Counted from the first letter of the stretch, positions 1 through 64,000 are shown. The stretch is DNA of 64,000 bases from Promethearchaeota archaeon (GCA_030599585.1 JAUVNS010000003.1:224001-288000), one strand, 5' to 3'. The notes: generated by a model not told the origin, from the letters alone. Translations and numbers: made by a program.

Positions 1-475
1 CGTGACCACAACCGCATTCGTGAGCTTCATGCAAATCTGGTTCACATCCTGTTTCTAAAATTTTTATTTTGAAATGAAGAGTTTTTCCTGCTAATGGATG
101 ATTCATATCTATTTTAATAAATTTGTCTTCTACTTCTTTAACCCAAGCCATGGAATGGGTCCCATTTGCATCACCAACTCCGAGCATCATACCCGGCTCC
201 GGATCTAAATCCTTTGGCAGTTGGTCGTTGCTAATAGTTTGAACTAGTAAAGGATCAATTTCGCCATAAGCTTCAGAGGCGCTTAATGTAATTTCAAATT
301 CGTTTCCAACATCTTTACCTAATACTGCATCATCAAATCCTTTAATCATCATACTTGAGCCGACTTCAAACTTTAATGCTTCTCCGCCTTGAAGCTCGGT
401 GCTATCGAATATGGTTCTGTCTTCTAATCTTCCCTCGTATGCAACTTTGATGATATCGCCTTTCTTAATCGCCAT
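1..475 (-). CDS. slyD: FKBP-type peptidyl-prolyl isomerase, SlyD-like (3' end runs off the window)
   Basis: Manual translation from ATG at 475: MAIKKGDIIKVAYEGRLEDRTIFDST...IKGFDDAVLG...AYGE...DMNHPLAGKTLHFKIKI, ending in a His/Cys tail HEAHECGCGH. Not in the ORF track because it is truncated. Confidence 0.9.
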   Translation of the reverse strand, partial: MAIKKGDIIKVAYEGRLEDRTIFDSTELQGGEALKFEVGSSMMIKGFDDAVLGKDVGNEFEITLSASEAYGEIDPLLVQTISNDQLPKDLDPEPGMMLGVGDANGTHSMAWVKEVEDKFIKIDMNHPLAGKTLHFKIKILETGCEPDLHEAHECGCGH

Positions 476-619
476 AATACATCCAATTTTTAAATAAGTA
501 ATAGAATAATAGAATTATCCATTATTACTTAACTGTTTATATTTTAGAAATTCTTCCCTAATTCTGGACTTTATTGAATAAAAATAAAAGATATTAAGAT
601 ACAAAGATATATTTAGAAA

Positions 620-1600
620 ATGAATGAAAGGAATTTTCAACTATTTTTAGAAGAGAATGAAGTTGATACCGATACAATAGAAAACTTTCTTTCAAAGCTG
701 AGAGACTATGAAAACTTTCTCAATAAAGAAAACTTAAATCTCGACTCTGTAAATCCTAAAAAACTAGTTGAGTATACTGAATACTTGGTGTCTACTAATA
801 AAGAGTCTGTTCTTGATTTTTTAAGAGCTATCTTGAGTTATGCTAATTATTCGAAGAAGTATGATTTTATTACCGAAACTATTGATATTGTTGAATCTTA
901 TAACGCAATGGATAACTTGTTCTCAAGAATTGCTGAAATTCATGGAGAGCAAATGAGGGACAAAATTTTTAGAGATTTAAATATCCCTCTATTAGGAGTG
1001 CATCCTGAAAAAAAACCGAGTTTTACCAAAAACATTATGAGAAGATTGGAGGATAATCTTGGATATGAAGACACAATCGCACTTCTTTCGCCTTGTCTCC
1101 ATGGTCGTCCCCCTGATGATATTAAAGGAGATAAAAAAAACCTTGCGGAATTGGGAATTGATGGATTTTTACTCAAAAAACACAAGGATTTAATAAAAAG
1201 GCTTGAGAAGCATAAAGACGAAGGAACTCTAGAGTTTGCCCAGCTCGTGGATGATGAAGTAATCGAATTTGTAAGAAATAACCAAATGTTCGTAGGAGTA
1301 AGAAAAGAAAATATCATTTATACTAGCAAAGTCCCCTATCAAACTAAGAAATTTTTAACAGTCAAGGATGAAAACATGAAGAAATTTTATCTTTGTTACT
1401 GTCCTTGGATTCGAAGTGCTTTGAAAGAGGAAGCTGATAACGAAATCTTAAAAAAGTTCTGTCACTGTAGTGCAGGTTGGTACAAACTGTATTGGGATCA
1501 GATTTTTGAGCAATCCATATTGGTAGAACCCATTAAAACGGGTTTAAATGGAGATCTTGAATGCACATTTGCAATCCATTTACCCGCAGATATCAAATGA
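620..1600 (+). CDS. Hypothetical protein with Cys-rich C-terminal domain (DUF6144/V4R-like)
   Basis: 326 aa; motifs PCLHG, LCYCPW, FCHCSAGW, ECTFAI; helical N-terminus. Confidence 0.5.
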   Translation: MNERNFQLFLEENEVDTDTIENFLSKLRDYENFLNKENLNLDSVNPKKLVEYTEYLVSTNKESVLDFLRAILSYANYSKKYDFITETIDIVESYNAMDNLFSRIAEIHGEQMRDKIFRDLNIPLLGVHPEKKPSFTKNIMRRLEDNLGYEDTIALLSPCLHGRPPDDIKGDKKNLAELGIDGFLLKKHKDLIKRLEKHKDEGTLEFAQLVDDEVIEFVRNNQMFVGVRKENIIYTSKVPYQTKKFLTVKDENMKKFYLCYCPWIRSALKEEADNEILKKFCHCSAGWYKLYWDQIFEQSILVEPIKTGLNGDLECTFAIHLPADIK

Positions 1601-1653
1601 AAGTAAGTAGGCCTATTAACTCTCTTCTTTAAGGAAATTATTAATTTATTAAT

Positions 1654-2469
1654 CTAGCTTTTTGAAAATCCCCCATGATGGAATTCAATTTTATAAATAA
1701 GTTTCAACTTTTTGCAATAAGCATCTATTTCTGATTCAATAGAATCCCATTGAGAATGATCTTTCCTGAATTCTTTATACATGGGTAAAAATTCAGGATT
1801 TGATTGCTTTATAATGTTTAAAATTCTTGGAATATTATGTGGTCTGAAGTTTAAATTTTCAAACATATATGAATCTGTATAATCCATCGTTTCTTCTATG
1901 ATCGCTTTGTAATTAGTAATTTTTGGAAAAAATGGTGAAATAAAGGTATATGTTTTTATTCCGCTTTCGTGTATTTCTTTTAATGCTTCTAATCGTTCTT
2001 TTGGCCTTGAAGCTCCTCGTTCAATCAATCGAGCGAAATCGTTATCTAAGGTGCTGATTGAAATACCTACTTCAAGATTTTCAAATTTTTTAAAAAGATC
2101 AATATCTCTTATAACAAATTTAGATTTTGTCAAAATTGAGATTTCTGCTTTGGTTCCTACAAGGTTTTCAAGAATTTTGCGCGTATTTTTATACTTTAAC
2201 TCTAAAGGAGTGTAGGGATCAGTTACAGAGCTAAGTAATATTCTCTTTCCATCGTATCTTTGCGGTTTAATTTTATCAAATTCGTAGGTTTTGACATCCA
2301 AGAATTCGCCCCATTTATCACCTTTGTGCCCCGTAAACCTTATCATGAATTCAGCATAGCAGTAAATACACCCATGTTGGCAACCAACGTAAGGATTAAT
2401 AACAAAATCAATTTTGGGGATGTTACTCTTGGTAATTATGTTCTTAGCTTCTCGATAATTTATATTCAT
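1654..2469 (-). CDS. Radical SAM protein, spore photoproduct lyase (SplB)-like
   Basis: INPYVGCQHGCIYCYA (CxxxCxxC), SSVTDPY, ILTKS. Confidence 0.85.
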   Translation of the reverse strand: MNINYREAKNIITKSNIPKIDFVINPYVGCQHGCIYCYAEFMIRFTGHKGDKWGEFLDVKTYEFDKIKPQRYDGKRILLSSVTDPYTPLELKYKNTRKILENLVGTKAEISILTKSKFVIRDIDLFKKFENLEVGISISTLDNDFARLIERGASRPKERLEALKEIHESGIKTYTFISPFFPKITNYKAIIEETMDYTDSYMFENLNFRPHNIPRILNIIKQSNPEFLPMYKEFRKDHSQWDSIESEIDAYCKKLKLIYKIEFHHGGFSKS

Positions 2470-2585
2470 ACTATTGAAATAAGATAATGTAAATTAAATT
2501 GAATATCTTAGTTAACTATTTTTTTTAAGATAAATCTATTATATGCTTAAAATTAATATACATAAAAAATTAGACTAGGATTTTT

Positions 2586-2780
2586 ATGCCATTAAAATTA
2601 TTTGAAAATGATAGAACCAACAAAATCGTCCTCTATATTATTCTAACAGCGTTAATAGCTACTTCGGCTATATTGGTCTCTGTACTAGTAATATATTTAA
2701 TCTCACTTGAAGAAACCGGAGGAGGATGACCGAGTACATGCAGTATCTACATAAATTTAGTTTTAAGAACAATTTTATGA
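2586..2780 (+). CDS. Candidate small single-TM selenoprotein (64 aa if UGA48 = Sec; 47 aa if stop)
   Basis: MPLKLFENDRTNKIVLYIILTALIATSAILVSVLVIYLISLEETGGG-TGA(2727-2729)-PSTCSIYINLVLRTIL-TGA. AGGA lies 5 nt upstream of the ATG; SECIS-like hairpin directly downstream. Confidence 0.7.
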
Positions 2781-2840
2781 AAAGAATGACTTTTGCGAAA
2801 AAATTTTAGTCGCAAGACGACTTGCCCTGCAAGGGTTCAT
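2777..2840 (+). promoter_or_regulatory. SECIS-like kink-turn hairpin (eukaryote/Loki type)
   Basis: AUGA at 2786-2789; stem UUUUGCGA (2791-2798) pairs with UCGCAAGA (2810-2817); A-rich loop; GA at 2819-2820; lower helices AAG/CUU and AUGAA/UUCAU. Confidence 0.7.
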
Positions 2841-2966
2841 AAAAAATAATGCTAATAATATCTTATATAATATGTAGTATTTATTTTATTCAACTATTAA
2901 TTAACATAACTCTTATAAGAGTTTAAAACCTCTTTATCACACAAATTTGAATAGCTGTGCTTTATA

Positions 2967-3770
2967 ATGTCGAAAGAAACTCCCGATAATGTTAAAAATT
3001 CTTTACGCGCAATAGGATTGACCGACTATGAGATCTCTATATATCTCACTTTAATTTCTAAAGGACCTATGGATGCAAGGGAGCTCTCAGATGCATCGGG
3101 TGTTCCCTATTCTCGAATATACAATATTTTAACTCAATTAGAAAAGGAAAAAATGTTCATTCTCAGAGAAGAAAATACTCGTCCGTCGACTTATTTTGCA
3201 AAGAGTCCTGATGAAGTGCTAATTATTGCAAAGAAACAACTTAACGATAATTTTGATAAACACTCAAACAAAATCATCCACATGCTCAAACCTGTTTACG
3301 AATCTCATGACACTCCCATAAAAATTGCTTTATATGTTCACCGAGGACGTGACGTATGTATCGGTCGTAGTATAGATTTAATCCATCGGGCTAAGAATTC
3401 TCTTTACTTCGTTGCTCCCTATTATGAATTTTTGGAAGTATTTTATGAAGATGTTAAAAAAGCAAGAGCTAGAGGGGTTATTGATATAAAAATGCTTATT
3501 GAAGAAGAAGCAATGAAAGAAAAAAATTTTAGAGACATAATCGAAAAATATAGCGAAATCTCTGAAATTCGCTCTCGCAATCAAGTATTTGGAGCAAGCG
3601 TAGTAATGGATGAAGGAGAAGACGCTTTTATTATACTGACACAAGGTTTTTTCAAAGCATTAAGCTATTTCGGTGTAGCTACTGATCATATCGCCTTTGG
3701 ACCCGCAAGCAACTTTTATTTCGACTATTTATATAAATCAGCAAAACCACTTAAAAATACGAAGAAATAA
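2967..3770 (+). CDS. TrmB-family transcriptional regulator
   Basis: GLTDYEISIYLTL...ARELSDASGVPYSRIYNILTQL winged HTH plus C-terminal effector domain. Confidence 0.9.
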   Translation: MSKETPDNVKNSLRAIGLTDYEISIYLTLISKGPMDARELSDASGVPYSRIYNILTQLEKEKMFILREENTRPSTYFAKSPDEVLIIAKKQLNDNFDKHSNKIIHMLKPVYESHDTPIKIALYVHRGRDVCIGRSIDLIHRAKNSLYFVAPYYEFLEVFYEDVKKARARGVIDIKMLIEEEAMKEKNFRDIIEKYSEISEIRSRNQVFGASVVMDEGEDAFIILTQGFFKALSYFGVATDHIAFGPASNFYFDYLYKSAKPLKNTKK

Positions 3771-3795
3771 CAAATTCACTTGATTTACCGTCTTA

Positions 3796-5805
3796 TTAAT
3801 TCTCTTTTCCGTTAAAAACAGGGATAATTATATGTGATGGGTGATCCTTATCGTGATATATTGTTTGGGTGGCGATTTGGTATTTCATTTGATTTTTTTT
3901 CCCAGCAAGATTAGAATTAACATCAAATCTTGGAAAATTACTTGAAGTAATCTCTAACCGTATTTTATGATTCTTTGGAAAGAAAATAGCAATGGATCCG
4001 ATTACAATTTCGAATTTATAAATCTTATTAGGGTTAACTAATTCAGGTGCGTCCAAATTACCGCTACGATAACGTGTTCTAATTCCAGAGTCAATTAAAT
4101 TTATAGATTTTTTATTGTTTGGGTAAACATCGACTAATTTAACCATAAAATCAGTATCTTCTACGGTAGTTGAAGCGTAAAATATTATTTTTACCTCTCC
4201 AATTATTTCCAAACCTTTTTCAAGGGCATTAGTGGTGAAAATTAGAATATCTTCACCTCTTTCAATATCAGTCTGATCTTGAGGGCCACTCAATAAGAAT
4301 AAATTTCTTCCCCCTTTAGTAATCACTGGATTGGAAGGGTCAAATAGGTATTGATCTGGTGGTTCTTCTTTAGGTCTGTTTTTAGAAAGAAAACCATCTC
4401 CGTTTAAGCTATTACTCTTTCCATTTGAGTGAAGAAATAACTTTACATCAGTTGAAGTCGGAGGCCATTTATAGAATTCTCTCCAAATATCCTTGTTTAA
4501 TATATATATCTGTAATGGAGGAATTTCAGATAAAAGCGATTGGTCCCCTTTTAAACAACAATCGTACCACCAGAAAGGGAGGATTTTTTGGAAGAACCTA
4601 AAATCGTCTTTTAAATGAGTATATTTCAATGGCTTTGAAAAAAACTTATCCATATTTATATGACTCCACGGGCCAATAATCATTTTAAACTTTTCTCTGA
4701 AAAAATCTGGAGCGTTTTGTTGTATTAACACAACATCTCGCATCATGTGCTCAATGAACATGTCATACCACCCCCCTATAAATAACATGGGTGTCTTTAA
4801 TTCATAGTTGAGTCCAAAAGCGTATGGAGATAGGTCGTAGTTGTGAAAGATATTCCTTTTATAGAACATTTCCTTTATCAGTTTTGTAAACGATCCATCA
4901 TCCATCCTTGAAACATCGACATCTGTTTTATACACTCTATTCATCATTTTAATCGAGTATTTGGGCTTATCGAAATTTGCCATATCTGACAACTTTGGCT
5001 TTTTAGAGTCTAAAGGTTCGTTATAAAAACTATTAGAAGGATTGAAAAAGAGTTGTTTGTAGTATCCATCCTTATCCCATTTGTCAAAATCCATCGTGGT
5101 TAATTTTTTCATTTTCGCAGTAGAAATCATTATTAAATATATAGCTCCTGATAACCCAACAGGATATAAGCCGCCAGGGTGCCAAAATACATTGGAATAA
5201 GAGCTATGGATAGGATTTAAACAAGCCAGTAAATTATCATTATCCCAAGATACGGCTAGTTGAGTTATTCCTAAATACGATAATCCCCACATTCCTATTT
5301 TCTTATTATACCAAAAGCGACGAGTGATCCATCGTAGTGTTTCGATTCCATCTTGGCGTTCATACATATATAGTGAATTAGTACCATACTTACTTGATTG
5401 CCCGCAGCCTCGAATATCTTGAATCACAGCGACATACCCTTTAGAGGCGATAAAATATCCTAAAATGCTTAGACTATCTTTCCAATAAGGTAGTCTTACT
5501 AGAATAGTCGGCCCCCTTCCTTTTTTTTTGTAAAGTTCTTTAGGTATGTAAATATCTGTGGCTAATTTTCCTCCATCTTCAAGCTCTATCAAAGCTTCTT
5601 TTAGTCTAATAGAACTAGTTTCTGGTAAAAAATTGACATTTTGGAGTCTTTTTGATCGCCCAATTACTTCAAAAATTTTAAATAGTGGAGAATAAATATA
5701 ATCCACAAGAAATGCCATGCGAATAAATATAGAACTTAAAGGGTCTAGAATTGTCGGTAATTTCAAACCGATCTTTATCTCTTTAGGATTAAACTTTCTT
5801 TTCAT
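3796..5805 (-). CDS. CocE/NonD-family serine hydrolase (peptidase S15)
   Basis: RLPY, QDIRGCGQS, nucleophile motif GLSYLG, GGWYD, IGPWSH, ITSSNFPRFD. Confidence 0.9.
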   Translation of the reverse strand: MKRKFNPKEIKIGLKLPTILDPLSSIFIRMAFLVDYIYSPLFKIFEVIGRSKRLQNVNFLPETSSIRLKEALIELEDGGKLATDIYIPKELYKKKGRGPTILVRLPYWKDSLSILGYFIASKGYVAVIQDIRGCGQSSKYGTNSLYMYERQDGIETLRWITRRFWYNKKIGMWGLSYLGITQLAVSWDNDNLLACLNPIHSSYSNVFWHPGGLYPVGLSGAIYLIMISTAKMKKLTTMDFDKWDKDGYYKQLFFNPSNSFYNEPLDSKKPKLSDMANFDKPKYSIKMMNRVYKTDVDVSRMDDGSFTKLIKEMFYKRNIFHNYDLSPYAFGLNYELKTPMLFIGGWYDMFIEHMMRDVVLIQQNAPDFFREKFKMIIGPWSHINMDKFFSKPLKYTHLKDDFRFFQKILPFWWYDCCLKGDQSLLSEIPPLQIYILNKDIWREFYKWPPTSTDVKLFLHSNGKSNSLNGDGFLSKNRPKEEPPDQYLFDPSNPVITKGGRNLFLLSGPQDQTDIERGEDILIFTTNALEKGLEIIGEVKIIFYASTTVEDTDFMVKLVDVYPNNKKSINLIDSGIRTRYRSGNLDAPELVNPNKIYKFEIVIGSIAIFFPKNHKIRLEITSSNFPRFDVNSNLAGKKNQMKYQIATQTIYHDKDHPSHIIIPVFNGKEN

Positions 5806-5849
5806 ACTCTAGAATGAATATAAATTTAAAGATTTTTGAATTTAACTGT

Positions 5850-6128
5850 TTACCATGTAATTGTAATTGCTTTTTCGGGGCAAACTTCGACACATTTAAA
5901 ACAACGACTGCAGAGTGAGCCCCAAATAGGCGTGATTCTCCAATCTTGAGGATCATACATATCTTTTTGCTTCTTCTCAGTACCTAACGTTTCGTGCATA
6001 ATAAATACCGCTGGATCACACGCTCTCATACACAAACCGCAGTTTCTGGGATCAATTTTTCCTTTTTCCCCACAAATAGAATACTCTATTTTTATCCTAG
6101 TTCTTTTCTTTTTCTTTGCTTTGCTCAT
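5850..6128 (-). CDS. Small 2x[4Fe-4S] ferredoxin-like protein
   Basis: CGLCMRAC and CSRCFKCVEVCP. Confidence 0.8.
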   Translation of the reverse strand: MSKAKKKKRTRIKIEYSICGEKGKIDPRNCGLCMRACDPAVFIMHETLGTEKKQKDMYDPQDWRITPIWGSLCSRCFKCVEVCPEKAITITW

Positions 6129-6136
6129 ATAATCAC

Positions 6137-7006
6137 CTAATAGGTTCCATCAAATCCCGGATATTCTTCTCTGGGAATTAATTTTAATGCATCATGTTTA
6201 CAAGCGTGACGGCAAACACCGCATCCATAACATTTATTATAGTCGATTATAACTCTATCCATTGAAGGAATAAACCGAATAGCGCTTAATTGACATGTGG
6301 CAACGCATGATTTACATCCTTGGCATTTATCCTGATCCAATTGAATAATATATTCCGCTTTATACATCACATTTATATCGAAATTGTTGCGTAATGTAAA
6401 CGCTCCACATTCAGGACTCTCACAAGAGCAAACTGCATTTATATACGGTATTGGTTGGAACCAAACGCTTGAAATGTAACCCTTTTTATTGAATTCTTCC
6501 AATTTTTCAATTGCAGTCTCTCGGTCAATCCTTACTACTCTGTCTTTCGGTATGAAGCGAGGTAATTTTTCGAGGACCTCTGACAAAACCCCAAAGTTTA
6601 TGCAGACAGCTTCCTTCTTTTTTCTCTGCATCCAACGACACATACAATAATTACATATTATAGGCTCAGCCGCAAGTTCTGACATAATAATTTGAGCATC
6701 CTCTAAGGGTATTACTTGACCAAAATGGCCATCAGCCCTTACGGGATTTCTCCTTTTTTTCTGGCTGTGAATCATGTTTTCAGCCCTCCAGCGAAGAACT
6801 TTCCCAATAATCGGCATCTTCAACTTATACCCGAGATCTTTAGAAGAAAAACCCATTATTTTTCTAATATAGACTTGCTCAAAATTCATCCATTGCTCTG
6901 TCAAGTAATCTTTCATGTTACTTTCTTCAGCAAGCTCATTGGAGTAATTTCTGGCATTCATATACCATTTTTTACCCGCTCCGTGAGACATACACCACTG
7001 GCACAT
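6137..7006 (-). CDS. 4Fe-4S dicluster protein with additional Cys motifs
   Basis: CQGCKSCVATC, CYGCGVCRHAC, plus MCQWCMSH, CMCR, VCSCESPEC. Confidence 0.8.
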   Translation of the reverse strand: MCQWCMSHGAGKKWYMNARNYSNELAEESNMKDYLTEQWMNFEQVYIRKIMGFSSKDLGYKLKMPIIGKVLRWRAENMIHSQKKRRNPVRADGHFGQVIPLEDAQIIMSELAAEPIICNYCMCRWMQRKKKEAVCINFGVLSEVLEKLPRFIPKDRVVRIDRETAIEKLEEFNKKGYISSVWFQPIPYINAVCSCESPECGAFTLRNNFDINVMYKAEYIIQLDQDKCQGCKSCVATCQLSAIRFIPSMDRVIIDYNKCYGCGVCRHACKHDALKLIPREEYPGFDGTY

Positions 7007-7159
7007 AAATTAATCCCTTTTTATCTTTAATTTTATTTCCTAATTCTATTAATAAAAATTTGGCTTTTTACTTTATAAAGCTATTTCTTTGCTATTTTTT
7101 AACACAAATGGAAGCCTAAAATAAAATTGATTTATTCTTTGCTTGTTTTTAATTATACA

Positions 7160-8089
7160 TTAAATTGATTTGAATGTTCTCAGGTGTTCCATCATTCCTA
7201 CACCAATTTCACCAGTATTTAAATCTTGAACAATAGCCATTTGTTCAAATAATTCCGTATATCCTCCAGAGAAATTTCGAGCAAACCGAATAAAAGAATT
7301 TTCTCCGAACCGCTTTGCTTTTATGGTATGATTTGCTCCGGAAATATCTTCAAATACATATGCCGTAGAGAGAGGGCTTTTAAATGAGTCTGTGTCGTAT
7401 ATTGTATCGATGTCTAATTTGGATAGTTCTACATTTCCCTTTGTATTCGATATATGACCTGATAAATCTATTTTTTCATTAGCATAATCTTTTCGGAAAG
7501 CACAAGACCAATTTTTAAATTGGAAATGACCAGCATACCATTTATCAAACTGATGCCAATCTCGGAATCCCCAACTTTTATCGCGCTGTCCAAATCCATT
7601 CAAATTTATGATTTCTCCATTTTGCTTAATAAGTTTTCCAGTTACTATTCCCGATGACTCAAAATGCTGATGCCAAGATTTAGAAGAATCCATACCAAAA
7701 TTGTAGGTTGGAAATCTCGTCTTAAAATGTAATTCAAGGCTTAGTTTTCGCGATTTGTAATTTATTATCCATTCCTCAAATGGTTTAACTAGCGTGTACG
7801 AGAGCCTATTCTCACGTAACATAACATTTAAGTCGTCGCTATAATCCTGCAGGTGGGGTTCCTTATAGTACACTTCATTCCGATCTTTTAAGAATAAAAG
7901 AAATACGAATTCTCTTTTTTTTTCATTCGGAACAATCCCAATTGTTGAAAATCCTGAAATTTTATTTTCCAAATCTGCCCAATTAAAATAGTAAGATTCC
8001 CGCCATTTTAATTCGTTAGTTGGTTGATGTAGTAGTTCATCACGATTATCTAAATCAGGGGGTAGGCTATTTTTGCCCATACCATTCAT
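7160..8089 (-). CDS. Hypothetical beta-rich protein, AttH/tocopherol-cyclase-like
   Basis: WRESYYFN, HQHFES, GFGQRDKSWGFRDW; stop/start overlap with the upstream gene. Confidence 0.5.
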   Translation of the reverse strand: MNGMGKNSLPPDLDNRDELLHQPTNELKWRESYYFNWADLENKISGFSTIGIVPNEKKREFVFLLFLKDRNEVYYKEPHLQDYSDDLNVMLRENRLSYTLVKPFEEWIINYKSRKLSLELHFKTRFPTYNFGMDSSKSWHQHFESSGIVTGKLIKQNGEIINLNGFGQRDKSWGFRDWHQFDKWYAGHFQFKNWSCAFRKDYANEKIDLSGHISNTKGNVELSKLDIDTIYDTDSFKSPLSTAYVFEDISGANHTIKAKRFGENSFIRFARNFSGGYTELFEQMAIVQDLNTGEIGVGMMEHLRTFKSI

Positions 8090-9243
8090 TCCTCAGGGAG
8101 TAAATATAGCGATGGACCTTCTTTTCTTTTCTTAGATTTACTCCGAAAAAGTCTAGGGATACCCGGATCAAAATCGCTCTCCATAAACATTGGTACGTAA
8201 GTATTCATCGTTTTCTCCGTAAGATCCCAATTTATATCACTAGTAATTCCCACAAAATTAGTATATCTCGCATATCCATAACAGTATGCGTATGCTCCAG
8301 CAATTAACCTTTGTTTTCTATCCCATTTCGAAAACTTCAAAAATAATTCTTTATTTGCTCTTTCCGAATAGTCTTTAAAAGATTCTAAAATGTCTAAATC
8401 AAGATTTTTAACTTTTTCCCCACTACGAGTAAAGAGGGAGACACCTGTAATATTGTTCGTAAAATCTTGAGGAATTGTTTCAAGAGTGGCAAAATCGTCG
8501 AAATTGATATCTACATCTTTCAATCGGAAAGCAAATGCAATATTGTTAAAAGGTGCTTTAGCATTGGTTTCAGACCAGGGAAAATGAGGCATGCCACCAT
8601 CGTAAAGATGTGAAATCTCTCTAAAAACTAAACTTTCGTTATCATTAATTTTATATGGTCCATGATCACATATCTTTGCCCTTGCTTCACATTCGTCCAG
8701 AAAAGAAACAACCTCAAGATTAGCTACAGTTCTTTTTAATTTGATCACTTCTTCTTTAGAAAGGTCTACGATATTATTTAAGGCTTGATTAACAGTAGAA
8801 TGATCCAAAACCATGTTCTTTTTGTTAGAATCATAAACCGATATTTTACAATCCCTGAAATAAGAAGTGGCTAACCTTTTCCAGAAATCTAATACAAATA
8901 AGGTTTGGTTTCTTTTCTCTAGACTTTCACTTTTAGAATCACCCCCGTTCCTTTGAATTTCTCCCATTCTTCCAATCATATAGTACAACGGAATATAAAA
9001 AATACTTAGAGCATTAATTTCAGACAAGATCTTTCGACTTTCCCGCCCCATAATTTCAGGAGTTGTTTTTTCAGAGATTTTTTTCAAAATATCATATAAC
9101 ATATCGTAAGCGTTATAAAACGATACGCAAATATAAGCAGTTACGGGGAAAAGCTGTGTCTCTAAAAGACCTCGTCTTGATACTTGGTAATCGACTAGCT
9201 CGGAAGCATGAGCTATTAATTCGTTTGCTTCTTTTACGTCCAT
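8086..9243 (-). CDS. Conserved-looking hypothetical protein divergent from the PEP-utiliser genes
   Basis: 385 aa ORF; SFLDECEARAKICDHGPY, LVFREI; no recognised family. Confidence 0.55.
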   Translation of the reverse strand: MDVKEANELIAHASELVDYQVSRRGLLETQLFPVTAYICVSFYNAYDMLYDILKKISEKTTPEIMGRESRKILSEINALSIFYIPLYYMIGRMGEIQRNGGDSKSESLEKRNQTLFVLDFWKRLATSYFRDCKISVYDSNKKNMVLDHSTVNQALNNIVDLSKEEVIKLKRTVANLEVVSFLDECEARAKICDHGPYKINDNESLVFREISHLYDGGMPHFPWSETNAKAPFNNIAFAFRLKDVDINFDDFATLETIPQDFTNNITGVSLFTRSGEKVKNLDLDILESFKDYSERANKELFLKFSKWDRKQRLIAGAYAYCYGYARYTNFVGITSDINWDLTEKTMNTYVPMFMESDFDPGIPRLFRSKSKKRKEGPSLYLLPEE

Positions 9244-9405
9244 AAGTTAATCCTTCAAAATCTTTCCTTTTATATTTAATTTTAAACTTAATTCTATTTA
9301 AATCTATGAAATTGTTTTAAGTTTTTTAAATACATTTAATTACAATATTTAAGATTTTGATATATTGAACACTAAGAAAGAAATTACCCCGCGGGAATTA
9401 TTTAT

Positions 9406-9762
9406 ATGAGAAAAGTTGGTGAAGGCTTGTCATGCTCATCTAAATCAGAGGTTACAGGGAATCTCGTTCATGTTACTAAGATTGAAGACGTGATCGATCT
9501 GTTTGATAAAGCAAAAGGAAAAATATGTTTAGTACACGATGCAGGAATAACAACGTTAGGACCAATTTTATCAGATCTAGCAGGAACTATTTGTACTACG
9601 GGTGGTGCTGGTTCCCACCTAGCTATTATCTCGAGAGAGTTTGGAATCCCTTGCATCATGGGAATTAAAATCTCTACTAACGAGATACCATTACTAATTG
9701 ATAAAAAAGTAAAAATTACACACGATGGAGAAGATAAGGGTTTTTTATATATTGAGGATTAA
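9406..9762 (+). CDS. Stand-alone PEP-utilising phosphohistidine (swivel) domain
   Basis: TTGGAGSHLAIISREFGIPC signature. Confidence 0.9.
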   Translation: MRKVGEGLSCSSKSEVTGNLVHVTKIEDVIDLFDKAKGKICLVHDAGITTLGPILSDLAGTICTTGGAGSHLAIISREFGIPCIMGIKISTNEIPLLIDKKVKITHDGEDKGFLYIED

Positions 9763-9801
9763 GTCCTTGGTTAATACTAAGAAAATTTTCGCAATCACAT
9801 T

Positions 9802-10779
9802 ATGACTTATATCACAAGTTTAAAAGAAGGCAAAGAAGATACTCAACTTTTTGGAGGGAAAGCATCTAACCTTTTTACATTACTTAAAAATGAGATTAAT
9901 GTCCCTCCCGGGTACGCTATAAATACTAAAGCTTACACATTGTTCCTCGAAGAATCTCACATTAAATCTTTCATTGAAGAAATTTTTGTAGAAGAGTATA
10001 GCCCAAAAGAAGTAATTGAAATTTCAACTAAGATCAAGAATTTATTCTTAACTTCTGAAATACCATCAAATATAATCTCAGAGATACAACAAAATCATAT
10101 CAAAGAATTTTCAGATAACGACGAGCATACATCTTATGTAGTTAGATCGTCGGCTAATTATGAGGACTCAAGTAGTTTTTCGTTCGCTGGACAAGCTCAA
10201 TCGTTTCTTAATATCAGAAGCATCTCAGAAATCATTTTATCGATAAAAATGTGTTGGGCTTCTTTATTTTCTCCTCAAATTCTATTATATCTTTTACAAT
10301 TAAACAAAAAGGGATTTAATATTACTCCTTTGAATTTAGAAATGGCGATTGTAGTTCAAAAAATGTTAAAGCCCCAAGTTTCAGGCGTATTATTCACTGC
10401 AAATGTAATCAACAACGATAAAGACCAAATGATGATTAATTCTACTTGGGGTCTTGGTGAAACAATCACCAACAACACAATTATTCCCGATTTGATAATA
10501 GTGAAAAAAGATAATTGCGATATAGTGAAAATTGCAATTGGAGAAAAAGGGAAAACATCTATTGCGAATCCAAAAGGCGATTCTACTATTCTTATTGACA
10601 CTGAACAGGAAATTCAGGAATTATGTTCTCTAAATCCATCACAACTTAGGCAACTTCATACTTTGGGCTTAAAGTTGGAAGAGCTTTTTAAATATCCTCA
10701 AGATATTGAATGGGCAATAGAAAACAACATATTATTCGCTTTACAGTCGCGACCTATCACAACGCTACCAAAAAATTAA
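9802..10779 (+). CDS. Stand-alone PEP-synthase/dikinase ATP-binding (ATP-grasp) domain
   Basis: FGGKASNL, VVRSSANYED, SFAGQ, SGVLFT, WGLGE, PQDIEWA, LQSRPIT; protein ends after this domain. Confidence 0.9.
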   Translation: MTYITSLKEGKEDTQLFGGKASNLFTLLKNEINVPPGYAINTKAYTLFLEESHIKSFIEEIFVEEYSPKEVIEISTKIKNLFLTSEIPSNIISEIQQNHIKEFSDNDEHTSYVVRSSANYEDSSSFSFAGQAQSFLNIRSISEIILSIKMCWASLFSPQILLYLLQLNKKGFNITPLNLEMAIVVQKMLKPQVSGVLFTANVINNDKDQMMINSTWGLGETITNNTIIPDLIIVKKDNCDIVKIAIGEKGKTSIANPKGDSTILIDTEQEIQELCSLNPSQLRQLHTLGLKLEELFKYPQDIEWAIENNILFALQSRPITTLPKN

Positions 10780-10833
10780 ATTTTTTTCCGCAGAATCCAC
10801 AACAAAAATTGATTGAGAGATAGTTATTAAAAA

Positions 10834-11280
10834 TTATTTGAGAAATGCTCTCTTTCCTAAATAAATAAAAAGTTCTCCTAATTCAAAAACGGTTAGTGGA
10901 AAGATTAAATTTGCCATAGCATGACGTAAATCCTGCTTATCTTTACCAGCGACCATTAGTTTCTCAATATCTTCAACGTAATCATCCATATTCATGAATA
11001 ATATCTCAATTTTATCGCAACCAGTTAATTCCTCTATATCTTTATCCAAATGCGTTTCAACCTGGTTTAAAAGTCCTAATTTTAACTTTGGTTCTAACTC
11101 ATATTTGGATATGATTTCATTGATCTCTTCAAGAATTATATTTATGGTTAAGTTCCAATCTTTATTATCCTTATATTTGGGAATTAATACTTCGCTAATT
11201 ATTATTTCAAAAAGAGTTTGGGGTGCTTTATCGTCAAATTCTACCTCTGAACCATTCCTTAATTTTATTGTTTTAACCAT
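10834..11280 (-). CDS. Hypothetical protein
   Basis: ORF; likely start is ATG 11280 after GAGG. Confidence 0.6.
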   Translation of the reverse strand: MVKTIKLRNGSEVEFDDKAPQTLFEIIISEVLIPKYKDNKDWNLTINIILEEINEIISKYELEPKLKLGLLNQVETHLDKDIEELTGCDKIEILFMNMDDYVEDIEKLMVAGKDKQDLRHAMANLIFPLTVFELGELFIYLGKRAFLK

Positions 11281-11590
11281 TTCCAACCTCAACTCAATTA
11301 ATAAATTCTTCTTATTAATTAATAGACTAGGTTTTTATAAATTTTTTCGAACTTTTTAATTCGCGATTTGGCCATAACTATTCAAACTTTACACCAATTA
11401 AACTACGAGCATCTAAATACTACTTTTCTAAAAAACCCCCGACGATTTATTAAAGGTTTAAACTATTTTTACTATCTGTTCTTCTTGTTTTTTAAATAAA
11501 TTAAAAAATTAACTATTTATAACGACTAAATTATATTAAATTTTAAAGTTTTGAAACATTAATTTTATTAAAATTAATGTGTGGCGAATA

Positions 11591-12364
11591 ATGGAATTTA
11601 AAAAAATTTTGATTACTAATTTTGTTAAGAAATCTCTTGAAACCTATATCATAGATTTGGAATTTAAGAATGAAATAGGTAAAATCAAAATTGGTACTCT
11701 TGCGAGTTTAAGTCAAGAGCTTGTACAAGGTAGATTTTATGATGAGGAACCAGAATTACTATTATTACCTAGACCTGGTGTGTCCTTTCAATTAGGATTA
11801 GGCCCACTTACATTCAATGATACTAGTACTAAAAATCAACTCCAAGTTGGAAGTAATTTTCTTAAAATTATATTAAAAAGATATGAGAAGTGGGGTACGG
11901 AATATAATAAGATCAAGGAAATTTTTCAGCTCTTATATCCAATTTTAGAAGATATCACTATTAAAGGCTTTCAAATTGCTTGTATAAATAAATTTGATGA
12001 TATTAGAAGAGAGGAGGGGTTTCTTTTAAGTAATTTTTTTACACATTCTGTTGAATCCGATTTAAAAATAGAGTATGAAGATTTTCACCTAGGATTTGTC
12101 CCTCACCAATTAAAGAGAGATGATGAGATTGAAAAGATTGTTCTTAAATTACGCGGTAATCCTCCGAAAGACTCTGATTTCTTTCTTTTTAAGCTAGAGA
12201 GCCTTTTTTTTAAACGGAACTTAAATGTTAAGTTTTCTGATCCGAAATTGCTTAGTAGTATTAATTATGGGCATGATTTTCTAAATTATTTATTCGTAAA
12301 TTCCTTGAGTGATATTTATCGCAAAAGAATTGGATTATCTTTTGAATATTTAGAAGAAGGTTAA
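11591..12364 (+). CDS. TIGR04255-like protein
   Basis: Size ~260 aa; LQVGSNFL...YEKW...F and IKGFQIACINKF resemble the RIGLRYIN motif of the family. Confidence 0.5.
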   Translation: MEFKKILITNFVKKSLETYIIDLEFKNEIGKIKIGTLASLSQELVQGRFYDEEPELLLLPRPGVSFQLGLGPLTFNDTSTKNQLQVGSNFLKIILKRYEKWGTEYNKIKEIFQLLYPILEDITIKGFQIACINKFDDIRREEGFLLSNFFTHSVESDLKIEYEDFHLGFVPHQLKRDDEIEKIVLKLRGNPPKDSDFFLFKLESLFFKRNLNVKFSDPKLLSSINYGHDFLNYLFVNSLSDIYRKRIGLSFEYLEEG

Positions 12365-12382
12365 AAATGAAGGAATAATATT

Positions 12383-12916
12383 ATGGAAAGGATCGACACA
12401 ACACCTGATGAAAATTCAGAAACAGGTGAAATCAAAGAAGAGATATCAAAAAAACCATTAAATACTATAATTGAAAAAGTAACTACAGACTTTTTGGAAA
12501 GTGATAAAGATTTAGAGATTTCCGAAATTTTTAGCAGATTTATTTTAGAATTTATTGGACGAGATATATTTAATGATCCAGAATCCAATTTCAAGTTATA
12601 TGATATATTTGAACAATTTAATCAATCACTAATCAAACCACGATCAACCATAAAAGTTCCTCCAGATACCCCTCCAACAAAACCAATCCACTTTGAGGTA
12701 GATGCTAGTTTGATTGAAGAAATGATAAGAAGAGCTATTAAGGATTCAAAGATCTTTAATTTTATTCATTCATCTAAATGGAATGAGCTTAGAGTAGAAT
12801 TTTGTAAAAAAGATGAAATAAATTATCGTTGTATTGAGTCATTAGAAAAATTGATTATGTTTCTAAATCTGATGCAATTAAAAATGGAAAAATATGAATT
12901 AAAACAAGGATGGTAA
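12383..12916 (+). CDS. Hypothetical protein (middle gene of three-gene operon)
   Basis: 177 aa; acidic N-terminus; 18-nt and 4-nt gaps to neighbours. Confidence 0.55.
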   Translation: MERIDTTPDENSETGEIKEEISKKPLNTIIEKVTTDFLESDKDLEISEIFSRFILEFIGRDIFNDPESNFKLYDIFEQFNQSLIKPRSTIKVPPDTPPTKPIHFEVDASLIEEMIRRAIKDSKIFNFIHSSKWNELRVEFCKKDEINYRCIESLEKLIMFLNLMQLKMEKYELKQGW

Positions 12917-12920
12917 GACC

Positions 12921-14081
12921 TTGGAAGAAAAAAAAACAATTTTAGCTTACAATTGCCAAAAGGAAATAAATATAAAAGAAATTCAACAGGGTGATGTTTT
13001 TAAAAATATTCCTTTTTACTCTCCTGATTTTTTATTAAAATCATCAATAAATGAGATTAATATAAAAATTGACAACGATGTAGAATCCATTTTTGAGGAA
13101 ATAATTAAAAAAGGCAATGTTATAAACGCAAAAAGTATCATATTTCCAACATGGGCAATTTTGGGGAGCCAAGAATGTGATATCCGTGGAGGATATGATC
13201 TCATTTTTTTTCCTTTAGTAAAATATACAGAGATAGAAAAACAAGATGAGTTTGTTAAATTTATTGAAAAGGATATCCAAGGATGGACAAGATTCATGTA
13301 TGTTCCTAAAAGTGATTTAGCAGATAATAGATTTGGACCTTTTCGAGTTTTATTACAGAATCCTTTTTATATCTCTTATGAAATTATTGAAAAGAATCTT
13401 AAACATTGTTGGGCAACGCATATAGTTGAAAAGGCAAGAAGAGTCTTTGTGGGGAAAATAATAAATCTTTTCACAAGAACACCGGTTGATGAGTTAGTTT
13501 TTATAGAATTTAATCAGATCGAAAATTATTTTCAAAAAAAATGGCAAAAGGCATGGAATAAACAAAAAACTAATCCTTATGATAAATCTGCTGATGATAT
13601 AATTGAAAAAATAATGGATTTTTATTTTTTACTCAAACATGAGAATGAACAGGTTAAATTTCAAGAATTTAAAATTCTGCCACTCAATTTGCTAGATGAA
13701 ATCATTAAATTAACTGATAAATCTTGGATTTTCATTGAAGAGAATCCATTTATTTCATTTTATGAACAATTAAAAGAAGATAAGACGCTTAATTGGTTTA
13801 TAAGATTCTATAATTTCATTGATAAAACGATTTATGGTGAAGATTCAATTTTTAAGACAATAAAAGATCGTTTAATTTTAATTCAACAGTTTGAAAGTGA
13901 GGAAGATAAGGAATTTCTTAATTATAAAGAAAAAAATATTAGAGAAGATTATCACGAATTCCCTAAAAATATATTATATTCGAGGTTAGAATCACCTACA
14001 CTTCAAGAAGAGAAATTTTTATCTTATTGCAAGCCATTTGAGAAACTTAGGGGATTTTTATCTGAAATAGGAATACTTTAA
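12921..14081 (+). CDS. Hypothetical protein with PemK/MazF-like N-terminal domain
   Basis: IQQGDVF...AILGSQECDI...LIFFPL pattern; helical C-terminal extension. Confidence 0.45.
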   Translation: MEEKKTILAYNCQKEINIKEIQQGDVFKNIPFYSPDFLLKSSINEINIKIDNDVESIFEEIIKKGNVINAKSIIFPTWAILGSQECDIRGGYDLIFFPLVKYTEIEKQDEFVKFIEKDIQGWTRFMYVPKSDLADNRFGPFRVLLQNPFYISYEIIEKNLKHCWATHIVEKARRVFVGKIINLFTRTPVDELVFIEFNQIENYFQKKWQKAWNKQKTNPYDKSADDIIEKIMDFYFLLKHENEQVKFQEFKILPLNLLDEIIKLTDKSWIFIEENPFISFYEQLKEDKTLNWFIRFYNFIDKTIYGEDSIFKTIKDRLILIQQFESEEDKEFLNYKEKNIREDYHEFPKNILYSRLESPTLQEEKFLSYCKPFEKLRGFLSEIGIL

Positions 14082-14430
14082 TAGGGAAATTCTTATCATC
14101 TCTTAATATCATGAGTATATTTTTTTTGAAGTTAAATGTTTACCTAGATATTATTAAAATTTGGCTTTATAGTCACAATATGGATATTCATGACAGGTGT
14201 AAGCAAGATAACTTCGTTAGCATGCACAAGTATCAAGATTTTACAATGTTGAGATGATATTGCGACAGACAGTAAGTATTAAAAGCTTTCTTTGCTCTTA
14301 TCACTAACCAATAACAAATAAAATTATTTTTTTTGTAATTTTTAAATTAGTAAATCGCTGTGGTACGAAAATTAATAAGAACGAGTTTCCATCTTAAGTT
14401 CAAGCGTGAGACGCAAAAATTCAAACACCA

Positions 14431-15024
14431 TTGTTGGTAATTGTGAAAGATAAAGAAGAATTGGACTGGCTTCCTTCGGATAGCGAGATTTCTTTGGAAA
14501 GGGAAGTGAACGAAGAAGGGGCGGGTTTTATCTATAATCACGAGTTTAACAAGAGAATGAGAGAACTCCATACTACATACGATCTTCGGGAAGTTATGAC
14601 CTATGAGTCCAAAGATACTGCAGAACCTATTATTATGGGGGATGTAGAAGCATTTCGCTATGGTTTTACGTACCCTGAGAGCGAGTTTCGCAACTTTACT
14701 AAGAGCACGCTCACCAAAATTTTGAAAAATTTCGTTGAATTCTCTAGTTTAGCCGATATTCCTATAGCAAAAAGTATAGTTAATAACCCAACCAACATAG
14801 TCTTTAGTTATAACGAACTTGTTCATAACACTGTAATGTTTTTAACGCAACTTTTTGACTTAGAAGGCGTTAGAGCGCAGGTTAAGGCTTACTTAATGAA
14901 CCCTCATACATATAAAACAAGGGGATTAATACCTGCTTTAGAATATTTGCTCACTAATGAGCCTCGTATTACTGAATCGGAAAAGAGCGTGATTTCAAAG
15001 ATGTTAAATTTTTTACAAGAATAA
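14431..15024 (+). CDS. Hypothetical protein (start uncertain)
   Basis: 197 aa ORF with TTG start. Confidence 0.5.
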   Translation: MLVIVKDKEELDWLPSDSEISLEREVNEEGAGFIYNHEFNKRMRELHTTYDLREVMTYESKDTAEPIIMGDVEAFRYGFTYPESEFRNFTKSTLTKILKNFVEFSSLADIPIAKSIVNNPTNIVFSYNELVHNTVMFLTQLFDLEGVRAQVKAYLMNPHTYKTRGLIPALEYLLTNEPRITESEKSVISKMLNFLQE

Positions 15025-15130
15025 TTTTATTCTTTTGTTTTTGGGGCATTGAGATTATGCTTATATTTTTATTTAATGTTAATTAAGCGATAGTAAGACT
15101 AATATTGTACAAATTTCGGAAATTAGAATC

Positions 15131-17557
15131 ATGGCTGAATTCATGGTTAACAAACGTATCATGCTAAAGTTGGAAGGCCATAGTACCAACATCTATATAA
15201 ATGGAATGGAATTTATGCAATGCAAAAGGTTAGTTCTTAACATTCCTATAAAAGGTATAAGGTTATACGACGACATTGATTCTATCGACGAGGCTTCTGA
15301 GTATTACTATCACTACCTTTTAGAACACGAAATTCACGAAGAGAGGGACGGACGATTAATAGAGAAATATTACGATCACCAATACGAGATTTCGTACGAA
15401 GCGGAATTCTGGGCTCATTGTAGCAATCTTCAAACTTGGTGTGAACACGGATACGACACGCGAATTCTGAAAGCGGATTTAGCCTTCCCGCTATTAAAAA
15501 GGCTAACCGATGTCGGGGATCCGTTGGCAAGAAAAGTGTTTAAAGAAGAAATCGCTAAAAGGATAGAAACGGGGTATGCTCCCGTCATAATATATTTAAT
15601 CAAAGAGAAGTATCTTAATTATCTGGAAGACGAAGAATTAAAAAGCGCGTTAAGCGATCCTTTAGGAAATATCCTAACATTCATTTTCAAATCCCTAACA
15701 TCTTCTGACAACGAGGCACAAAACGCAGCTCTGAAACTAAGTAAATATTTAAACGACCAATTACAGCAAAAAGTTGTATCTTTTTTGCTTAATCATGGCG
15801 AAATTATTAAAGAATCACGTTACCTTAAAAGCGACGAAATGAGACCAATTTATCGTCAAATTGTGATTGAAGTATTCAGGTCAAAAAAATTCAACACGAT
15901 AAAAAAAGGGGCTACGCTATTTTGGTTAAAATTGTACATTGATGATTTTAAGAGTAGGGATGAAGAAGCCAAGAAGTTGATAAAGAGCCATATCAAAGAA
16001 GTTTTTAGAATTGGTAGTAACGAAGAAGTTTCGTCTTTAATTACAGGCAACTATCTCTCCGTACTAAACAGCGAAGAATTACGCTCCTTAATATCATCTT
16101 CTCATCATTTGTTCGTTAAATGTTGTATCGATGCGATACAATCTGAAACATCTTGTTATAAAAAACCCCATTTAGTGAAAAATATAATTAAGCTGCTTGT
16201 GAAGGCAAGGGATAGAACTATTCTCGATCTTGTTGATAGCCAACTACGAGAAAAAATCGAGTCTTATACTTATTTTAGCGACTCTGAGCTAAAAATGTTT
16301 GAGGATGTTAACTTACTTCATGCTACTTTTCCAGAGAAAAGTGAAGATTTTTTGGGAAGCAACGCCCAAGAACTCGTTTCTTTATTGGAAGAAAAGATTG
16401 ATACACGTTTTTTGACACTAGAGCTCTTACAAGCAAAACTTGAGCTCATAGGCTCGGAAGTTATAGAACCAATTTTCAAAGTTTTATGTAGAACCAATCA
16501 CCACGCTGATAGTTGGGATAGAAAGGACCATTATTCTAGCGTGCTAATAAATAATATCGATTTTGAGCCATCGGTAATAAAAGAAAAATTTTTCAACTAC
16601 ATTAAATCGCACCGTTTAACTTTGTCCGAACATGAATATTTCTTTAAAGGCTTTGGACACACAAACCTTTCAAGAGAAGAATTTTGGGGCTTATTTGAAT
16701 ACGGCGAACATATTGTCGCCCTTGAAAAAGCTCTAGGGTTTATCGCATGGGCTGAGAGTCAAACAAATCCCGAAGACGGTGTTAATGTAAGAGTTACTAT
16801 CGAAAAAAATGTTATCACTCGGTTAAAAATTTACGGATTAACCGAATACGCCGATGTGGGACCGATGGTAACCTTACCTCAGTGTATTAGAGAAATTAAA
16901 TCGCTTGAGGAATTAGATGTCGAAAGCTCTGGGATGTTCCACGTTCCTGAATGGATTGATCAATTACCCAATTTAAAAGTAATTAAGTTTGGGGGTAATG
17001 GTTTGCGCTCGATCCCGGAGACTATTGGAAACCTTAAATTATTAAAAGAATTAGATTTGCAAGTTAGTCACATTCACAAGCTTCCCACATCAATATGCAA
17101 CCTTAAAAACTTAAAAAACTTAAATTTAGCGAGTGCAAAACTCCAAAAAGTACCAAAAGATATTGGGAACTTGAAGGACCTTAAAGTTTTAGATTTGCAT
17201 GATAATAAGATAGCAGCACTTCCCAGTAATATTGGAAATTTACATAACTTAGAATACTTGGATTTATCTAGAAACCCTAATTGCTACGACATTCCCGATA
17301 TGTTCGAACAATTAAGAGAGTTAAAAGTTTTAAGCCTAAGGGGTCTTAAATTCACACAAGTCCCCGAGTCTATTAAAAATTTGACTAACCTTAAAAAACT
17401 TAGTTTAAGTTATTGTACTAGTTTAACAGAAATACCCGAATGGATCTCAGAACTTACCAATCTTGAAGAACTAGATTTGCGTGGGACTAATTTACCAAAA
17501 ATTCCCGCATCAGTTAAATCTCTCGAAAAAAATTTGAAGATATTAAGGCTGAATTGA
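15131..17557 (+). CDS. Leucine-rich repeat protein with Lokiarchaeal N-terminal domain
   Basis: About 9-10 LxxLxLxxN repeats of ~23 aa at the C-terminus; N-terminal EFWAHCSNLQTW...YDTRIL...LAFPLLKRL...GD motif. Confidence 0.9.
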   Translation: MAEFMVNKRIMLKLEGHSTNIYINGMEFMQCKRLVLNIPIKGIRLYDDIDSIDEASEYYYHYLLEHEIHEERDGRLIEKYYDHQYEISYEAEFWAHCSNLQTWCEHGYDTRILKADLAFPLLKRLTDVGDPLARKVFKEEIAKRIETGYAPVIIYLIKEKYLNYLEDEELKSALSDPLGNILTFIFKSLTSSDNEAQNAALKLSKYLNDQLQQKVVSFLLNHGEIIKESRYLKSDEMRPIYRQIVIEVFRSKKFNTIKKGATLFWLKLYIDDFKSRDEEAKKLIKSHIKEVFRIGSNEEVSSLITGNYLSVLNSEELRSLISSSHHLFVKCCIDAIQSETSCYKKPHLVKNIIKLLVKARDRTILDLVDSQLREKIESYTYFSDSELKMFEDVNLLHATFPEKSEDFLGSNAQELVSLLEEKIDTRFLTLELLQAKLELIGSEVIEPIFKVLCRTNHHADSWDRKDHYSSVLINNIDFEPSVIKEKFFNYIKSHRLTLSEHEYFFKGFGHTNLSREEFWGLFEYGEHIVALEKALGFIAWAESQTNPEDGVNVRVTIEKNVITRLKIYGLTEYADVGPMVTLPQCIREIKSLEELDVESSGMFHVPEWIDQLPNLKVIKFGGNGLRSIPETIGNLKLLKELDLQVSHIHKLPTSICNLKNLKNLNLASAKLQKVPKDIGNLKDLKVLDLHDNKIAALPSNIGNLHNLEYLDLSRNPNCYDIPDMFEQLRELKVLSLRGLKFTQVPESIKNLTNLKKLSLSYCTSLTEIPEWISELTNLEELDLRGTNLPKIPASVKSLEKNLKILRLN

Positions 17558-17625
17558 TTCGAAGAATTAAGGACTTATCCGTGATTTTAGATATTCGTTT
17601 TTCTTGGGTAAAAAGAAGGAAAACT

Positions 17626-17778
17626 GGAAACCACGACGTTCAAAAATATAAAAAGAGGAGACGTATTTATCTAATAATTACCCGCTCAATTCTCTTGTAA
17701 CTGCGCTCAGGGTTAAGGGTTGAGGTATTGAGTCCGAAGACTCTTAGGTATAAGAATATATTATTAATCATGGTTTCC
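17626..17778 (-). ncRNA. Putative structured ncRNA, family unassigned
   Basis: Long terminal stem GGAAACCAUGA/UCGUGGUUUCC with G-U pairs valid only on the minus strand; GAGUC-UUCG-GACUC hairpin; TTTAAATA upstream; U-rich tract downstream. Confidence 0.6.
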
Positions 17779-17964
17779 AATTTTTTTTTCTATTGTAATA
17801 TTAATTACGTAACTATTTAAAGATATCTATCTTTTCACATGACAAAAAAGAAAATCTAAATTACAATCATAATTGATGATTAAGTTGCATCGTTGTAAGA
17901 TTTCTTAAAAATCTATTTGAATTTTTACGAGGATAAAAGTTTTAATTAAAAACAATGATAAGAA

Positions 17965-18786
17965 TTATAAATTGATTTTATTCGTAATTTTTGTAATAGT
18001 TTTTCGAGAAAGTATAATCTTTTTTTCCAAAGACAATTCCATAATCGAATTATATATCAAAAATATCCCGTATTTCTTTTTAAAATTTTTTATTACCTCT
18101 CGAACGAATATCTTATCGTCAGTACTTCCCTTTTTCTTGATTTTATAAAAATTCAATATATTCTCCTTCAAAAGCGATTTAATGTTTTTATCGTAAAAGC
18201 GAGCTATCTTAAATCCAGCGAACTCTGTGCACATTATATTCCAACTATGAATTGCTGTAAAATTGGAATCACGAAGAAAATAACTGTCGTATCGATTTTT
18301 AAACAAGACTCGTTTTTTCTTCTTTATTGGTTTAGAATAATGGAGTGCGAAAGGCGTTTTCAATGACGCTTTATTTCTTCTTATATCTAAGTTTACGTAA
18401 TACACACGACCTCCATACATTCGGTGCAAATAATTTTCTGCTAAACTTATCTTTATCAACTTATCATCTATAGGCCTTTTAGACGTTGCTACGCATTTTC
18501 CTTCTCCGTATAACATCCATAGGACGAAAATTCCCTTTGTGTTATAGTCCTTCGTTCTCGCTATTATTTCCTTAACAGAAATTTTAGAATTCTGAACTTC
18601 AACAACGACTTCTTTACCGGTATCAAGTTTAAAATATACATCGGCATACCGATTGCCAAAGTACTTTTCAAGTGATCTTTTTACAATTGATCCATCATTT
18701 TCATATAAATGCTTGTATAAGAGAAGTTTGATGGTTTTATGAAAAGATGATTCTGCTGGAGTACTAAGGAGTGAAATTTCTTTCAT
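17965..18786 (-). CDS. CoiA-like PD-(D/E)xK nuclease-domain protein
   Basis: ESSFHKTIK, RYADVY, VVVEVQNS, RTKDY...VLW. Confidence 0.7.
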   Translation of the reverse strand: MKEISLLSTPAESSFHKTIKLLLYKHLYENDGSIVKRSLEKYFGNRYADVYFKLDTGKEVVVEVQNSKISVKEIIARTKDYNTKGIFVLWMLYGEGKCVATSKRPIDDKLIKISLAENYLHRMYGGRVYYVNLDIRRNKASLKTPFALHYSKPIKKKKRVLFKNRYDSYFLRDSNFTAIHSWNIMCTEFAGFKIARFYDKNIKSLLKENILNFYKIKKKGSTDDKIFVREVIKNFKKKYGIFLIYNSIMELSLEKKIILSRKTITKITNKINL

Positions 18787-18892
18787 CTATATGGAATATC
18801 AAGAAAATTGTTCTTTTGTTAAAGTTGTATCAACCGACTAATATATGTGGACGGTATTTCAATTTCTTGAATTTTCACTAAAAGTCTCACAT

Positions 18893-19588
18893 TTACCAGT
18901 GAATTCGAAATAAAAAAAATAAGATTGTAACAAAATTACCCGTAAAAAACAAAACAGAGCTTCCCTTTCTTCCTTGAGGAAGGACGTCTCGAATTATCAT
19001 ATAAAATAGTATTCCTAAAACAAATGCCAGCACATAATTTGTTAACAAATGATCAAGTTCTAATATAATTCCTAAAACCGCACCTGCTAAAGGTAAAACT
19101 GAAAGAATGATTTTGCTATATTTTTCGTTTAACCGAGCGTCTATTGAATCCAAGGAGATGGAGGAGGTTAACATTTGCAGCAATAGCGGAGCTGATAAAG
19201 TGACAACTACGGAAAAATCTAATTCGACTAATGAAGCAACTATGAATCCTATTAAAAAATTATCTATACCAAATCCAATAATGTGTACTATTTTTAGGTT
19301 TTCTAATAGTTCTTGCTTATCCGTTACATGTCTATATATATATTTCTCAGCAAGGTGCATTAATAGAAAACCAATCAGCATGAAAAGAAATAAAAATTCA
19401 GTAACTCCCAAAGAAATAACATCGGGCACTAAGATCAGAAATAAAAGTGAAATGAGCAATCCTGAGCTGAAACTCAGAACAGAATCGCGATGTTCTCCAA
19501 TTAAACCTGAAATTCTATGACCGAAAAAATCTACTAATCCCAAAACTACAGCAATTATAAGTATTACTACTATTGTTAGGTCAGCCAT
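18893..19588 (-). CDS. ZIP-like metal transporter / membrane protein
   Basis: About 8 TM helices; SFSSGLLISLLFLILVP, GILFYMIIRDVLP. Confidence 0.6.
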   Translation of the reverse strand: MADLTIVVILIIAVVLGLVDFFGHRISGLIGEHRDSVLSFSSGLLISLLFLILVPDVISLGVTEFLFLFMLIGFLLMHLAEKYIYRHVTDKQELLENLKIVHIIGFGIDNFLIGFIVASLVELDFSVVVTLSAPLLLQMLTSSISLDSIDARLNEKYSKIILSVLPLAGAVLGIILELDHLLTNYVLAFVLGILFYMIIRDVLPQGRKGSSVLFFTGNFVTILFFLFRIHW

Positions 19589-19833
19589 ATCCTTTCCCTT
19601 AGGTATAAGATAATCTTGATGATTATTAAGAAATAAACTTTAATCTAATATTAATGTTGAGAGAGTTTGAACGTCTATTCATAATCTGACTTACTATTCT
19701 GAGAATGTTTTTAATAAAATAATATCTGATAGTTGAAAAAATTGAATTGATTAAAATTTTTCTTTAAATAGAATTAGAATATTAAAAATCCAATAAACTG
19801 TATTCAGTAAAAAAGCAATTAAAACTACAAAAT

Positions 19834-20553
19834 GTGATAAAAATGGTAGATAAACATAGTCAAAGTTTTTTCGGACAGTCAACAGGACTTACGCTTCTTA
19901 GCTCTTCAAAATCGGATTCGTTTATATTTTTTAAGTGTATTAAGAAAAAACCAGACGGTTCGTGGGAAAAACCATCTTTAGGAGAAGGAAAGACGATAAA
20001 ATGTAACTTAGACGAAATAGTTATGATTCTTGATGTATTACAAAGAAATAGCGATTCCTGGTCTAGCTTTCATAATTTTAACGATGTGAAGACTCAGATA
20101 TCTTTTAAATGGGAAGACGGGGCTAAGAAAAAACTGCTGATTTATATTGGTAACTATTCTAAAATGTTGAACTTTTCTCAAACTGAGATTTTCCGGTTAT
20201 TATTAAAGCATATTTTAGAAGAAAAAATAGAGTTTTCTACGATTTCAAAAATGCCTTCAGGAAAAACTGTTGTTAGCGGTTATAAAAATAAGGAACAAGG
20301 GAATCAAAAAAATAACGCTACGGCACTACCTGTCGTTAAAGAGTCCATCGAAAATAATGAAACCGATGTAAGTCAAATAAATGGAGTTATAGAGGGAGAG
20401 ACTGAAAAAGCGTTGCTTATCCAATTTAATAAGGATAAAGAAATTTGGATTCCTAAATCGGTAATCCGATCAAATTACGATTCTTCAAATGATATCTCTC
20501 AAAACTTTATAATTGATAACTGGATTCTTAAAAAAAATAATATTCCAAATTAA
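19834..20553 (+). CDS. Hypothetical protein, possible Whirly/PC4-like ssDNA-binding N-domain
   Basis: FIFFKCIKKKPDGSWEK...KTIKCNLDEIVMIL; C-terminal ETEKALLI...IWIPKS module. Confidence 0.45.
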   Translation: MIKMVDKHSQSFFGQSTGLTLLSSSKSDSFIFFKCIKKKPDGSWEKPSLGEGKTIKCNLDEIVMILDVLQRNSDSWSSFHNFNDVKTQISFKWEDGAKKKLLIYIGNYSKMLNFSQTEIFRLLLKHILEEKIEFSTISKMPSGKTVVSGYKNKEQGNQKNNATALPVVKESIENNETDVSQINGVIEGETEKALLIQFNKDKEIWIPKSVIRSNYDSSNDISQNFIIDNWILKKNNIPN

Positions 20554-20564
20554 CTAACTTTTTT

Positions 20565-21758
20565 TTATCTTTGGGAAATATAGGGCAAGTATTCGTTATC
20601 GCATAGATTTTTTAATTGTTTATTATAATCAATCATTTTTTTTGTAATTTCTGGATGAGAAAGGAGCTCGACCTCCGATTTATCGTCGTGATCCCATAAT
20701 AAATAAGGCGTGTCCTCATTCGGAACTTCTTTTTTAACTTGTTCTATCCAGTCGTTGGGTAATTCATTTTTCAATTCTACATCTAGCATCCTCGCAAGGA
20801 ATATGCTCCAAGCTCTTGGAACGACTGTCATGAGGTAACCACCGCCTCCTACCGCAACCCATCTATTATTGCAATAATCGTGAGAAGAAGTATAGAGAGT
20901 TTGAGCAATATTCTTGTAGGCCGATATAGAAGCTCCCATTTGAGTTAGAGGATCGTCGAAGTACATATCCACGCCTAATTGAGTAAATAGCAAATCGGGA
21001 GAATAAGCTTCTAAAATTCTGGGCACGCAGTATCTAAATAGTTTTACAAGCATTCTATTATTGGTTCCAGGGAGTAAAGGAAAATTCAATGAAAAGCCTT
21101 TTCCCGCCCCTTCACCAACCTCATTTGTGTGTCCTGTGCCGGGAAATAAAAATTTTCCACTTTCATGAAAAGAAATAGTTAAAACGTTAGGATCGTCGTA
21201 AAATAACCATTGTACGCCATCCCCATGGTGACAATCGATGTCTAAATATGCTATTTTAATATCTTTTTTTAAATGCTTAAGGTGATGTATCGCAACCGCG
21301 ATATCGTTGAAAATACAAAACCCTGAAGCTGTTTTTTTTTGAGCATGGTGTAATCCTCCAGCAGGATTAAAAGCTATATTAACATCATCATTCTTCCAAA
21401 CTGAATCTGCAGCTACAATACTTGCTCCACATACAAGAGCGGAAGCTTCATACATTCCGCTAAATATGGGATTGTCACCTGGGCCTAAACCGTATATATA
21501 GGGTTGAATCGTTCTATCTTCAGGGTTTGCGCTTAATTTTTTAACTACTTCAACATATTCTGGATCGTGTGCTCGTTCTATTTGTTCTTGGGTTGCTACT
21601 ATTGGTTCTTTTATTTCTAGCCTTTTATGCCTCAGAAGATTTAGTTTTTCCATGAGATCATATGTTAATTTCAGTCGCAATGGGCGTAACGGGTGATTAG
21701 GTCCAAAATCGTATTTTCCGTATTGGTCTGTATAAACTAAAGCAACTTTGTCATGCAT
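20565..21758 (-). CDS. acuC: Zn-dependent deacetylase, AcuC/class I HDAC-like
   Basis: HPLRPLR, GGLHHA, SGFCIFND, DIDCHHGDG, DPL, GGGGY. Confidence 0.9.
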   Translation of the reverse strand: MHDKVALVYTDQYGKYDFGPNHPLRPLRLKLTYDLMEKLNLLRHKRLEIKEPIVATQEQIERAHDPEYVEVVKKLSANPEDRTIQPYIYGLGPGDNPIFSGMYEASALVCGASIVAADSVWKNDDVNIAFNPAGGLHHAQKKTASGFCIFNDIAVAIHHLKHLKKDIKIAYLDIDCHHGDGVQWLFYDDPNVLTISFHESGKFLFPGTGHTNEVGEGAGKGFSLNFPLLPGTNNRMLVKLFRYCVPRILEAYSPDLLFTQLGVDMYFDDPLTQMGASISAYKNIAQTLYTSSHDYCNNRWVAVGGGGYLMTVVPRAWSIFLARMLDVELKNELPNDWIEQVKKEVPNEDTPYLLWDHDDKSEVELLSHPEITKKMIDYNKQLKNLCDNEYLPYISQR

Positions 21759-21939
21759 AATATTATTATGAATTTAACCGACTATTTATTTTTTTTAAGG
21801 ATGAGTTATAAAAATCTATATCAAATATTTTATCGGAAAGACCTCACAGAATACATAAGATTATATTATATAAGTATCATATAAAAAAATATAGATAGTA
21901 TAGTAAGGTACTTAATAACCTATTCCTCTTCTATTAAAA

Positions 21940-22494
21940 ATGAGCCTAAGATTTAGAAAATTCGTGGAAAGAGTAGCAAAAGACAACGAATTCAAACCAC
22001 TGAAAAACAAATTACTAAACTATTTACAAAAAGAAAGCAAAAACAAATATAAAAATTATCCTCGGCTCATTGAGTTAATGCAAACATATTGGCCGAATTA
22101 CAAGCAAGGATCTAGAATTTCCCACTTACTTAGGGATCATTACAACGAGATATTTACTTTTTATCTGAATACAATCTTTCCTTTCAGAAAGAGGGGTTTA
22201 TCTTTGGCTTATCCTGAAGCACCAACGCCGGTAGATTTTAAATTGGTCTATCAATATCATTATAACTTGGCAGAGATCAATGTTGTTGATGAAGTTCTAA
22301 AAGAATGCAAATTAGAAGCTAAAGTTGATAGTATTTTAAAGAGGTTATTAATTTTCGCTGTTAGTTCATTCAGTCCCATGGTTGAGCTAATATTTAAGCG
22401 TCCGTTCGCATTTCAGTTCTCGAGTATTGATGCTAATCATTTGAGTAATGGTGAATGGGAAATTATTGCGATAATTTCAGCCAGAGAGCAATAG
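21940..22494 (+). CDS. Hypothetical protein
   Basis: 184 aa ORF. Confidence 0.6.
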   Translation: MSLRFRKFVERVAKDNEFKPLKNKLLNYLQKESKNKYKNYPRLIELMQTYWPNYKQGSRISHLLRDHYNEIFTFYLNTIFPFRKRGLSLAYPEAPTPVDFKLVYQYHYNLAEINVVDEVLKECKLEAKVDSILKRLLIFAVSSFSPMVELIFKRPFAFQFSSIDANHLSNGEWEIIAIISAREQ

Positions 22495-22560
22495 ATTCAT
22501 TATCCACTAATAAATGCTCTAGAAAATTACATTTTTATTCTACTATAGAAGGAAAGCCAT

Positions 22561-22989
22561 TTATTTCTTCAAAAAAGATCCCAAATCCATCATCTCGCCA
22601 TCACCTTTTTTAACTTGGATCTTTCCCTTAATTCCTTTAATTTTCCGCTCTAAATAGATGATAGCATCCAAGGGAATTTTTCTCGGTACGCCGCCTTGCC
22701 TATTTATAATTGAAATTAAATAATCTATATTGGCTATAACATCCCGACTAACTAATTCGTTGAATATTGCCTGATATACCATAGGTTCGTTCGCTTTTAT
22801 TTTTTCGAAGTAAGAAAAAGCATCTGGTGCTAAGACAACTCGTAATACATAGATAATTTTATCGTTAATTGATATGATTCTCTCTTGGCTTGCCTGTTGT
22901 CTTTTTTGAGCCTCCATAAGCGCTTTCATTTTTTTCATGCGCAATTTCTCTAATTCATGTTGTTCCTGATCCGTGTTAGACTCATCCAT
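22561..22989 (-). CDS. PDCD5/TFAR19-like DNA-binding protein
   Basis: ELEKLRMKKMKALM...QQ...LRVVLAPDA...KIK pattern. Confidence 0.65.
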   Translation of the reverse strand: MDESNTDQEQHELEKLRMKKMKALMEAQKRQQASQERIISINDKIIYVLRVVLAPDAFSYFEKIKANEPMVYQAIFNELVSRDVIANIDYLISIINRQGGVPRKIPLDAIIYLERKIKGIKGKIQVKKGDGEMMDLGSFLKK

Positions 22990-23023
22990 CTTTACAACCT
23001 AGTTATTTATATTTCCCATAATA

Positions 23024-23941
23024 TTAAGAATTTACTACTTTTAAAGCAATGTCTAATGCTCTTATACCATCGTCGAGGGTAACATACTGTTCTTTATCGT
23101 AAAGAAAATTATTAATCTCTCTCTTTAAGGGTTCGTCGCTCCTTAGGGGTGTAAACGAAGTATCTTTAGTAATTGGATGTTCTCCCTGCAAATCTACCCC
23201 AGTTCGTATATTTACCTGTTGAGTAATGAAATCGGCAGATATACCTCCAAATTCCCCATTAACATAAATTCTCCGGAATTTCGATGGAGTTAACCAATTT
23301 GATTCAATTTGACCGATGGCTGTACCAAAATCTAAAATAATGAATGCAGCGTCAGCGTGAATACTATCTTTGTAACATTTTTTAATACCAAAAGCGTTTA
23401 CAATCTTATTCTTACTCATAATTTTTTCTTGAAGATAAATATCGTGGATTGACAAATCCAGAATTACTCCCATATCCCAATCTCTCTTAGGATACAGGCC
23501 AACGCGCTTCGAAGCAATTGAGATAATCTCCCCAATCTCGTCAAGATGACTTAATAGTTTATCAACGACCGGATTAAAAAGCTCAATAAAACCCGGCATT
23601 ATTCTAATATTATCGTATTCTTTGAACGAGATTAGATCTTCCAATTTTAAAGCCATTGGTTTTTCCATTAAAATATCGATACCCGCATCAGCAAATTTCT
23701 TAGCGATTTCGGGAATATATTTAGGCGGGGTAACTATGCTTACTGCGTCTATAGATTCGTTTTTAATCAAGTCATCTACGCTAGTATAAATGTTTACTCC
23801 GTCGTATTGTTTTGCTAGATGTTCTACTTTAGCTTCGTTAGTATCACATATTCCAACAAGCTCTGAAAGGTTATGAAAGTTTCTTATATGTGCCCTACCA
23901 AACCAACCAGCACCAACAACAGCAGTTCTTTTCTTTTTCAT
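23024..23941 (-). CDS. Gfo/Idh/MocA oxidoreductase (UDP-GlcNAc 3-dehydrogenase-like)
   Basis: VVGAGWFG, MEKP, GFIELFNP, DLSIHD, NWLTP. Confidence 0.85.
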   Translation of the reverse strand: MKKKRTAVVGAGWFGRAHIRNFHNLSELVGICDTNEAKVEHLAKQYDGVNIYTSVDDLIKNESIDAVSIVTPPKYIPEIAKKFADAGIDILMEKPMALKLEDLISFKEYDNIRIMPGFIELFNPVVDKLLSHLDEIGEIISIASKRVGLYPKRDWDMGVILDLSIHDIYLQEKIMSKNKIVNAFGIKKCYKDSIHADAAFIILDFGTAIGQIESNWLTPSKFRRIYVNGEFGGISADFITQQVNIRTGVDLQGEHPITKDTSFTPLRSDEPLKREINNFLYDKEQYVTLDDGIRALDIALKVVNS

Positions 23942-24065
23942 TTCTCTCTATCCAATTTTCTATAAAAAAAATAATAATGCTCAGAATAAGAATTTTATCA
24001 AGTTAGTAGAAGTATGTAATAAGATTTATCAATATACATTTCTTTAATTTTCTGTAATAACTTGC

Positions 24066-26036
24066 GTGATGAGAAACATGAAAAAAAAAAAATCTAAACT
24101 TACTTGCTTGTTAGTAGGTATTTTCTTAATAAATTGCCTTTTCACATCTGTTTATATTTTCCCCTCTAAATTTCAAAATAATAATATTATATCTAATTTA
24201 GGAGAAGATTATGTTGAGAAGGTTAACGATTATCTAAAATTAGCCCAAATAAGCGGAAACTTCTCGCGTTATAATTTATCTGTAATCTTGGACGAAGTGA
24301 GCTCCTCTGTTGAAGGAAATTTGACGGTTAATTTCTATAATGACGATGATGTAAACTACACAAGAATTCCCTTTCATATCTATTTATCCGGTATGGAATA
24401 CGATACAAGACCGGGTATTATTGAAATTGTAAATGTTACAGATTTATATAACCCAAACATAGCAATTCCGTTTGAAGTACATTCAAATCAACAAATAATG
24501 TGGGTAAATTTAACGGCAAACTTAGAACCTCAAAAAAGAGCAGAATTTTTAATTAAATTTAACGCAACCATTCCAGATGGAGGAATTGATAGAGCCAATT
24601 CTCACGGAAGCAATGCAACCCAATCACGCATTTTTAAGTTCGCGAGTTTTTATCCTATACCTTGCGTTTATGATAATAAAGACGGTTGGAACACTGATCC
24701 CTATTTAACTACAGGTGATCCCTTTTATTTTGATATGGCTTACTATAACTTCTTTGTTGAAGCCCCTAACGGAATGAAAATAGCAGCAACTGGGGGGTTA
24801 GAAGAAAAATTAGAAAACAGCGTATCCACGCAGTATCATTTTAATCCTATTTATCCTGTTCGAGAGGTCACCTTTTCAGCTTCACGGTATTTTCAAGTAC
24901 AATCAAAAATTTCAAATGGTGTTAATGTTTCAACCTATTTCCTTCCAAAAGACGCATATTTATGGAACAACTATGCTTTGAATCACGCTGAATATGCTTT
25001 AATTCTCTTTAATAACACTTTTGGAGCATATCCTTACCCTACACTTAATGTTGTAGAAGAGTATACGGATTACGGTGGTATGGAATACCCAAATCAAGTG
25101 TACATTTCGGAAGCAATAGATAGTTGGGGGTATCCTCTCGATGTTGATCGTCGGCTCTTAGAAAAAATAATTGCTCACGAAGTATGTCATCAGTGGTGGT
25201 ATAACTTAGTTGGAAACGACGAAATAGATGTAGGGTTTTTAGACGAAGGTTTAACTTGTTGGTCAACTGATTACTATGGAGAGTACTATTATGGAGACTG
25301 GGAATATTTCCAATTTACTACCTATATTGATGAAGTGAGAGTATATTACAATCTAAATGGGTTCAGCTCCAAAATTAATCAAACAGTATACGAATGCATA
25401 GCTACAGATACTGATTTTTATTATGTTGCCTATAAAAAAGCACCTCTAATTTTTGAAAAGTTGCGCCTAACTCTCGGACTTACAGATTTTTTAGAAGGAT
25501 TAAAGCTTTACTTTGAGAGACATCAATTTGAGCTCGTGTTATTGTCGGATATACAGCTGGCATTCGAGGATGTAGTAGGACAGTCGTTAGATTGGTTTTT
25601 CTTCCCATGGTTCGATAATTTCTTCCTTCCCAAATATTCAATTACACGAAACAATTACAGCTCCGAAAGTCAGAATTTAACTATAACTATAGTAGATCTC
25701 AACGAACCATGGAACGATTACGAATATTCTCAGCAAGTTCCTCTACATGTATATGATACCTCAAATTCTTTGATTTTTAACCAAATAGTCTGGATTAATG
25801 GGACAACCGAATTGTCTTTTACCATTTCAAAACAACCCCATCGAGTAAGCTTAATTTACAGTAATTATGTTTTGGTTCAATTAGCAGATGAATTTGATCT
25901 TACATTAGATTCTATAGTTCCAACAGACGATCCAGTTATACCGGGTTATGAGATGTCGTTCTTTCTTCTGATCAGTTTAATTTTTATTAGTTTTGTAATA
26001 ATTGCCCATAGAAGGAAGATTAAAAAAAGTATATAG
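24066..26036 (+). CDS. Secreted M1-family metallopeptidase with C-terminal PGY-TM (Loki-CTERM-like) anchor
   Basis: N-terminal K-rich signal; GGMEYP, HEVCHQWW...DEG; C-terminal IPGYE + TM + HRRKIKK. Confidence 0.88.
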   Translation: MMRNMKKKKSKLTCLLVGIFLINCLFTSVYIFPSKFQNNNIISNLGEDYVEKVNDYLKLAQISGNFSRYNLSVILDEVSSSVEGNLTVNFYNDDDVNYTRIPFHIYLSGMEYDTRPGIIEIVNVTDLYNPNIAIPFEVHSNQQIMWVNLTANLEPQKRAEFLIKFNATIPDGGIDRANSHGSNATQSRIFKFASFYPIPCVYDNKDGWNTDPYLTTGDPFYFDMAYYNFFVEAPNGMKIAATGGLEEKLENSVSTQYHFNPIYPVREVTFSASRYFQVQSKISNGVNVSTYFLPKDAYLWNNYALNHAEYALILFNNTFGAYPYPTLNVVEEYTDYGGMEYPNQVYISEAIDSWGYPLDVDRRLLEKIIAHEVCHQWWYNLVGNDEIDVGFLDEGLTCWSTDYYGEYYYGDWEYFQFTTYIDEVRVYYNLNGFSSKINQTVYECIATDTDFYYVAYKKAPLIFEKLRLTLGLTDFLEGLKLYFERHQFELVLLSDIQLAFEDVVGQSLDWFFFPWFDNFFLPKYSITRNNYSSESQNLTITIVDLNEPWNDYEYSQQVPLHVYDTSNSLIFNQIVWINGTTELSFTISKQPHRVSLIYSNYVLVQLADEFDLTLDSIVPTDDPVIPGYEMSFFLLISLIFISFVIIAHRRKIKKSI

Positions 26037-26043
26037 AAAAAAT

Positions 26044-26169
26044 TGGTCCCCCCTCTCGGATTTGAGCCGAGGACCCCGCGGTATCGGCTGACAATACTTC
26101 ATAGGTAAGAACCTTAGTATGCGATGTTGATCTACAGCCGCGTGCTCTGACCAGCTGAGCTAAGGGGGG
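26044..26169 (-). tRNA. tRNA-Tyr(GTA) with 49-nt intron at 37/38, CCA encoded
   Basis: Acceptor stem CCCCCCT/AGGGGGG (C1-G72), D-arm GCTC/GAGC, anticodon stem CGCGG/CCGCG, anticodon at 26135-26133, intron 26131-26083, T-arm CTCGG/CCGAG. Confidence 0.95.
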
Positions 26170-26405
26170 TAAATTTTCGATATATGTTTTAATTAATAAA
26201 GTAATATAATTTTTACGATTTTCTTTTAGATGTAGCATGAATGAAAGGAATTTATAAATTACAAAAATAAATCTTTTCAATCTTGGTAGATTTTGTAATT
26301 TGTTCTGTTTGTAATAAAAATCAAAAATAGCACAAATTTTTTTAAAGAAAACTCTAACTAGATAGTTATTACAATTGAAAAAATTCAAATAAAAAGTGAA
26401 ATTTA

Positions 26406-26915
26406 ATGCGAGAAGAAACCGATTATACGGAAGCGATCGAAACGTACAAGGATGATGCTTACATAATCATCGAACCATGGGGGCGCAGTATCGATCACCT
26501 TCGACTTACAATAATAGGCAAGGAAGGAACGCCTTACGGAAAAGGTCGATTCATCTTTGAGGTGAAATTCCCAGAAAATTATCCATTTGCCCCTCCATAC
26601 GCATACGCAGTTACACTAATGTGGCACCCTAATATCGATTCATCTATACCGCCAGGAAAACTTAATATTTGTTTAGATCTGATTAATCCTGACCTTGTTG
26701 GAAAGGTTGACGCCTCAACAGGGGCTTCAGGTTGGACTCCGAGTAAAACTCTAACTAATATCATAGAAGCCTTAAAAGGAATGATGCATGTTGAACCACC
26801 TTTCTTTAACCCCGGAGATCCTCTTAACCACGAGGCCGGTGAGCAATATTTTAGAGCTCAAAAGAAGTTTGAATCAAAAGCTAAATCTTGGACTTCTAAA
26901 TATGCCATGGATTAG
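26406..26915 (+). CDS. Ubiquitin-conjugating enzyme E2
   Basis: GTPYGKG.F...FPENYPFAPP, WHPNI, catalytic ICLDLI, WTP, PLNHEA. Confidence 0.93.
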   Translation: MREETDYTEAIETYKDDAYIIIEPWGRSIDHLRLTIIGKEGTPYGKGRFIFEVKFPENYPFAPPYAYAVTLMWHPNIDSSIPPGKLNICLDLINPDLVGKVDASTGASGWTPSKTLTNIIEALKGMMHVEPPFFNPGDPLNHEAGEQYFRAQKKFESKAKSWTSKYAMD

Positions 26916-27011
26916 GATTAATAACTATTTTTTATCCCTTATTTTTGTTTTCTAATAATCTTTATAATACTGATTTGATTAAACCCAATAAATGATATTT
27001 GTGAGATAATA

Positions 27012-27884
27012 ATGTTAAAGAAGTCGAAGGGATTAAAATCAAGATTGATTGAACTGACCAAATTCGATATAAAAGATCTAAAAGGTCCATACTCTGAAAA
27101 TGTAAAGAGGATTATTCCAAAAGTCTTTAATACGATTCGGAAAGCGATTTCAACCTATAAAAAGGAAATTAAAGACCTTCCTGAAGGCGTTCAGTCTGCT
27201 CCCCAAGAGTTTTGGGACGAAATTATGGTTCAAGCTAAAGAACTAGGCATCGATCTTATAGGATTTGCTCCCATAGATGAAGGTTTTATCTTTGAGAACG
27301 ATCATATTGGTGGAATCGATGTTTTGTACGAGAACGCAATCGTATTGGGGATGGAGATGGACTACGAAGCTATAGAAACAGCACCTGAACCTCCAGCAGG
27401 AATTGAATCTCTAAATATTTATGCAGAGTTAGGTGAAGCCACTAATAAATTAACAGCCTTTATACGATCAAAAGGATATCGAGCAATTGGTTGTCATCCT
27501 CTTGGAGGGCCAATCTTATATCCTGCTATGGCAGTAAAAGCGGGATTAGGTAAAATAGGAAGGCAAGGACTTTTAATTACTAAAAAATTCGGTCCTAGGC
27601 AAAGGTTATCTGTGATTTCAGTTAATATATCTCCTCTTCCAGAAGTTGTTCAAGAACCTGTTGATATCGAGCAATACTGCAAAAAATGTAAAAGATGCCT
27701 TAATCTGTGCCCTGTGAGCGCAATTTACGACGAACCAATCGTTAAAGAAAACGGCACTGTTACCCGGATCGACGGTGAAAAGTGTATAGAATACTTTTAC
27801 AAAACTATGGGGTGTTCTGTGTGCATTAAAGAATGTCCTTTTCATAAAATAGGATATAAGGCACAATTCTATGCTCGCTTATGA
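27012..27884 (+). CDS. QueG/reductive-dehalogenase-like Fe-S (cobalamin-binding) protein
   Basis: AVKAGLGKIGRQGLLITKKFGPRQRL, CKKCKRCLNLCP, CSVCIKECP. Confidence 0.8.
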   Translation: MLKKSKGLKSRLIELTKFDIKDLKGPYSENVKRIIPKVFNTIRKAISTYKKEIKDLPEGVQSAPQEFWDEIMVQAKELGIDLIGFAPIDEGFIFENDHIGGIDVLYENAIVLGMEMDYEAIETAPEPPAGIESLNIYAELGEATNKLTAFIRSKGYRAIGCHPLGGPILYPAMAVKAGLGKIGRQGLLITKKFGPRQRLSVISVNISPLPEVVQEPVDIEQYCKKCKRCLNLCPVSAIYDEPIVKENGTVTRIDGEKCIEYFYKTMGCSVCIKECPFHKIGYKAQFYARL

Positions 27885-27967
27885 ATCCATTATGAAATTC
27901 TCTGTTAAACCTTAATTTGGTTAAAAAATTTATATAATTATTAATAGAAGAACATTATTCCGAGCGT

Positions 27968-28585
27968 ATGACAAAAAAGATACCATATTCATTTACAGAA
28001 AAGAAAGTTATTGTTTTCGACTTAGACGGTACCATTGTAAGATTGGTCGCTGATTGGCATTCGTTATTTAAGGCTTTAAATTCCCGATTTATTGAAAAAT
28101 ATCAAAAAGCTATCAATCACGAAAGTATGTCGGCAATCCTCTCTAGTGTCGTTAAGTTAGGGGATGAGGAAGAACTTCAACTAAATTTTAACCTTATTCA
28201 GCAATACGAACTTGAAAACATAACAAGTAACCAGCCCATTAAGGAAGTTATTTATTTTATTAATAATAAAGAGTTATTTGGAGTATCTCCTAATGCTAAA
28301 TTGGCAGTTTTTTCGCTAAACACGCGATCTACTATTCTCAAATCACTTGAAATGGCAGGAATCCTTGATAAATTTGAATTTTTTGTAGGGCGAGAAGACG
28401 TTAGAAAATGGAAACCTGAACCCGATGGTTTATTGAAGATCTTAGATTACTTCAAAGTTGATGCTAAAGAAATGATCTATTTTGGCGATTTAGAGAAAGA
28501 TTTATTAGCGGGAGCCAAGGCAGGAGTCGAATCTTACTACATTGACACTCTCATTAATCTTGTAAGAAATATAAAAAAATCCTAA
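27968..28585 (+). CDS. HAD-family hydrolase
   Basis: FDLDGT, KPEPDG, GDLEKD. Confidence 0.9.
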   Translation: MTKKIPYSFTEKKVIVFDLDGTIVRLVADWHSLFKALNSRFIEKYQKAINHESMSAILSSVVKLGDEEELQLNFNLIQQYELENITSNQPIKEVIYFINNKELFGVSPNAKLAVFSLNTRSTILKSLEMAGILDKFEFFVGREDVRKWKPEPDGLLKILDYFKVDAKEMIYFGDLEKDLLAGAKAGVESYYIDTLINLVRNIKKS

Positions 28586-28623
28586 CAATAGTGATTGGAG
28601 TTTACATAAAGGAATAGCAACTT

Positions 28624-30204
28624 TTACATGAAAGTAATAATCACATTGTATTTTTTAATTTCTGATTCTACTTTAGCCTTACCAAGTGGAGTGAGAGTTA
28701 CTATATCGTTGCTTTTTATTTTTAGTGTCGTTAGTTTTATGGTTGGGTCTTTAAATTCACCACTCATGTAAGGATTCCAATACATTTCTTTATTAACAGG
28801 ATTGGTGATCATCCAGAGAATGGGTTCTATCTCGTGACCTACTATTCTCATAGCTTTGAAAATATAGCCTATATCGGCATCAAAAGGAACGACTAATTGT
28901 ACATTTTCTTCGCCTTCAATATCTCCACAAGCTAAACAATCTCCCCGCTTTGTAATATGTAATTGATCAAATTGGCCGTAAACGCCATTATAATTAATAT
29001 AAGGAGGATCCATAGGTGGGCCGATATTTCTCCCATGTAATCGAAATAACAATTTTAAGGCTTCTTGTGATTGAATGCTAGAAATTATAGAACTCACTGA
29101 TTGAATTGCTGCAATTTTATTACCTAGGATATTTTCCATTTCTTCAAATTTATAATCTTCTCCGAATGTATCTTTAATATTTTCTTTCCACTCTGTAATC
29201 TCTTCTGGCGTAAGCGTTTCCAACTTCTCTTCAGAAACGTTCTCCTTGAAAACTCTGCCCCTTAAAGCCTCCAATTCTTTTTGAGCTAAAGCCTTTAAAT
29301 TTACCACGTCATCGTCAACATTCATATCCGGTTTAAAACCGTATTCTTTTTCGAAGATAACCTCCGCTTTTATAACGCAATGGTTTCTATTCCTTGGAAG
29401 CCCTTTTAAAGTACACGCCGCAACTAATTTATCGTCGGCAGGAGGGATTGGAACTAAACATCGGTAACAAGGCGTTATATTTATAACATCCTCAGCGTAT
29501 TTTTTATCAAATTCTTCTTCTACTTGTTTTCTTACTAACCTTCTAAACGGTTCGAGTTTTTCTTGCTTCAATCTCTCTATCAAGTATTCTAGTTGTTCTA
29601 TTTCTTTTTGTGCATCTAAGTACTCTGGATTATCATATTCCCACATTATCATGTCTACAACATTTTCGATTTCAAATTCTCTATTTTTATATTCGAGCCC
29701 TGAATCTTTAGGGATGACTACTTGTACGTGACCCTCAAACCCTACTGTTCCTCCCTCTACCATTGGTTTTTTTATCCGAAGACAAATTTTATTCAAATCT
29801 AACCTTGCATTAAAGTTATCTAAGGCAGCAATGATGACATCGCATTCTTCGTACACTGACATTGCTAATTTCTGGAGCTTTTCAAAATAAAAATCAACAT
29901 TCAAGAATGGATTCATATCTTTTAGCCTCTCAGCTGCGACTTCTGCTTTAGGACGACCCTCATCCCCCGGTTTGAATAACATTTGGCGGGATAAATTAGA
30001 TGTTTCAATGGTATCGAGGTCTACTAAAACTATTTTTCCAATACCCATTAATGCAAAATCCTTTGCTATTTCGCAACCTAAAGCTCCTACACCAACGATC
30101 ATGACACAACCTTTACTTACAATTTCTTGATCCCAACCGTCGATTAATTGTTGACGGGCGTACATCCGGGATTTTCTGATATCTTCCTTATTTGTTACTG
30201 TCAT
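28624..30204 (-). CDS. Ubiquitin-like activating enzyme E1 (UBA2/UBA3-like)
   Basis: GVGALG, DLDTIETSNLSRQ, CYRC and CLAC zinc pairs, catalytic ACTLKGLPRNRNHC. Confidence 0.9.
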   Translation of the reverse strand: MTVTNKEDIRKSRMYARQQLIDGWDQEIVSKGCVMIVGVGALGCEIAKDFALMGIGKIVLVDLDTIETSNLSRQMLFKPGDEGRPKAEVAAERLKDMNPFLNVDFYFEKLQKLAMSVYEECDVIIAALDNFNARLDLNKICLRIKKPMVEGGTVGFEGHVQVVIPKDSGLEYKNREFEIENVVDMIMWEYDNPEYLDAQKEIEQLEYLIERLKQEKLEPFRRLVRKQVEEEFDKKYAEDVINITPCYRCLVPIPPADDKLVAACTLKGLPRNRNHCVIKAEVIFEKEYGFKPDMNVDDDVVNLKALAQKELEALRGRVFKENVSEEKLETLTPEEITEWKENIKDTFGEDYKFEEMENILGNKIAAIQSVSSIISSIQSQEALKLLFRLHGRNIGPPMDPPYINYNGVYGQFDQLHITKRGDCLACGDIEGEENVQLVVPFDADIGYIFKAMRIVGHEIEPILWMITNPVNKEMYWNPYMSGEFKDPTIKLTTLKIKSNDIVTLTPLGKAKVESEIKKYNVIITFM

Positions 30205-30499
30205 TTTTAATATCCCTAAATTTTATTACAATATATATTAATTATCCTTCACGAAAATTTAAATTCTTTTAGTGTTTCTTTTTGAGAAAGCCTTGTTTAA
30301 TCAATATCATCCATATAGCTCTCCCTATTTTCCAATTTTTACTTATTGGTATTTTCAGATGTAATGTTTCTCTTCCAGACGATTTGCACTTAACAAGTTG
30401 GAATTACAGTGTTGTCAGGAATTAATATTATAGGTTTAGTTTACGAAAGAATATTATATAAAAAAGTAAACAAAAGAGATATAGGTTAAGAAATTAATA

Positions 30500-33400
30500 T
30501 TATTTGTTTTTTGAAATATCCTTCAACATTTTCTTTATTTCGTCTGCTTTTTCTTTATCCTTAGCAAGTTCGGCTTCCTTTTTCTTGTCTTCTACTGATT
30601 TTTTTGATTTAGACAATTCAAGTGTTAATTCTTGCTTCAAAGTTAATAAGTTCTGCATGTCCTTACGGAATTCCTTTGATTTAGAAATAACTAGTTCTTT
30701 TCTCTGTAGAGACTGAAACTCTTCTTTTCCCTTTTTAATTTTAATTAGGTTTGAAATTTCTCCTGATAATATACTTACTTCTTTTATTGTACCTTTAATT
30801 TTTTGTGTTTCCTCTTTCTTTTTACGCTCATCTTTTAACTTCTGGTTTTCTAGTTCTTCGTGTATTTTTTTTATTCTCTGATTACTTTCTATTACTTTTT
30901 GCTCGAATTTTTTCGCGTTCTCAATCTCTTTCTTAATGAATTTTGTTTGTTCGCTCCAACCAATTGCTTTAAACTTAGTAATGGCGGTATTAAATTTCAA
31001 GTAAGCAGCCTTAAACTCATATTTAGCTATCATTTCTTTCCCTTCATCTATAAGCCTTAATCCTTCTTCTTTTATTTTTTCATTTTGTTTCTGAGTTTCG
31101 TATAACTTCTTAAATTTCTTTTGTTGCTCTCCCTTTCTAATCTCAGTTTCCATTTGTTGTTTCCTTATCTCTTCGCGAAAAAGTTCATATTCTCGTTGTC
31201 TTTTAATGTTAATCTCTTCTTCTATTTTTTTCTTTTCTAAGTAATTTTCTTTTTCATGGATTAAATCGTTGATTAAAGTGGTTAAATTAGTAATTTCGGG
31301 TTCCCAACCTATTTTTTCAGCTAACAAATTTCTTGCTTGAATGTACAAAGATATTGCTTTATCGTAATCAGGAGTGCTCATTTTGATATATTTTCCGCCA
31401 TCTTCTAGAAGTGAATATGCTGCTTCTCTAAATGTCAATTGGTCTTGAATAATTCTCTCTCTTTGTTTAGTTGCAATCTGCTGAGCTTTCTTCTTTTCCC
31501 TTTCTTGATGTCTTCTTTCCTTTAAGATGCTTTCCAAATTCCTTTCCTCTTTTAGCAGTTCTAATTCTCTTTTTAACTTTTGCTCCTTCTCTCGTCCTCT
31601 TCGTCTTTTAAGCACTTCCGCTTTTACGATCATGCTGCTAATGGAATCTGTTGGAAAATTGATTTCATTTAGAATAAACATCGCCTTCCGATAACTCATA
31701 ATAGCTAATTCGAACTTAGAATTGTTAATGTGTAGTTCAGCGTCATCTAAAATATTAAAAGCTTCCTCTTTCTTTCTTTCTACAAGGACTTGCGTTAAAA
31801 TTAATTTTTCAACTTCAACCTTTTTTAACTTTAAGCGCTCTCTTTCTCTGCTGATATTTTCCGCAACTTTCTTTTGAAAATCAATCTCCTCACGCTCTTT
31901 TTCAAGTTTTCGTTCAAGTACTTTTTGTTTTTGGAGGTCATTGACTCTCTTCTTCTCTTTAAATCGTGCAATTAACTCTTTAATCGAATTTGTAGGGTAG
32001 TTAATTTCATTTAATACTAACTCTGCGCTTCTATAATATTCTAATGCTTTATCGTAATCGGCATGTTTGATATATACTTCAGCTTCGTCAAACAATTCAA
32101 AAGCAGCTTCTTTGCGTTTCTCCAAATGTAGTTTAAGGTCTTCTTGCTTCTTAATTTTAATTTGTTTAACTCTCATTTGTTCTTCTTCGTATTTCATGGT
32201 ATCAGCAATGGTCTGAAGAAAGTGTTTTTCTTTCTCTTGTTTTCTAATACCATATTCTAATTCTTGTTGTTTGGTTACATTGGCCTCCCGTTTTTTTTCT
32301 TGGATTTTTATTATAGTATCTTTTATTATTTCAGTAGGAAACTGAATTTGAATTAAGATCAACTCTGCATCATAATACTTTTCTATAGATTCCTCATACT
32401 TCCCTTCTTTTAATAGTTGTTCTGCTTTGTCCATTATGGAAAAAGCTTCCAGCTTTTTTGTCTCCATCAATTTTTTCAGATCTTCTCTTTTAAGAAGCTC
32501 GATCTTCTTTGATAGCATTTTTTCCCTTTCTTTTTGAAAACTTTCTGTCACTTTTCTCTCAAATACTCTTTCTTCCTCTACTTGTTTTCGTAGTTTTTCT
32601 TTTTCGAGTAATTTTTGGCGCTCTTTTTCGTCTCTTTTAAATTGCAGATTTCGACTTGACTCTTCTAATAATGAAATGTAGTTTCCCGTCCACCCTAACT
32701 GTTTAAGTAAATTGAGTGCATTTTGATAAGCTTCAATGGCTTTATCATAATTCTCTTGTGCTAAAAAGATATCAGCGTCTTCAATGATCTTGAACGCTTC
32801 TTGTTGTTTTAAAATACTCTGGGAGCTCAATTCCTTTTTTGTTTCTAAAATTGCCCTTTTTTTTTCGATTAATCTTTTTTCTCTTTCTCTTCGGATTTTA
32901 AGATTATTAAGAAATTGCCTGTGTTCGGCATCTTCTTTGATTAATTGCTCGAACTCCCTTTGTTTCCTAATTTCTATTTCCTTCTTTTCGTTTTCGATTT
33001 TGTTAATCGTCTGGTTAATAAACACAATTTCTTCGATCCATTGAATTTGAGCGAAAATTTGATTTACATTTCTATAACTTTCAACTGCTAAATCGAATTC
33101 TCCTAATGAAAGATAATTTTGAGCTTCATCCAGGACTTTAAACGCTTCTTCCTTTTGTCTCTCTCTAAAATTAATTTCATTTTCGCGTTCTTTCTTGACT
33201 ATCTCTCTTTCTTCTAGTTTTTTTCTCTTACCTTTCATCTCTTTGATGATTTTTTCTTGAAATCCTCTATCCTCTCTTTCTTTGCTAATAAGAATTTCCA
33301 TATCTCTTTGTTTTTTGAGATAAGCATCCCGTTTTTTATTTTCGATCTCGATTATTGCATTCCCTACTCTTTCCATTTCACCATACCATTGAATTTCAGC

Positions 33401-35425
33401 AAAAATACCAGTTACCTGCTGGTAGAATTCAATCACTTTATCAAAATCGCCTTTCTCTAGATAGACTTGAGCATCTTCCAATATCTTAAAAGCCTCCATT
33501 TTTCTCTTCTCTCGATGTATCAATTCCGCTTTTTGATCTCTTAACAAGATTTTTTTGTCTTTTAATCTCTCTTTTTCTAATTGGAGCTGTTTTGATATCT
33601 GTTCCTGAAACTGTTGTTCAACCTTAAATTGCTCTATAGATTTCATCAAATCTTTTTGTTTTGTTAACAATTGTTCTCTTTTCCTATTTTCTAATTCTCT
33701 TATAGAATTTTCAATTAAATGTAATTCATCGTTCCATTGTATGCTTGCGAAGATATTTCCCGCTTCCTGATAAGCAGCTATTGCGTTATCTAACTCAGAT
33801 TTTCTTACGAAATTATCTGCTTCATCTAAAGCTTTATACGCGTCAAGTTTACGAGTTTCGCGTTCTTCTAATTCTTCTCTTTTTTCTTGTAGAACGACTT
33901 CTCTCTGCCTTATTTTTTCTCTTTCCTTTGCTAACTCTATTGATGTGAGCTGCTGAAACTCTATATCACTTTTTCTGCGTTGGTTTAATTTAGTTTGGTG
34001 TTCTAAATCTTTGTCAATTTTGTTTTCTTCTAACTTTTTAATACTTAAAATAGTCTCTTCAATTGTAGGAGCATGAGATTCCCAATCTGTCCCTAATTCC
34101 TTTAGATATCCTAATGCTTCCGTGTACCTATTAATAGCTTTGTTATAATCAGATTCTTCCCGTAGTATTCTATCAGCATCGGTTAAAATTGTAAACAACT
34201 TCTCTTCTTTCCTCAAATTTTCTTTTCTTTTTTGTTCGTATTCTAATCTTAACTTGTCCAGTTCTCTTGCGTTTTCAATAATTTCATCTTTTTCCTTAAA
34301 ATATATCGTATCTTGTAGGAGTTTTAGCTGGCTCTCCCGTTTTTGCCTCAAAATATTCTCTTCTTCTTTATTCGCCTGCTTAATTTCTATATTTTTAATA
34401 AAGTTGATAACTGGTTGAATGTAAGAATCCCATTCAATGGATTTAAACAATTCAATTGCTTTCTGAAATTTATTAACCGCTTGATCGTATTTCTTCTCTC
34501 TTTCCAATTTTTTACCAAAGTCCACTAAATTAAATGCTTCAATTTGTATTTTTTCTTCATCTCTATAGATATCTGTTCTTACCTCTTCGTACTCATCAGT
34601 TTGTTCTTTAGTAAATATTGGTTCTATTCGCTTTTGAGATCTAAATTGCTCAAACTCTTTTTTATCATTTTTTAATTTTTCAATAATTATGTTAATACTC
34701 TTAGTTTGGTCGTGCCATCCTATAGAATTCAATAAATTTTCGGCATTTTCGTAATTCTCAATTGCTTTATCGAAATTTCTATCGGATTCAAAAAATTTTG
34801 CATTATCGATAAACTCAAACGCATCCTTTTGTATTTCCTCCTCTCGCTGTTTCATAGCTTTAAATTTCTTTAATTCTTCTGCTTTTGCTGCACTTTTTTT
34901 AACGCCAAATGCGCTAACAACTTGTGGTTCGATTTCTTGACGAATATTAACTTGTTCTTGACCTTCCCCAATCTTGGTTTCAGTCACTGATTTATGGTGT
35001 TTTAACTTTTCTGATAATGTTATAAGTTTGCTTTGCAAATTACTTAATTGGGCTTCAGACCAACCTGTTTGAATTAGTAATTTGATTGCTGTATCATATT
35101 GCTCAATTGCATCTCCCAAAAATCCGTCTGTTTCTAATTTTTGAGCTCCATCCAACAAAGAAAAAGCTTGGTCTTGTAATTGCTCAAGTTGATTTTTCGC
35201 TTTCGCTTGATCATATATTATCTCTTGTTTTGCTAAATCTTTTAACTCTTCGATCCTGGAATAAATATCACTTATCTTATCCATCATAAAGCCGCTATTT
35301 TTAAGATAACTTGCTGCTAACTCATAACTCTCCACAGCTTTTTCTAAATTTTTTTCATTCTCAAATTTTTGAGCTAAATTAAGATACTTTAAAGCTTCTT
35401 GAGCAAGTTCTTCATTTCCCAACAT
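30500..35425 (-). CDS. Giant TPR/MIT-like repeat and coiled-coil protein
   Basis: 14 copies of AFxxLDxA...YDxAIxxY..A...W separated by E/K/R-rich helices. Confidence 0.8.
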   Translation of the reverse strand: MLGNEELAQEALKYLNLAQKFENEKNLEKAVESYELAASYLKNSGFMMDKISDIYSRIEELKDLAKQEIIYDQAKAKNQLEQLQDQAFSLLDGAQKLETDGFLGDAIEQYDTAIKLLIQTGWSEAQLSNLQSKLITLSEKLKHHKSVTETKIGEGQEQVNIRQEIEPQVVSAFGVKKSAAKAEELKKFKAMKQREEEIQKDAFEFIDNAKFFESDRNFDKAIENYENAENLLNSIGWHDQTKSINIIIEKLKNDKKEFEQFRSQKRIEPIFTKEQTDEYEEVRTDIYRDEEKIQIEAFNLVDFGKKLEREKKYDQAVNKFQKAIELFKSIEWDSYIQPVINFIKNIEIKQANKEEENILRQKRESQLKLLQDTIYFKEKDEIIENARELDKLRLEYEQKRKENLRKEEKLFTILTDADRILREESDYNKAINRYTEALGYLKELGTDWESHAPTIEETILSIKKLEENKIDKDLEHQTKLNQRRKSDIEFQQLTSIELAKEREKIRQREVVLQEKREELEERETRKLDAYKALDEADNFVRKSELDNAIAAYQEAGNIFASIQWNDELHLIENSIRELENRKREQLLTKQKDLMKSIEQFKVEQQFQEQISKQLQLEKERLKDKKILLRDQKAELIHREKRKMEAFKILEDAQVYLEKGDFDKVIEFYQQVTGIFAEIQWYGEMERVGNAIIEIENKKRDAYLKKQRDMEILISKEREDRGFQEKIIKEMKGKRKKLEEREIVKKERENEINFRERQKEEAFKVLDEAQNYLSLGEFDLAVESYRNVNQIFAQIQWIEEIVFINQTINKIENEKKEIEIRKQREFEQLIKEDAEHRQFLNNLKIRREREKRLIEKKRAILETKKELSSQSILKQQEAFKIIEDADIFLAQENYDKAIEAYQNALNLLKQLGWTGNYISLLEESSRNLQFKRDEKERQKLLEKEKLRKQVEEERVFERKVTESFQKEREKMLSKKIELLKREDLKKLMETKKLEAFSIMDKAEQLLKEGKYEESIEKYYDAELILIQIQFPTEIIKDTIIKIQEKKREANVTKQQELEYGIRKQEKEKHFLQTIADTMKYEEEQMRVKQIKIKKQEDLKLHLEKRKEAAFELFDEAEVYIKHADYDKALEYYRSAELVLNEINYPTNSIKELIARFKEKKRVNDLQKQKVLERKLEKEREEIDFQKKVAENISRERERLKLKKVEVEKLILTQVLVERKKEEAFNILDDAELHINNSKFELAIMSYRKAMFILNEINFPTDSISSMIVKAEVLKRRRGREKEQKLKRELELLKEERNLESILKERRHQEREKKKAQQIATKQRERIIQDQLTFREAAYSLLEDGGKYIKMSTPDYDKAISLYIQARNLLAEKIGWEPEITNLTTLINDLIHEKENYLEKKKIEEEINIKRQREYELFREEIRKQQMETEIRKGEQQKKFKKLYETQKQNEKIKEEGLRLIDEGKEMIAKYEFKAAYLKFNTAITKFKAIGWSEQTKFIKKEIENAKKFEQKVIESNQRIKKIHEELENQKLKDERKKKEETQKIKGTIKEVSILSGEISNLIKIKKGKEEFQSLQRKELVISKSKEFRKDMQNLLTLKQELTLELSKSKKSVEDKKKEAELAKDKEKADEIKKMLKDISKNK

Positions 35426-35606
35426 CTTTATCTAAAACCCTCTTTTAATATTTCTTTAAAAGTATAAGTGAAGCGTGAATTTATTGATTGTTCCTACAAT
35501 AAATTAAACCGATTTATTAATTAAACTTTTTATATTTACATGATTAATTTTATATTAAAAACTAACCTTTAAACTCATTTTCAAAAAATTAAGAAGAGGA
35601 ACATTC

Positions 35607-37571
35607 GTGAAAAGTAAATTTAAGATTACCATCGATATTGAACCGATCTCGAGAAGGCTCTTCTACACCGAAGATGAAACATTATACGAATTACTGATCA
35701 ATTCAGGTATCCATGTGCGGTCCCTTTGTGGTGGTAAGGGAACATGTGGAAAGTGCAAAATACTGGTTCAAGAAGGAATGAATTTTTTAAACACTCCAAC
35801 AAACTCTGAAATGGAATATCTTACGCAGTTGGAGATTAGAGAAAAGTGGCGATTGGCTTGTCAATGTAGAGTAAAAAAAACCCAAATTCAGTCAATTAAA
35901 ACTCATCAACCGCCCCAGATAAGGATATTTCTTCCTAAAGATTTACTATCAGAAGATTTTAAGATATTAACTTCGGGAAAATCTAAAATAATAAACCTTA
36001 ACCCGAACGTAAAGAAAATTTATGTTGAAATTAATAAACCAAATTTAGAAAACCCAGTTCCAGATATTGAAAGAATTATATCCTCACTTTCGTCAATCAA
36101 GGATAATAAAGGGATTTATAGCGATCTCTCGTTTGAAGTCGACACTATAAGAAAAATACCCCTAATTTTAAGAGAAGACCAACATCGTATTTCGTTAACA
36201 GTATACAATAATAAAGAGGTAATAGATTGCGAAGCAGGTAATAAAACCGAAGATTGTTTCGGAATCGCATTTGACATTGGAACTACAACTATTGTTGGGT
36301 ATTTAATCAATTTGCACAATGGAAAAATATATTCAATTGCATCAGCTCTTAATCCACAGACAGCCTACGGAGAAGATGTTATTTCGCGTATAACATACAT
36401 TAAAGACAATCCCGCAGGGCTTGGAAAATTAAATTCTATTCTGATAGAATCTTTGAACTCAATAATAAAAGAAACTAGTGCTATTGCTAAAGTCTTAACT
36501 AGTCAAATATATGAGGCAACAATCGTGGGAAATTCGGTTATGCATCACATATTCCTCAATATAAATCCTACATATATTGGTTTAAGTCCTTATGTGCCTG
36601 CACTGAAGAGTGACTTAAACGTGAAGGCTAAAGATGTAAACCTTGAGATTTCAAAAAGCGGTTATGTTTATGTATTACCGGTAATTGCTGGATTCGTTGG
36701 AGCTGATACAATGGGTGTAATTATTTCATCAGAGATTGATAAAGAACAAGAATTAACATTAGCAATTGATGTTGGAACTAATGGTGAATTGGTTATTGGT
36801 AATAAGGATACTCTTTTTACAGGATCTTGTGCAGCAGGATCAGCCTTAGAAGGTGCTCACATTCAACACGGCATGCGAGCTGCAGCAGGAGCTATTGACA
36901 CCCTAAAAATTGATCCGGGTGATTTTAGTGTTGAATACACCACGATTAATAACAATAAACCAATAGGCTTCTGTGGTTCTGGTATTATTGATGCAGTAGC
37001 CGAAATGTTAAGAGCAAAACTGCTTACCAGAAGCGGTAACTTTAATAAAGAATTCATAGACAACGAGCGTATAATAAAAGAAGAAAAAAACCTTAAATTT
37101 ATCTTAGTAAATAAAGATGACACCCCAATTAAGAGACACATAACGATTTCACAGAATGATGTTAGAGAATTACAAATGGCAAAAGGGGCGTTCTTCTCTG
37201 GAGCTCGCTTGATTTTAAACCACTTAAATCGTGTAAACAATTCTGACCTAAAAATTCAACAAATTCTTCTAGCGGGAGCGTTTGGAAATTACATCAACAA
37301 AAATAACGCGAAATTTATTGGGATGATTCCCGATATACCCGACGATAAGCTATTTCAAATTGGAAACGCAGCAGGAGTCGGAGCGCAAAATTGTTTATTA
37401 AACGTAGATTTAAGAAAAAAAGCTCGAAAATTACAGGAAAAAATACATTACGTTGAAATTGCAGTTGAAAAAGATTTCCAAAAAGAATTTGCTTCAGCGA
37501 TGTATTTTCCTCATTTAAACTTGAATCTATTTCCAAGTCTTAAAGAGTATGCACATATCCCAAAAAGGTAA
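35607..37571 (+). CDS. ASKHA-domain reductive activator of corrinoid proteins (RACo/DUF4445) with 2Fe-2S domain
   Basis: CGGKGTCGKC...RLACQ, FDIGTTT, YGEDVISRI, GFVGAD, DVGTNGE, AGAFG. Confidence 0.9.
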   Translation: MKSKFKITIDIEPISRRLFYTEDETLYELLINSGIHVRSLCGGKGTCGKCKILVQEGMNFLNTPTNSEMEYLTQLEIREKWRLACQCRVKKTQIQSIKTHQPPQIRIFLPKDLLSEDFKILTSGKSKIINLNPNVKKIYVEINKPNLENPVPDIERIISSLSSIKDNKGIYSDLSFEVDTIRKIPLILREDQHRISLTVYNNKEVIDCEAGNKTEDCFGIAFDIGTTTIVGYLINLHNGKIYSIASALNPQTAYGEDVISRITYIKDNPAGLGKLNSILIESLNSIIKETSAIAKVLTSQIYEATIVGNSVMHHIFLNINPTYIGLSPYVPALKSDLNVKAKDVNLEISKSGYVYVLPVIAGFVGADTMGVIISSEIDKEQELTLAIDVGTNGELVIGNKDTLFTGSCAAGSALEGAHIQHGMRAAAGAIDTLKIDPGDFSVEYTTINNNKPIGFCGSGIIDAVAEMLRAKLLTRSGNFNKEFIDNERIIKEEKNLKFILVNKDDTPIKRHITISQNDVRELQMAKGAFFSGARLILNHLNRVNNSDLKIQQILLAGAFGNYINKNNAKFIGMIPDIPDDKLFQIGNAAGVGAQNCLLNVDLRKKARKLQEKIHYVEIAVEKDFQKEFASAMYFPHLNLNLFPSLKEYAHIPKR

Positions 37572-37873
37572 ATCCCTTAATAATTATTAGATGGCTCTTT
37601 TAGAACGAGAAATTGCTCCGATTTTGACTCGGAAAATATTTAAATTTGTAAGATTAATTTTAAAGACCAGAAACGTTTAATATGTTATATATATTCTACG
37701 AAAAGAGTATAAAAGTATTTAAGATATAAATATATAAAATTTTTATCAGAAATAGTATTAATATTATTAATTAAAAAGAATTAAATAAATAGAATTTAAT
37801 AATAAAGATAATAAATTATATTCAATTAATTTTTGTAATAATTTAATTACAATCTTCAAGGTAGAGGTCTTTT

Positions 37874-38401
37874 ATGTCAATTTTTAAATTAAAAGTTTTA
37901 CTTACGGGTGCTGCTGCTGTTGGAAAGACGAGTCTTGTTCAGAGATTTATCAAAAACCGATTTGCGGCGAACTACAAATTAACAGTCGGAGTAGATATTC
38001 TCACCAAAGATGTTGAGTTTAGGCAAGGCGAAGTAGCGACATTGTCGATTTGGGATATTGGCGGACAGCAACGATTCGAATTTATCCGTTCAACATTCTA
38101 CAAGGGAGCTGCTGGCGCACTATTAGTGTTTGATTTAACAAGAGAACAAACTTACATCGAAACAAGGAAATGGCTAACGGAAATACGGCAATTTAGCAAC
38201 CAAAACATCCCATTTGTATTAATCGGGAATAAAGTAGATTTAGTTGAAGATGTCGGAGAAGTAATAGATAGAGAAGAAGCTCGGGCTTTTGCTGAGGGTG
38301 AAGGAAGCATTTACATTGAGACATCCGCAAAAACAGGTATTAATGTTGACGACGCCTTTACTGAACTTACACGTAGAATTGTTGAGTCAAGAACTCAATA
38401 A
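37874..38401 (+). CDS. Rab-like small GTPase
   Basis: GAAAVGKT, TVGVD, WDIGGQ, NKVD, ETSAK. Confidence 0.92.
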   Translation: MSIFKLKVLLTGAAAVGKTSLVQRFIKNRFAANYKLTVGVDILTKDVEFRQGEVATLSIWDIGGQQRFEFIRSTFYKGAAGALLVFDLTREQTYIETRKWLTEIRQFSNQNIPFVLIGNKVDLVEDVGEVIDREEARAFAEGEGSIYIETSAKTGINVDDAFTELTRRIVESRTQ

Positions 38402-38466
38402 TCCAAATTTATTCCTTTTTTAGTTCCAAAACATAGATTTTACTACTTTTTATAATATAATTTGTT

Positions 38467-39885
38467 TCATTTTTCTTCAAAAATTTCACATAAATCATCG
38501 TGAATAATTTTGATGGCGTCTTCGATGCTTTCCCTCTTTATGACTAAAGAAAGGTTCATTTCCTCAGTGCTTTGAGTTATAGCTTTTACCCGTACCTTTT
38601 TCTTTTCTAAAGCTTGAAAAATCATCACTTTTGTCAAATTTTCTAAGACCTTAAAACCGGTAACATTTATTATTGCGACTTCTTCAGATTTAATTTCAAA
38701 AAAGTCTGTAAAGTAACCTGCGTTTTTTAACGCTTCTACTGCTCTGATGGAATCTGCTTCTTTTACGATAAATGATGTGCTAATTTCCGAAGCACTTTGA
38801 GCAACTAAGGAAACACTAATTCTATTTTTGCTCATAACTTTAAATATTTTAGCTAAAACGCCAGGTACATCAACTAAACTCCCTGAAGATACAGTTATTA
38901 TTACTGCGTCCTCAACAGTGGAAATACCTTTGATTTCATTTTTATCAGTCACAGCAGATATTGTAGTAAATTCAACTCTCTCAAGAGGTTTGTTGAAATT
39001 TCTCAGTTCAAGTGGAATCTTTTCATTTTCAATTGCTTCAAGACATTTCGGGTGGAGTATTTTTGCGCCAAAATTCGCTATGTGTTTTGCTTCTTTGTAG
39101 TCTAAATGTTTTATGAGCATTGATTTTGAGACATATTTTGGATTTATGGCTAGCAAACCGTCTACATCTTTCCATAAAATTACTTTTATGTTCTTATCGT
39201 TCGCAACTTCGTATATCGAATGTGCAAGAATAGTTGCGGTATAATCCGAGCCCCCTCTCCCGAAAGTGGTTGTGTATCCAATTTTATTTCTCCCTATGAA
39301 ACCAGTAATAGAGATTATTATATCTTTTTTAGTGTTCTCTAGTAAAGGAATTATTAATTTTTTTACACGTACATTAGTAAATTCGTAGAAAGGATACGCG
39401 TTGTTAAACTCATCATTTGTTATAATCACTTTGTTTGCGGGAATGTAAACCGATTCTAACCCTTTACTTAAGATATATTGGTTCAGGATGTATGTAGATA
39501 AAACCTCGCCAAAGCTCAGGACATAATCTTTGTAATACGGTTCTAATCCGAACTCTTTAATATCTTCTAAAGTGTCTTCCAATTCACTAAGTCTTTTATC
39601 AACCCAAACTTTCGCTTTAACATAATGCTCAGTATCTTCGTCGAATATTTGTTCAATAGTATTAATATGTTTACTCTCCAAGATAGCAATATTATCATCA
39701 AGAATTTTTGAATTGGAAACATTCAGTGCTGTATTCAATAACAAATCCGTTATTCCATTGAATGCTGAAGCCACAATTATTTTTTTGTCATTCTTATAAA
39801 TGTCTAGTATTTCGAGAATTTTCTTGAAAGCATTCTTATCAATTAAACAGCTTCCACCAAATTTCATAATAACAATTGGAGTCAT
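38467..39885 (-). CDS. lysC: Aspartate kinase
   Basis: MKFGGS, GRGGSDYTA, KDVDG, FGAKILHP, two ACT domains. Confidence 0.92.
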   Translation of the reverse strand: MTPIVIMKFGGSCLIDKNAFKKILEILDIYKNDKKIIVASAFNGITDLLLNTALNVSNSKILDDNIAILESKHINTIEQIFDEDTEHYVKAKVWVDKRLSELEDTLEDIKEFGLEPYYKDYVLSFGEVLSTYILNQYILSKGLESVYIPANKVIITNDEFNNAYPFYEFTNVRVKKLIIPLLENTKKDIIISITGFIGRNKIGYTTTFGRGGSDYTATILAHSIYEVANDKNIKVILWKDVDGLLAINPKYVSKSMLIKHLDYKEAKHIANFGAKILHPKCLEAIENEKIPLELRNFNKPLERVEFTTISAVTDKNEIKGISTVEDAVIITVSSGSLVDVPGVLAKIFKVMSKNRISVSLVAQSASEISTSFIVKEADSIRAVEALKNAGYFTDFFEIKSEEVAIINVTGFKVLENLTKVMIFQALEKKKVRVKAITQSTEEMNLSLVIKRESIEDAIKIIHDDLCEIFEEK

Positions 39886-40053
39886 AATATACGCTCATAC
39901 AATTTTATATTTGAATAATATAACTTTTTTAAATATAAAAAGAAAAAAAGTCTTATTAGTATGTTGGATTTAAGGTTCTTTATTTGAAGAATTTTTATTA
40001 AAATTCTAAAAATCTTCAAAATAAGTTAGAAAAATAAGAAATTTCAGATAAAA

Positions 40054-42105
40054 TTATCTTCCCAGTAATTTTTCAGTTTCTTTAATTTGTTCATTAATAT
40101 TTTTTTCAATCGTAGATAACTTATTCTTCTTTTCCTCAAGTTCATCTCCAGTAATTTCCCCTGTAAGTTCCTTCATGTCAAAATCTAACGACATTTTGGT
40201 AATGCTCGCTTTCTTTATTTTTAGATCCATCAAAGATTTTTCTAAACCTGCCTTTTGCGCTGCCTCGCTTACTACGGCTTTTGTTGGCACATCAGCTGTA
40301 GTTTCATGGGGCGCAACATCAGGTTGAGTCTTTACTATAGATTCTTTAGGAGGTTTGGGAGGTGTTACTTTTGGTGGAGGTTTAATTAAAGTGGTGGGGT
40401 TCACGGGCATAGGAGGTGGAATGGGTTCTTTTTGTATATCTGACGTCTTAGGTGTTGGAATTTTAGGCGTTTTCTGAATTTTGGGTGGGGTGTTCTTCAC
40501 AGGTGGTACGAATCCCGAAGGCATTTTTTTACTTACTAATTCTGTTGGTGAAATTGGTACGGGTTTTTTTGATACTGTAGGATTAGAGACGTGAGCGAAT
40601 GGTGATGTCTTCAGTTTATTTTTAGCATCTTTAGGTACTACTGTTACACTTTTTGGCCTTTGTTTCACCATAAAATCTGCGGGGTTTAAATTCAATCCTA
40701 CAGCTGGTTTATCGATTTTAGGCTGAATAAGCATCTCAGGTTCATTTAGTTTTGTGATTACTGTTTTTTTTTCTTCTATTGGTTTTGCAGGTTCTTTCAA
40801 TTCTGATTTTTTCTCAGCTACTTCTACTTTTTTAGGAATAAATTGTGAAGTGGCAGCAGGTATTTTTGGCTTCACTAACCCCTCAACTTTAGGGCTATCT
40901 GGTAAATCAGATTTTTTAAGTTTCGGTGGAGCTTCTATTGGTTTAGGAGGTGCTTCTATCGTTTTCGGTGGAGTTCCTGGTGGTTTAGGAGGTGCTTCTA
41001 TCGGTTTCGGTGGAGTTCCTGGTGGTTTAGGCGGTTCTTGAACTGGTTTTGTTTGAGGTGTTCTAGCTGCTTGAATCATGACCTTAATTTTTTGTGATTT
41101 TTCATAAAATTCCTTCCCAAGGGAATCATCTCCTAATTCAATGCATAGATCGCTTATTTGCTCAAAGTACATTGCAGCTTCCTCAAAATTTGTATTTTCT
41201 AAAGCTTTAACAGCTTTTTCTGTTAAAATATCTCTCTCTAACAATGGCTTCAATAGAGGAGAAACTTCTGCGCTCATTTCAAGTATATCAGCAATGATAG
41301 TTATCATTTTATCTCGATTTCCTGAATCCTTTGCAACCATAGAATATGTTTTTAATCCTAATATCTTCTCTATTTGTTCTGGTTTTAAAGCATCGTCTAA
41401 ATCTTGTTTATTACCAATTACGGATGTATGTGCTTGAGCGGCTTGCTCTTTTATGAGTTCTAGGAAGAATTTACTTTTTTCTATATTTTCTAAGGTAGAA
41501 TCTGTTATCAATAAAACAGCATCGCTTCCTTTAATGAAATTATTCCACAAATAGCTGAACTGTTCTTGTCCAGCAAAATCCCACAAATGAAAATGTAGTT
41601 TTCCTATTTTGATTGTAGCGATGTCACCCGTTATGGTAGGAATGTGTTCCATAGGAATTTCTTCAGCTTTGATTAGACGAGTTATTGTAGTTTTCCCTAC
41701 GCCAGAAAATCCTACTAACGATATCTTTGGTCTTAAATTCCTATGAATTGAATCGATTGTAGGGTCAAAAATCTCGAAGGTTTTCTCGTCAAACTTGTGT
41801 TGGAGTATGTCTTCAAATAAATTCAGAAACTCTTTTTTACATTTTATTAATTCTTTTTTAATATTCTCGAAATTATCTGTTAATCCAGTAACAAATAAAA
41901 ACATTAACTCTAAATCTTTTTCCGTAATGTACGATATTCTATATTTGTAATAATCGTGAAATTCTACATTCTTACCTCCTTTGGCGAAAGCATCTTGCAT
42001 TAAATCACTTACTAATGATTCAAAAGCTGCTTTCTTAAGTGCTTTTCCAAAATGACGATAATAGAGTAGTTTACCGCCTCTATAAATGTAAACTTGCCTT
42101 AGAAT
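40054..42105 (-). CDS. Longin domain + Arf-like small GTPase + helical domain + Pro-rich linker + coiled-coil
   Basis: GFSGVGKT, WDFAGQ, NKQD. The frame stays open upstream of ATG 42000 (ILRQVYIYRGGKLLYYRHF) to ATT codons at 42105/42108 behind GGTGAG. Confidence 0.8.
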   Translation of the reverse strand: MLRQVYIYRGGKLLYYRHFGKALKKAAFESLVSDLMQDAFAKGGKNVEFHDYYKYRISYITEKDLELMFLFVTGLTDNFENIKKELIKCKKEFLNLFEDILQHKFDEKTFEIFDPTIDSIHRNLRPKISLVGFSGVGKTTITRLIKAEEIPMEHIPTITGDIATIKIGKLHFHLWDFAGQEQFSYLWNNFIKGSDAVLLITDSTLENIEKSKFFLELIKEQAAQAHTSVIGNKQDLDDALKPEQIEKILGLKTYSMVAKDSGNRDKMITIIADILEMSAEVSPLLKPLLERDILTEKAVKALENTNFEEAAMYFEQISDLCIELGDDSLGKEFYEKSQKIKVMIQAARTPQTKPVQEPPKPPGTPPKPIEAPPKPPGTPPKTIEAPPKPIEAPPKLKKSDLPDSPKVEGLVKPKIPAATSQFIPKKVEVAEKKSELKEPAKPIEEKKTVITKLNEPEMLIQPKIDKPAVGLNLNPADFMVKQRPKSVTVVPKDAKNKLKTSPFAHVSNPTVSKKPVPISPTELVSKKMPSGFVPPVKNTPPKIQKTPKIPTPKTSDIQKEPIPPPMPVNPTTLIKPPPKVTPPKPPKESIVKTQPDVAPHETTADVPTKAVVSEAAQKAGLEKSLMDLKIKKASITKMSLDFDMKELTGEITGDELEEKKNKLSTIEKNINEQIKETEKLLGR
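40921..41035. repeat. 21-nt-unit coding tandem repeat (PPKPIEA/PPKPPGT)
   Basis: About 5.5 units; ggtggagttcctggtggtttagg and ggaggtgcttctatcg each occur twice. Confidence 0.85.
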
Positions 42106-42151
42106 AATTTCTCACCTTACAATAGATTGTCTTATATTTTAAATTCTTAAT

Positions 42152-42646
42152 TTATTGCATTGCTATGAATTTTACCAAATCTTTTATTATTTTATATTTT
42201 TTATCGCTACCTGTCTTTTCTTTGAAGGTATCTTCAATTTTTTTAATTTCTTTTGAAAAATCGAATAATGAAAACTCAGTAATTTCTCGTTCTTTATACT
42301 TCTTGTTTAATTTCTTCAAGAACACAGATATGGAGGGCATATACTTAGCTAAATTCATATTTAAACCTAACTTGGAGATCAAAATTAATTCATCACTAAA
42401 TGTAAACAAGTAATTATACTCTTGAGCTTCTAATGCAAATGAATTTATCTTACTTAGTTTTAGTTCATTCGCAATGTCTTTAGAGTTAGAGATAAGTGAG
42501 AGAATCTTGTGGGGGATAACTTTTCCTTTAAAAAACTCTTTTATGTTTGAGGCTAATACAATCCCATATATATTCGCTATTGCGCATTCAGAATTTAGCT
42601 CTGTTTTCAGCTGTGAGATGATTTCATCGTAGTTAATTTGTTTCAT
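42152..42646 (-). CDS. Roadblock/LC7-like domain protein
   Basis: Helix followed by CAIANIYGIVLASNI beta-hairpin, helix and three strands; directly upstream of the GTPase. Confidence 0.6.
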   Translation of the reverse strand: MKQINYDEIISQLKTELNSECAIANIYGIVLASNIKEFFKGKVIPHKILSLISNSKDIANELKLSKINSFALEAQEYNYLFTFSDELILISKLGLNMNLAKYMPSISVFLKKLNKKYKEREITEFSLFDFSKEIKKIEDTFKEKTGSDKKYKIIKDLVKFIAMQ

Positions 42647-42757
42647 AATTCGATATTTAAAATTTCTGAGTAATTAATAAAGTCGAATTTATTTATATTT
42701 AATTAAATCAATATCTCAAGATTTAAGATCTGGTAATGGATATAATTTAACATAACA

Positions 42758-43546
42758 TTGAAAATATATAAACACCATTTTTTAGAACAAGAATCTGATG
42801 TTACTATAATCTCTGAATCAAAAATTGCTATAAGAGAAGCAAAAAAAAGTCTTGTAAATAATCGTATAATCTTAGAAAAATACCTAAAAAAAAATAATAA
42901 GTTTCTCACATCTTTTTTGCCAATAAGGATAACCACCGAGTTTGAAATTATCAATTTAATGAGTGAAGCCTCAGTATTATGTGATGTTGGACCTATGGCT
43001 GCTGTAGCGGGTGCGTTTGCTGATATTATGTTAAATAAGATGAAATTGGACGATGATCCCGAATATCTTTCTGCAAAGATTGCGTTAGTTGAAAATGGAG
43101 GAGAAATTGCAGTTGACTCTGAGGAAGATATGAAAATCGCCTTATTTGCAGGGTACAACGAGTTAAACTTAAATATTGGTTTTTTAATTGAAAAAAAAAC
43201 CGGGCTTCTTGGAATTGGAACGAGTTCTGCAACCATAGGGCACGCTATTAGTTTAGGTCAAGCAGATGCCGTAACCATATTTGCCAGGGATGCAACTTTA
43301 GCCGATGCTGCTGCTACAAGAATAGCAAATTTAGTTAAAGGGGTTGATGTTGAGAAATCCATAAAAAACGCGTTAGATGCTGTAGAAGATATAGAAGGTG
43401 TTTATGGGGCTTTAATATCTCGAGAGAATAAAGTTGGTCAGGTAGGAAAATTACCAAAGTTTTTTAAAATTGAAGGAAATAAAAATCTCGTGTTAAAAGA
43501 TAAATTTGATGGCGTATTCCCTGGAAAATACGACATTCTTAAATAA
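42758..43546 (+). CDS. UPF0280 (ApbE-like) protein
   Basis: VGPMAAVAGA, VENGGEI, GTSSATIGHAISLGQADA, ADAAAT. Confidence 0.88.
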   Translation: MKIYKHHFLEQESDVTIISESKIAIREAKKSLVNNRIILEKYLKKNNKFLTSFLPIRITTEFEIINLMSEASVLCDVGPMAAVAGAFADIMLNKMKLDDDPEYLSAKIALVENGGEIAVDSEEDMKIALFAGYNELNLNIGFLIEKKTGLLGIGTSSATIGHAISLGQADAVTIFARDATLADAAATRIANLVKGVDVEKSIKNALDAVEDIEGVYGALISRENKVGQVGKLPKFFKIEGNKNLVLKDKFDGVFPGKYDILK

Positions 43547-45842
43547 CCCAATAATATGGAAGACTTTCACCGTTTTCTTTTTTAACTGAGAAAATCCTGT
43601 TTAAGTAATTTAATCTGTAATAGCTTTCGTATTGTTCTTCAGTTAGTTCCCCGAAGAATTCCATTTCACCGGTTGTTAAATAATTTTTAGTTAAAAGGAT
43701 GAACACATCCATATTTTTGTGTTCTTTCAACTCCTGTAAAATATTCGTTCCATTATCGTAGAAATGATTATCAGGTACAATTAAGATATTATTGAAGGTG
43801 ATAAAGTCCTGAGTTGTCGCGATAGGAAGAGAACTGTTTTTCTCTTCGTATGGATAATCAAAATAGAGAAAGACGGGATTCCACCCAAATTCTAATACTA
43901 ACAAATTTCTATCTTCAGAGTTTTGTAAATACCATTGCACTGCGGTTAATTCGTTGCTATTAATACTAAAAAAGTCTATAGATGAGAAAAGCTCTAAATA
44001 TGAAGCTGTAGCAGAAAAACTCACAAAGAAAAGAAAAAATAGTTTAATTTGTAATTTTTTAATCTTCCCTGTTTTTATCAATTTATACACATACGAAAGA
44101 AACCCAATTGCGATAATGGGTGAGGCAATGTAAAACAATCTTGAGATGAAACTTAATGAGCCTCGAAGCACATCAGAAAGAAGACCTGCTAAAATTATAA
44201 TGACAAAAGACAATAACCATAAGAATAACGGTTTTCCTTTGGCTTTATTTTGAAATATTACGAGTCCCCATATTGCAAATATGATTATGATAATGACTTC
44301 GAATCCTACAAAAATGGTAATTAAATTTAGGTTCAACCATAATAGGTTAGCAATAAAAAATCCCACAGTAAAGACTAAAGTCACTACGAAAACTAAGGGG
44401 ATAAAATACTTCTCAATTATTGTATAAACTTTTAATTTTTTTCCTATTAAAATTAAATTAAAACGTCCTTTTTCAAACTTGATTTGAGCTCTTAAGAAGA
44501 AGATTAAAATTCCTCCTATAATTGTAATCGAAATCCCCCCTAATAACAGGTAAATCCCGGGTAAAGTGAAAACGGAGTTGAATACTCTCAGATGCCCAGT
44601 ACTTATGTTCGATATGAATAAAATTAGAAAAACAACGAAGAGTATAACACATAGCATAAAATCGAAACCACGTTTAAAGTCTCTAACTAAGTATATAAGG
44701 TAAATCCAAGTAAAAGAGACAAGAAATATTAATGCTATTAGAGAGTGGGAGAGATATAGCGCAATAAAAACTATAGAGACATATAGGTAAGTGAAAGGTA
44801 AATTAGATAAAATGCTTTTCCAAGAAGGTCTCTCTACTTTAATAAAATTTCTTAGTCTAACATATAACAGAAAAAAAATTGTTAATCCTTGAATAAACAC
44901 TATACTGGAAGGCCAATATTGAAATGTTAAATTAATGAAACCTAATGTAGTGATTAACAAGATGAAAATGCCAAATATCGCTAGAGATTTATTTGAAAAT
45001 ACTCTCATTATGATGTTATACACGATTAGAGATGTTAAAGGGATAGTAAACAATACAAAGCTATTAGGGATCAATAATAACTCTATACCTGAAAATAGAT
45101 GAAACACCGCACCAATTATATGAAAACCCATTGCTCCGAAATATTCGTTAAGTGGTAAAGAATTAGCATTTACTATTATTCTAATAATTAAAATATGGTA
45201 CCAAGGATCAGTTCCACCAAAAATTTCTACATTAGCAAGTAAAGCTGTGATAAGCAAAACTGCAAAGATAATTAGCAATATTCCGTTTAAGGAGAGTTTA
45301 TTTTTGATGTATTTAAAAACCTGAAAATCTTTATAGCTATCTAATGAATAGTTTTTCTTAGATATTGACGAATTAGGATTATCGATCTTGCTATTCTTAT
45401 TCAATATTACGCTTATGATCAATAGACCGAAATAGAAGCTAATTAATAGTGAAAAAAAGTAATCTATATTGAGAGCAAACCCTACACTATTTCCAAAATA
45501 TCCTGTAATAATGTAAAAACTCAAATTGATAACTATAGTTAAACAAATCTTCTCTAATGTATTAAATTTGATACTTTTATAGATTGTAAAGAAAATGGGA
45601 TACGATGGTAAAAATAAAATAATGAAAATTGAAGAAATCATAAAACAAAAGCCAAAAAATGAACCAAATAATATATTACCTTCAAAATTAAGAAGAATTT
45701 CAATTCCTATTAACTTTAATAATAAAAAGACTACAGAAATAAGTGATACGGCAAATAGATAGCAATTAAAGTGCTTACGTACGTGTAGAAGTGATTTTAT
45801 CAATCCCAACTTAAAATTGTACATAATCAAGAAGTTAATCAT
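43539..45842 (-). CDS. Polytopic membrane protein, GT-C-like
   Basis: More than 15 TM segments; GTDPWYH loop motif; at the edge of the glycan locus. Confidence 0.55.
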   Translation of the reverse strand: MINFLIMYNFKLGLIKSLLHVRKHFNCYLFAVSLISVVFLLLKLIGIEILLNFEGNILFGSFFGFCFMISSIFIILFLPSYPIFFTIYKSIKFNTLEKICLTIVINLSFYIITGYFGNSVGFALNIDYFFSLLISFYFGLLIISVILNKNSKIDNPNSSISKKNYSLDSYKDFQVFKYIKNKLSLNGILLIIFAVLLITALLANVEIFGGTDPWYHILIIRIIVNANSLPLNEYFGAMGFHIIGAVFHLFSGIELLLIPNSFVLFTIPLTSLIVYNIIMRVFSNKSLAIFGIFILLITTLGFINLTFQYWPSSIVFIQGLTIFFLLYVRLRNFIKVERPSWKSILSNLPFTYLYVSIVFIALYLSHSLIALIFLVSFTWIYLIYLVRDFKRGFDFMLCVILFVVFLILFISNISTGHLRVFNSVFTLPGIYLLLGGISITIIGGILIFFLRAQIKFEKGRFNLILIGKKLKVYTIIEKYFIPLVFVVTLVFTVGFFIANLLWLNLNLITIFVGFEVIIIIIFAIWGLVIFQNKAKGKPLFLWLLSFVIIILAGLLSDVLRGSLSFISRLFYIASPIIAIGFLSYVYKLIKTGKIKKLQIKLFFLFFVSFSATASYLELFSSIDFFSINSNELTAVQWYLQNSEDRNLLVLEFGWNPVFLYFDYPYEEKNSSLPIATTQDFITFNNILIVPDNHFYDNGTNILQELKEHKNMDVFILLTKNYLTTGEMEFFGELTEEQYESYYRLNYLNRIFSVKKENGESLPYYWVI

Positions 45843-45939
45843 TTACCATTAAACATAAGGTTTGGTTTTTGCTCTACTTGAACTTAAAAAAAAAAGTCAA
45901 ATAAGAAAAATTCTTATTAAGACTATTTTTAACAATACT

Positions 45940-46905
45940 ATGATTAAAAATAAATGTATACTGATAACTGGAGCGGCGGGCTTTATAGGTTCATCTTTAA
46001 CGGAAAGGCTCTTGAAACACGACAATCTACTTATCTTGTTAGATAATTTTAACGATTATTATCCCGGTAAAGAGAAACAATTAAACGAGATTTTGAGCGA
46101 GTACTCACAAAATAAGGATTATCGGTTAATCAAAGGGGATTTAGTTAACCCTTCAACTCTAACTAACATTAAAGACGAAATCGATTATGTATTTCATTTA
46201 GCTGCTCAAGCAGGTGTGAGATATTCTATCAACAATTCGTCAGCAGTAACATATAACAATATAGTAAGCACTGTTAATGTTTTTGAATATTCAATTAAAA
46301 TTCCATCAATACAAAAGGTAATATATGCATCATCTTCTTCAGTATACGGTAACCCCGTATATTCTCCCGTCGACGAGGAGCATCCAAAAAGTCCTATATC
46401 ACCATACGCAGTTACTAAATTATGTGGGGAAATTTATGCTGATTTGTATTATAAGGAATACAATCTTCCTATTACTTCATTAAGGTTTTACACTGTATAT
46501 GGCCCACGGGGGCGCCCTGATATGGCAATAAGAAAGTTCTTTAATTTAATGCGTCAGAATAAGGAAATACTGATTTATGGTAATGGGACTCAGAAAAGAG
46601 ATTTTACTTACATTTCTGACATAATTAATGGTTTAATCCTCGCAGGAGAGAAAGACAGCGCAAAGGGAGAAGTATTCAATTTAGGGCGTTCTTCTCCAAT
46701 CGAGGTTAATAAACTTGTCGAAAAAATGTATATCATAGCAAAAGTTCAGAAAAAAATAAGATACGTTGAAAAACAAAAAGGAGATGTTGAACTTACACAT
46801 TCTGATATAACCAAAGCTAGGAAATTATTGGGATTTTCGCCAAAAGTAAATATCGATGATGGACTAAAAAATCAACACAAATGGCAAATCTCAAATGGAT
46901 TGTAA
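45940..46905 (+). CDS. NAD-dependent nucleotide-sugar epimerase (UDP-glucuronate 4-epimerase-like)
   Basis: ITGAAGFIG, HLAAQAGVRYS, YAVTK, RFYTVYGP.GRPDMA; ATG 45940 preferred over TTG 45862. Confidence 0.88.
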   Translation: MIKNKCILITGAAGFIGSSLTERLLKHDNLLILLDNFNDYYPGKEKQLNEILSEYSQNKDYRLIKGDLVNPSTLTNIKDEIDYVFHLAAQAGVRYSINNSSAVTYNNIVSTVNVFEYSIKIPSIQKVIYASSSSVYGNPVYSPVDEEHPKSPISPYAVTKLCGEIYADLYYKEYNLPITSLRFYTVYGPRGRPDMAIRKFFNLMRQNKEILIYGNGTQKRDFTYISDIINGLILAGEKDSAKGEVFNLGRSSPIEVNKLVEKMYIIAKVQKKIRYVEKQKGDVELTHSDITKARKLLGFSPKVNIDDGLKNQHKWQISNGL

Positions 46906-47036
46906 TTTATTTATAAAACCATCCTTAAATATAGTATTTTAATTGAATTAAGTTTATATTTTATCTCATTAATATTGATTATAGCTTAGATGTAGAAAAA
47001 ACCATAAATCATATTTTAAAATGTAAGGAGCCATTT

Positions 47037-48008
47037 TTGAAAGCTTTAGAATCTAAAAATCATACGCCATCTTTAATAAAAACTTTCGAAGACTCTAGTC
47101 TGATCGATGACCCATTTCTCAATTTGTATGAATTTATTAACCAGTTTAAACCCAAAAATGACCAGATTTTAATATCAATCATTTTACCGATGTATAACGA
47201 GGAACATACAATTGGGAAGGTTTTAGGAAACTTGCCAAGAGGAAATTCAATAGAGATAATTGTAGTTGATGATCACTCTAAAGACAACAGTTTAAAAGAA
47301 ATTGAAAGGATTAACAAAAACAATGAAATTAAAGTGATTAAACACAACAAAAACCGCGGATACGGGGCTGCTATTGTTACAGGAATAAACAACGCGCGGG
47401 GTGATATACTAGTAACTATGGATTCTGATGGACAGCACAGCCCCTACGATCTCTTAGCAATGATTAAACCAATTTTAACCGACGAAGCTGACTACACAAT
47501 TGGTTCACGATATTTAGGATCCTATTTCTATAAACTCCCTGTGTCAACAAGGTTAGGTGAATTACTCATAGAAAAACTGATCCAGATATTCTTTGGTAAA
47601 AAAATAATGAATAATCAAAATGGTTTTAGAGCTTTCAATAGGAAGGTTATATCTATTTTTAAAGATTTCAAATACGAAGGATATGCCTTTTGTACTGAAC
47701 AGATAATCAAAGCTACGATTAAAGGCTTTAGAATTAAGGAATGCCCTATCAAAGTCTACGATCGAAAATATGGAAAATCGAATATCATACTAACTAAATT
47801 AACTATGAACCTCTTCTCTTGCATCCTTCAATATATTCTAGTTAGATTGAATATAACAATTTTCAAAAGATTAAGCACGGGACAGATTCAGATTTACAAA
47901 AAAGCTGTTAAAGGGCCGAAAATTTTCTCCTACGCGCGATATACCAGAGATATAAATACTGTTAACCCTGTGTTCTTTATTGAACGCAATATCAAACCTG
48001 TGTCATAA
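47037..48008 (+). CDS. GT2 glycosyltransferase, DPM1-like
   Basis: ILPMYNEE, VDDHSKD, NRGYG, MDSDGQH, IGSRY. Confidence 0.9.
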   Translation: MKALESKNHTPSLIKTFEDSSLIDDPFLNLYEFINQFKPKNDQILISIILPMYNEEHTIGKVLGNLPRGNSIEIIVVDDHSKDNSLKEIERINKNNEIKVIKHNKNRGYGAAIVTGINNARGDILVTMDSDGQHSPYDLLAMIKPILTDEADYTIGSRYLGSYFYKLPVSTRLGELLIEKLIQIFFGKKIMNNQNGFRAFNRKVISIFKDFKYEGYAFCTEQIIKATIKGFRIKECPIKVYDRKYGKSNIILTKLTMNLFSCILQYILVRLNITIFKRLSTGQIQIYKKAVKGPKIFSYARYTRDINTVNPVFFIERNIKPVS

Positions 48009-48290
48009 TTTAAGTAAAAATATTCTTTCTTTTCAATATTTATCTAGCAGGACTAAATCTTTTAAATTCAATTTTGATTCATTAATCTGATTAAAAAATT
48101 ACCCTAAATAATATGTTATCAATGAGAAGTTCCCTCCAAATTTCATTAATGGTTGGGAATAATACGAACTTACAGAATTCCTAAGCGAAAATGATATAAT
48201 TAAATTTAAATTGTATTACGCTCTTTTCTTATTAACTCATTTGTAGTATTTTCTGTTATTACTTAATCAAAACGCTCTTAAGGTTTTAAT

Positions 48291-49157
48291 TTGAAGCTGT
48301 TAAATCGCGTGAATTCTAAAAAAGCTACATTCAATAGTATTAGACCTATCTCTTCTAGAAATGCTTCAGATTTTCATGAGATGTATGAGTATTTAAATAA
48401 ACACCAAAATGCTAGAAAATCCGTTTTGTTATCCATTATATTACCTTTATATAACGAAGAAAAAACTATTCGGTCAATACTGGAGGATCTCCCTTGGGAT
48501 AAAAGTATTGAGATCATAATTATAGACGATCATTCTTCTGATAATAGCTTAAACGAAATCAGAAAAGTAGATGGATACCATAAGTTTAAAATAATCCGAC
48601 ATCTCACAAATAGAGGGTACGGCAACGCTATTATTACGGGAATGCGATATGCAACAGGGGACGTTATCGTAAGCATGGATACTGATGGACAACACAGCCC
48701 TGCTGATATATTTAATCTAATTAAACCAATTTTTGACGGAGAAGCAGATTATACGATTGGTTCACGGTATTTAGGCACTTATCATTACCGTTTACCAATA
48801 GCTACGAGACTAGGAGAAGTTTTAATCGAGAAATTTATTCAATTTTTCTTTGGAATTAAAATTATGAATAACCAAAACGGGTTTCGCGCGTTTGATAAGA
48901 AACTCATCCCACTCTTTAGTAAAGCAAAATTCCTAGGGTATGCATTTTGTACTGAACAAATTCTACAGGCAAAATTATCAGAACTTCGAATTCTTGAATG
49001 TCCTATTAAACTCTTTAACCGTGAGTATGGATATTCGAAAATTATATTAAGGAAACTAACGCTTAATATATTCGCTTGTTTACTTATTTATTATCTTAAA
49101 AAATTTCATCTAAATTTACTGAAAAAAAGGAAGACCATAAAGGGATTTCTTTGGTAA
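48291..49157 (+). CDS. GT2 glycosyltransferase, DPM1-like (paralog of the previous gene)
   Basis: ILPLYNEE, IDDHSSD, MDTDGQH, IGSRY, NNQNGFRAF. Confidence 0.9.
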   Translation: MKLLNRVNSKKATFNSIRPISSRNASDFHEMYEYLNKHQNARKSVLLSIILPLYNEEKTIRSILEDLPWDKSIEIIIIDDHSSDNSLNEIRKVDGYHKFKIIRHLTNRGYGNAIITGMRYATGDVIVSMDTDGQHSPADIFNLIKPIFDGEADYTIGSRYLGTYHYRLPIATRLGEVLIEKFIQFFFGIKIMNNQNGFRAFDKKLIPLFSKAKFLGYAFCTEQILQAKLSELRILECPIKLFNREYGYSKIILRKLTLNIFACLLIYYLKKFHLNLLKKRKTIKGFLW

Positions 49158-49228
49158 CGATTATGAGAGAATTTAGAATGGTTGAAAAGACATAATAAAA
49201 TTATATATAATAAACCCTTTAAGATAAT

Positions 49229-50299
49229 ATGAAGAAAATTGTAACTTGTATCGGAATTAGACCAGATATTATTCGTCTTTCCCAAATTATAAAGAAATTA
49301 GATAAACATTTTAATAACATCATAGTTGACAGCGGTCAACATTACGATTATAACTTGAACAAGATTTTTTACGAGCAGTTAGATGTCCGTCCTTCCGATT
49401 TCAACCTTGATATAAAAAGCGGAACCCACGCTTCACAAGTAGCTAAGTTAATGATCGAATTTGAAAAAGTCTTGATTAAAGAAGCTCCCGTCTTTGTTGT
49501 GGTTTTAGGTGATAATAACAGTAGCTTAGGATTTGCATTAGCAACATCAAAATTAAATATCCCTCTGATCCACATAGAAGCTGGAATGCGGAGTAAGAAT
49601 TGGATAATGCCTGAAGAAAAGAACAGAATAGTAATCGATCATTTAGCAGATATGAACATCTGTTATTTACCTGAACACAAAGAAAATTTGATAAGAGAGG
49701 GAATTAATCCTCGGAGGTGTTGGGTCGTTGGCAATCCAATAATTGAGGTCGTTCACGCTGTGCAACCAACATTTCACCAAGACGACGCTTTTTATTTGGT
49801 CACATGCCATCGAGCGGAAAATTTAGAGATAAAAGAAAATTTAAACAAGGTTCTAACATTCCTAGGGAAACTCTATCAAAAAAAGAACATTGAGATTAAA
49901 TTTATACTAATGCCTAAAGCTAAGAACATGATGGAAAAATATGGGTTTGAATTTCCTGAAGGCATCATACCTATTCCTCCTCAAGGATTTCTAGAATTTT
50001 TAGGAATGGAAAAAGAAGCCAAGCTCGTCTTAACTGATAGCGGAACCGTCGTAGAAGAATGTGCTATTTTTGGTACTCCTTGTATTACGATTAGAGAAAG
50101 TACTGAAAGAATAGACTTAATTGAACTTGGAGTGAATTCGCTTAGTGGTATGGATGTTGATCAAATGCTTGATACAACAGAGATGGCGTTATCACACAAG
50201 ATTGAGCCAGTAACTCATTATGGAAATAATATTTCTGATAAAATTTGTAATATTCTTATTGGAAATTCATTGAATTTCTCAAAAAATTCTAGTAGGTAA
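49229..50299 (+). CDS. wecB: UDP-N-acetylhexosamine 2-epimerase (non-hydrolysing, WecB/FnlC-type)
   Basis: GIRPD, GQHYD, HIEAGMRS, PEE.NR, TDSG, TER. Confidence 0.85.
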   Translation: MKKIVTCIGIRPDIIRLSQIIKKLDKHFNNIIVDSGQHYDYNLNKIFYEQLDVRPSDFNLDIKSGTHASQVAKLMIEFEKVLIKEAPVFVVVLGDNNSSLGFALATSKLNIPLIHIEAGMRSKNWIMPEEKNRIVIDHLADMNICYLPEHKENLIREGINPRRCWVVGNPIIEVVHAVQPTFHQDDAFYLVTCHRAENLEIKENLNKVLTFLGKLYQKKNIEIKFILMPKAKNMMEKYGFEFPEGIIPIPPQGFLEFLGMEKEAKLVLTDSGTVVEECAIFGTPCITIRESTERIDLIELGVNSLSGMDVDQMLDTTEMALSHKIEPVTHYGNNISDKICNILIGNSLNFSKNSSR

Positions 50300-50318
50300 A
50301 GTGTAAGTAAAAAAATCG

Positions 50319-51224
50319 TTATTTATTCATACGATTATCATTATATTCCTTTAATTCGCCAATTGCTACTTTCATTTCTTTGTTTTCATAGAATCTTTCT
50401 AAAATGTTATACTTTGAGGTTAAAGTGCGGTCCACTTTTTCATCTGGTTTATTGATTTGATTTATTACTAACTCTTTCTTAAAAATCTCATTGAAAATAT
50501 TCATTAACTCATATTTGTTTACTATGGTATTTGGTGTAAAATGATGAACATACGATTTCTCGAGTAGCTCATCGTAACCATTAGACACAATTATTTTTTC
50601 ACAAAGTTGAGCAAATTGAAGCGTAGTTACTCCGTTCCATAAATGATGTTCATATCCTCCAATTGTACCACCTTGAGGCTGGCTAAAAAACCATTCTAGT
50701 AAAAATGATTTCTGATCCTTTGCTTCGGGGCCAATAATCGAGCATCTAATTATTAACGCCGTTCCATCAAAAACTTCTCCTAAACTTTTTGACTTTCCAT
50801 ACACATCTAAGGGATCGTGGGGACTGTCTTCGTTATACAACCCTCCTTTACCAGAATATACACAATCAGTACCAATTTGTATTACTTTAATATCGTATTT
50901 ACTAGCATATTCAGCTAGTTGCCAAGGAAATTTTGAATTTATTGCGATTGCTCGTTTAACTCCTTCAGGATCGTTATCTTTTGAAAAAGGTTTTGTGATA
51001 CCGATACAATTAATGATGTAATCGATTTTCAAGTCGATGAAGTCTTTTTCTTCTAATTGCTCAAAAGTAAAAGCATCAAAGAGTAGATCATTCTCTTGTA
51101 AGTAATCCGTTTTTCTAACAGTTCCATAAATGTTTAAATTAGTAAAATTAGAAAAATAATGATAAACCATTGAACCCAGCATCCCACTTTTACCAAGAAT
51201 TAATACATTAGTCACTTTTAACAC
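50319..51224 (-). CDS. RmlD-like nucleotide-sugar reductase
   Basis: LGKSGMLG, INCIG, TDCVYSG, YGKSK, WNGVTT. Confidence 0.85.
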   Translation of the reverse strand: MLKVTNVLILGKSGMLGSMVYHYFSNFTNLNIYGTVRKTDYLQENDLLFDAFTFEQLEEKDFIDLKIDYIINCIGITKPFSKDNDPEGVKRAIAINSKFPWQLAEYASKYDIKVIQIGTDCVYSGKGGLYNEDSPHDPLDVYGKSKSLGEVFDGTALIIRCSIIGPEAKDQKSFLLEWFFSQPQGGTIGGYEHHLWNGVTTLQFAQLCEKIIVSNGYDELLEKSYVHHFTPNTIVNKYELMNIFNEIFKKELVINQINKPDEKVDRTLTSKYNILERFYENKEMKVAIGELKEYNDNRMNK

Positions 51225-51239
51225 CCTTTTCCTTGATAG

Positions 51240-52628
51240 TTATCGATTTTCTATTTCCCAAACTTCTTTTCCCCAATAATCAACCGGAAATCGATAATCA
51301 TCGCCTTTACTCTCTTCCAATGAACTTGTTGAAAAGAATAAAATTCTAGTGTCTTCTTCCAATGGCCTAAAACCATTCGCATATTTTGGTGGAATAAATA
51401 GTACTTGGGGTTTCTTATCAGATAAAATAAAACGATTCACTTTCTTATTCTTTGAAGGCGATTTAACATCGTCTAACTCTACAGCTGCGACTATAGCGGA
51501 GCCTTTTGCCACATAAACGTATTTAGCTTCTTTTAGATGCCCATGAAAAGCTCGGATCGTTGATGTTGAAAAATTTTGGACTTGATAAAAGCGCTTTACT
51601 CCGTAAAAATTAAAATCGTTGGCAAAGTTTAAACACCCTCTATCGTCTACCGCAACCCCTCCAGGAATAAGCCGAACATCTCTCATGCCAATATTTTTAG
51701 CTATGTAGACTCTCTCTGCTAATTTAAAATTGGAATATATCCCTTTATGCATCTCAAGAGCAGTCGGTGAGCTTTTAATTTCTTCAATAGCGTCGGAAAT
51801 AGTAAATTTAAATTCAAATCCGGTATTCAGCAATTTAGAGCTATCTACCATGTAACTCCTTTTATCACTGATGTTCTTATTAATTTCTACTTGACAGTTA
51901 GTAATCTCTTTTACTATTTCACTTAGTTTTAGTAGGCTTAAATTCTCACCTCGTACGTTATAAATTCCATTTAAATTATTCTTGATAACGTGAACAATAA
52001 CTCTCGATATATCTCTTATATGAACAAACGGGCGTTCTTGTTCTCCTCCAAATACGGTTATTTTATTAAATTTTACAGCCCGCGCAGCAAATGTGTTAAC
52101 AACAAGATCATATCTCATTCTTGGACTTAAACCATAGGCAGTTCCTAATCGAAGGATACAGAAATCTTCGCTGCATATATCTCGAACGATTCTCTCTTGA
52201 GTATACTTAGTTTGGCCATAAAAATCAATTGGAAACCCTTCGTTTTCCTCACTTACTATAACATTTGGTTCGCTTCCGTAAATGCTACAAGTACTGATGT
52301 GAACAATTTTTTTGTTATATTTATTACACATTTCAGCAACATGCCTGGTTCCAATACAATTTATATCAATAGCAAGATTTGTATCAATCAAACAAGCAGG
52401 ATCACCAACAACAGCGGCTAAATTTACGACTACATCTTGTTTTTGAATTATCTTTTTGAGATCTTCTTTATTTCTTGTATCAGCTTCGGTAAATATATTA
52501 GTTGGTTCTAACTCCTTATAAAGATGGTTATCTAATATTTCAACATTCCAACCTTCCTCTTTTATTATGTCGTATAAGACACTACCAATATACCCAAGTC
52601 CACCCACAAGTAAAACGTTTGGCGTCAT
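51240..52628 (-). CDS. SDR epimerase/dehydratase fused to RmlC-like cupin
   Basis: GGLGYIG, YGQTK, MRYDLVVN; C-terminal DDRG...RAFHGH...IPPKYANGF. Confidence 0.85.
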   Translation of the reverse strand: MTPNVLLVGGLGYIGSVLYDIIKEEGWNVEILDNHLYKELEPTNIFTEADTRNKEDLKKIIQKQDVVVNLAAVVGDPACLIDTNLAIDINCIGTRHVAEMCNKYNKKIVHISTCSIYGSEPNVIVSEENEGFPIDFYGQTKYTQERIVRDICSEDFCILRLGTAYGLSPRMRYDLVVNTFAARAVKFNKITVFGGEQERPFVHIRDISRVIVHVIKNNLNGIYNVRGENLSLLKLSEIVKEITNCQVEINKNISDKRSYMVDSSKLLNTGFEFKFTISDAIEEIKSSPTALEMHKGIYSNFKLAERVYIAKNIGMRDVRLIPGGVAVDDRGCLNFANDFNFYGVKRFYQVQNFSTSTIRAFHGHLKEAKYVYVAKGSAIVAAVELDDVKSPSKNKKVNRFILSDKKPQVLFIPPKYANGFRPLEEDTRILFFSTSSLEESKGDDYRFPVDYWGKEVWEIENR

Positions 52629-52879
52629 AATTCGATTACCTTCGAGATTTTCTAATTATTATCTACTTTATTCTAAATATTTTTTTTCTAATTATTTCAA
52701 TTTAATAATTTTAAAAATAAAAATTAATGTAAAATCTTTTAATTAGTGAGAATAATAAGAACTTTGAAATCGTTTCATCTCAATTTGATGTTTACTGACA
52801 TATTGGGACTAGGATATTAACTTTTAAATAAATTGTATTTTTTTAATAAAGTAATAGTTAAATTTGATTCGATTAAGAT

Positions 52880-54097
52880 ATGAATATTCTTGGATTGCAA
52901 GAAACTGATTGGTTAACTCGGGGACCGCACACGCAACATCATATATTTGAAAGATTGTCAAAGAACCCTAATTTTAAAGTTACTGTATTTGATTATGATA
53001 TCGATAAAATAATGCGGTTAAAATCGCTAATTATAAAAAAGCGTATTTACTTTAACATAGATCGAGCAGTAGAAAATTCAAATGTTATTATAATTCGAAC
53101 AGCGCACATTCAAGTGCCATATTTAAGAAGATTATCTTCTTTAATAACAAATTTTTTTGGAACATTAGCATTTTTTAGGAGAAATCGGCCAGATTTTATC
53201 CTAGGATTTTCAATAACAAACGGAGCTATAGGGTTATTATTAGCGAAGTTATTTAGAATCCCCTACATATTTTACTATATAGATTTGTTACACACGCTCG
53301 TCCCAGTGTCTTACGCTCAATACTTTGCTAGATTGATTTCACGATTTTTATTTAAAAACTCAGATCGCGTAATTGTTGTTACTAAACCGCTTCAAAAATA
53401 TGTCTTAAACGAAGGCGCTCCTACAGAGAGGGTTAAAATCCTTTTAAATGGGATATCCCTTGAAAATACGATTGTAGATAAACAAAGACTTAGAGCTCTG
53501 AAATCTAATATCTCAAAAGAAGACGATGATTTTGTTATTTTATATCTGGGTTATCTCTATGATTTTGCTGGATTAAAAGAAATAATTGATTATTATAATG
53601 CCGATGTAAAAAGCGGCAAATTAAATATTAAATTTTTAATTGTTGGCGATGGTGGAATTTACAATAGTTTAATTAACCACGTTAAAGAGATTAACGCAGA
53701 TTGGGTAATTCTAACGGGTAAGGTTCCATTTTTCGAAATAACAGAGTACATTGAATTAGCAGATTTATGCTTGATGAGTTTTGAACTTAACGACGTTACA
53801 AAGGACATTACTCCTGTAAAAGTAATGGAATATATGGCAATGAAAAAACCTGTTTTATCAACTAGCCTACCAAGTGTAGTTCGTGAAATAGGAAAAAACA
53901 ACGGAGTAATTTTTGCTCAAAGCCAAAAAGAATTAGTAGAAAAAATTAGAGATTTAACAAAAGAAAAAGAAAAATTAAAAAATATCGGTCTACAAGGCTA
54001 CGAATTAATTAAGAAGCATTATATGTGGCCAAATATTTTGAAAGATTTGAAAAAAATAATGCTCGATTTGATTAAAGAAAAAAAACAAGTAAGTTAA
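52880..54097 (+). CDS. GT4 glycosyltransferase
   Basis: PVKVMEYMAMKKPV, IVGDG. Confidence 0.88.
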   Translation: MNILGLQETDWLTRGPHTQHHIFERLSKNPNFKVTVFDYDIDKIMRLKSLIIKKRIYFNIDRAVENSNVIIIRTAHIQVPYLRRLSSLITNFFGTLAFFRRNRPDFILGFSITNGAIGLLLAKLFRIPYIFYYIDLLHTLVPVSYAQYFARLISRFLFKNSDRVIVVTKPLQKYVLNEGAPTERVKILLNGISLENTIVDKQRLRALKSNISKEDDDFVILYLGYLYDFAGLKEIIDYYNADVKSGKLNIKFLIVGDGGIYNSLINHVKEINADWVILTGKVPFFEITEYIELADLCLMSFELNDVTKDITPVKVMEYMAMKKPVLSTSLPSVVREIGKNNGVIFAQSQKELVEKIRDLTKEKEKLKNIGLQGYELIKKHYMWPNILKDLKKIMLDLIKEKKQVS

Positions 54098-54108
54098 TAT
54101 AGAATTTA

Positions 54109-55299
54109 TTGGAGAACCAAGACCTTATGATTAATGTTGCAATATTAACACCGTTTTTTACTGGCCAATTAGGAGGACCATATAATGTTATGATGGAAAT
54201 TACACCTATCCTTGAAAAGAAAGGAATATCTACCTATATATTTACATCATCATCCATCAAGAAATTTGGACGAAAAAGAACCGAATTTTACGAAGAAAAA
54301 AGTAATAATTTCAAAATTTATCGTTTCAATTCATATTTCAGATTCAAAGAATATAGAATTTCTCTAAGTTTGCTACCGTTTCTATTAAAAGATAAGTTAA
54401 AGATTGATATTATCCATTCTCGTTCTTTAAGAAGCTTTCAAGAAGATATTGGAGCAATAATTTCACTTACTAAAAAAAAACCATTTATTATTACTCCTCA
54501 CGGAGGGATAAATATAAATTGGGATTACGGAGATAAAATTCCAAAAATGATCTCAGATAAAACAATTGGGTATCTTAAGAAAATCTTAAAACCACACTAT
54601 ATAGCAGTATCAAAAATAGAGACACATCTACTAAAGAAGTTTGGTGTTGATGATGACCACATACATTTTATTCCTCATGGTGTAAATACAGATATTTTCA
54701 AGCTTGTTAACTCGAGTAATCTAAAGAAAAGATATAACTTGGAAAATTCTGATATTATCCTTTATGTTGGACGCATTGCTAAAGGGAAGGGAGTAGATAA
54801 ATTAATAAAAATTCTAAGTTTAGTACGTAAGAAAAATAAGCAAGTAAAATTGGTTATAGTTGGAGGAGATGCGGGTTATCTTCATATAGTAAAAAATCTT
54901 ATTCAAATACATAATCTCTCAAAACACGTTATTATTACAGGATATATTCCAAAATCTCAATTGCCAGAATATTATTCCATGGCAGATCTAGTTATTTACC
55001 CCTCTCGGCAAGAAATATTTGGCCACGTGATTTGCGAAGCAATGGCATGTGGAAAGGTTGTAATTGGTTCGGATATCATGGGTCCAAGTGAAATAATTTT
55101 AGATGAAAAAACAGGTTATACTTCTGACTTTAAGAATCTAAATAAAGTTAGTGAAATCATTATAAATTTATTTACTAATAGAGAACTTTTAAATCAAATG
55201 GGAAAGAAAGGTCTTGAACGTGTAAAAAGATATTATACTTGGGAAAAAGCAGCTAATTTGCACCTTGACCTATATAAGAAAGTTCTTAATTTAAATTAA
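54109..55299 (+). CDS. GT4 glycosyltransferase
   Basis: YVGRIAKGKG, EIFGHVICEAMACG. Confidence 0.9.
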   Translation: MENQDLMINVAILTPFFTGQLGGPYNVMMEITPILEKKGISTYIFTSSSIKKFGRKRTEFYEEKSNNFKIYRFNSYFRFKEYRISLSLLPFLLKDKLKIDIIHSRSLRSFQEDIGAIISLTKKKPFIITPHGGININWDYGDKIPKMISDKTIGYLKKILKPHYIAVSKIETHLLKKFGVDDDHIHFIPHGVNTDIFKLVNSSNLKKRYNLENSDIILYVGRIAKGKGVDKLIKILSLVRKKNKQVKLVIVGGDAGYLHIVKNLIQIHNLSKHVIITGYIPKSQLPEYYSMADLVIYPSRQEIFGHVICEAMACGKVVIGSDIMGPSEIILDEKTGYTSDFKNLNKVSEIIINLFTNRELLNQMGKKGLERVKRYYTWEKAANLHLDLYKKVLNLN

Positions 55300-56287
55300 A
55301 ATTCTTCAATTTATCGCGCAAATATTTAATAATATTTTTGATTTTGGTTGAATAATTTCTTATATTTATTAAATCTTGAAAAATATAATAATAATTAACC
55401 ATTTGAGCTTTTGTAGCGGGTATACTATTTAAATTTATGAAATTTCCTTCTTTACATTTAGTTCCTATAATATTAATATTCCAATTTTTACCGTGGGTGA
55501 CCCATTGATAAGATGTATCAATATGAATTACATTCAAATTACAAAGTGTAAACAATTTGAACAGACTTTCTTCAGAAAAAAAATTGATATGTGTTAAAGG
55601 CTCCATTAAAAATCTCCATTCTCTTACACATCCAAGGGGAACTTCTACATAGATAAGTCCATCATTCTTTAAATATTTGCATAAATAATCCAAAAACTCT
55701 TTAGGATTAATAATATGCTCTAAAGTATGAAGTAAAAAAATAATATCAAATGAATCTTCTTTTTCAAGATGATCTAAATCTTTTCCTAAATATTCTATTC
55801 CATTAGGTAATTTCCATTTACTGTAGTCTACAACATAGCATTTATATTTATTTTTAAAAGGAATAAGGAGATGTCCCCCTGCTCCACCATAATCTAAAAT
55901 TCTTGGTTTAAAATTTGAATTTTGGCTATAAAATTTATTTATTAATTTATAAATTCGCTGAGCTCTAATATCTAAATTATACATTGGATTCTTTTGTAGA
56001 ATGTTTTCTACTGACTTCATTTCAGTGAGAAATGAATATTTAATTTTAAACTCGCCTTCCGAAAATCTTGGATTAAGGAATATAAAACCACATGAATTAC
56101 ATAAAGTTATGTAAAAGTTTGCAGAATTGTTATTACTTAAAATTTTATTAAAAAGTATCCATAATCTTGAATTTATAGAATCATCTAAATAATTCTTAAA
56201 ATCATTGCCAGGATTTCTGAACTTATAATTAATTAATGTTTCATAATTTTGTGAGTTACAAACTGGACAATATTTTGAGAATCTCAT
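55286..56287 (-). CDS. Class I SAM methyltransferase with N-terminal Zn motif
   Basis: CPVC...CNSC, ILDYGGAGG, HTLEHI, HINFF. Confidence 0.85.
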   Translation of the reverse strand: MRFSKYCPVCNSQNYETLINYKFRNPGNDFKNYLDDSINSRLWILFNKILSNNNSANFYITLCNSCGFIFLNPRFSEGEFKIKYSFLTEMKSVENILQKNPMYNLDIRAQRIYKLINKFYSQNSNFKPRILDYGGAGGHLLIPFKNKYKCYVVDYSKWKLPNGIEYLGKDLDHLEKEDSFDIIFLLHTLEHIINPKEFLDYLCKYLKNDGLIYVEVPLGCVREWRFLMEPLTHINFFSEESLFKLFTLCNLNVIHIDTSYQWVTHGKNWNINIIGTKCKEGNFINLNSIPATKAQMVNYYYIFQDLINIRNYSTKIKNIIKYLRDKLKNFNLN

Positions 56288-56290
56288 TTT

Positions 56291-56378
56291 CTACATTTTC
56301 AATAAAATTTTAGTTTTTAATTAATAATAAAATATCTATATTTTCAATAAAATTTTAGTTTTTTAATAATAAAATAAA
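56291..56378. repeat. Imperfect direct duplication, 45-bp period
   Basis: attttcaataaaattttagttttt at 56295 and 56340, each followed by taataataaaat. Confidence 0.75.
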
Positions 56379-56440
56379 TCTTGTGAAATTCTTAATTTAA
56401 CTAATATCAAGTGTTAGTAAATCGTTTGTCGAGAATATTT

Positions 56441-56554
56441 ATGCATTTGCAAAATGAAGCAATGGCATGTAAAAAACCTTTGATCAGATCAAATATTAGA
56501 GAGAGGGTTTCACTAATAAAAAGGTATTATACACACAATAAACATAAAAACTAA
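56441..56554 (+). pseudogene. GT4 glycosyltransferase remnant
   Basis: 37-codon frame containing EAMACKKPLIRSNI; gaagcaatggcatgt is identical to the EAMAC codons of 54109-55299. Confidence 0.55.
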
Positions 56555-56584
56555 TAGAAATCTAATATTTTACCTTGTTGTATT

Positions 56585-57853
56585 ATGAAAAACCAGATTA
56601 TTAGCATTATATGGAACATATTTAATAAAATCCCTAATTTGAAAGAACGCTTATTTAGGTTCTATGCTTGGAAAATCTTCGAGAAAGTTCCAAAACTTAA
56701 GGATTTAATATATAAAATTTATGATAGATTCTGGTTCTTAGAACTTTTAATAGATAACGATCAATTTAACCCTTTAGACCTACAAACAAACAATTATGAA
56801 CTTGATTTGGGAAAAATAAACTTTGTAGTTAACAATTATCAAGCAAATGATATGTCTAAATTACCAAATGAGTGGGATCTTGTTCCAAATATAACCCGAA
56901 TTGAAGATACAAATGAATTTCAATTAATTAAGAAACATTTCACTGATAATGTGGATTGGAAGGAGATTAATGAATATAAATATTTTAGAAATATTTTATC
57001 CAATAACCAGAAGATTCTAAATTGTTCAAATGAGCAAGAATTTATTACATATTTAAAATCATTAGATGATTCATTTCAAAAATTGATGAGAGATGAATCG
57101 ACATCAGTACATTATGGTTTTAAAGTTGGTGTTGGAAGATTTGGAGAGTTTATGCTGCTTGATGATATTTTCCTAATTTCTCTTTTTATAATAATTAGTA
57201 TTAAAAAAATAGCTATAGAGGTAGTTCTTAGACACCCTTTATGGATTAAATTTAGTAGTGAATTTTTAAGATTTCAATCCGTTCACGGCGAACTTTATCA
57301 ACCACTAATACATCCCGATTTAAGATTTGAGTCGTCTTACACAGATCAAAGATTCTTAATTATACTAGAGAACCTTGCTATTACTAATGGAGCGCTATTA
57401 GATATTGGGGCCAATCTCGCCTATTTTTGCCATAAATTCGAAGATTTAGGATTTGACTGCTATGCTGTTGAAATTCGGCCGAGTAATGTTCATTACATGA
57501 AGAAGTTAAGAGATATTGAAGGAAAAAAATTCAAAATAATAAATAAATCAATTTTTGATTTGAATCTAAAACTCGATTTTGATATCGTACTTGCTCTCAA
57601 CATATTTCATCATTTCTTAAGAGAAAAGGAACTCTATCAGAATTTAATTGAATTTTTAGGTAGTTTGAAACTAAAGACGATGTATTTTCAACCACACGAC
57701 CCTAGTGAGAAGATAATGCGCAACGCTTATGTGAACTACGATAACGAGCAGTTTGTCAGGTTTATAATTAAATACTCGTGTTTAAATAAATTTGAACTAA
57801 TAAATAAACAATCTGACGGAAGAAATAGACCAATATATAAGATTTTCAAATAA
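56585..57853 (+). CDS. SAM methyltransferase with N-terminal degenerate ParB-like region
   Basis: LLDIGANLAYF, YAVE, LALNIFHHF; upstream GRFGEFMLLDD...EVVLRHPLW. Confidence 0.7.
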   Translation: MKNQIISIIWNIFNKIPNLKERLFRFYAWKIFEKVPKLKDLIYKIYDRFWFLELLIDNDQFNPLDLQTNNYELDLGKINFVVNNYQANDMSKLPNEWDLVPNITRIEDTNEFQLIKKHFTDNVDWKEINEYKYFRNILSNNQKILNCSNEQEFITYLKSLDDSFQKLMRDESTSVHYGFKVGVGRFGEFMLLDDIFLISLFIIISIKKIAIEVVLRHPLWIKFSSEFLRFQSVHGELYQPLIHPDLRFESSYTDQRFLIILENLAITNGALLDIGANLAYFCHKFEDLGFDCYAVEIRPSNVHYMKKLRDIEGKKFKIINKSIFDLNLKLDFDIVLALNIFHHFLREKELYQNLIEFLGSLKLKTMYFQPHDPSEKIMRNAYVNYDNEQFVRFIIKYSCLNKFELINKQSDGRNRPIYKIFK

Positions 57854-59195
57854 ATTCTGTTTTTTCTTTAAACACTTCTTTTAGAACTCTCCCGTCGATG
57901 TCAGAAGGTATTGGTTGACTACATAACGCTAAAATTGTTGGTGTAATATCGTACGGAGTTATTTCTTTAGTTCTAAACCCCTCTTTAATGTGAGGTCCAT
58001 TAAATATAAACACTCCGTTGTCTTCCGAATGCGTACCAGTGTGTCCTGGGTTGAAATCGATGATAGAATTTAAACTCGCGGTTTTCTTATTTGGTAAATC
58101 AACTTTTAAACTTTTATTATCTCCAAAAACATCATTTATTCTAATTATTAACTTATTTTCGTAAGATTTGATAGTGAAAAGTTCAATTCCTTCGCATCTA
58201 ATCGATTCAATTGCTTTTTCGAAATCTCTTAACGAGACTAGTGAGTCAGGTCTTGACCGAAAAACCACGCTTTCTGTCATGTAGATGCCGTAAACGTCGT
58301 AATAAAAACCAAGTTCTCTTAATAGATTTAAGATATTGATCGCTCGATAACTTCTTTGATTTTTTTTTTCCTTTATTTTAAATCCATGGTCAGAGCAGAT
58401 AATTAAATGAAAATTGTTCTTTTTAGCATAGCTATTTACTTTTCCCACGAATTTATCTATAATTTTATAAGTATTAGGAACAACCTCAGAATATTTTGAT
58501 TCCTCCCCCTTCTTTCTCCAATATATGTGTCCAAGGGTATCAAACGAATAATCAAAAAATACAGAAAAATCCAAGGGATATTTTTTTAATAATCTGTAAT
58601 ACAAATTTGTATGAATTATTAATTCTAATTCTTTTAAAAGATGCATTCTTTCCTCCAAACCTTTTTTAAAAGCTAATATCATGCTTCTTTTTATTATTTT
58701 AAGAAGCTGTGTTAGTGGTAATCCAAACCTCACAAGTTTCCAAAAAAGTTTAATCATAAAAGATATAGAGTACTTCTCTGATCGTGCTTTTATATCTAAT
58801 TCACCAATAAAATTGAGACTCTGAGGATAAGTACTTTTCTCTAAAAGTAAGGGGTTGGGTACGCAAAAACCGTCAAATTTTTTAGCAGACCAAACACTCA
58901 ACGGTCTATAAACGCCGATTCTGAAGCCCTTTTCGTTTAATAAATCCCATATTTGATCGGTTTTTAAATCTTCCTCTTTAGAATAAAAATCTCGTATTCC
59001 ATGCTTTTCTACTTTTTTTCCGGTAAAAATAGAGCAGAAAATTTTAGGAGAACTTAAAAACCCTTCTGCTCTCATAACAGTGGAAACACCTGTATCGATG
59101 AGTCTTCGAAAGTTTTTAAGTCGGTTGACAGAGAGGAGCTCATCAATCATATTCCAACTAAGACCATCTAAAGCTAAAAATATGACTCTTTCCAT
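57846..59195 (-). CDS. Alkaline-phosphatase-superfamily (nucleotide pyrophosphatase/phosphodiesterase) protein
   Basis: LALDGL, SSP...SIFTG...HGI, DTLGH, SDHGF, GTH, DITPTIL, DGRVL. Confidence 0.85.
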   Translation of the reverse strand: MERVIFLALDGLSWNMIDELLSVNRLKNFRRLIDTGVSTVMRAEGFLSSPKIFCSIFTGKKVEKHGIRDFYSKEEDLKTDQIWDLLNEKGFRIGVYRPLSVWSAKKFDGFCVPNPLLLEKSTYPQSLNFIGELDIKARSEKYSISFMIKLFWKLVRFGLPLTQLLKIIKRSMILAFKKGLEERMHLLKELELIIHTNLYYRLLKKYPLDFSVFFDYSFDTLGHIYWRKKGEESKYSEVVPNTYKIIDKFVGKVNSYAKKNNFHLIICSDHGFKIKEKKNQRSYRAINILNLLRELGFYYDVYGIYMTESVVFRSRPDSLVSLRDFEKAIESIRCEGIELFTIKSYENKLIIRINDVFGDNKSLKVDLPNKKTASLNSIIDFNPGHTGTHSEDNGVFIFNGPHIKEGFRTKEITPYDITPTILALCSQPIPSDIDGRVLKEVFKEKTEFI

Positions 59196-59330
59196 AATTA
59201 ACCTAATTAATTTAATTAAAAAAATTTGATAAAATTTACTAAAAAATAAGCTGGAGATTTAAAATATAATAAAAGCCCAAATAAAAATTTTTATTTTATA
59301 TGTTAATTTCTCTTATTTCTAAGATATTGG

Positions 59331-60971
59331 ATGAGATATATGAAGGATTCTGAGAAAGTCGGAATTATTAGCACAGATCATAGAAAATTTGCTAAAAATG
59401 CCTTTTACTCTTTGTTCAATAGTTATGGAATTTTTATTTTTCAAATAATTATTTCTTTTTTTATGGCGAGATTAATTTCGCGAGAATTATGGGGTTTTTT
59501 GCTTTTAGCAATGTCCTACATTAGCATTGTTTCACTAATATTATCTTTTTTTCCTCCAGCTCTAACTTTTTCATTAAATTATTATATTCCAAGATATGTT
59601 ACTTTGAATCAAAATAATAACTTAAAAAGGATGATAAAAGTCGGTCTTTATCTTAAAGCTATATTTGCATTAATAATTTTTTTCATAAGTTTAATTATAT
59701 TTTATATATTGCAACCCTTTTTTGCTACATATTTATTAGACTACACTCATCTTTTATTCCTTTTATCACCTCTCATTTTTATAATGGGCTTAAGTACCTT
59801 ATTAGATTCTATTTACCAGGGCTTATTTAAATATAAACTAATCTTCCTCTTAACCTTATTAAAATTTTCTTTTTATATTACGGCTCTTATAATATGTTTA
59901 ATATCTGGAATAACTAATCTTGAATTAATTGCGATAATAAATTTATTGTCATACCTAATTCCATTTATAATTAGCTGTCTAATTTTTATAAAAATTTATT
60001 TAAATATTAAACCTACTGAAGAACCAAAAGACTCTTTTAAAAAGGTTCTTTCTAAAATGACAAAATATGGAACTCCTTTAAGTATTAGTATATTCTTAAA
60101 TGAAACTTGGAAACAATTTCAGACTCCTATAATAGGTGGGTATGAACCCCTAAGTACAATAACTGGTTTTACTATCTCAAAATATTATTCTCAAATCTCT
60201 CTAACTGCAGCAGCGTCTTTTTCCAACCCCTTAATCACATCTTTTTCCAGTTTAGATATTAAAAATGAACACAAACAAATTGTTCAAATATATAATATGA
60301 CCTTTAAATTTTCGTTATTTTTTATGTTATTAATTTCAGGGGGATTATACATTTTAACTGATTTTTTTCTAATGTTGGTTTATGGAGAATCATACTTAAT
60401 TTACTCAACAATTGTTAAATTATACTTAATAACGATAATTTTTACAATTTTAGGAAACATATTTATACCACTCTTAAATGCAAAAAACAAGATCAAAATT
60501 ATACCCTTATTAACAATTATCAATTTATTCATAATTATACCCTCCTTCTTTATTGGAATTATTTTTTATGGTATAATTGGTGCTATCATTGGCCTTATAA
60601 TCTCAAAATTCATTGTATTCATAATTCAGCTTATATTAAGCATTAAAATTGGAAATGTTAAAATAAAAATCAATAAAATATTTTTCCAATATTTGATATT
60701 TTTTATTTCTTTATTCTCAGCTGTTATTTTGGAAGAACTATTATTCAGAGAGATGCGAATAGATGTTCTCCAAAATCTTAATTTATTATTTTTTAAAAAT
60801 CTAAATGTATTAGGTTTAATATCGTTCCTAATAATATATCTTATTTTGAACATACTTTTTAAAATTTTTTCTCCCAAAGAAATCGAAATTTTAGAAGCTT
60901 TACTAAGTTCTGATAAATTCCAATATCGTTTTATCAAGAAGTTTTTGAAATTCTTAAAAAAAATCCTATAA
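59331..60971 (+). CDS. Oligosaccharide flippase (Wzx/MOP family)
   Basis: About 14 TM segments; KNAFYS...ARLIS.E.WG; YGIIGAIIG. Confidence 0.85.
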   Translation: MRYMKDSEKVGIISTDHRKFAKNAFYSLFNSYGIFIFQIIISFFMARLISRELWGFLLLAMSYISIVSLILSFFPPALTFSLNYYIPRYVTLNQNNNLKRMIKVGLYLKAIFALIIFFISLIIFYILQPFFATYLLDYTHLLFLLSPLIFIMGLSTLLDSIYQGLFKYKLIFLLTLLKFSFYITALIICLISGITNLELIAIINLLSYLIPFIISCLIFIKIYLNIKPTEEPKDSFKKVLSKMTKYGTPLSISIFLNETWKQFQTPIIGGYEPLSTITGFTISKYYSQISLTAAASFSNPLITSFSSLDIKNEHKQIVQIYNMTFKFSLFFMLLISGGLYILTDFFLMLVYGESYLIYSTIVKLYLITIIFTILGNIFIPLLNAKNKIKIIPLLTIINLFIIIPSFFIGIIFYGIIGAIIGLIISKFIVFIIQLILSIKIGNVKIKINKIFFQYLIFFISLFSAVILEELLFREMRIDVLQNLNLLFFKNLNVLGLISFLIIYLILNILFKIFSPKEIEILEALLSSDKFQYRFIKKFLKFLKKIL

Positions 60972-60998
60972 GAGATAGAGCTGTTAAGTATCTCTTTT

Positions 60999-61853
60999 TT
61001 ATTCTATCTTTTTATAATAGCTAAATAAATGATCAAAAATAGGGAGTCTGTTAATAAAGGATTTATCAACGAAATACATAAACTTGTTAAACAATGCATT
61101 GATTACTGGTATTCTTTTAAACGGATTGAAAATACCCCCTGAGGAATAATATCTTTTGATAAGTTTAAAATTATACTTATTTAAATATGAATCCAAAAAC
61201 CTTGTAGAGAAAAAGTTAAGATGCTCAGGTGGAACATACATATGCCATCTTTTGTGAAATCTCATTAATAATTTTTCTCTTAAGGATTCATGGGTTGGAA
61301 TCAATATTACTAATAACCCATTTTTATTAATAATTGAGCTTAATTTATCCAAAAAACTGAGGGGGTCAATCAAATGCTCTAAAATGTTATAAGCAGAAAC
61401 TAGGTCATATTTTTTATTAAAATTTATACTTTCAAGATTCTTATTATATATTTTCAAACCTCTCTTATTTGCAATCTCGGTACAATAATTAGAGATTTCA
61501 ACCCCTTCTCTTATTATTGCATCGTTAAAATGCATTAAAAAGTCCCCCGTTCTACAACCAACATCCAATATTAATTTTGGTGTTTTATTTAGTATTTGAA
61601 GGATATACCTTTTTTGATCCTCCCAATATTGGGTTTTTAAAAATGTAATTGATAGGTTTTTTTTACTCAAGGCGAGTTTTTCATACATTTCATTAATTGA
61701 TACATCATGTTGATGTACATTAAAAAATCGGCTTAAGCAATGCTTACATTCATATAAAATATAGTTCTTTTCGGGATAAAAGGGCGAATTTATAGATTTA
61801 GAGCGAATAACATCACTATTATTGCAAAATTTGCATATCATTTTGATATTCAC
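60999..61853 (-). CDS. Class I SAM methyltransferase with N-terminal Zn motif
   Basis: CKFC...CKHC, ILDVGCRTG, ILEHL.DP, PPEHLNFF. Confidence 0.87.
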   Translation of the reverse strand: MNIKMICKFCNNSDVIRSKSINSPFYPEKNYILYECKHCLSRFFNVHQHDVSINEMYEKLALSKKNLSITFLKTQYWEDQKRYILQILNKTPKLILDVGCRTGDFLMHFNDAIIREGVEISNYCTEIANKRGLKIYNKNLESINFNKKYDLVSAYNILEHLIDPLSFLDKLSSIINKNGLLVILIPTHESLREKLLMRFHKRWHMYVPPEHLNFFSTRFLDSYLNKYNFKLIKRYYSSGGIFNPFKRIPVINALFNKFMYFVDKSFINRLPIFDHLFSYYKKIE

Positions 61854-61918
61854 TCCTTATAATTGTTTTCAATATTACATACCATAAATTATTTTTATTT
61901 TACGATTTTATAATCTAT

Positions 61919-63166
61919 ATGAGGATTGCTTTAATAACAGATGCGTTTTATCCATTAAAGGGTGGAATAAGTCATCATTTGAATTCATTATGTAAAGCAT
62001 TTCAAAATAAAGATCATAAACTATATGTCTTCAATCCATATTATAAAAGCGATCGAATTTTTAATAACCTAATTGTAAGTATAAAGCATTTAAAAATTAA
62101 TAAGCAATTTTTTTATTACTTATTTATCTCAATAAATAAATTACTTAGAGATAAAAACACATCATTAAAAGATAAATTAAAGATATTATTTTATTTAGGG
62201 ATTAATCCAAGAAATCTAGTTATCGTTTTTAATAATGTTGTAAATATTATACCTTACTTAAGAAAATCGAATGTTGATATTATAGTTGGGGGATTCCCTT
62301 CTAAAACCCTCCCTTTAATATTTTTCCTCTCAAAGATACTAAATAAAAAAGCTATTTCTTTTACCTATGGAAATGATTTTTTAAAAAATAAGCCCTTAGA
62401 GAAAACCTTTCATTTAAAGACAATTTATTTCAAAAATATTAACAAAGTAATAGTTTTGGGGAATACAACTAAATTTTTCTTTCAAAGAATTCATAATATA
62501 AATGAATCGAAAATCGAAATTCTACCTCTAGCCATCTTTCCAGAAGATTATACAATAAAGGAATCAAGAGAGGAATTAAGAAAAAAATATAATCTCTCAG
62601 ATAAAACATTTTTAATTTTAAGTGTTGGATGGCATGTTCCAAGGAAAAAATTTGATTTGGTGATTAGAGCTATAAAAATTCTTAAAGAAAAGCGACCAAA
62701 TTCAGATATTCAATATTTTTCAGTTGGTAAAGGGCCCTCCACAAAATATTTGAAAAACTTAACTAAAGAATTAGAATTGGAAGATACGATTAAATTTTTT
62801 GGAGAATGTGAGAATAATATTAGAAATGAATTATACAAGTTATCAGATATTTTTGTTATGCCCTCAATTACAACAAATGATTCAATTGAAGGTTTTGGGC
62901 TAGTATTTTTAGAAGCAAATTATTATAAAGTTCCCGTTATTGGTTCATATTCCGGTGGAATTAGAGATGCGGTTAAAAATGGGAATACAGGATTATTAAC
63001 AAAGCAAAATGATTTAGAAGATTTAATTGAAAAGATTTTATATCTATATGACAAAGAAGAAATAAGAATTGAAATGGGAAAAAATGGACATAATAGAGTT
63101 ATGAATGAATTTCTATGGGAGAAACGATATTATGATTTTATTAATATCTTACAGAAAGTAATTTAA
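61919..63166 (+). CDS. GT4 glycosyltransferase
   Basis: GGISHH, EGFGLVFLEAN, SGGIRDAV. Confidence 0.9.
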   Translation: MRIALITDAFYPLKGGISHHLNSLCKAFQNKDHKLYVFNPYYKSDRIFNNLIVSIKHLKINKQFFYYLFISINKLLRDKNTSLKDKLKILFYLGINPRNLVIVFNNVVNIIPYLRKSNVDIIVGGFPSKTLPLIFFLSKILNKKAISFTYGNDFLKNKPLEKTFHLKTIYFKNINKVIVLGNTTKFFFQRIHNINESKIEILPLAIFPEDYTIKESREELRKKYNLSDKTFLILSVGWHVPRKKFDLVIRAIKILKEKRPNSDIQYFSVGKGPSTKYLKNLTKELELEDTIKFFGECENNIRNELYKLSDIFVMPSITTNDSIEGFGLVFLEANYYKVPVIGSYSGGIRDAVKNGNTGLLTKQNDLEDLIEKILYLYDKEEIRIEMGKNGHNRVMNEFLWEKRYYDFINILQKVI

Positions 63167-63189
63167 TCATTATTGGATAAATTAGTCTA

Positions 63190-63987
63190 TTAATTAGAAA
63201 TCTTAAATAGAATTAATGAATTTTCTTTAATTTCGCTCGTTTTTCGTTTTATCTCATCCACCTGACTAATTTTTATTGCATGAACTTCAAAGAAATCTAA
63301 TATTACTTTTTTACTGTCAATTAAATGAATGAAATATTCAAGATTTTTTTTAAAGTCCCATCTTATATATGAATATGGATATTTAACACCTTTAATATAA
63401 TTTCTATCATTTAGTCCCTTGTCATAAAGAGATATGCTGTGTAAATCAATTTTATGATTGCAATTTATTTTAGAAATGATCTCATTCATTTCAGGTGTTG
63501 AGGAGTCGTAAATTATGGTATTAATAGAAGTTTCATTCAATTTATTAACTTCGCTATCAAAATCAACTAAAAAAACATATGCTCCAGATAATTTGATTAA
63601 CCTCTCTAATAAGATTGAGAAAAAATTTCTCTTAACAATTGCTATGTTCTGATTCAAAAGAGGCTCTACCTGTCTCAGAATTTTCATAGCATAAGAGGCA
63701 TATGGCAATACTGCGATTAGCTTTTCATTATTGTTAATAGCGATTTTTACTATCTGGTTAGCTGATAATGTTAACTCAGAACTTTGTTTACGCGAAATAT
63801 ATCCAATTAATTCATTGATTTTGAAGTTGTATACCTTTTGACTAATAGATTTAATAATACCTCCACAGAAAATAGGAGTAGTAACGTTTTCTCTGTGAAA
63901 AACAACGTCGTCACTATAAGTAGAAAAAATAGCATACCTATTTTCAATTTGAACCGGATCAATTATGTTATTAGTATTTATCAACAT
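63190..63987 (-). CDS. Degenerate MDR/Zn-ADH-like protein
   Basis: YIKGVKYPYSYIRWDFKKNLEYFIHLI resembles the DYP..YVRW...N...FL motif of glycan-locus bi-domain oxidoreductases; no intact GxGxxG. Confidence 0.4.
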   Translation of the reverse strand: MLINTNNIIDPVQIENRYAIFSTYSDDVVFHRENVTTPIFCGGIIKSISQKVYNFKINELIGYISRKQSSELTLSANQIVKIAINNNEKLIAVLPYASYAMKILRQVEPLLNQNIAIVKRNFFSILLERLIKLSGAYVFLVDFDSEVNKLNETSINTIIYDSSTPEMNEIISKINCNHKIDLHSISLYDKGLNDRNYIKGVKYPYSYIRWDFKKNLEYFIHLIDSKKVILDFFEVHAIKISQVDEIKRKTSEIKENSLILFKISN

Positions 63988-64000
63988 TTTAATTTTAATT

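Follow-up and report, generated by a model that had tools for sequence, protein, structure and literature searches.

Seven selenoprotein families have been described in Asgard archaea, all of them found by homology to known families (Huang 2024, PMC11227280), and a 2026 review gives 11 families for archaea (PMC13188914). There are no membrane proteins among the Asgard or archaeal families of either account (PMC11227280, PMC13188914). In Lokiarchaeal type I genes, i.e. PrxL, VhuU and HdrA-VhuD (PMC4989117, PMC11227280), the recoding signal is the lokiSECIS, located a few nt past the stop codon. The lokiSECIS is defined by an AUGA followed by a 9-bp stem, a GA after the stem, and a loop of 11 nt in which the first five bases are mostly A and the final G is preceded by A; a rule has also been proposed according to which a UGA that lies too close to the element escapes recoding (Mariotti 2016, PMC4989117).

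Three other groups of selenoproteins are of use for comparison. SelK and SelS (PF10961, PF06936) are short proteins that cross the membrane once and have a Gly-rich stretch immediately ahead of Sec; Sec is found among the final 2-3 residues, downstream of a cytosolic segment that is Gly-rich and disordered. In the thioredoxin-fold UxxC/CxxU selenoproteins (Asgard PrxL, DsbA-like proteins), Sec has a resolving Cys as its partner a few residues off. Thioredoxin reductase carries a flexible C-terminal Gly-Cys-Sec-Gly redox tail.

The locus presented here belongs to a 64,000-nucleotide stretch of DNA of a Promethearchaeota archaeon, referred to below as the window. Positions 2586-2780 of the window very probably constitute a stand-alone selenoprotein gene, decoded by means of a lokiSECIS, for a 64-residue single-pass membrane protein with a putative redox centre. 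As in the known lokiSECIS genes, the recoding signal is found a few nt past the stop, and a UGA is tolerated as stop beside it. The differences concern the product, which is a membrane protein of 50-80 residues and not a soluble enzyme, the lack of any Cys form among the sequences searched, and the UGA-to-SECIS distance, which is 43-60 nt in most members compared to well over 200 nt for the Sec codons read in PrxL and VhuD. None of the 11 archaeal families listed is related to the protein (PMC13188914), and a full-text literature search found no Lokiarchaeal transmembrane selenoprotein. The family would be the twelfth archaeal selenoprotein family, the first that is membrane-anchored and the first microprotein, and one without a Cys form.

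Conservation of the in-frame UGA and of the reading frame

The reading frame is on the strand shown, starts with the ATG at 2586 and extends to 2780 when its terminal stop is included. An AGGA at 2577-2580, 5 nt upstream of the ATG, is a possible ribosome-binding site; it is kept only in the closest relatives and is missing from more distant homologues, and this role is uncertain. Codons 1-47 (2586-2726) specify a basic N-terminus (residues 1-13), a transmembrane helix (residues 14-41, a hydrophobic stretch of 28 residues) and the linker E-E-T-G-G-G. The UGA that would be read as selenocysteine, residue 48, is at 2727-2729, directly after GGA GGA GGA, and is followed by CCG AGT ACA TGC and 12 further sense codons. 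Codons 49-64 (2730-2777) give P-S-T-C and a hydrophobic tail of 12 residues, and the true stop codon, also a UGA, is at 2778-2780, 5 nt ahead of the SECIS core. The readthrough product thus has 64 residues, with the motif G-G-G-U-P-S-T-C, Sec48 and Cys52, and 16 residues after Sec. The reading frame, the AGGA, the charged N-terminus, the hydrophobic helix and the GGA GGA GGA TGA reported in a first-pass annotation of this DNA were all found where it had placed them. Its description of the motif as UxxC has to be corrected: three residues separate U from C in U-P-S-T-C, which makes it UxxxC, and the relatives have UxC, UxxxC or UC. A candidate ORF in the +2 frame, opening with the ATG at 2738 behind GGAGGAGGA, was rejected; that ATG is missing from diverged homologues.

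Homologues were collected by a six-frame search of 61 related genomes, using the readthrough protein as query, and by a profile search over 161 genomes of the class. The six-frame search gave about 20 clear homologues from the same genus, each with one in-frame TGA and with a match extending past it. According to the profile search, the ORF is present in 36 of the 41 genomes of the genus, and in several further genera of its family there are weaker matches that contain the TGA. From a second family of the order, represented by 14 genomes, one weak match was obtained, restricted to the helix. Homologues were found in one Lokiarchaeial family only, and not convincingly in the other families searched. 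The codon at the Sec position is TGA in all 45 tabulated homologues (TAA, TAG and Cys codons: 0), and it is still kept in several genera where identity falls to about 16-25%. Alignment A5 (42 sequences, mean column identity 32%) has a single invariant column, that of Sec, and the Gly residues at -3 and -2 from Sec are nearly invariant. A common plan is found throughout the 45 homologues: a Lys/Arg-rich N-terminus, one helix, a short polar linker of about 6-12 residues, usually Gly-rich, and the TGA. A Cys follows at +1, +2 or +4 from Sec in 42 of them (U-C, U-x-C, U-P-x-x-C), and the UxxC spacing never occurs; the forms without a nearby Cys are one homologue with U-P-G-A and those ending in U-G-stop. 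Both TGT and TGC encode this downstream Cys, and third-position variation is seen in the Gly codons that precede Sec.

Immediately 3' of the Sec UGA, 27 of the 45 homologues have C and 14 have G (genome G+C content, 33%). This bias may come from the following Pro, Leu, Gly or Ala codon, or from a context preference of recoding.

Past the TGA, none of the homologues has a stop in frame 0, and stops do occur in frames +1 and +2. The pN/pS values of this part range from 0.58 to 1.53 and are no better than those of the off-frames; they are uninformative here because the transmembrane part likewise shows no discrimination. The tail after the Cys is poorly conserved and its length varies from 1 to about 35 residues in complete homologues; in one genus a single residue follows Sec, the protein ending in U-G or U-C. 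Of the coding conservation past the TGA that the first-pass annotation had looked to, the Cys and the open frame stand in nearly all homologues, and the post-Cys tail does not. Alternation of TGA with TGY at codon 48, also put forward there, does not occur: searches of 5.8 billion clustered proteins, 1.84 billion representatives and the 161 genomes of the class gave no Cys form. Such a lack of Cys-containing homologues is unusual for selenoprotein families, in which these homologues are common but not obligatory.

Public proteins of the family are almost only 47-residue hypothetical proteins from Lokiarchaeota/Promethearchaeota MAGs and marine-sediment metagenomes, and nearly all of the 75 protein clusters retrieved end at residue 47. 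The longer public entries that were examined carry W at the Sec site and come from gene calls on short contigs in which TGA is translated as W. Eight such entries (P0002-P0005, P0011, P0084, P0092 and P0096) have 65-105 residues, in the style of code 4, and some calls of this type also run through the true UGA stop and the SECIS. Public annotation cuts the protein at the UGA, so that searches starting from the SECIS may reveal more hidden Asgard selenoproteins.

In almost all public records the gene callers close the protein at residue 47, as expected of an ordinary stop. On this reading the gene would yield a membrane peptide of 47 residues with GGG at its C-terminus, and the hairpin downstream would be a kink-turn hairpin with another job: binding of an L7Ae-type protein, stabilization of the mRNA, or control of the downstream TrmB gene. 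The weak conservation beyond the Cys, where pN/pS does not help, also goes in this direction. We nevertheless regard this explanation as very unlikely. An ordinary stop is expected to drift to TAA, which closes 70% of the long ORFs of this genome compared to 12.6% for TGA, and would not stay TGA in every lineage, as it does in 45 of 45 homologues; a Cys conserved just past the TGA is not expected either. The hairpin itself and its neighbours, considered below, bear on the same point.

The lokiSECIS hairpin and its distance from the UGA codons

The region after the reading frame contains a lokiSECIS (Asgard type I eSECIS-like element) at 2783-2822 on the same strand, recognized by its features, by a covariance model and by covariation. 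It is composed of AUGA at 2786-2789, an unpaired C at 2790, a helix of 8 bp formed by 2791-2798 with 2810-2817, a loop of 11 nt at 2799-2809 (AAAAAUUUUAG, with AAAAA first and AG last), an unpaired C at 2818, and GA at 2819-2820. The AUGA starts 59 nt past the Sec UGA and 5 nt past the true stop. All published lokiSECIS features are present in this hairpin, and they are retained among the homologues. AUGA and GA, which make up the kink-turn core, are invariant in 20/20 and 30/30 aligned homologues. The stem corresponds to 8 base pairs plus one non-canonical position, where in most cases two pyrimidines face each other. In the set of 20 aligned homologues the loop begins with (A/G)-(A/U)-A-A-A and ends with A-G; one sequence of the wider set of 30 has a U-G end instead. 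Pairing in the helix reaches 99.4%, and three of its eight pairs show compensatory changes (G-C to A-U, C-G to U-A, A-U to G-C). RNAalifold, applied to 30 sequences, agrees with this helix and gives 5 compensatory pairs out of 11.

A covariance model (R1) was built from 20 hairpins of the family alone and run on the whole 4.85-Mb genome. The window hairpin was found with 66.4 bits (E = 3e-11). There were three other matches at E<0.02, each of them 15-20 nt past the stop of a selenoprotein gene: VhuD (2 in-frame UGA, beside an HdrA with 3), a second HdrA (2 UGA) and PrxL (U-x-x-C). A model that finds the SECIS of VhuD, HdrA and PrxL, and nothing else at this threshold, argues against a hairpin with another job behind an ordinary stop. 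At 30 further homologue loci R1 recovers the hairpin in 26 cases; in the other 4, all from one genus, a lokiSECIS with a different helix sequence was seen by eye. No SECIS family was matched by an Rfam scan of positions 1500-4500 at E<=10, as expected since existing SECIS models miss lokiSECIS (Mariotti 2016). The fold of 2727-2860 taken singly does not stand out from shuffled sequences (z = -0.75): tests on one sequence stay at chance level here, and it is the comparative evidence that rises above it. The AUGA...AA...GA hairpin that the first-pass annotation had proposed 59 nt past the UGA is thus present, co-conserved with the reading frame and covarying. Together with the conservation of the TGA, this covariation supports its idea of an undescribed archaeal membrane selenoprotein with a eukaryote-like 3' SECIS, and the TAA or TAG at codon 48 that it had named as contrary evidence was not seen in any of the 45 homologues.

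The distance from the Sec UGA to the AUGA is 51-60 nt within the genus and 43-47 or 95-121 nt across genera, the minimum among the homologues tabulated being 43 nt. The true stop is located, within the genus, from -4 to +19 nt relative to the AUGA. All 13 terminal stops that are TGA lie within -4 to +5 nt of the AUGA, and the stops further upstream are all TAA. This pattern of terminal stops fits the proximity rule of Mariotti et al. The family would provide natural bounds for the action of a lokiSECIS: a UGA would mean Sec from 43 nt upstream of the core, and would be tolerated as stop only within about 5 nt of it. At some loci (in the family-wide set L010-L090) the terminal stop is the UGA of the AUGA itself.

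A second small hairpin (GCCC / UGCAA loop / GGGU) is located at 2824-2836 on the same strand, directly 3' of the SECIS, and is kept in homologues, those of other genera included. A similar G+C-rich hairpin was seen by eye after the SECIS of VhuD, HdrA, PrxL and both SelD genes of the genome (G000:C24 just beyond 310379 on the minus strand, C20 after 389190, C26 after 110547, C34:191386-191460 and C34:188479-188560). It often has the form A-C-C-C / Y-G-C-A-A loop / G-G-G-U and is found within a few nt of the SECIS. No description of it was found in the SECIS literature compared; it could be a part of the functional element or a 3'-end signal. A lower helix or three-way junction around the SECIS, which seemed possible in the window, was not retained, as RNAalifold predicts two hairpins only from the 30 sequences.

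Selenocysteine machinery and gene neighbourhood

The contig that carries the gene also carries two SelD genes, about 33-36 kb before the window (G000:C34:187468-188479 and 190381-191386). In each, the G-U-x-C-K active site contains an in-frame UGA, and the SECIS is of type II and has a mini-stem. The two genes are about 3 kb apart, and a lower helix enclosing the SECIS together with the side hairpin could be formed by their flanks, GAUGUC and GGCAUC. SelD and SepSecS score above the cut-off (473 bits for SepSecS). A candidate EFSec (231.7 bits) is located about 4 kb from SepSecS and a candidate PSTK was found with 154.9 bits, both scores being below cut-offs tuned on bacteria or Methanococcus. 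tRNA-Sec was not found in the assembly with Rfam RF01852, ARAGORN or a custom descriptor. The matches to RF01852 are tRNA-Leu-like only, with 30 bits or less. ARAGORN reported 18 tRNAs without its intron mode and 22 with it, and one implausible "tRNA-SeC" with an intron of 1245 nt. An intron-containing tRNA-Ser(GGA) lies in the region around EFSec and SepSecS. In the published Loki tRNA-Sec, the T-loop is interrupted by a 31-nt intron (Mariotti 2016). We treat the absence of tRNA-Sec as a detection gap, because such an intron is not modelled by the tools and so few tRNAs were found overall. Of the components that the first-pass annotation had named, the two SelD, SepSecS and the EFSec and PSTK candidates were thus recovered, and tRNA-Sec was not.

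Many tRNA genes of this genome bear introns, e.g. the tRNA-Ser(GGA) with an intron of 20 nt; tRNA loci noted include G000:C28:27647-27746, C8:200928-201046, C3:36982-37099 and others. For this MAG, inferences on completeness or on the genetic code that are based on tRNAs need intron-aware tools.

The five members of the genus without the ORF all have SepSecS, so that co-absence is uninformative. The contamination estimate of the assembly is 8.9%; the contig of the gene carries SelD as noted, and the gene recurs across the genus.

The TrmB gene downstream of the SECIS is conserved in this position only within the genus. In other genera the neighbours are PGK, a hydrolase, a gelsolin-domain gene or, in two, an ARMT1-like gene, and no conserved gene partner emerges from the neighbourhoods compared. 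The pair formed by the ORF and the hairpin persists in these other settings, which goes against a hairpin that would control TrmB behind an ordinary stop. TrmB itself is without an in-frame TGA. For these two reasons, i.e. no in-frame TGA and no link to the ORF-hairpin pair outside the genus, a SECIS serving TrmB was also rejected.

In one other genus (L093:4618-5211, minus strand) the small selenoprotein gene adjoins a gene for a gelsolin-repeat protein, and in another genus, two genomes have a gene for an ARMT1-like damage-control phosphatase immediately downstream, in the same orientation. The spacer between the SECIS and TrmB (2840-2966) is strongly conserved within the genus. At the position of ATAATATGTAGTAT in the window, one subgroup has a direct repeat made of two copies of TAGTATGAAA, and the spacer may contain the TrmB promoter and an autoregulation operator.

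Predicted protein and proposed function

All homologues have a hydrophobic stretch of 20-30 residues, i.e. a single N-terminal transmembrane helix, and the protein matches no Pfam family. An AF2 model of the readthrough protein, with the 42-sequence alignment as input, predicts a long helix from residue 9 to residue 44, for which the block-mean pLDDT reaches up to 90, and places G-G-G-U-P-S in a loop after it. A short helix at 51-63, of low confidence, begins at Thr51, one residue ahead of the Cys. Lys and Arg together amount on average to 4.3 residues in the N-terminal flank of the homologues, compared to 0.16 in the 15 residues past the helix. Given this bias, the positive-inside rule predicts a cytoplasmic N-terminus and a Sec/Cys pair outside the cell, at the outer membrane face.

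The events that we propose are as follows. The ribosome would meet the UGA at codon 48, and the lokiSECIS, 59 nt downstream in the 3' UTR, would direct the archaeal Sec elongation factor with Sec-tRNA(Sec) to this codon, where selenocysteine would be inserted. Translation would continue for 16 codons up to the second UGA which, at 5 nt from the SECIS core, would be too close for recoding and would act as the stop. With the basic N-terminus in the cytoplasm, the flexible Gly-Gly-Gly tether would present Sec48 and Cys52 on the outer side of the membrane, and the pair would most likely cycle between selenol/thiol and selenenylsulfide. The most likely function would be that of a membrane-tethered redox centre, for thiol-disulfide or for peroxide/polysulfide exchange; possibly the pair is a centre that binds soft metals.

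In thioredoxin reductase, too, a flexible tail flanked by Gly carries a Sec and a nearby Cys that can form a selenenylsulfide; in the present family, one genus has a vicinal U-C at the very end. The protein studied here differs by the lack of a flavoprotein domain, by the order of the residues (Sec, then Cys, with 0-3 residues between) and by the attachment of the tail to a membrane helix. With the thioredoxin-fold selenoproteins it has in common a Sec paired with a Cys a few residues away, the spacings UxC and UxxxC being different from theirs. A thioredoxin fold is impossible for this protein, because it has 64 residues and two predicted helices.

With SelK and SelS the protein shares a layout made of a single helix, a Gly-rich segment and a Sec near the C-terminus. 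In one genus the likeness is closer, the protein ending in P-P-P-N-G-G-G-U-G-stop; SelS has the C-terminus G-G-U-G, which resembles these forms. True homology to the SelK/SelS family, or an ancestral position of the archaeal protein, is nevertheless very improbable. The Pfam HMMs SelK_SelG and Selenoprotein_S match neither the locus nor 20 members of the family at E<=10, and a genome-wide six-frame search with both HMMs gave no match at the locus. The predicted orientation is the opposite one: the charge bias puts Sec outside the cell, and SelK and SelS carry it on the cytosolic side. The linker is also much shorter (about 6-12 residues vs about 50), and in the window protein 16 residues follow Sec, compared to the very end of the chain in SelK and SelS. 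In addition, the family was found in one Lokiarchaeial family only, with no convincing members in the others searched, and a short Gly-Sec motif can easily arise twice. The likeness to SelK/SelS is therefore one of layout and not of membership. The first-pass annotation had offered both an architectural analogue and a possible precursor of SelK/SelS; the former holds as a resemblance of layout only, a limit that it had itself pointed out, and the latter found no support in the HMM searches or in the charge bias. It is accordingly doubtful in the extreme that the family is the prokaryotic root of SelK/SelS, i.e. that Asgard archaea already possessed a single helix with a Gly-rich tether ending in Gly-Gly-Sec, decoded through a eukaryote-like SECIS, and that the protein was later inverted in the membrane and lengthened in eukaryotes. 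We keep this reading open because of the one genus with forms ending in G-G-G-U-G-stop. The family raises a testable question, namely whether small membrane selenoproteins predated eukaryotes.

The basic N-terminal region followed by a hydrophobic stretch, together with a C-terminal part predicted to be outside, would also be compatible with a signal peptide whose cleavage releases a secreted selenopeptide of about 20 residues. A membrane anchor is by far the better explanation, and a cleaved signal peptide seems highly improbable. The hydrophobic stretch, with its 20-30 residues, has the length of a membrane span, compared to about 7-15 residues for the core of signal peptides. No conserved small-x-small cleavage motif was seen in the alignment, and the mature peptide of one genus would be only about 10 residues long.

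Finally, it is scarcely credible that the ORF is untranslated and that the region ahead of TrmB is a conserved leader or RNA element without coding function: the intergenic DNA around the ORF is also well conserved within the genus, but the basic N-terminus, helix and Gly linker persist at 16-25% identity with a conserved start, and they do so in genera without a conserved TrmB or conserved flanking DNA.

What the first reader, a model, noticed from the sequence alone, without database searches (positions are those of the whole stretch)
17610..17821. Unassigned ~150-180 nt structured RNA gene with promoter and terminator signals
Seen on the minus strand: TTTAAATA (17821-17814), then ends that pair over more than 20 bp (GGAAACCAUGA-UUAA-U-AAUAUA with UAUAUU-U-UUGA..UCGUGGUUUCC). 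The G-U pairs would be A-C mismatches on the other strand. Inside are a C(UUCG)G tetraloop hairpin (17730-17743) and further hairpins (CUCA/UGAG; CAGUU/AAUUG). A U-rich tract follows. It does not resemble tRNA, 5S, SRP or RNase P RNA. Inference: a stand-alone ncRNA with a closed-end, multi-branch layout like Y, vault or 6S RNA.
Basis: partly seen in the sequence, partly recalled or inferred. Interest (0 to 1): 0.72.

Follow-up and report, generated by a model that had tools for sequence, protein, structure and literature searches.

The report
New Lokiarchaeal small RNA gene
This is a real, separately transcribed non-coding RNA gene of about 180 bases, present once per genome in one large family of Lokiarchaeia (Asgard archaea) and absent from RNA databases; a long closing stem holds out an almost invariant, G-poor single-stranded loop whose function is still unknown.

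Summary
On the minus strand a TATA box (17821-17814) precedes a roughly 182-nt RNA (17791 to about 17610). Its ends form a 14-bp stem, and it contains a UUCG hairpin.

- **Not a known RNA.** No Rfam family matches. The 5S, SRP, RNase P, 16S and 23S genes lie elsewhere in the genome. It is not a tRNA, a repeat or a coding gene.
- **Distribution.** A covariance model finds one copy in 110 of 131 sampled genomes of the same Lokiarchaeal family. It finds none in 125 genomes of 26 other Asgard families.
- **Structure.** The closing stem and the hairpin covary strongly: 17 of 18 pairs change on both sides.
- **Loop.** About 70 nt between the stem strands are nearly invariant, 5.7% G, and built from short C-rich modules (AUACCU twice, AACCCU twice, CUCCUC) followed by a U tract. 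Hairpins of about 30 nt are inserted between modules in some species, including this one.
- **Expression.** Metatranscriptome contigs from two studies cover the RNA and stop at 17791, the predicted start.

Function was not established. My best guess is a trans-acting RNA that pairs with G-rich, Shine-Dalgarno-like sites. A protein-binding scaffold is nearly as likely.

First readers of this scan flagged homologues in at least eight other genomes. None of those notes was followed up.

The parts
17814..17821 (-). Archaeal TATA box (TTTAAATA); purine-rich conserved bases lie just upstream
   Evidence: Read. It is conserved in the genus alignment. A TATA-like box lies 29-43 nt (mode 36) upstream of the model start in 44 of 57 homologues.
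17791..17791 (-). Probable transcription start (A), 26-27 nt downstream of the TATA centre
   Evidence: RNA contigs of runs X1 and X2, from two studies, both stop at 17791. A DNA run continues to 17855. This is a weak hint. The spacing agrees with the known archaeal promoter geometry (own knowledge).
17781..17790 (-). A-rich 5' leader, which could pair with the U run after the stem
   Evidence: A-rich in the genus alignment.
17767..17780 (-). 5' strand of the closing stem; the inner AUGAU is conserved in sequence
   Evidence: Helix 1: 13 of 14 pairs change on both sides. One genus has an entirely different stem sequence.
17744..17762 (-). Invariant single-stranded block A, ending in the first AUACCU module
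   Evidence: Invariant columns. UAUUCUUAUACC is present in 55 of 57 homologues.
17730..17743 (-). Hairpin P2 (5-bp stem, UUCG loop)
   Evidence: Helix 2: 4 of 4 pairs change on both sides. Relatives have GNRA and other loops. The hairpin is missing in one genus.
17708..17729 (-). Invariant block B: second AUACCU module followed by two AACCCU modules, 7 nt apart
   Evidence: AACCCUUAACCCU is present in 50 of 57 homologues and ACCCU in 57 of 57.
17678..17707 (-). Lineage-specific 30-nt hairpin insertion; its GGG can pair with the preceding CCC
   Evidence: Absent from most relatives. A compensatory change occurs in the nearest relative. Similar insertions of about 30 nt lie at other module junctions in other species.
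17650..17677 (-). Invariant block C: UUAUUAGAUAAAUA, then the CUCCUC module and a U5 tract
   Evidence: UCUCCUC is present in 49 of 57 homologues. A U5+ run lies in the last 45 nt of the loop in 51 of 57.
17638..17649 (-). Variable A/U-rich linker with a second U5 tract
17624..17637 (-). 3' strand of the closing stem
   Evidence: helix 1.
17610..17623 (-). Pyrimidine-rich tail with U4 and U5 runs; probable terminator and 3' end
   Evidence: A T5+ run lies within 40 nt after the stem in 46 of 57 homologues. The exact 3' end was not observed.

Best explanation
This is a genuine, independently transcribed small non-coding RNA gene, about 182 nt here and about 140-150 nt in most relatives. It belongs to a new RNA family confined to one family of Lokiarchaeia. 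That part is about 95% certain.

A covarying closing stem of 14 bp or more holds a loop of roughly 80-160 nt. Apart from one hairpin, the loop is kept single-stranded by G depletion. It consists of short invariant C-rich modules (AUACCU twice, AACCCU twice, CUCCUC) and a U tract.

Inferred and not shown: the RNA acts in trans. Its exposed C-rich modules pair with G-rich sequences, above all Shine-Dalgarno-type sites of mRNAs (GAGGU, GAGGAG, AGGUA). It would then work as a multi-seed translational regulator. One of the cell's Sm-like proteins probably sits on the U tract.

The confidence figure refers to this mechanism.
For: **Evidence that the gene is real**
- Single copy in this genome.
- One copy in 110 of 131 family genomes, covering 12 of 13 genera. 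None in 24 genomes of other families of the class, and none in 125 genomes of 26 other families of the phylum.
- An exact 26-mer of the core occurs in 84 contigs of a 185,579-species collection. 83 are labelled as Asgard or uncultured archaea and one as a bacterium (Nanopelagicaceae), which looks like mis-binning.
- Covariation supports the structure.
- The promoter box lies at a fixed distance.
- RNA contigs from two studies cover 17708-17791 and stop at 17791.

**Evidence for the mechanism**
- The loop is 5.7% G and 21.8% C, in a genome with 32.6% G+C. It therefore cannot fold on itself and is free to pair.
- Three of the five modules are complementary to pentamers enriched upstream of start codons here: GAGGT 4.5-fold, GAGGA 3.8-fold, AGGTA 3.0-fold. 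The 16S 3' end reads GAUCACCUCCU.
- Hairpin insertions are tolerated only between modules. This is expected if each short module acts on its own.
- In several of these insertions (seen by eye in 5-6 of the 8), a GGG(U) run can pair with the neighbouring ACCC. This shows the modules readily pair with G runs.
- One 23-nt antisense match covers positions -4 to -26 of a small gene, and a 15-nt match covers its paralogue.
- The genome has four LSM-domain genes.
- Precedents, from my own knowledge: the C-rich sRNA RsaE/RoxS of Firmicutes and sRNA41 of Methanosarcina mazei.
Against: - No conserved target was found. The only long antisense match lies in a gene present in 3 of 61 family genomes, and the homologue in G046 lacks the site.
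- A 25-mer complementary to the core, allowing 3 mismatches, matches only the RNA genes themselves in 60 family genomes.
- Duplex energies with 4,985 start regions are no better than with the reversed RNA.
- 7-mers complementary to the modules are no more enriched at start sites than control Shine-Dalgarno variants.
- Invariance of about 70 nt across 12 genera is far more than seed pairing usually needs. It points to protein contacts.
- Sm binding was not tested.
- The RNA evidence comes from contigs only, so the 3' end, abundance and strand were not measured.
Confidence: 0.35

Rival explanations
1. Protein-binding scaffold or sponge. Each invariant 7-nt module would be a binding site for a single-strand RNA-binding protein, for example a KH-type protein that reads ACCC/CCCU tetrads, or an Sm ring on the U tract. 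The RNA would be the RNA subunit of, or a titrating decoy for, a Lokiarchaeal RNP, with no base-paired target.
For: - Whole modules are invariant, not just short seeds, across 12 genera.
- ACC(U/C) motifs repeat at 7-nt spacing, and insertions fall only between modules.
- No RNA target was found by any search.
- The genome has four LSM genes.
- From my own knowledge: KH domains of PCBP/hnRNP K bind C-rich tetrads, and Y RNAs carry a pyrimidine-rich protein-binding loop closed by a terminal stem.
Against: - No candidate protein was identified.
- The conserved neighbours do not match the RNA's distribution. The 150-aa protein also occurs in sister families that lack the RNA, and so does the HDAC gene.
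- No protein gene is exclusively linked to the RNA.
Confidence: 0.3
2. A cis-acting element: either a 5' leader or riboswitch of the conserved 150-aa gene downstream, or a 3' UTR element of the upstream HDAC or CoiA-like gene.
For: - The 150-aa gene lies downstream on the same strand in 25 of 37 loci with long flanks.
- The HDAC gene is the upstream neighbour in several genera.
Against: - The RNA has its own TATA box, and RNA contigs start at 17791.
- T-runs follow the stem in 46 of 57 homologues.
- In this genome the 150-aa gene is 6.3 kb away.
- In two genomes the RNA is inverted relative to both neighbours, yet fully conserved.
- Different genes are wedged in on both sides.
Confidence: 0.04
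3. A small mRNA for a micro-protein of about 20-35 codons that starts at the ATG inside the stem, possibly a type I toxin-like system. Some first readers proposed this for homologues.
For: An ATG lies in the 5' strand of the stem in 49 of 57 homologues, and open frames of 19-43 codons exist in many.
Against: - The invariant block is read in all three frames: 31, 15 and 3 sequences.
- 8 sequences have no ATG, and 6 stop after 2-3 codons.
- The nucleotide sequence is invariant without third-position variation.
Confidence: 0.02
4. A divergent member of a known RNA class that Rfam models miss: 5S rRNA, C/D or H/ACA guide RNA, Y, vault or 6S RNA, an Sm-class snRNA-like RNA, or a telomerase-like template RNA.
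For: - Rfam also misses this family's true 5S rRNA, so misses do happen.
- The stem carries AUGAU, which resembles box C.
- The AACCCU repeat looks like a telomerase template.
- AUACCU is complementary to AGGUAU, which resembles a 5' splice site, and a U tract resembling an Sm site follows.
Against: - The true 5S gene is on another contig, and RNase P and SRP RNA were found elsewhere.
- AUGAU is Watson-Crick paired, and no CUGA abuts the stem.
- Complementarity to rRNA, its flanks or other stable RNAs does not exceed shuffles.
- No TROVE gene was found.
- Insertions split the two AACCCU units in several species, so they are not one contiguous template.
- No Rfam hit appears even at E up to 10.
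Confidence: 0.04

Closest known systems
RsaE/RoxS, the C-rich regulatory sRNA of Bacillales (own knowledge)
   Same: - A small RNA with its own promoter and an unusually conserved sequence across a whole order or family.
- Several unpaired C-rich motifs complementary to G-rich ribosome-binding sites.
- Single copy.
   Different: - No sequence or Rfam relationship.
- RsaE shows its motifs in hairpin loops, whereas here they lie in one large loop closed by a long terminal stem.
- This RNA is archaeal.
- No targets were found here.
sRNA41 of Methanosarcina mazei, an archaeal sRNA that masks ribosome-binding sites (own knowledge)
   Same: An archaeal trans-acting sRNA proposed to pair with Shine-Dalgarno regions through anti-SD-like sequence.
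   Different: - It comes from an unrelated lineage with unrelated sequence.
- It has defined operon targets, whereas none is known here.
Y RNA (Ro60 RNP) and its bacterial relatives
   Same: - About 100-150 nt, with 5' and 3' ends joined in a long stem.
- A pyrimidine-rich internal loop and a 3' U tail.
   Different: - No Ro60/TROVE gene in the genome.
- No match to the Y_RNA or YrlA models.
- No conserved bulged-C helix was seen.
6S RNA
   Same: A single-copy, conserved small RNA, apparently expressed, with a closing stem and often a conserved gene neighbour.
   Different: - 6S is a rod with a two-sided central bubble and is conserved in shape rather than sequence.
- Here the interior is one-sided single strand, conserved in sequence.
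- No Rfam 6S match.
Sm-class snRNAs (U1, U7) of eukaryotes
   Same: - A short single-stranded recognition sequence plus a U-rich site next to a stem.
- AUACCU resembles the U1 5' end.
- LSM genes are present.
   Different: - No Rfam snRNA match.
- The recognition sequences are internal, not at the 5' end.
- No spliceosomal introns are known in the host (own knowledge).
- The resemblance was noticed by eye only.
Ciliate telomerase RNA
   Same: - About 150-nt RNA with a long-range closing stem and a G-free CA-rich repeat of about one and a half units.
- A U-run terminator.
   Different: - The two repeat units are separated by hairpin insertions in several species.
- Only one genomic occurrence of the complementary repeat exists, and it is the gene itself.
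- No TERT domain was found, though that search had no positive control.

Membership tests
Any Rfam 15 family | Covariance-model score at or above the gathering threshold | tested here: not met
   No hit in the 64-kb window at gathering thresholds. At E up to 10 over 17450-18000 the only hit on this RNA (minus strand) is a tmRNA fragment at 7.6 bits; the other five hits, none above 19.4 bits, lie on the opposite strand.
5S rRNA | Being the genome's 5S gene (loop C CCGAAC and loop E motifs, three-way junction) | tested here: not met
   RF00001 does not match this element. A separate 5S-like gene with those motifs lies at G000:C9, about 122005-122125.
SRP RNA / RNase P RNA / tRNA | Model match, or being the only candidate in the genome | tested here: not met
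   RNase P RNA is on C7 and SRP RNA is on C22. ARAGORN finds nothing in the window.
C/D box sRNA | Box C (RUGAUGA) and box D (CUGA) facing each other next to the terminal stem to form a K-turn, with a 10-12-nt guide complementary to rRNA or tRNA | tested here: not met
   The conserved AUGAU is Watson-Crick paired with AUC(N)U in the stem, and no CUGA abuts the 3' strand. rRNA complementarity is no better than shuffles.
Y RNA | A Ro60 (TROVE domain) partner encoded in the genome | tested here: not met
   PF05731 finds nothing in G000, which is 100% complete by markers. The controls rang in Deinococcus and Bacteroides.
Vault RNA | A major vault protein encoded in the genome | tested here: inconclusive
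   PF01505 finds nothing, but no control genome rang either. The Rfam Vault model gives no hit.
6S RNA | An extended rod with a central two-sided bubble that mimics an open promoter | tested here: not met
   The supported structure is a terminal stem plus one hairpin around a one-sided single strand. No 6S model hit. RNA polymerase binding cannot be tested with these tools.
Telomerase RNA | A contiguous template of about 1.5 repeats, a TERT partner and matching genomic repeats | tested here: not met
   Hairpins are inserted between the two AACCCU units in several species. The complementary 12-mer occurs once in the genome, in the gene itself. The TERT RBD search was empty but had no positive control.
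Sm-class snRNA-like RNA | A single-stranded Sm site (A-U4-6-G) bound by an Sm ring | tested here: inconclusive
   A U5+ tract lies next to the stem in 51 of 57 homologues, and the genome has four LSM genes. The flanking bases vary, no snRNA model matches, and binding cannot be tested.
C-rich anti-SD sRNAs (RsaE-like; similarity in mode of action only) | Unpaired C-rich motifs complementary to Shine-Dalgarno sequences, plus demonstrable mRNA targets | tested here: inconclusive
   The motifs are present and unpaired, and their complements are SD-type pentamers enriched at starts. No conserved target was found and there is no specific enrichment.
MITE / dispersed repeat | Many dispersed copies with target-site duplications | tested here: not met
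   One copy in G000. There are one, rarely two, copies per genome in the family.
Micro-ORF mRNA / type I toxin | A conserved reading frame | tested here: not met
   Frames split 31/15/3, 8 sequences lack an ATG, and 6 stop after 2-3 codons.

The most novel reading that the evidence does not exclude
The RNA is the RNA subunit of a so far unknown Lokiarchaeal ribonucleoprotein built like a eukaryotic small RNP. A closing stem and a U-rich Sm-type site would anchor one of the four Sm-like proteins. Invariant single-stranded modules would read other nucleic acids or proteins. That would make it an archaeal counterpart of Sm-class or Y-type RNPs in the lineage closest to eukaryotes.
Probability: 0.12. 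Interest if true: 0.85.

Novelty: new variant of a known kind. Interest (0 to 1): 0.6.

Why it matters
- **A gap in the inventory.** Beyond rRNA, tRNA, SRP and RNase P RNA, the non-coding RNAs of Asgard archaea are almost uncharted. Two full-text literature searches found nothing on such an RNA.
- **What this RNA offers.** It is a family-wide, single-copy RNA that appears in metatranscriptomes. Its core is invariant across 12 genera, which normally signals an important RNP or regulator.
- **Immediate uses.** It gives a concrete handle for pull-downs in enrichment cultures. The covariance model can annotate more than 100 genomes. The gene is also a clean lineage marker for this Lokiarchaeal family.
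- **If it binds Sm-like proteins.** It would then bear on how small RNPs arose before eukaryotes.

Tried and rejected
- **Thermodynamic test.** The MFE z-score is -0.85, which is not significant. Structure support therefore rests on covariation only.
- **RNAalifold on the MAFFT alignment.** It recovered only part of the stem because the stems were misaligned. This was fixed with a covariance-model alignment.
- **Guide-RNA idea.** The longest complementarity to 16S/23S is 9 nt Watson-Crick, within what shuffles give. The same holds for the rRNA flanks, 5S, SRP and RNase P RNA.
- **5S idea.** The Rfam 5S model finds nothing in this genome, which briefly made this RNA a candidate. A divergent true 5S gene was then located on C9.
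- **Antisense target on C21.** A 23-nt match covers the ribosome-binding region of two tiny paralogous genes. It was rejected as the conserved target because the gene occurs in 3 of 61 genomes, and the homologue examined (G046) lacks the site.
- **Family-wide target search.** A 25-mer complementary to the core, with 3 mismatches allowed, found only the RNA genes themselves.
- **Start-region duplex scan.** The reversed-sequence control scored as well as the RNA, so the scan is uninformative.
- **Enrichment of module complements at starts.** It equals that of generic SD variants.
- **Counterparts in sister families.** I looked downstream of the HDAC orthologue and upstream of the 150-aa gene. 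Only chance-level model hits appeared, and one lies inside a HAD-hydrolase coding start.
- **Neighbour Pfam scans.** The neighbours are an LRR protein, a CoiA-like nuclease, a weak ZIP-like hit and an HDAC. The 150-aa protein has no family. None of this suggests an RNA partner.
- **3' half in RNA runs.** RNA-run contigs did not cover 17612-17677. The contigs come from relatives that lack the 30-nt insertion and break there, so this says nothing about the 3' end.
- **Vault and TERT domain searches.** Both were empty but lacked positive controls.

Full report
**What is in the sequence**

On the minus strand, TTTAAATA lies at 17821-17814. A 14-bp stem follows, formed by 17780-17767 and 17637-17624. 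Inside it are a GAGUC-UUCG-GACUC hairpin (17743-17730) and a further hairpin (within 17707-17678). U runs lie at 17623-17620 and 17614-17610.

The element sits in a 407-nt gap. On one side is a CoiA-like nuclease gene on the same strand, upstream. On the other is a convergent LRR gene.

Two of its details are local to this genome. The extension of the stem beyond 14 bp is not kept in relatives. The CUCA/UGAG pairing depends on a lineage-specific insertion.

Folding energy alone is unremarkable, with z = -0.85 on the minus strand and +1.30 on the plus strand.

**What it is not**

- No Rfam family matches at gathering thresholds anywhere in the window. At E up to 10 around the element the only hit on this RNA is a 7.6-bit tmRNA fragment; the other weak hits (at most 19.4 bits) lie on the opposite strand.
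- ARAGORN finds no tRNA.
- The genome's 16S and 23S genes, RNase P RNA and SRP RNA lie on other contigs.
- The Rfam 5S model finds nothing in this genome and almost nothing in the family. Weak hits in relatives carry the classical 5S motifs, and they lead by BLAST to a separate gene on contig C9. The element is therefore not the 5S gene either.
- It is single-copy, so it is not a MITE.
- It does not code for protein. The ATG in the stem opens frames that read the invariant block in all three phases (31, 15 and 3 sequences). Eight homologues lack the ATG, and six stop after two or three codons.

**Conservation and distribution**

BLAST found the element in most genomes of the same genus. I built a covariance model from those sequences.

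| Sample | Genomes with a match |
|---|---|
| Own family (12 of 13 genera) | 110 of 131 |
| Three sister families of the order | 0 of 19 |
| Other families of the class (rebuilt model) | 0 of 24 |
| 26 other families of the phylum | 0 of 125 |

Matches are essentially one per genome. Many of the non-matching family genomes are incomplete.

An exact 26-mer of the core occurs in 84 contigs of a 185,579-species collection. 83 of them are labelled as Asgard or uncultured archaea, mostly Promethearchaeota (the current name for the Loki lineage), and one carries a bacterial label that looks wrong.

Looking at the syntenic positions in sister families gave nothing credible.

**Structure**

On the model-based alignment of 57 homologues, the closing stem and the hairpin are strongly supported:

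- 89.3% of cells are paired, against 73.8% in shuffles.
- 17 of 18 pairs show changes on both sides.
- The covariation score is 0.433, against 0.175 for shuffles and at most 0.085 when partners are slid.

In one genus the stem has an entirely different sequence yet still pairs. Frequent U-G pairs fix the strand.

Between the stem strands lies a loop of 81-160 nt, median 103. Its conserved columns are 5.7% G and 21.8% C, in a genome of 32.6% G+C. It therefore cannot fold on itself.

About 70 nt of the loop are invariant or nearly so across the family. They read as short modules: AUACCU twice (flanking the hairpin), AACCCU twice at 7-nt spacing, a UUAUUAGAUAAAUA stretch, CUCCUC and a U5 tract.

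One genus has a shorter version without the hairpin and with only one AUACCU.

Hairpins of about 28-33 nt are inserted in several species at different junctions between modules, never inside one. In several of them (seen by eye in 5-6 of the 8) a GGG(U) run is placed so that it can pair with the adjacent ACCC. The 30-nt segment 17707-17678 of this window is one such insertion.

**Transcription**

A TATA-like box lies 29-43 nt upstream of the model start in 44 of 57 homologues, with the mode at 36 nt. A T5+ run follows the stem in 46 of 57.

Three metatranscriptome runs from two studies hold short contigs that cover 17708-17791. In two runs, from different studies, the contigs stop exactly at 17791. 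A run of unrecorded library type (treated here as DNA), from the same study as two of the three RNA runs, continues through the promoter to 17855. Position 17791 is 26-27 nt downstream of the TATA centre, which is the usual archaeal spacing (own knowledge).

These are contigs from close relatives, not reads. They show presence in RNA libraries and hint at the start site. They do not show the 3' end, the level or the strand.

**Genomic context**

The ancestral order appears to be HDAC-domain gene, then the RNA, then an uncharacterised 150-aa gene, all on one strand.

- In several genera other genes are wedged in on either side. In this genome these are the CoiA-like nuclease and two more genes upstream, and an LRR gene and a three-gene cassette downstream. 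The 150-aa gene is 6.3 kb away here.
- In two genomes the RNA alone is inverted.
- The HDAC and the 150-aa gene also occur in sister families without the RNA.

No protein gene shares the RNA's distribution, so context does not name a partner.

**Function**

Searches for a base-pairing partner were negative or uninformative:

- rRNAs, rRNA flanks and other stable RNAs show no complementarity beyond shuffles.
- The family-wide search for the complement of the core found only the RNA genes.
- The scan of all start regions did no better than a reversed control.
- 7-mer enrichment at start sites equals that of generic SD variants.

The single long antisense match is 23 nt over the ribosome-binding region of two tiny paralogous genes on C21. 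That gene is sporadic, and its homologue in G046 lacks the site.

What remains is the design itself. A stem holds out G-free, modular, invariant motifs. Three of them are complementary to the SD-type pentamers enriched upstream of start codons here, and they resemble the 16S 3' end. A U tract follows, in a genome with four Sm-like genes.

I therefore favour a trans-acting RNA that pairs through several C-rich seeds with G-rich ribosome-binding sites (35%). A protein scaffold or sponge follows closely (30%), because whole-module invariance is more than seeds need.

Cis-regulatory, coding and known-class readings are each below 5%. The remaining probability is for something not yet imagined.

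**Comparison with known systems**

The RNA would work most like the C-rich sRNAs RsaE/RoxS and the archaeal sRNA41. It looks most like a Y RNA or a ciliate telomerase RNA: a closing stem, a pyrimidine-rich loop and a U tail. It is a member of none of them.

- The Rfam models fail.
- Ro60 is absent.
- The template-like repeat is split by insertions.
- The box C-like AUGAU is simply part of a helix.

**Verdict**

This is a real, new, family-specific Lokiarchaeal ncRNA with an unusual architecture and unknown function.

First readers of this scan flagged homologues in at least eight other genomes. None of those notes had been followed up. Their micro-ORF and toxin readings are refuted here. Their notes on anti-SD-like motifs and repeated AUACCU/AACCCU units agree with what I found.

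Noticed in passing
G000:C9:~122005-122125 (minus), held as L082; not in the window: The 5S rRNA of this Lokiarchaeal family is divergent. Rfam RF00001 finds nothing in this 100%-complete genome and passes its cut-off in only 1 of 61 family genomes. A 5S-like gene with the loop C and loop E motifs does exist.
   Followed up: partly
G000:C21:239706-239945 and 240358-240627 (minus), held as L081: Two paralogous tiny genes (79 and 90 aa, no Pfam family) have 5' UTRs with 23-nt and 15-nt complementarity to the RNA core, directly upstream of the start codon. The gene is sporadic (3 of 61 family genomes), and the G046 homologue lacks the site.
   Followed up: yes
window 10837-21758 and loci L087-L106: The flanks of the RNA gene behave as an insertion hot spot. 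The ancestral order is HDAC, RNA, 150-aa gene. It is interrupted in different genera by a CoiA-like nuclease, a Whirly-like gene, a ZIP-like gene, an LRR protein and a three-gene cassette. In two genomes the RNA alone is inverted.
   Followed up: partly
window 10837-11271 (minus); L091:5459-5896: A highly conserved 150-aa protein (57-87% identity across genera of the family) with no Pfam family. It is present in the own family and two sister families and is often the downstream neighbour of the RNA.
   Followed up: partly
L181 (WJIS01000119.1) 2040-2541; G068 contigs C98 and C116: One genome has two tandem copies of the RNA gene about 475 nt apart. Another has two divergent copies on different contigs, and both copies lack the CUCCUC module.
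   Followed up: no
L179 (DATKTW010000080.1) and several JBHL... records: Contigs carrying the exact RNA core are labelled Nanopelagicaceae bacterium, or Thor-, Odin-, Hod- and Hermod-archaeota. These labels look like mis-binning or mislabelling of Lokiarchaeal contigs.
   Followed up: no
L118-L121, downstream of the HDAC orthologue in the sister family: In the sister family, which includes closed genomes, the HDAC gene is followed directly by a HAD-type hydrolase gene instead of the RNA.
   Followed up: no
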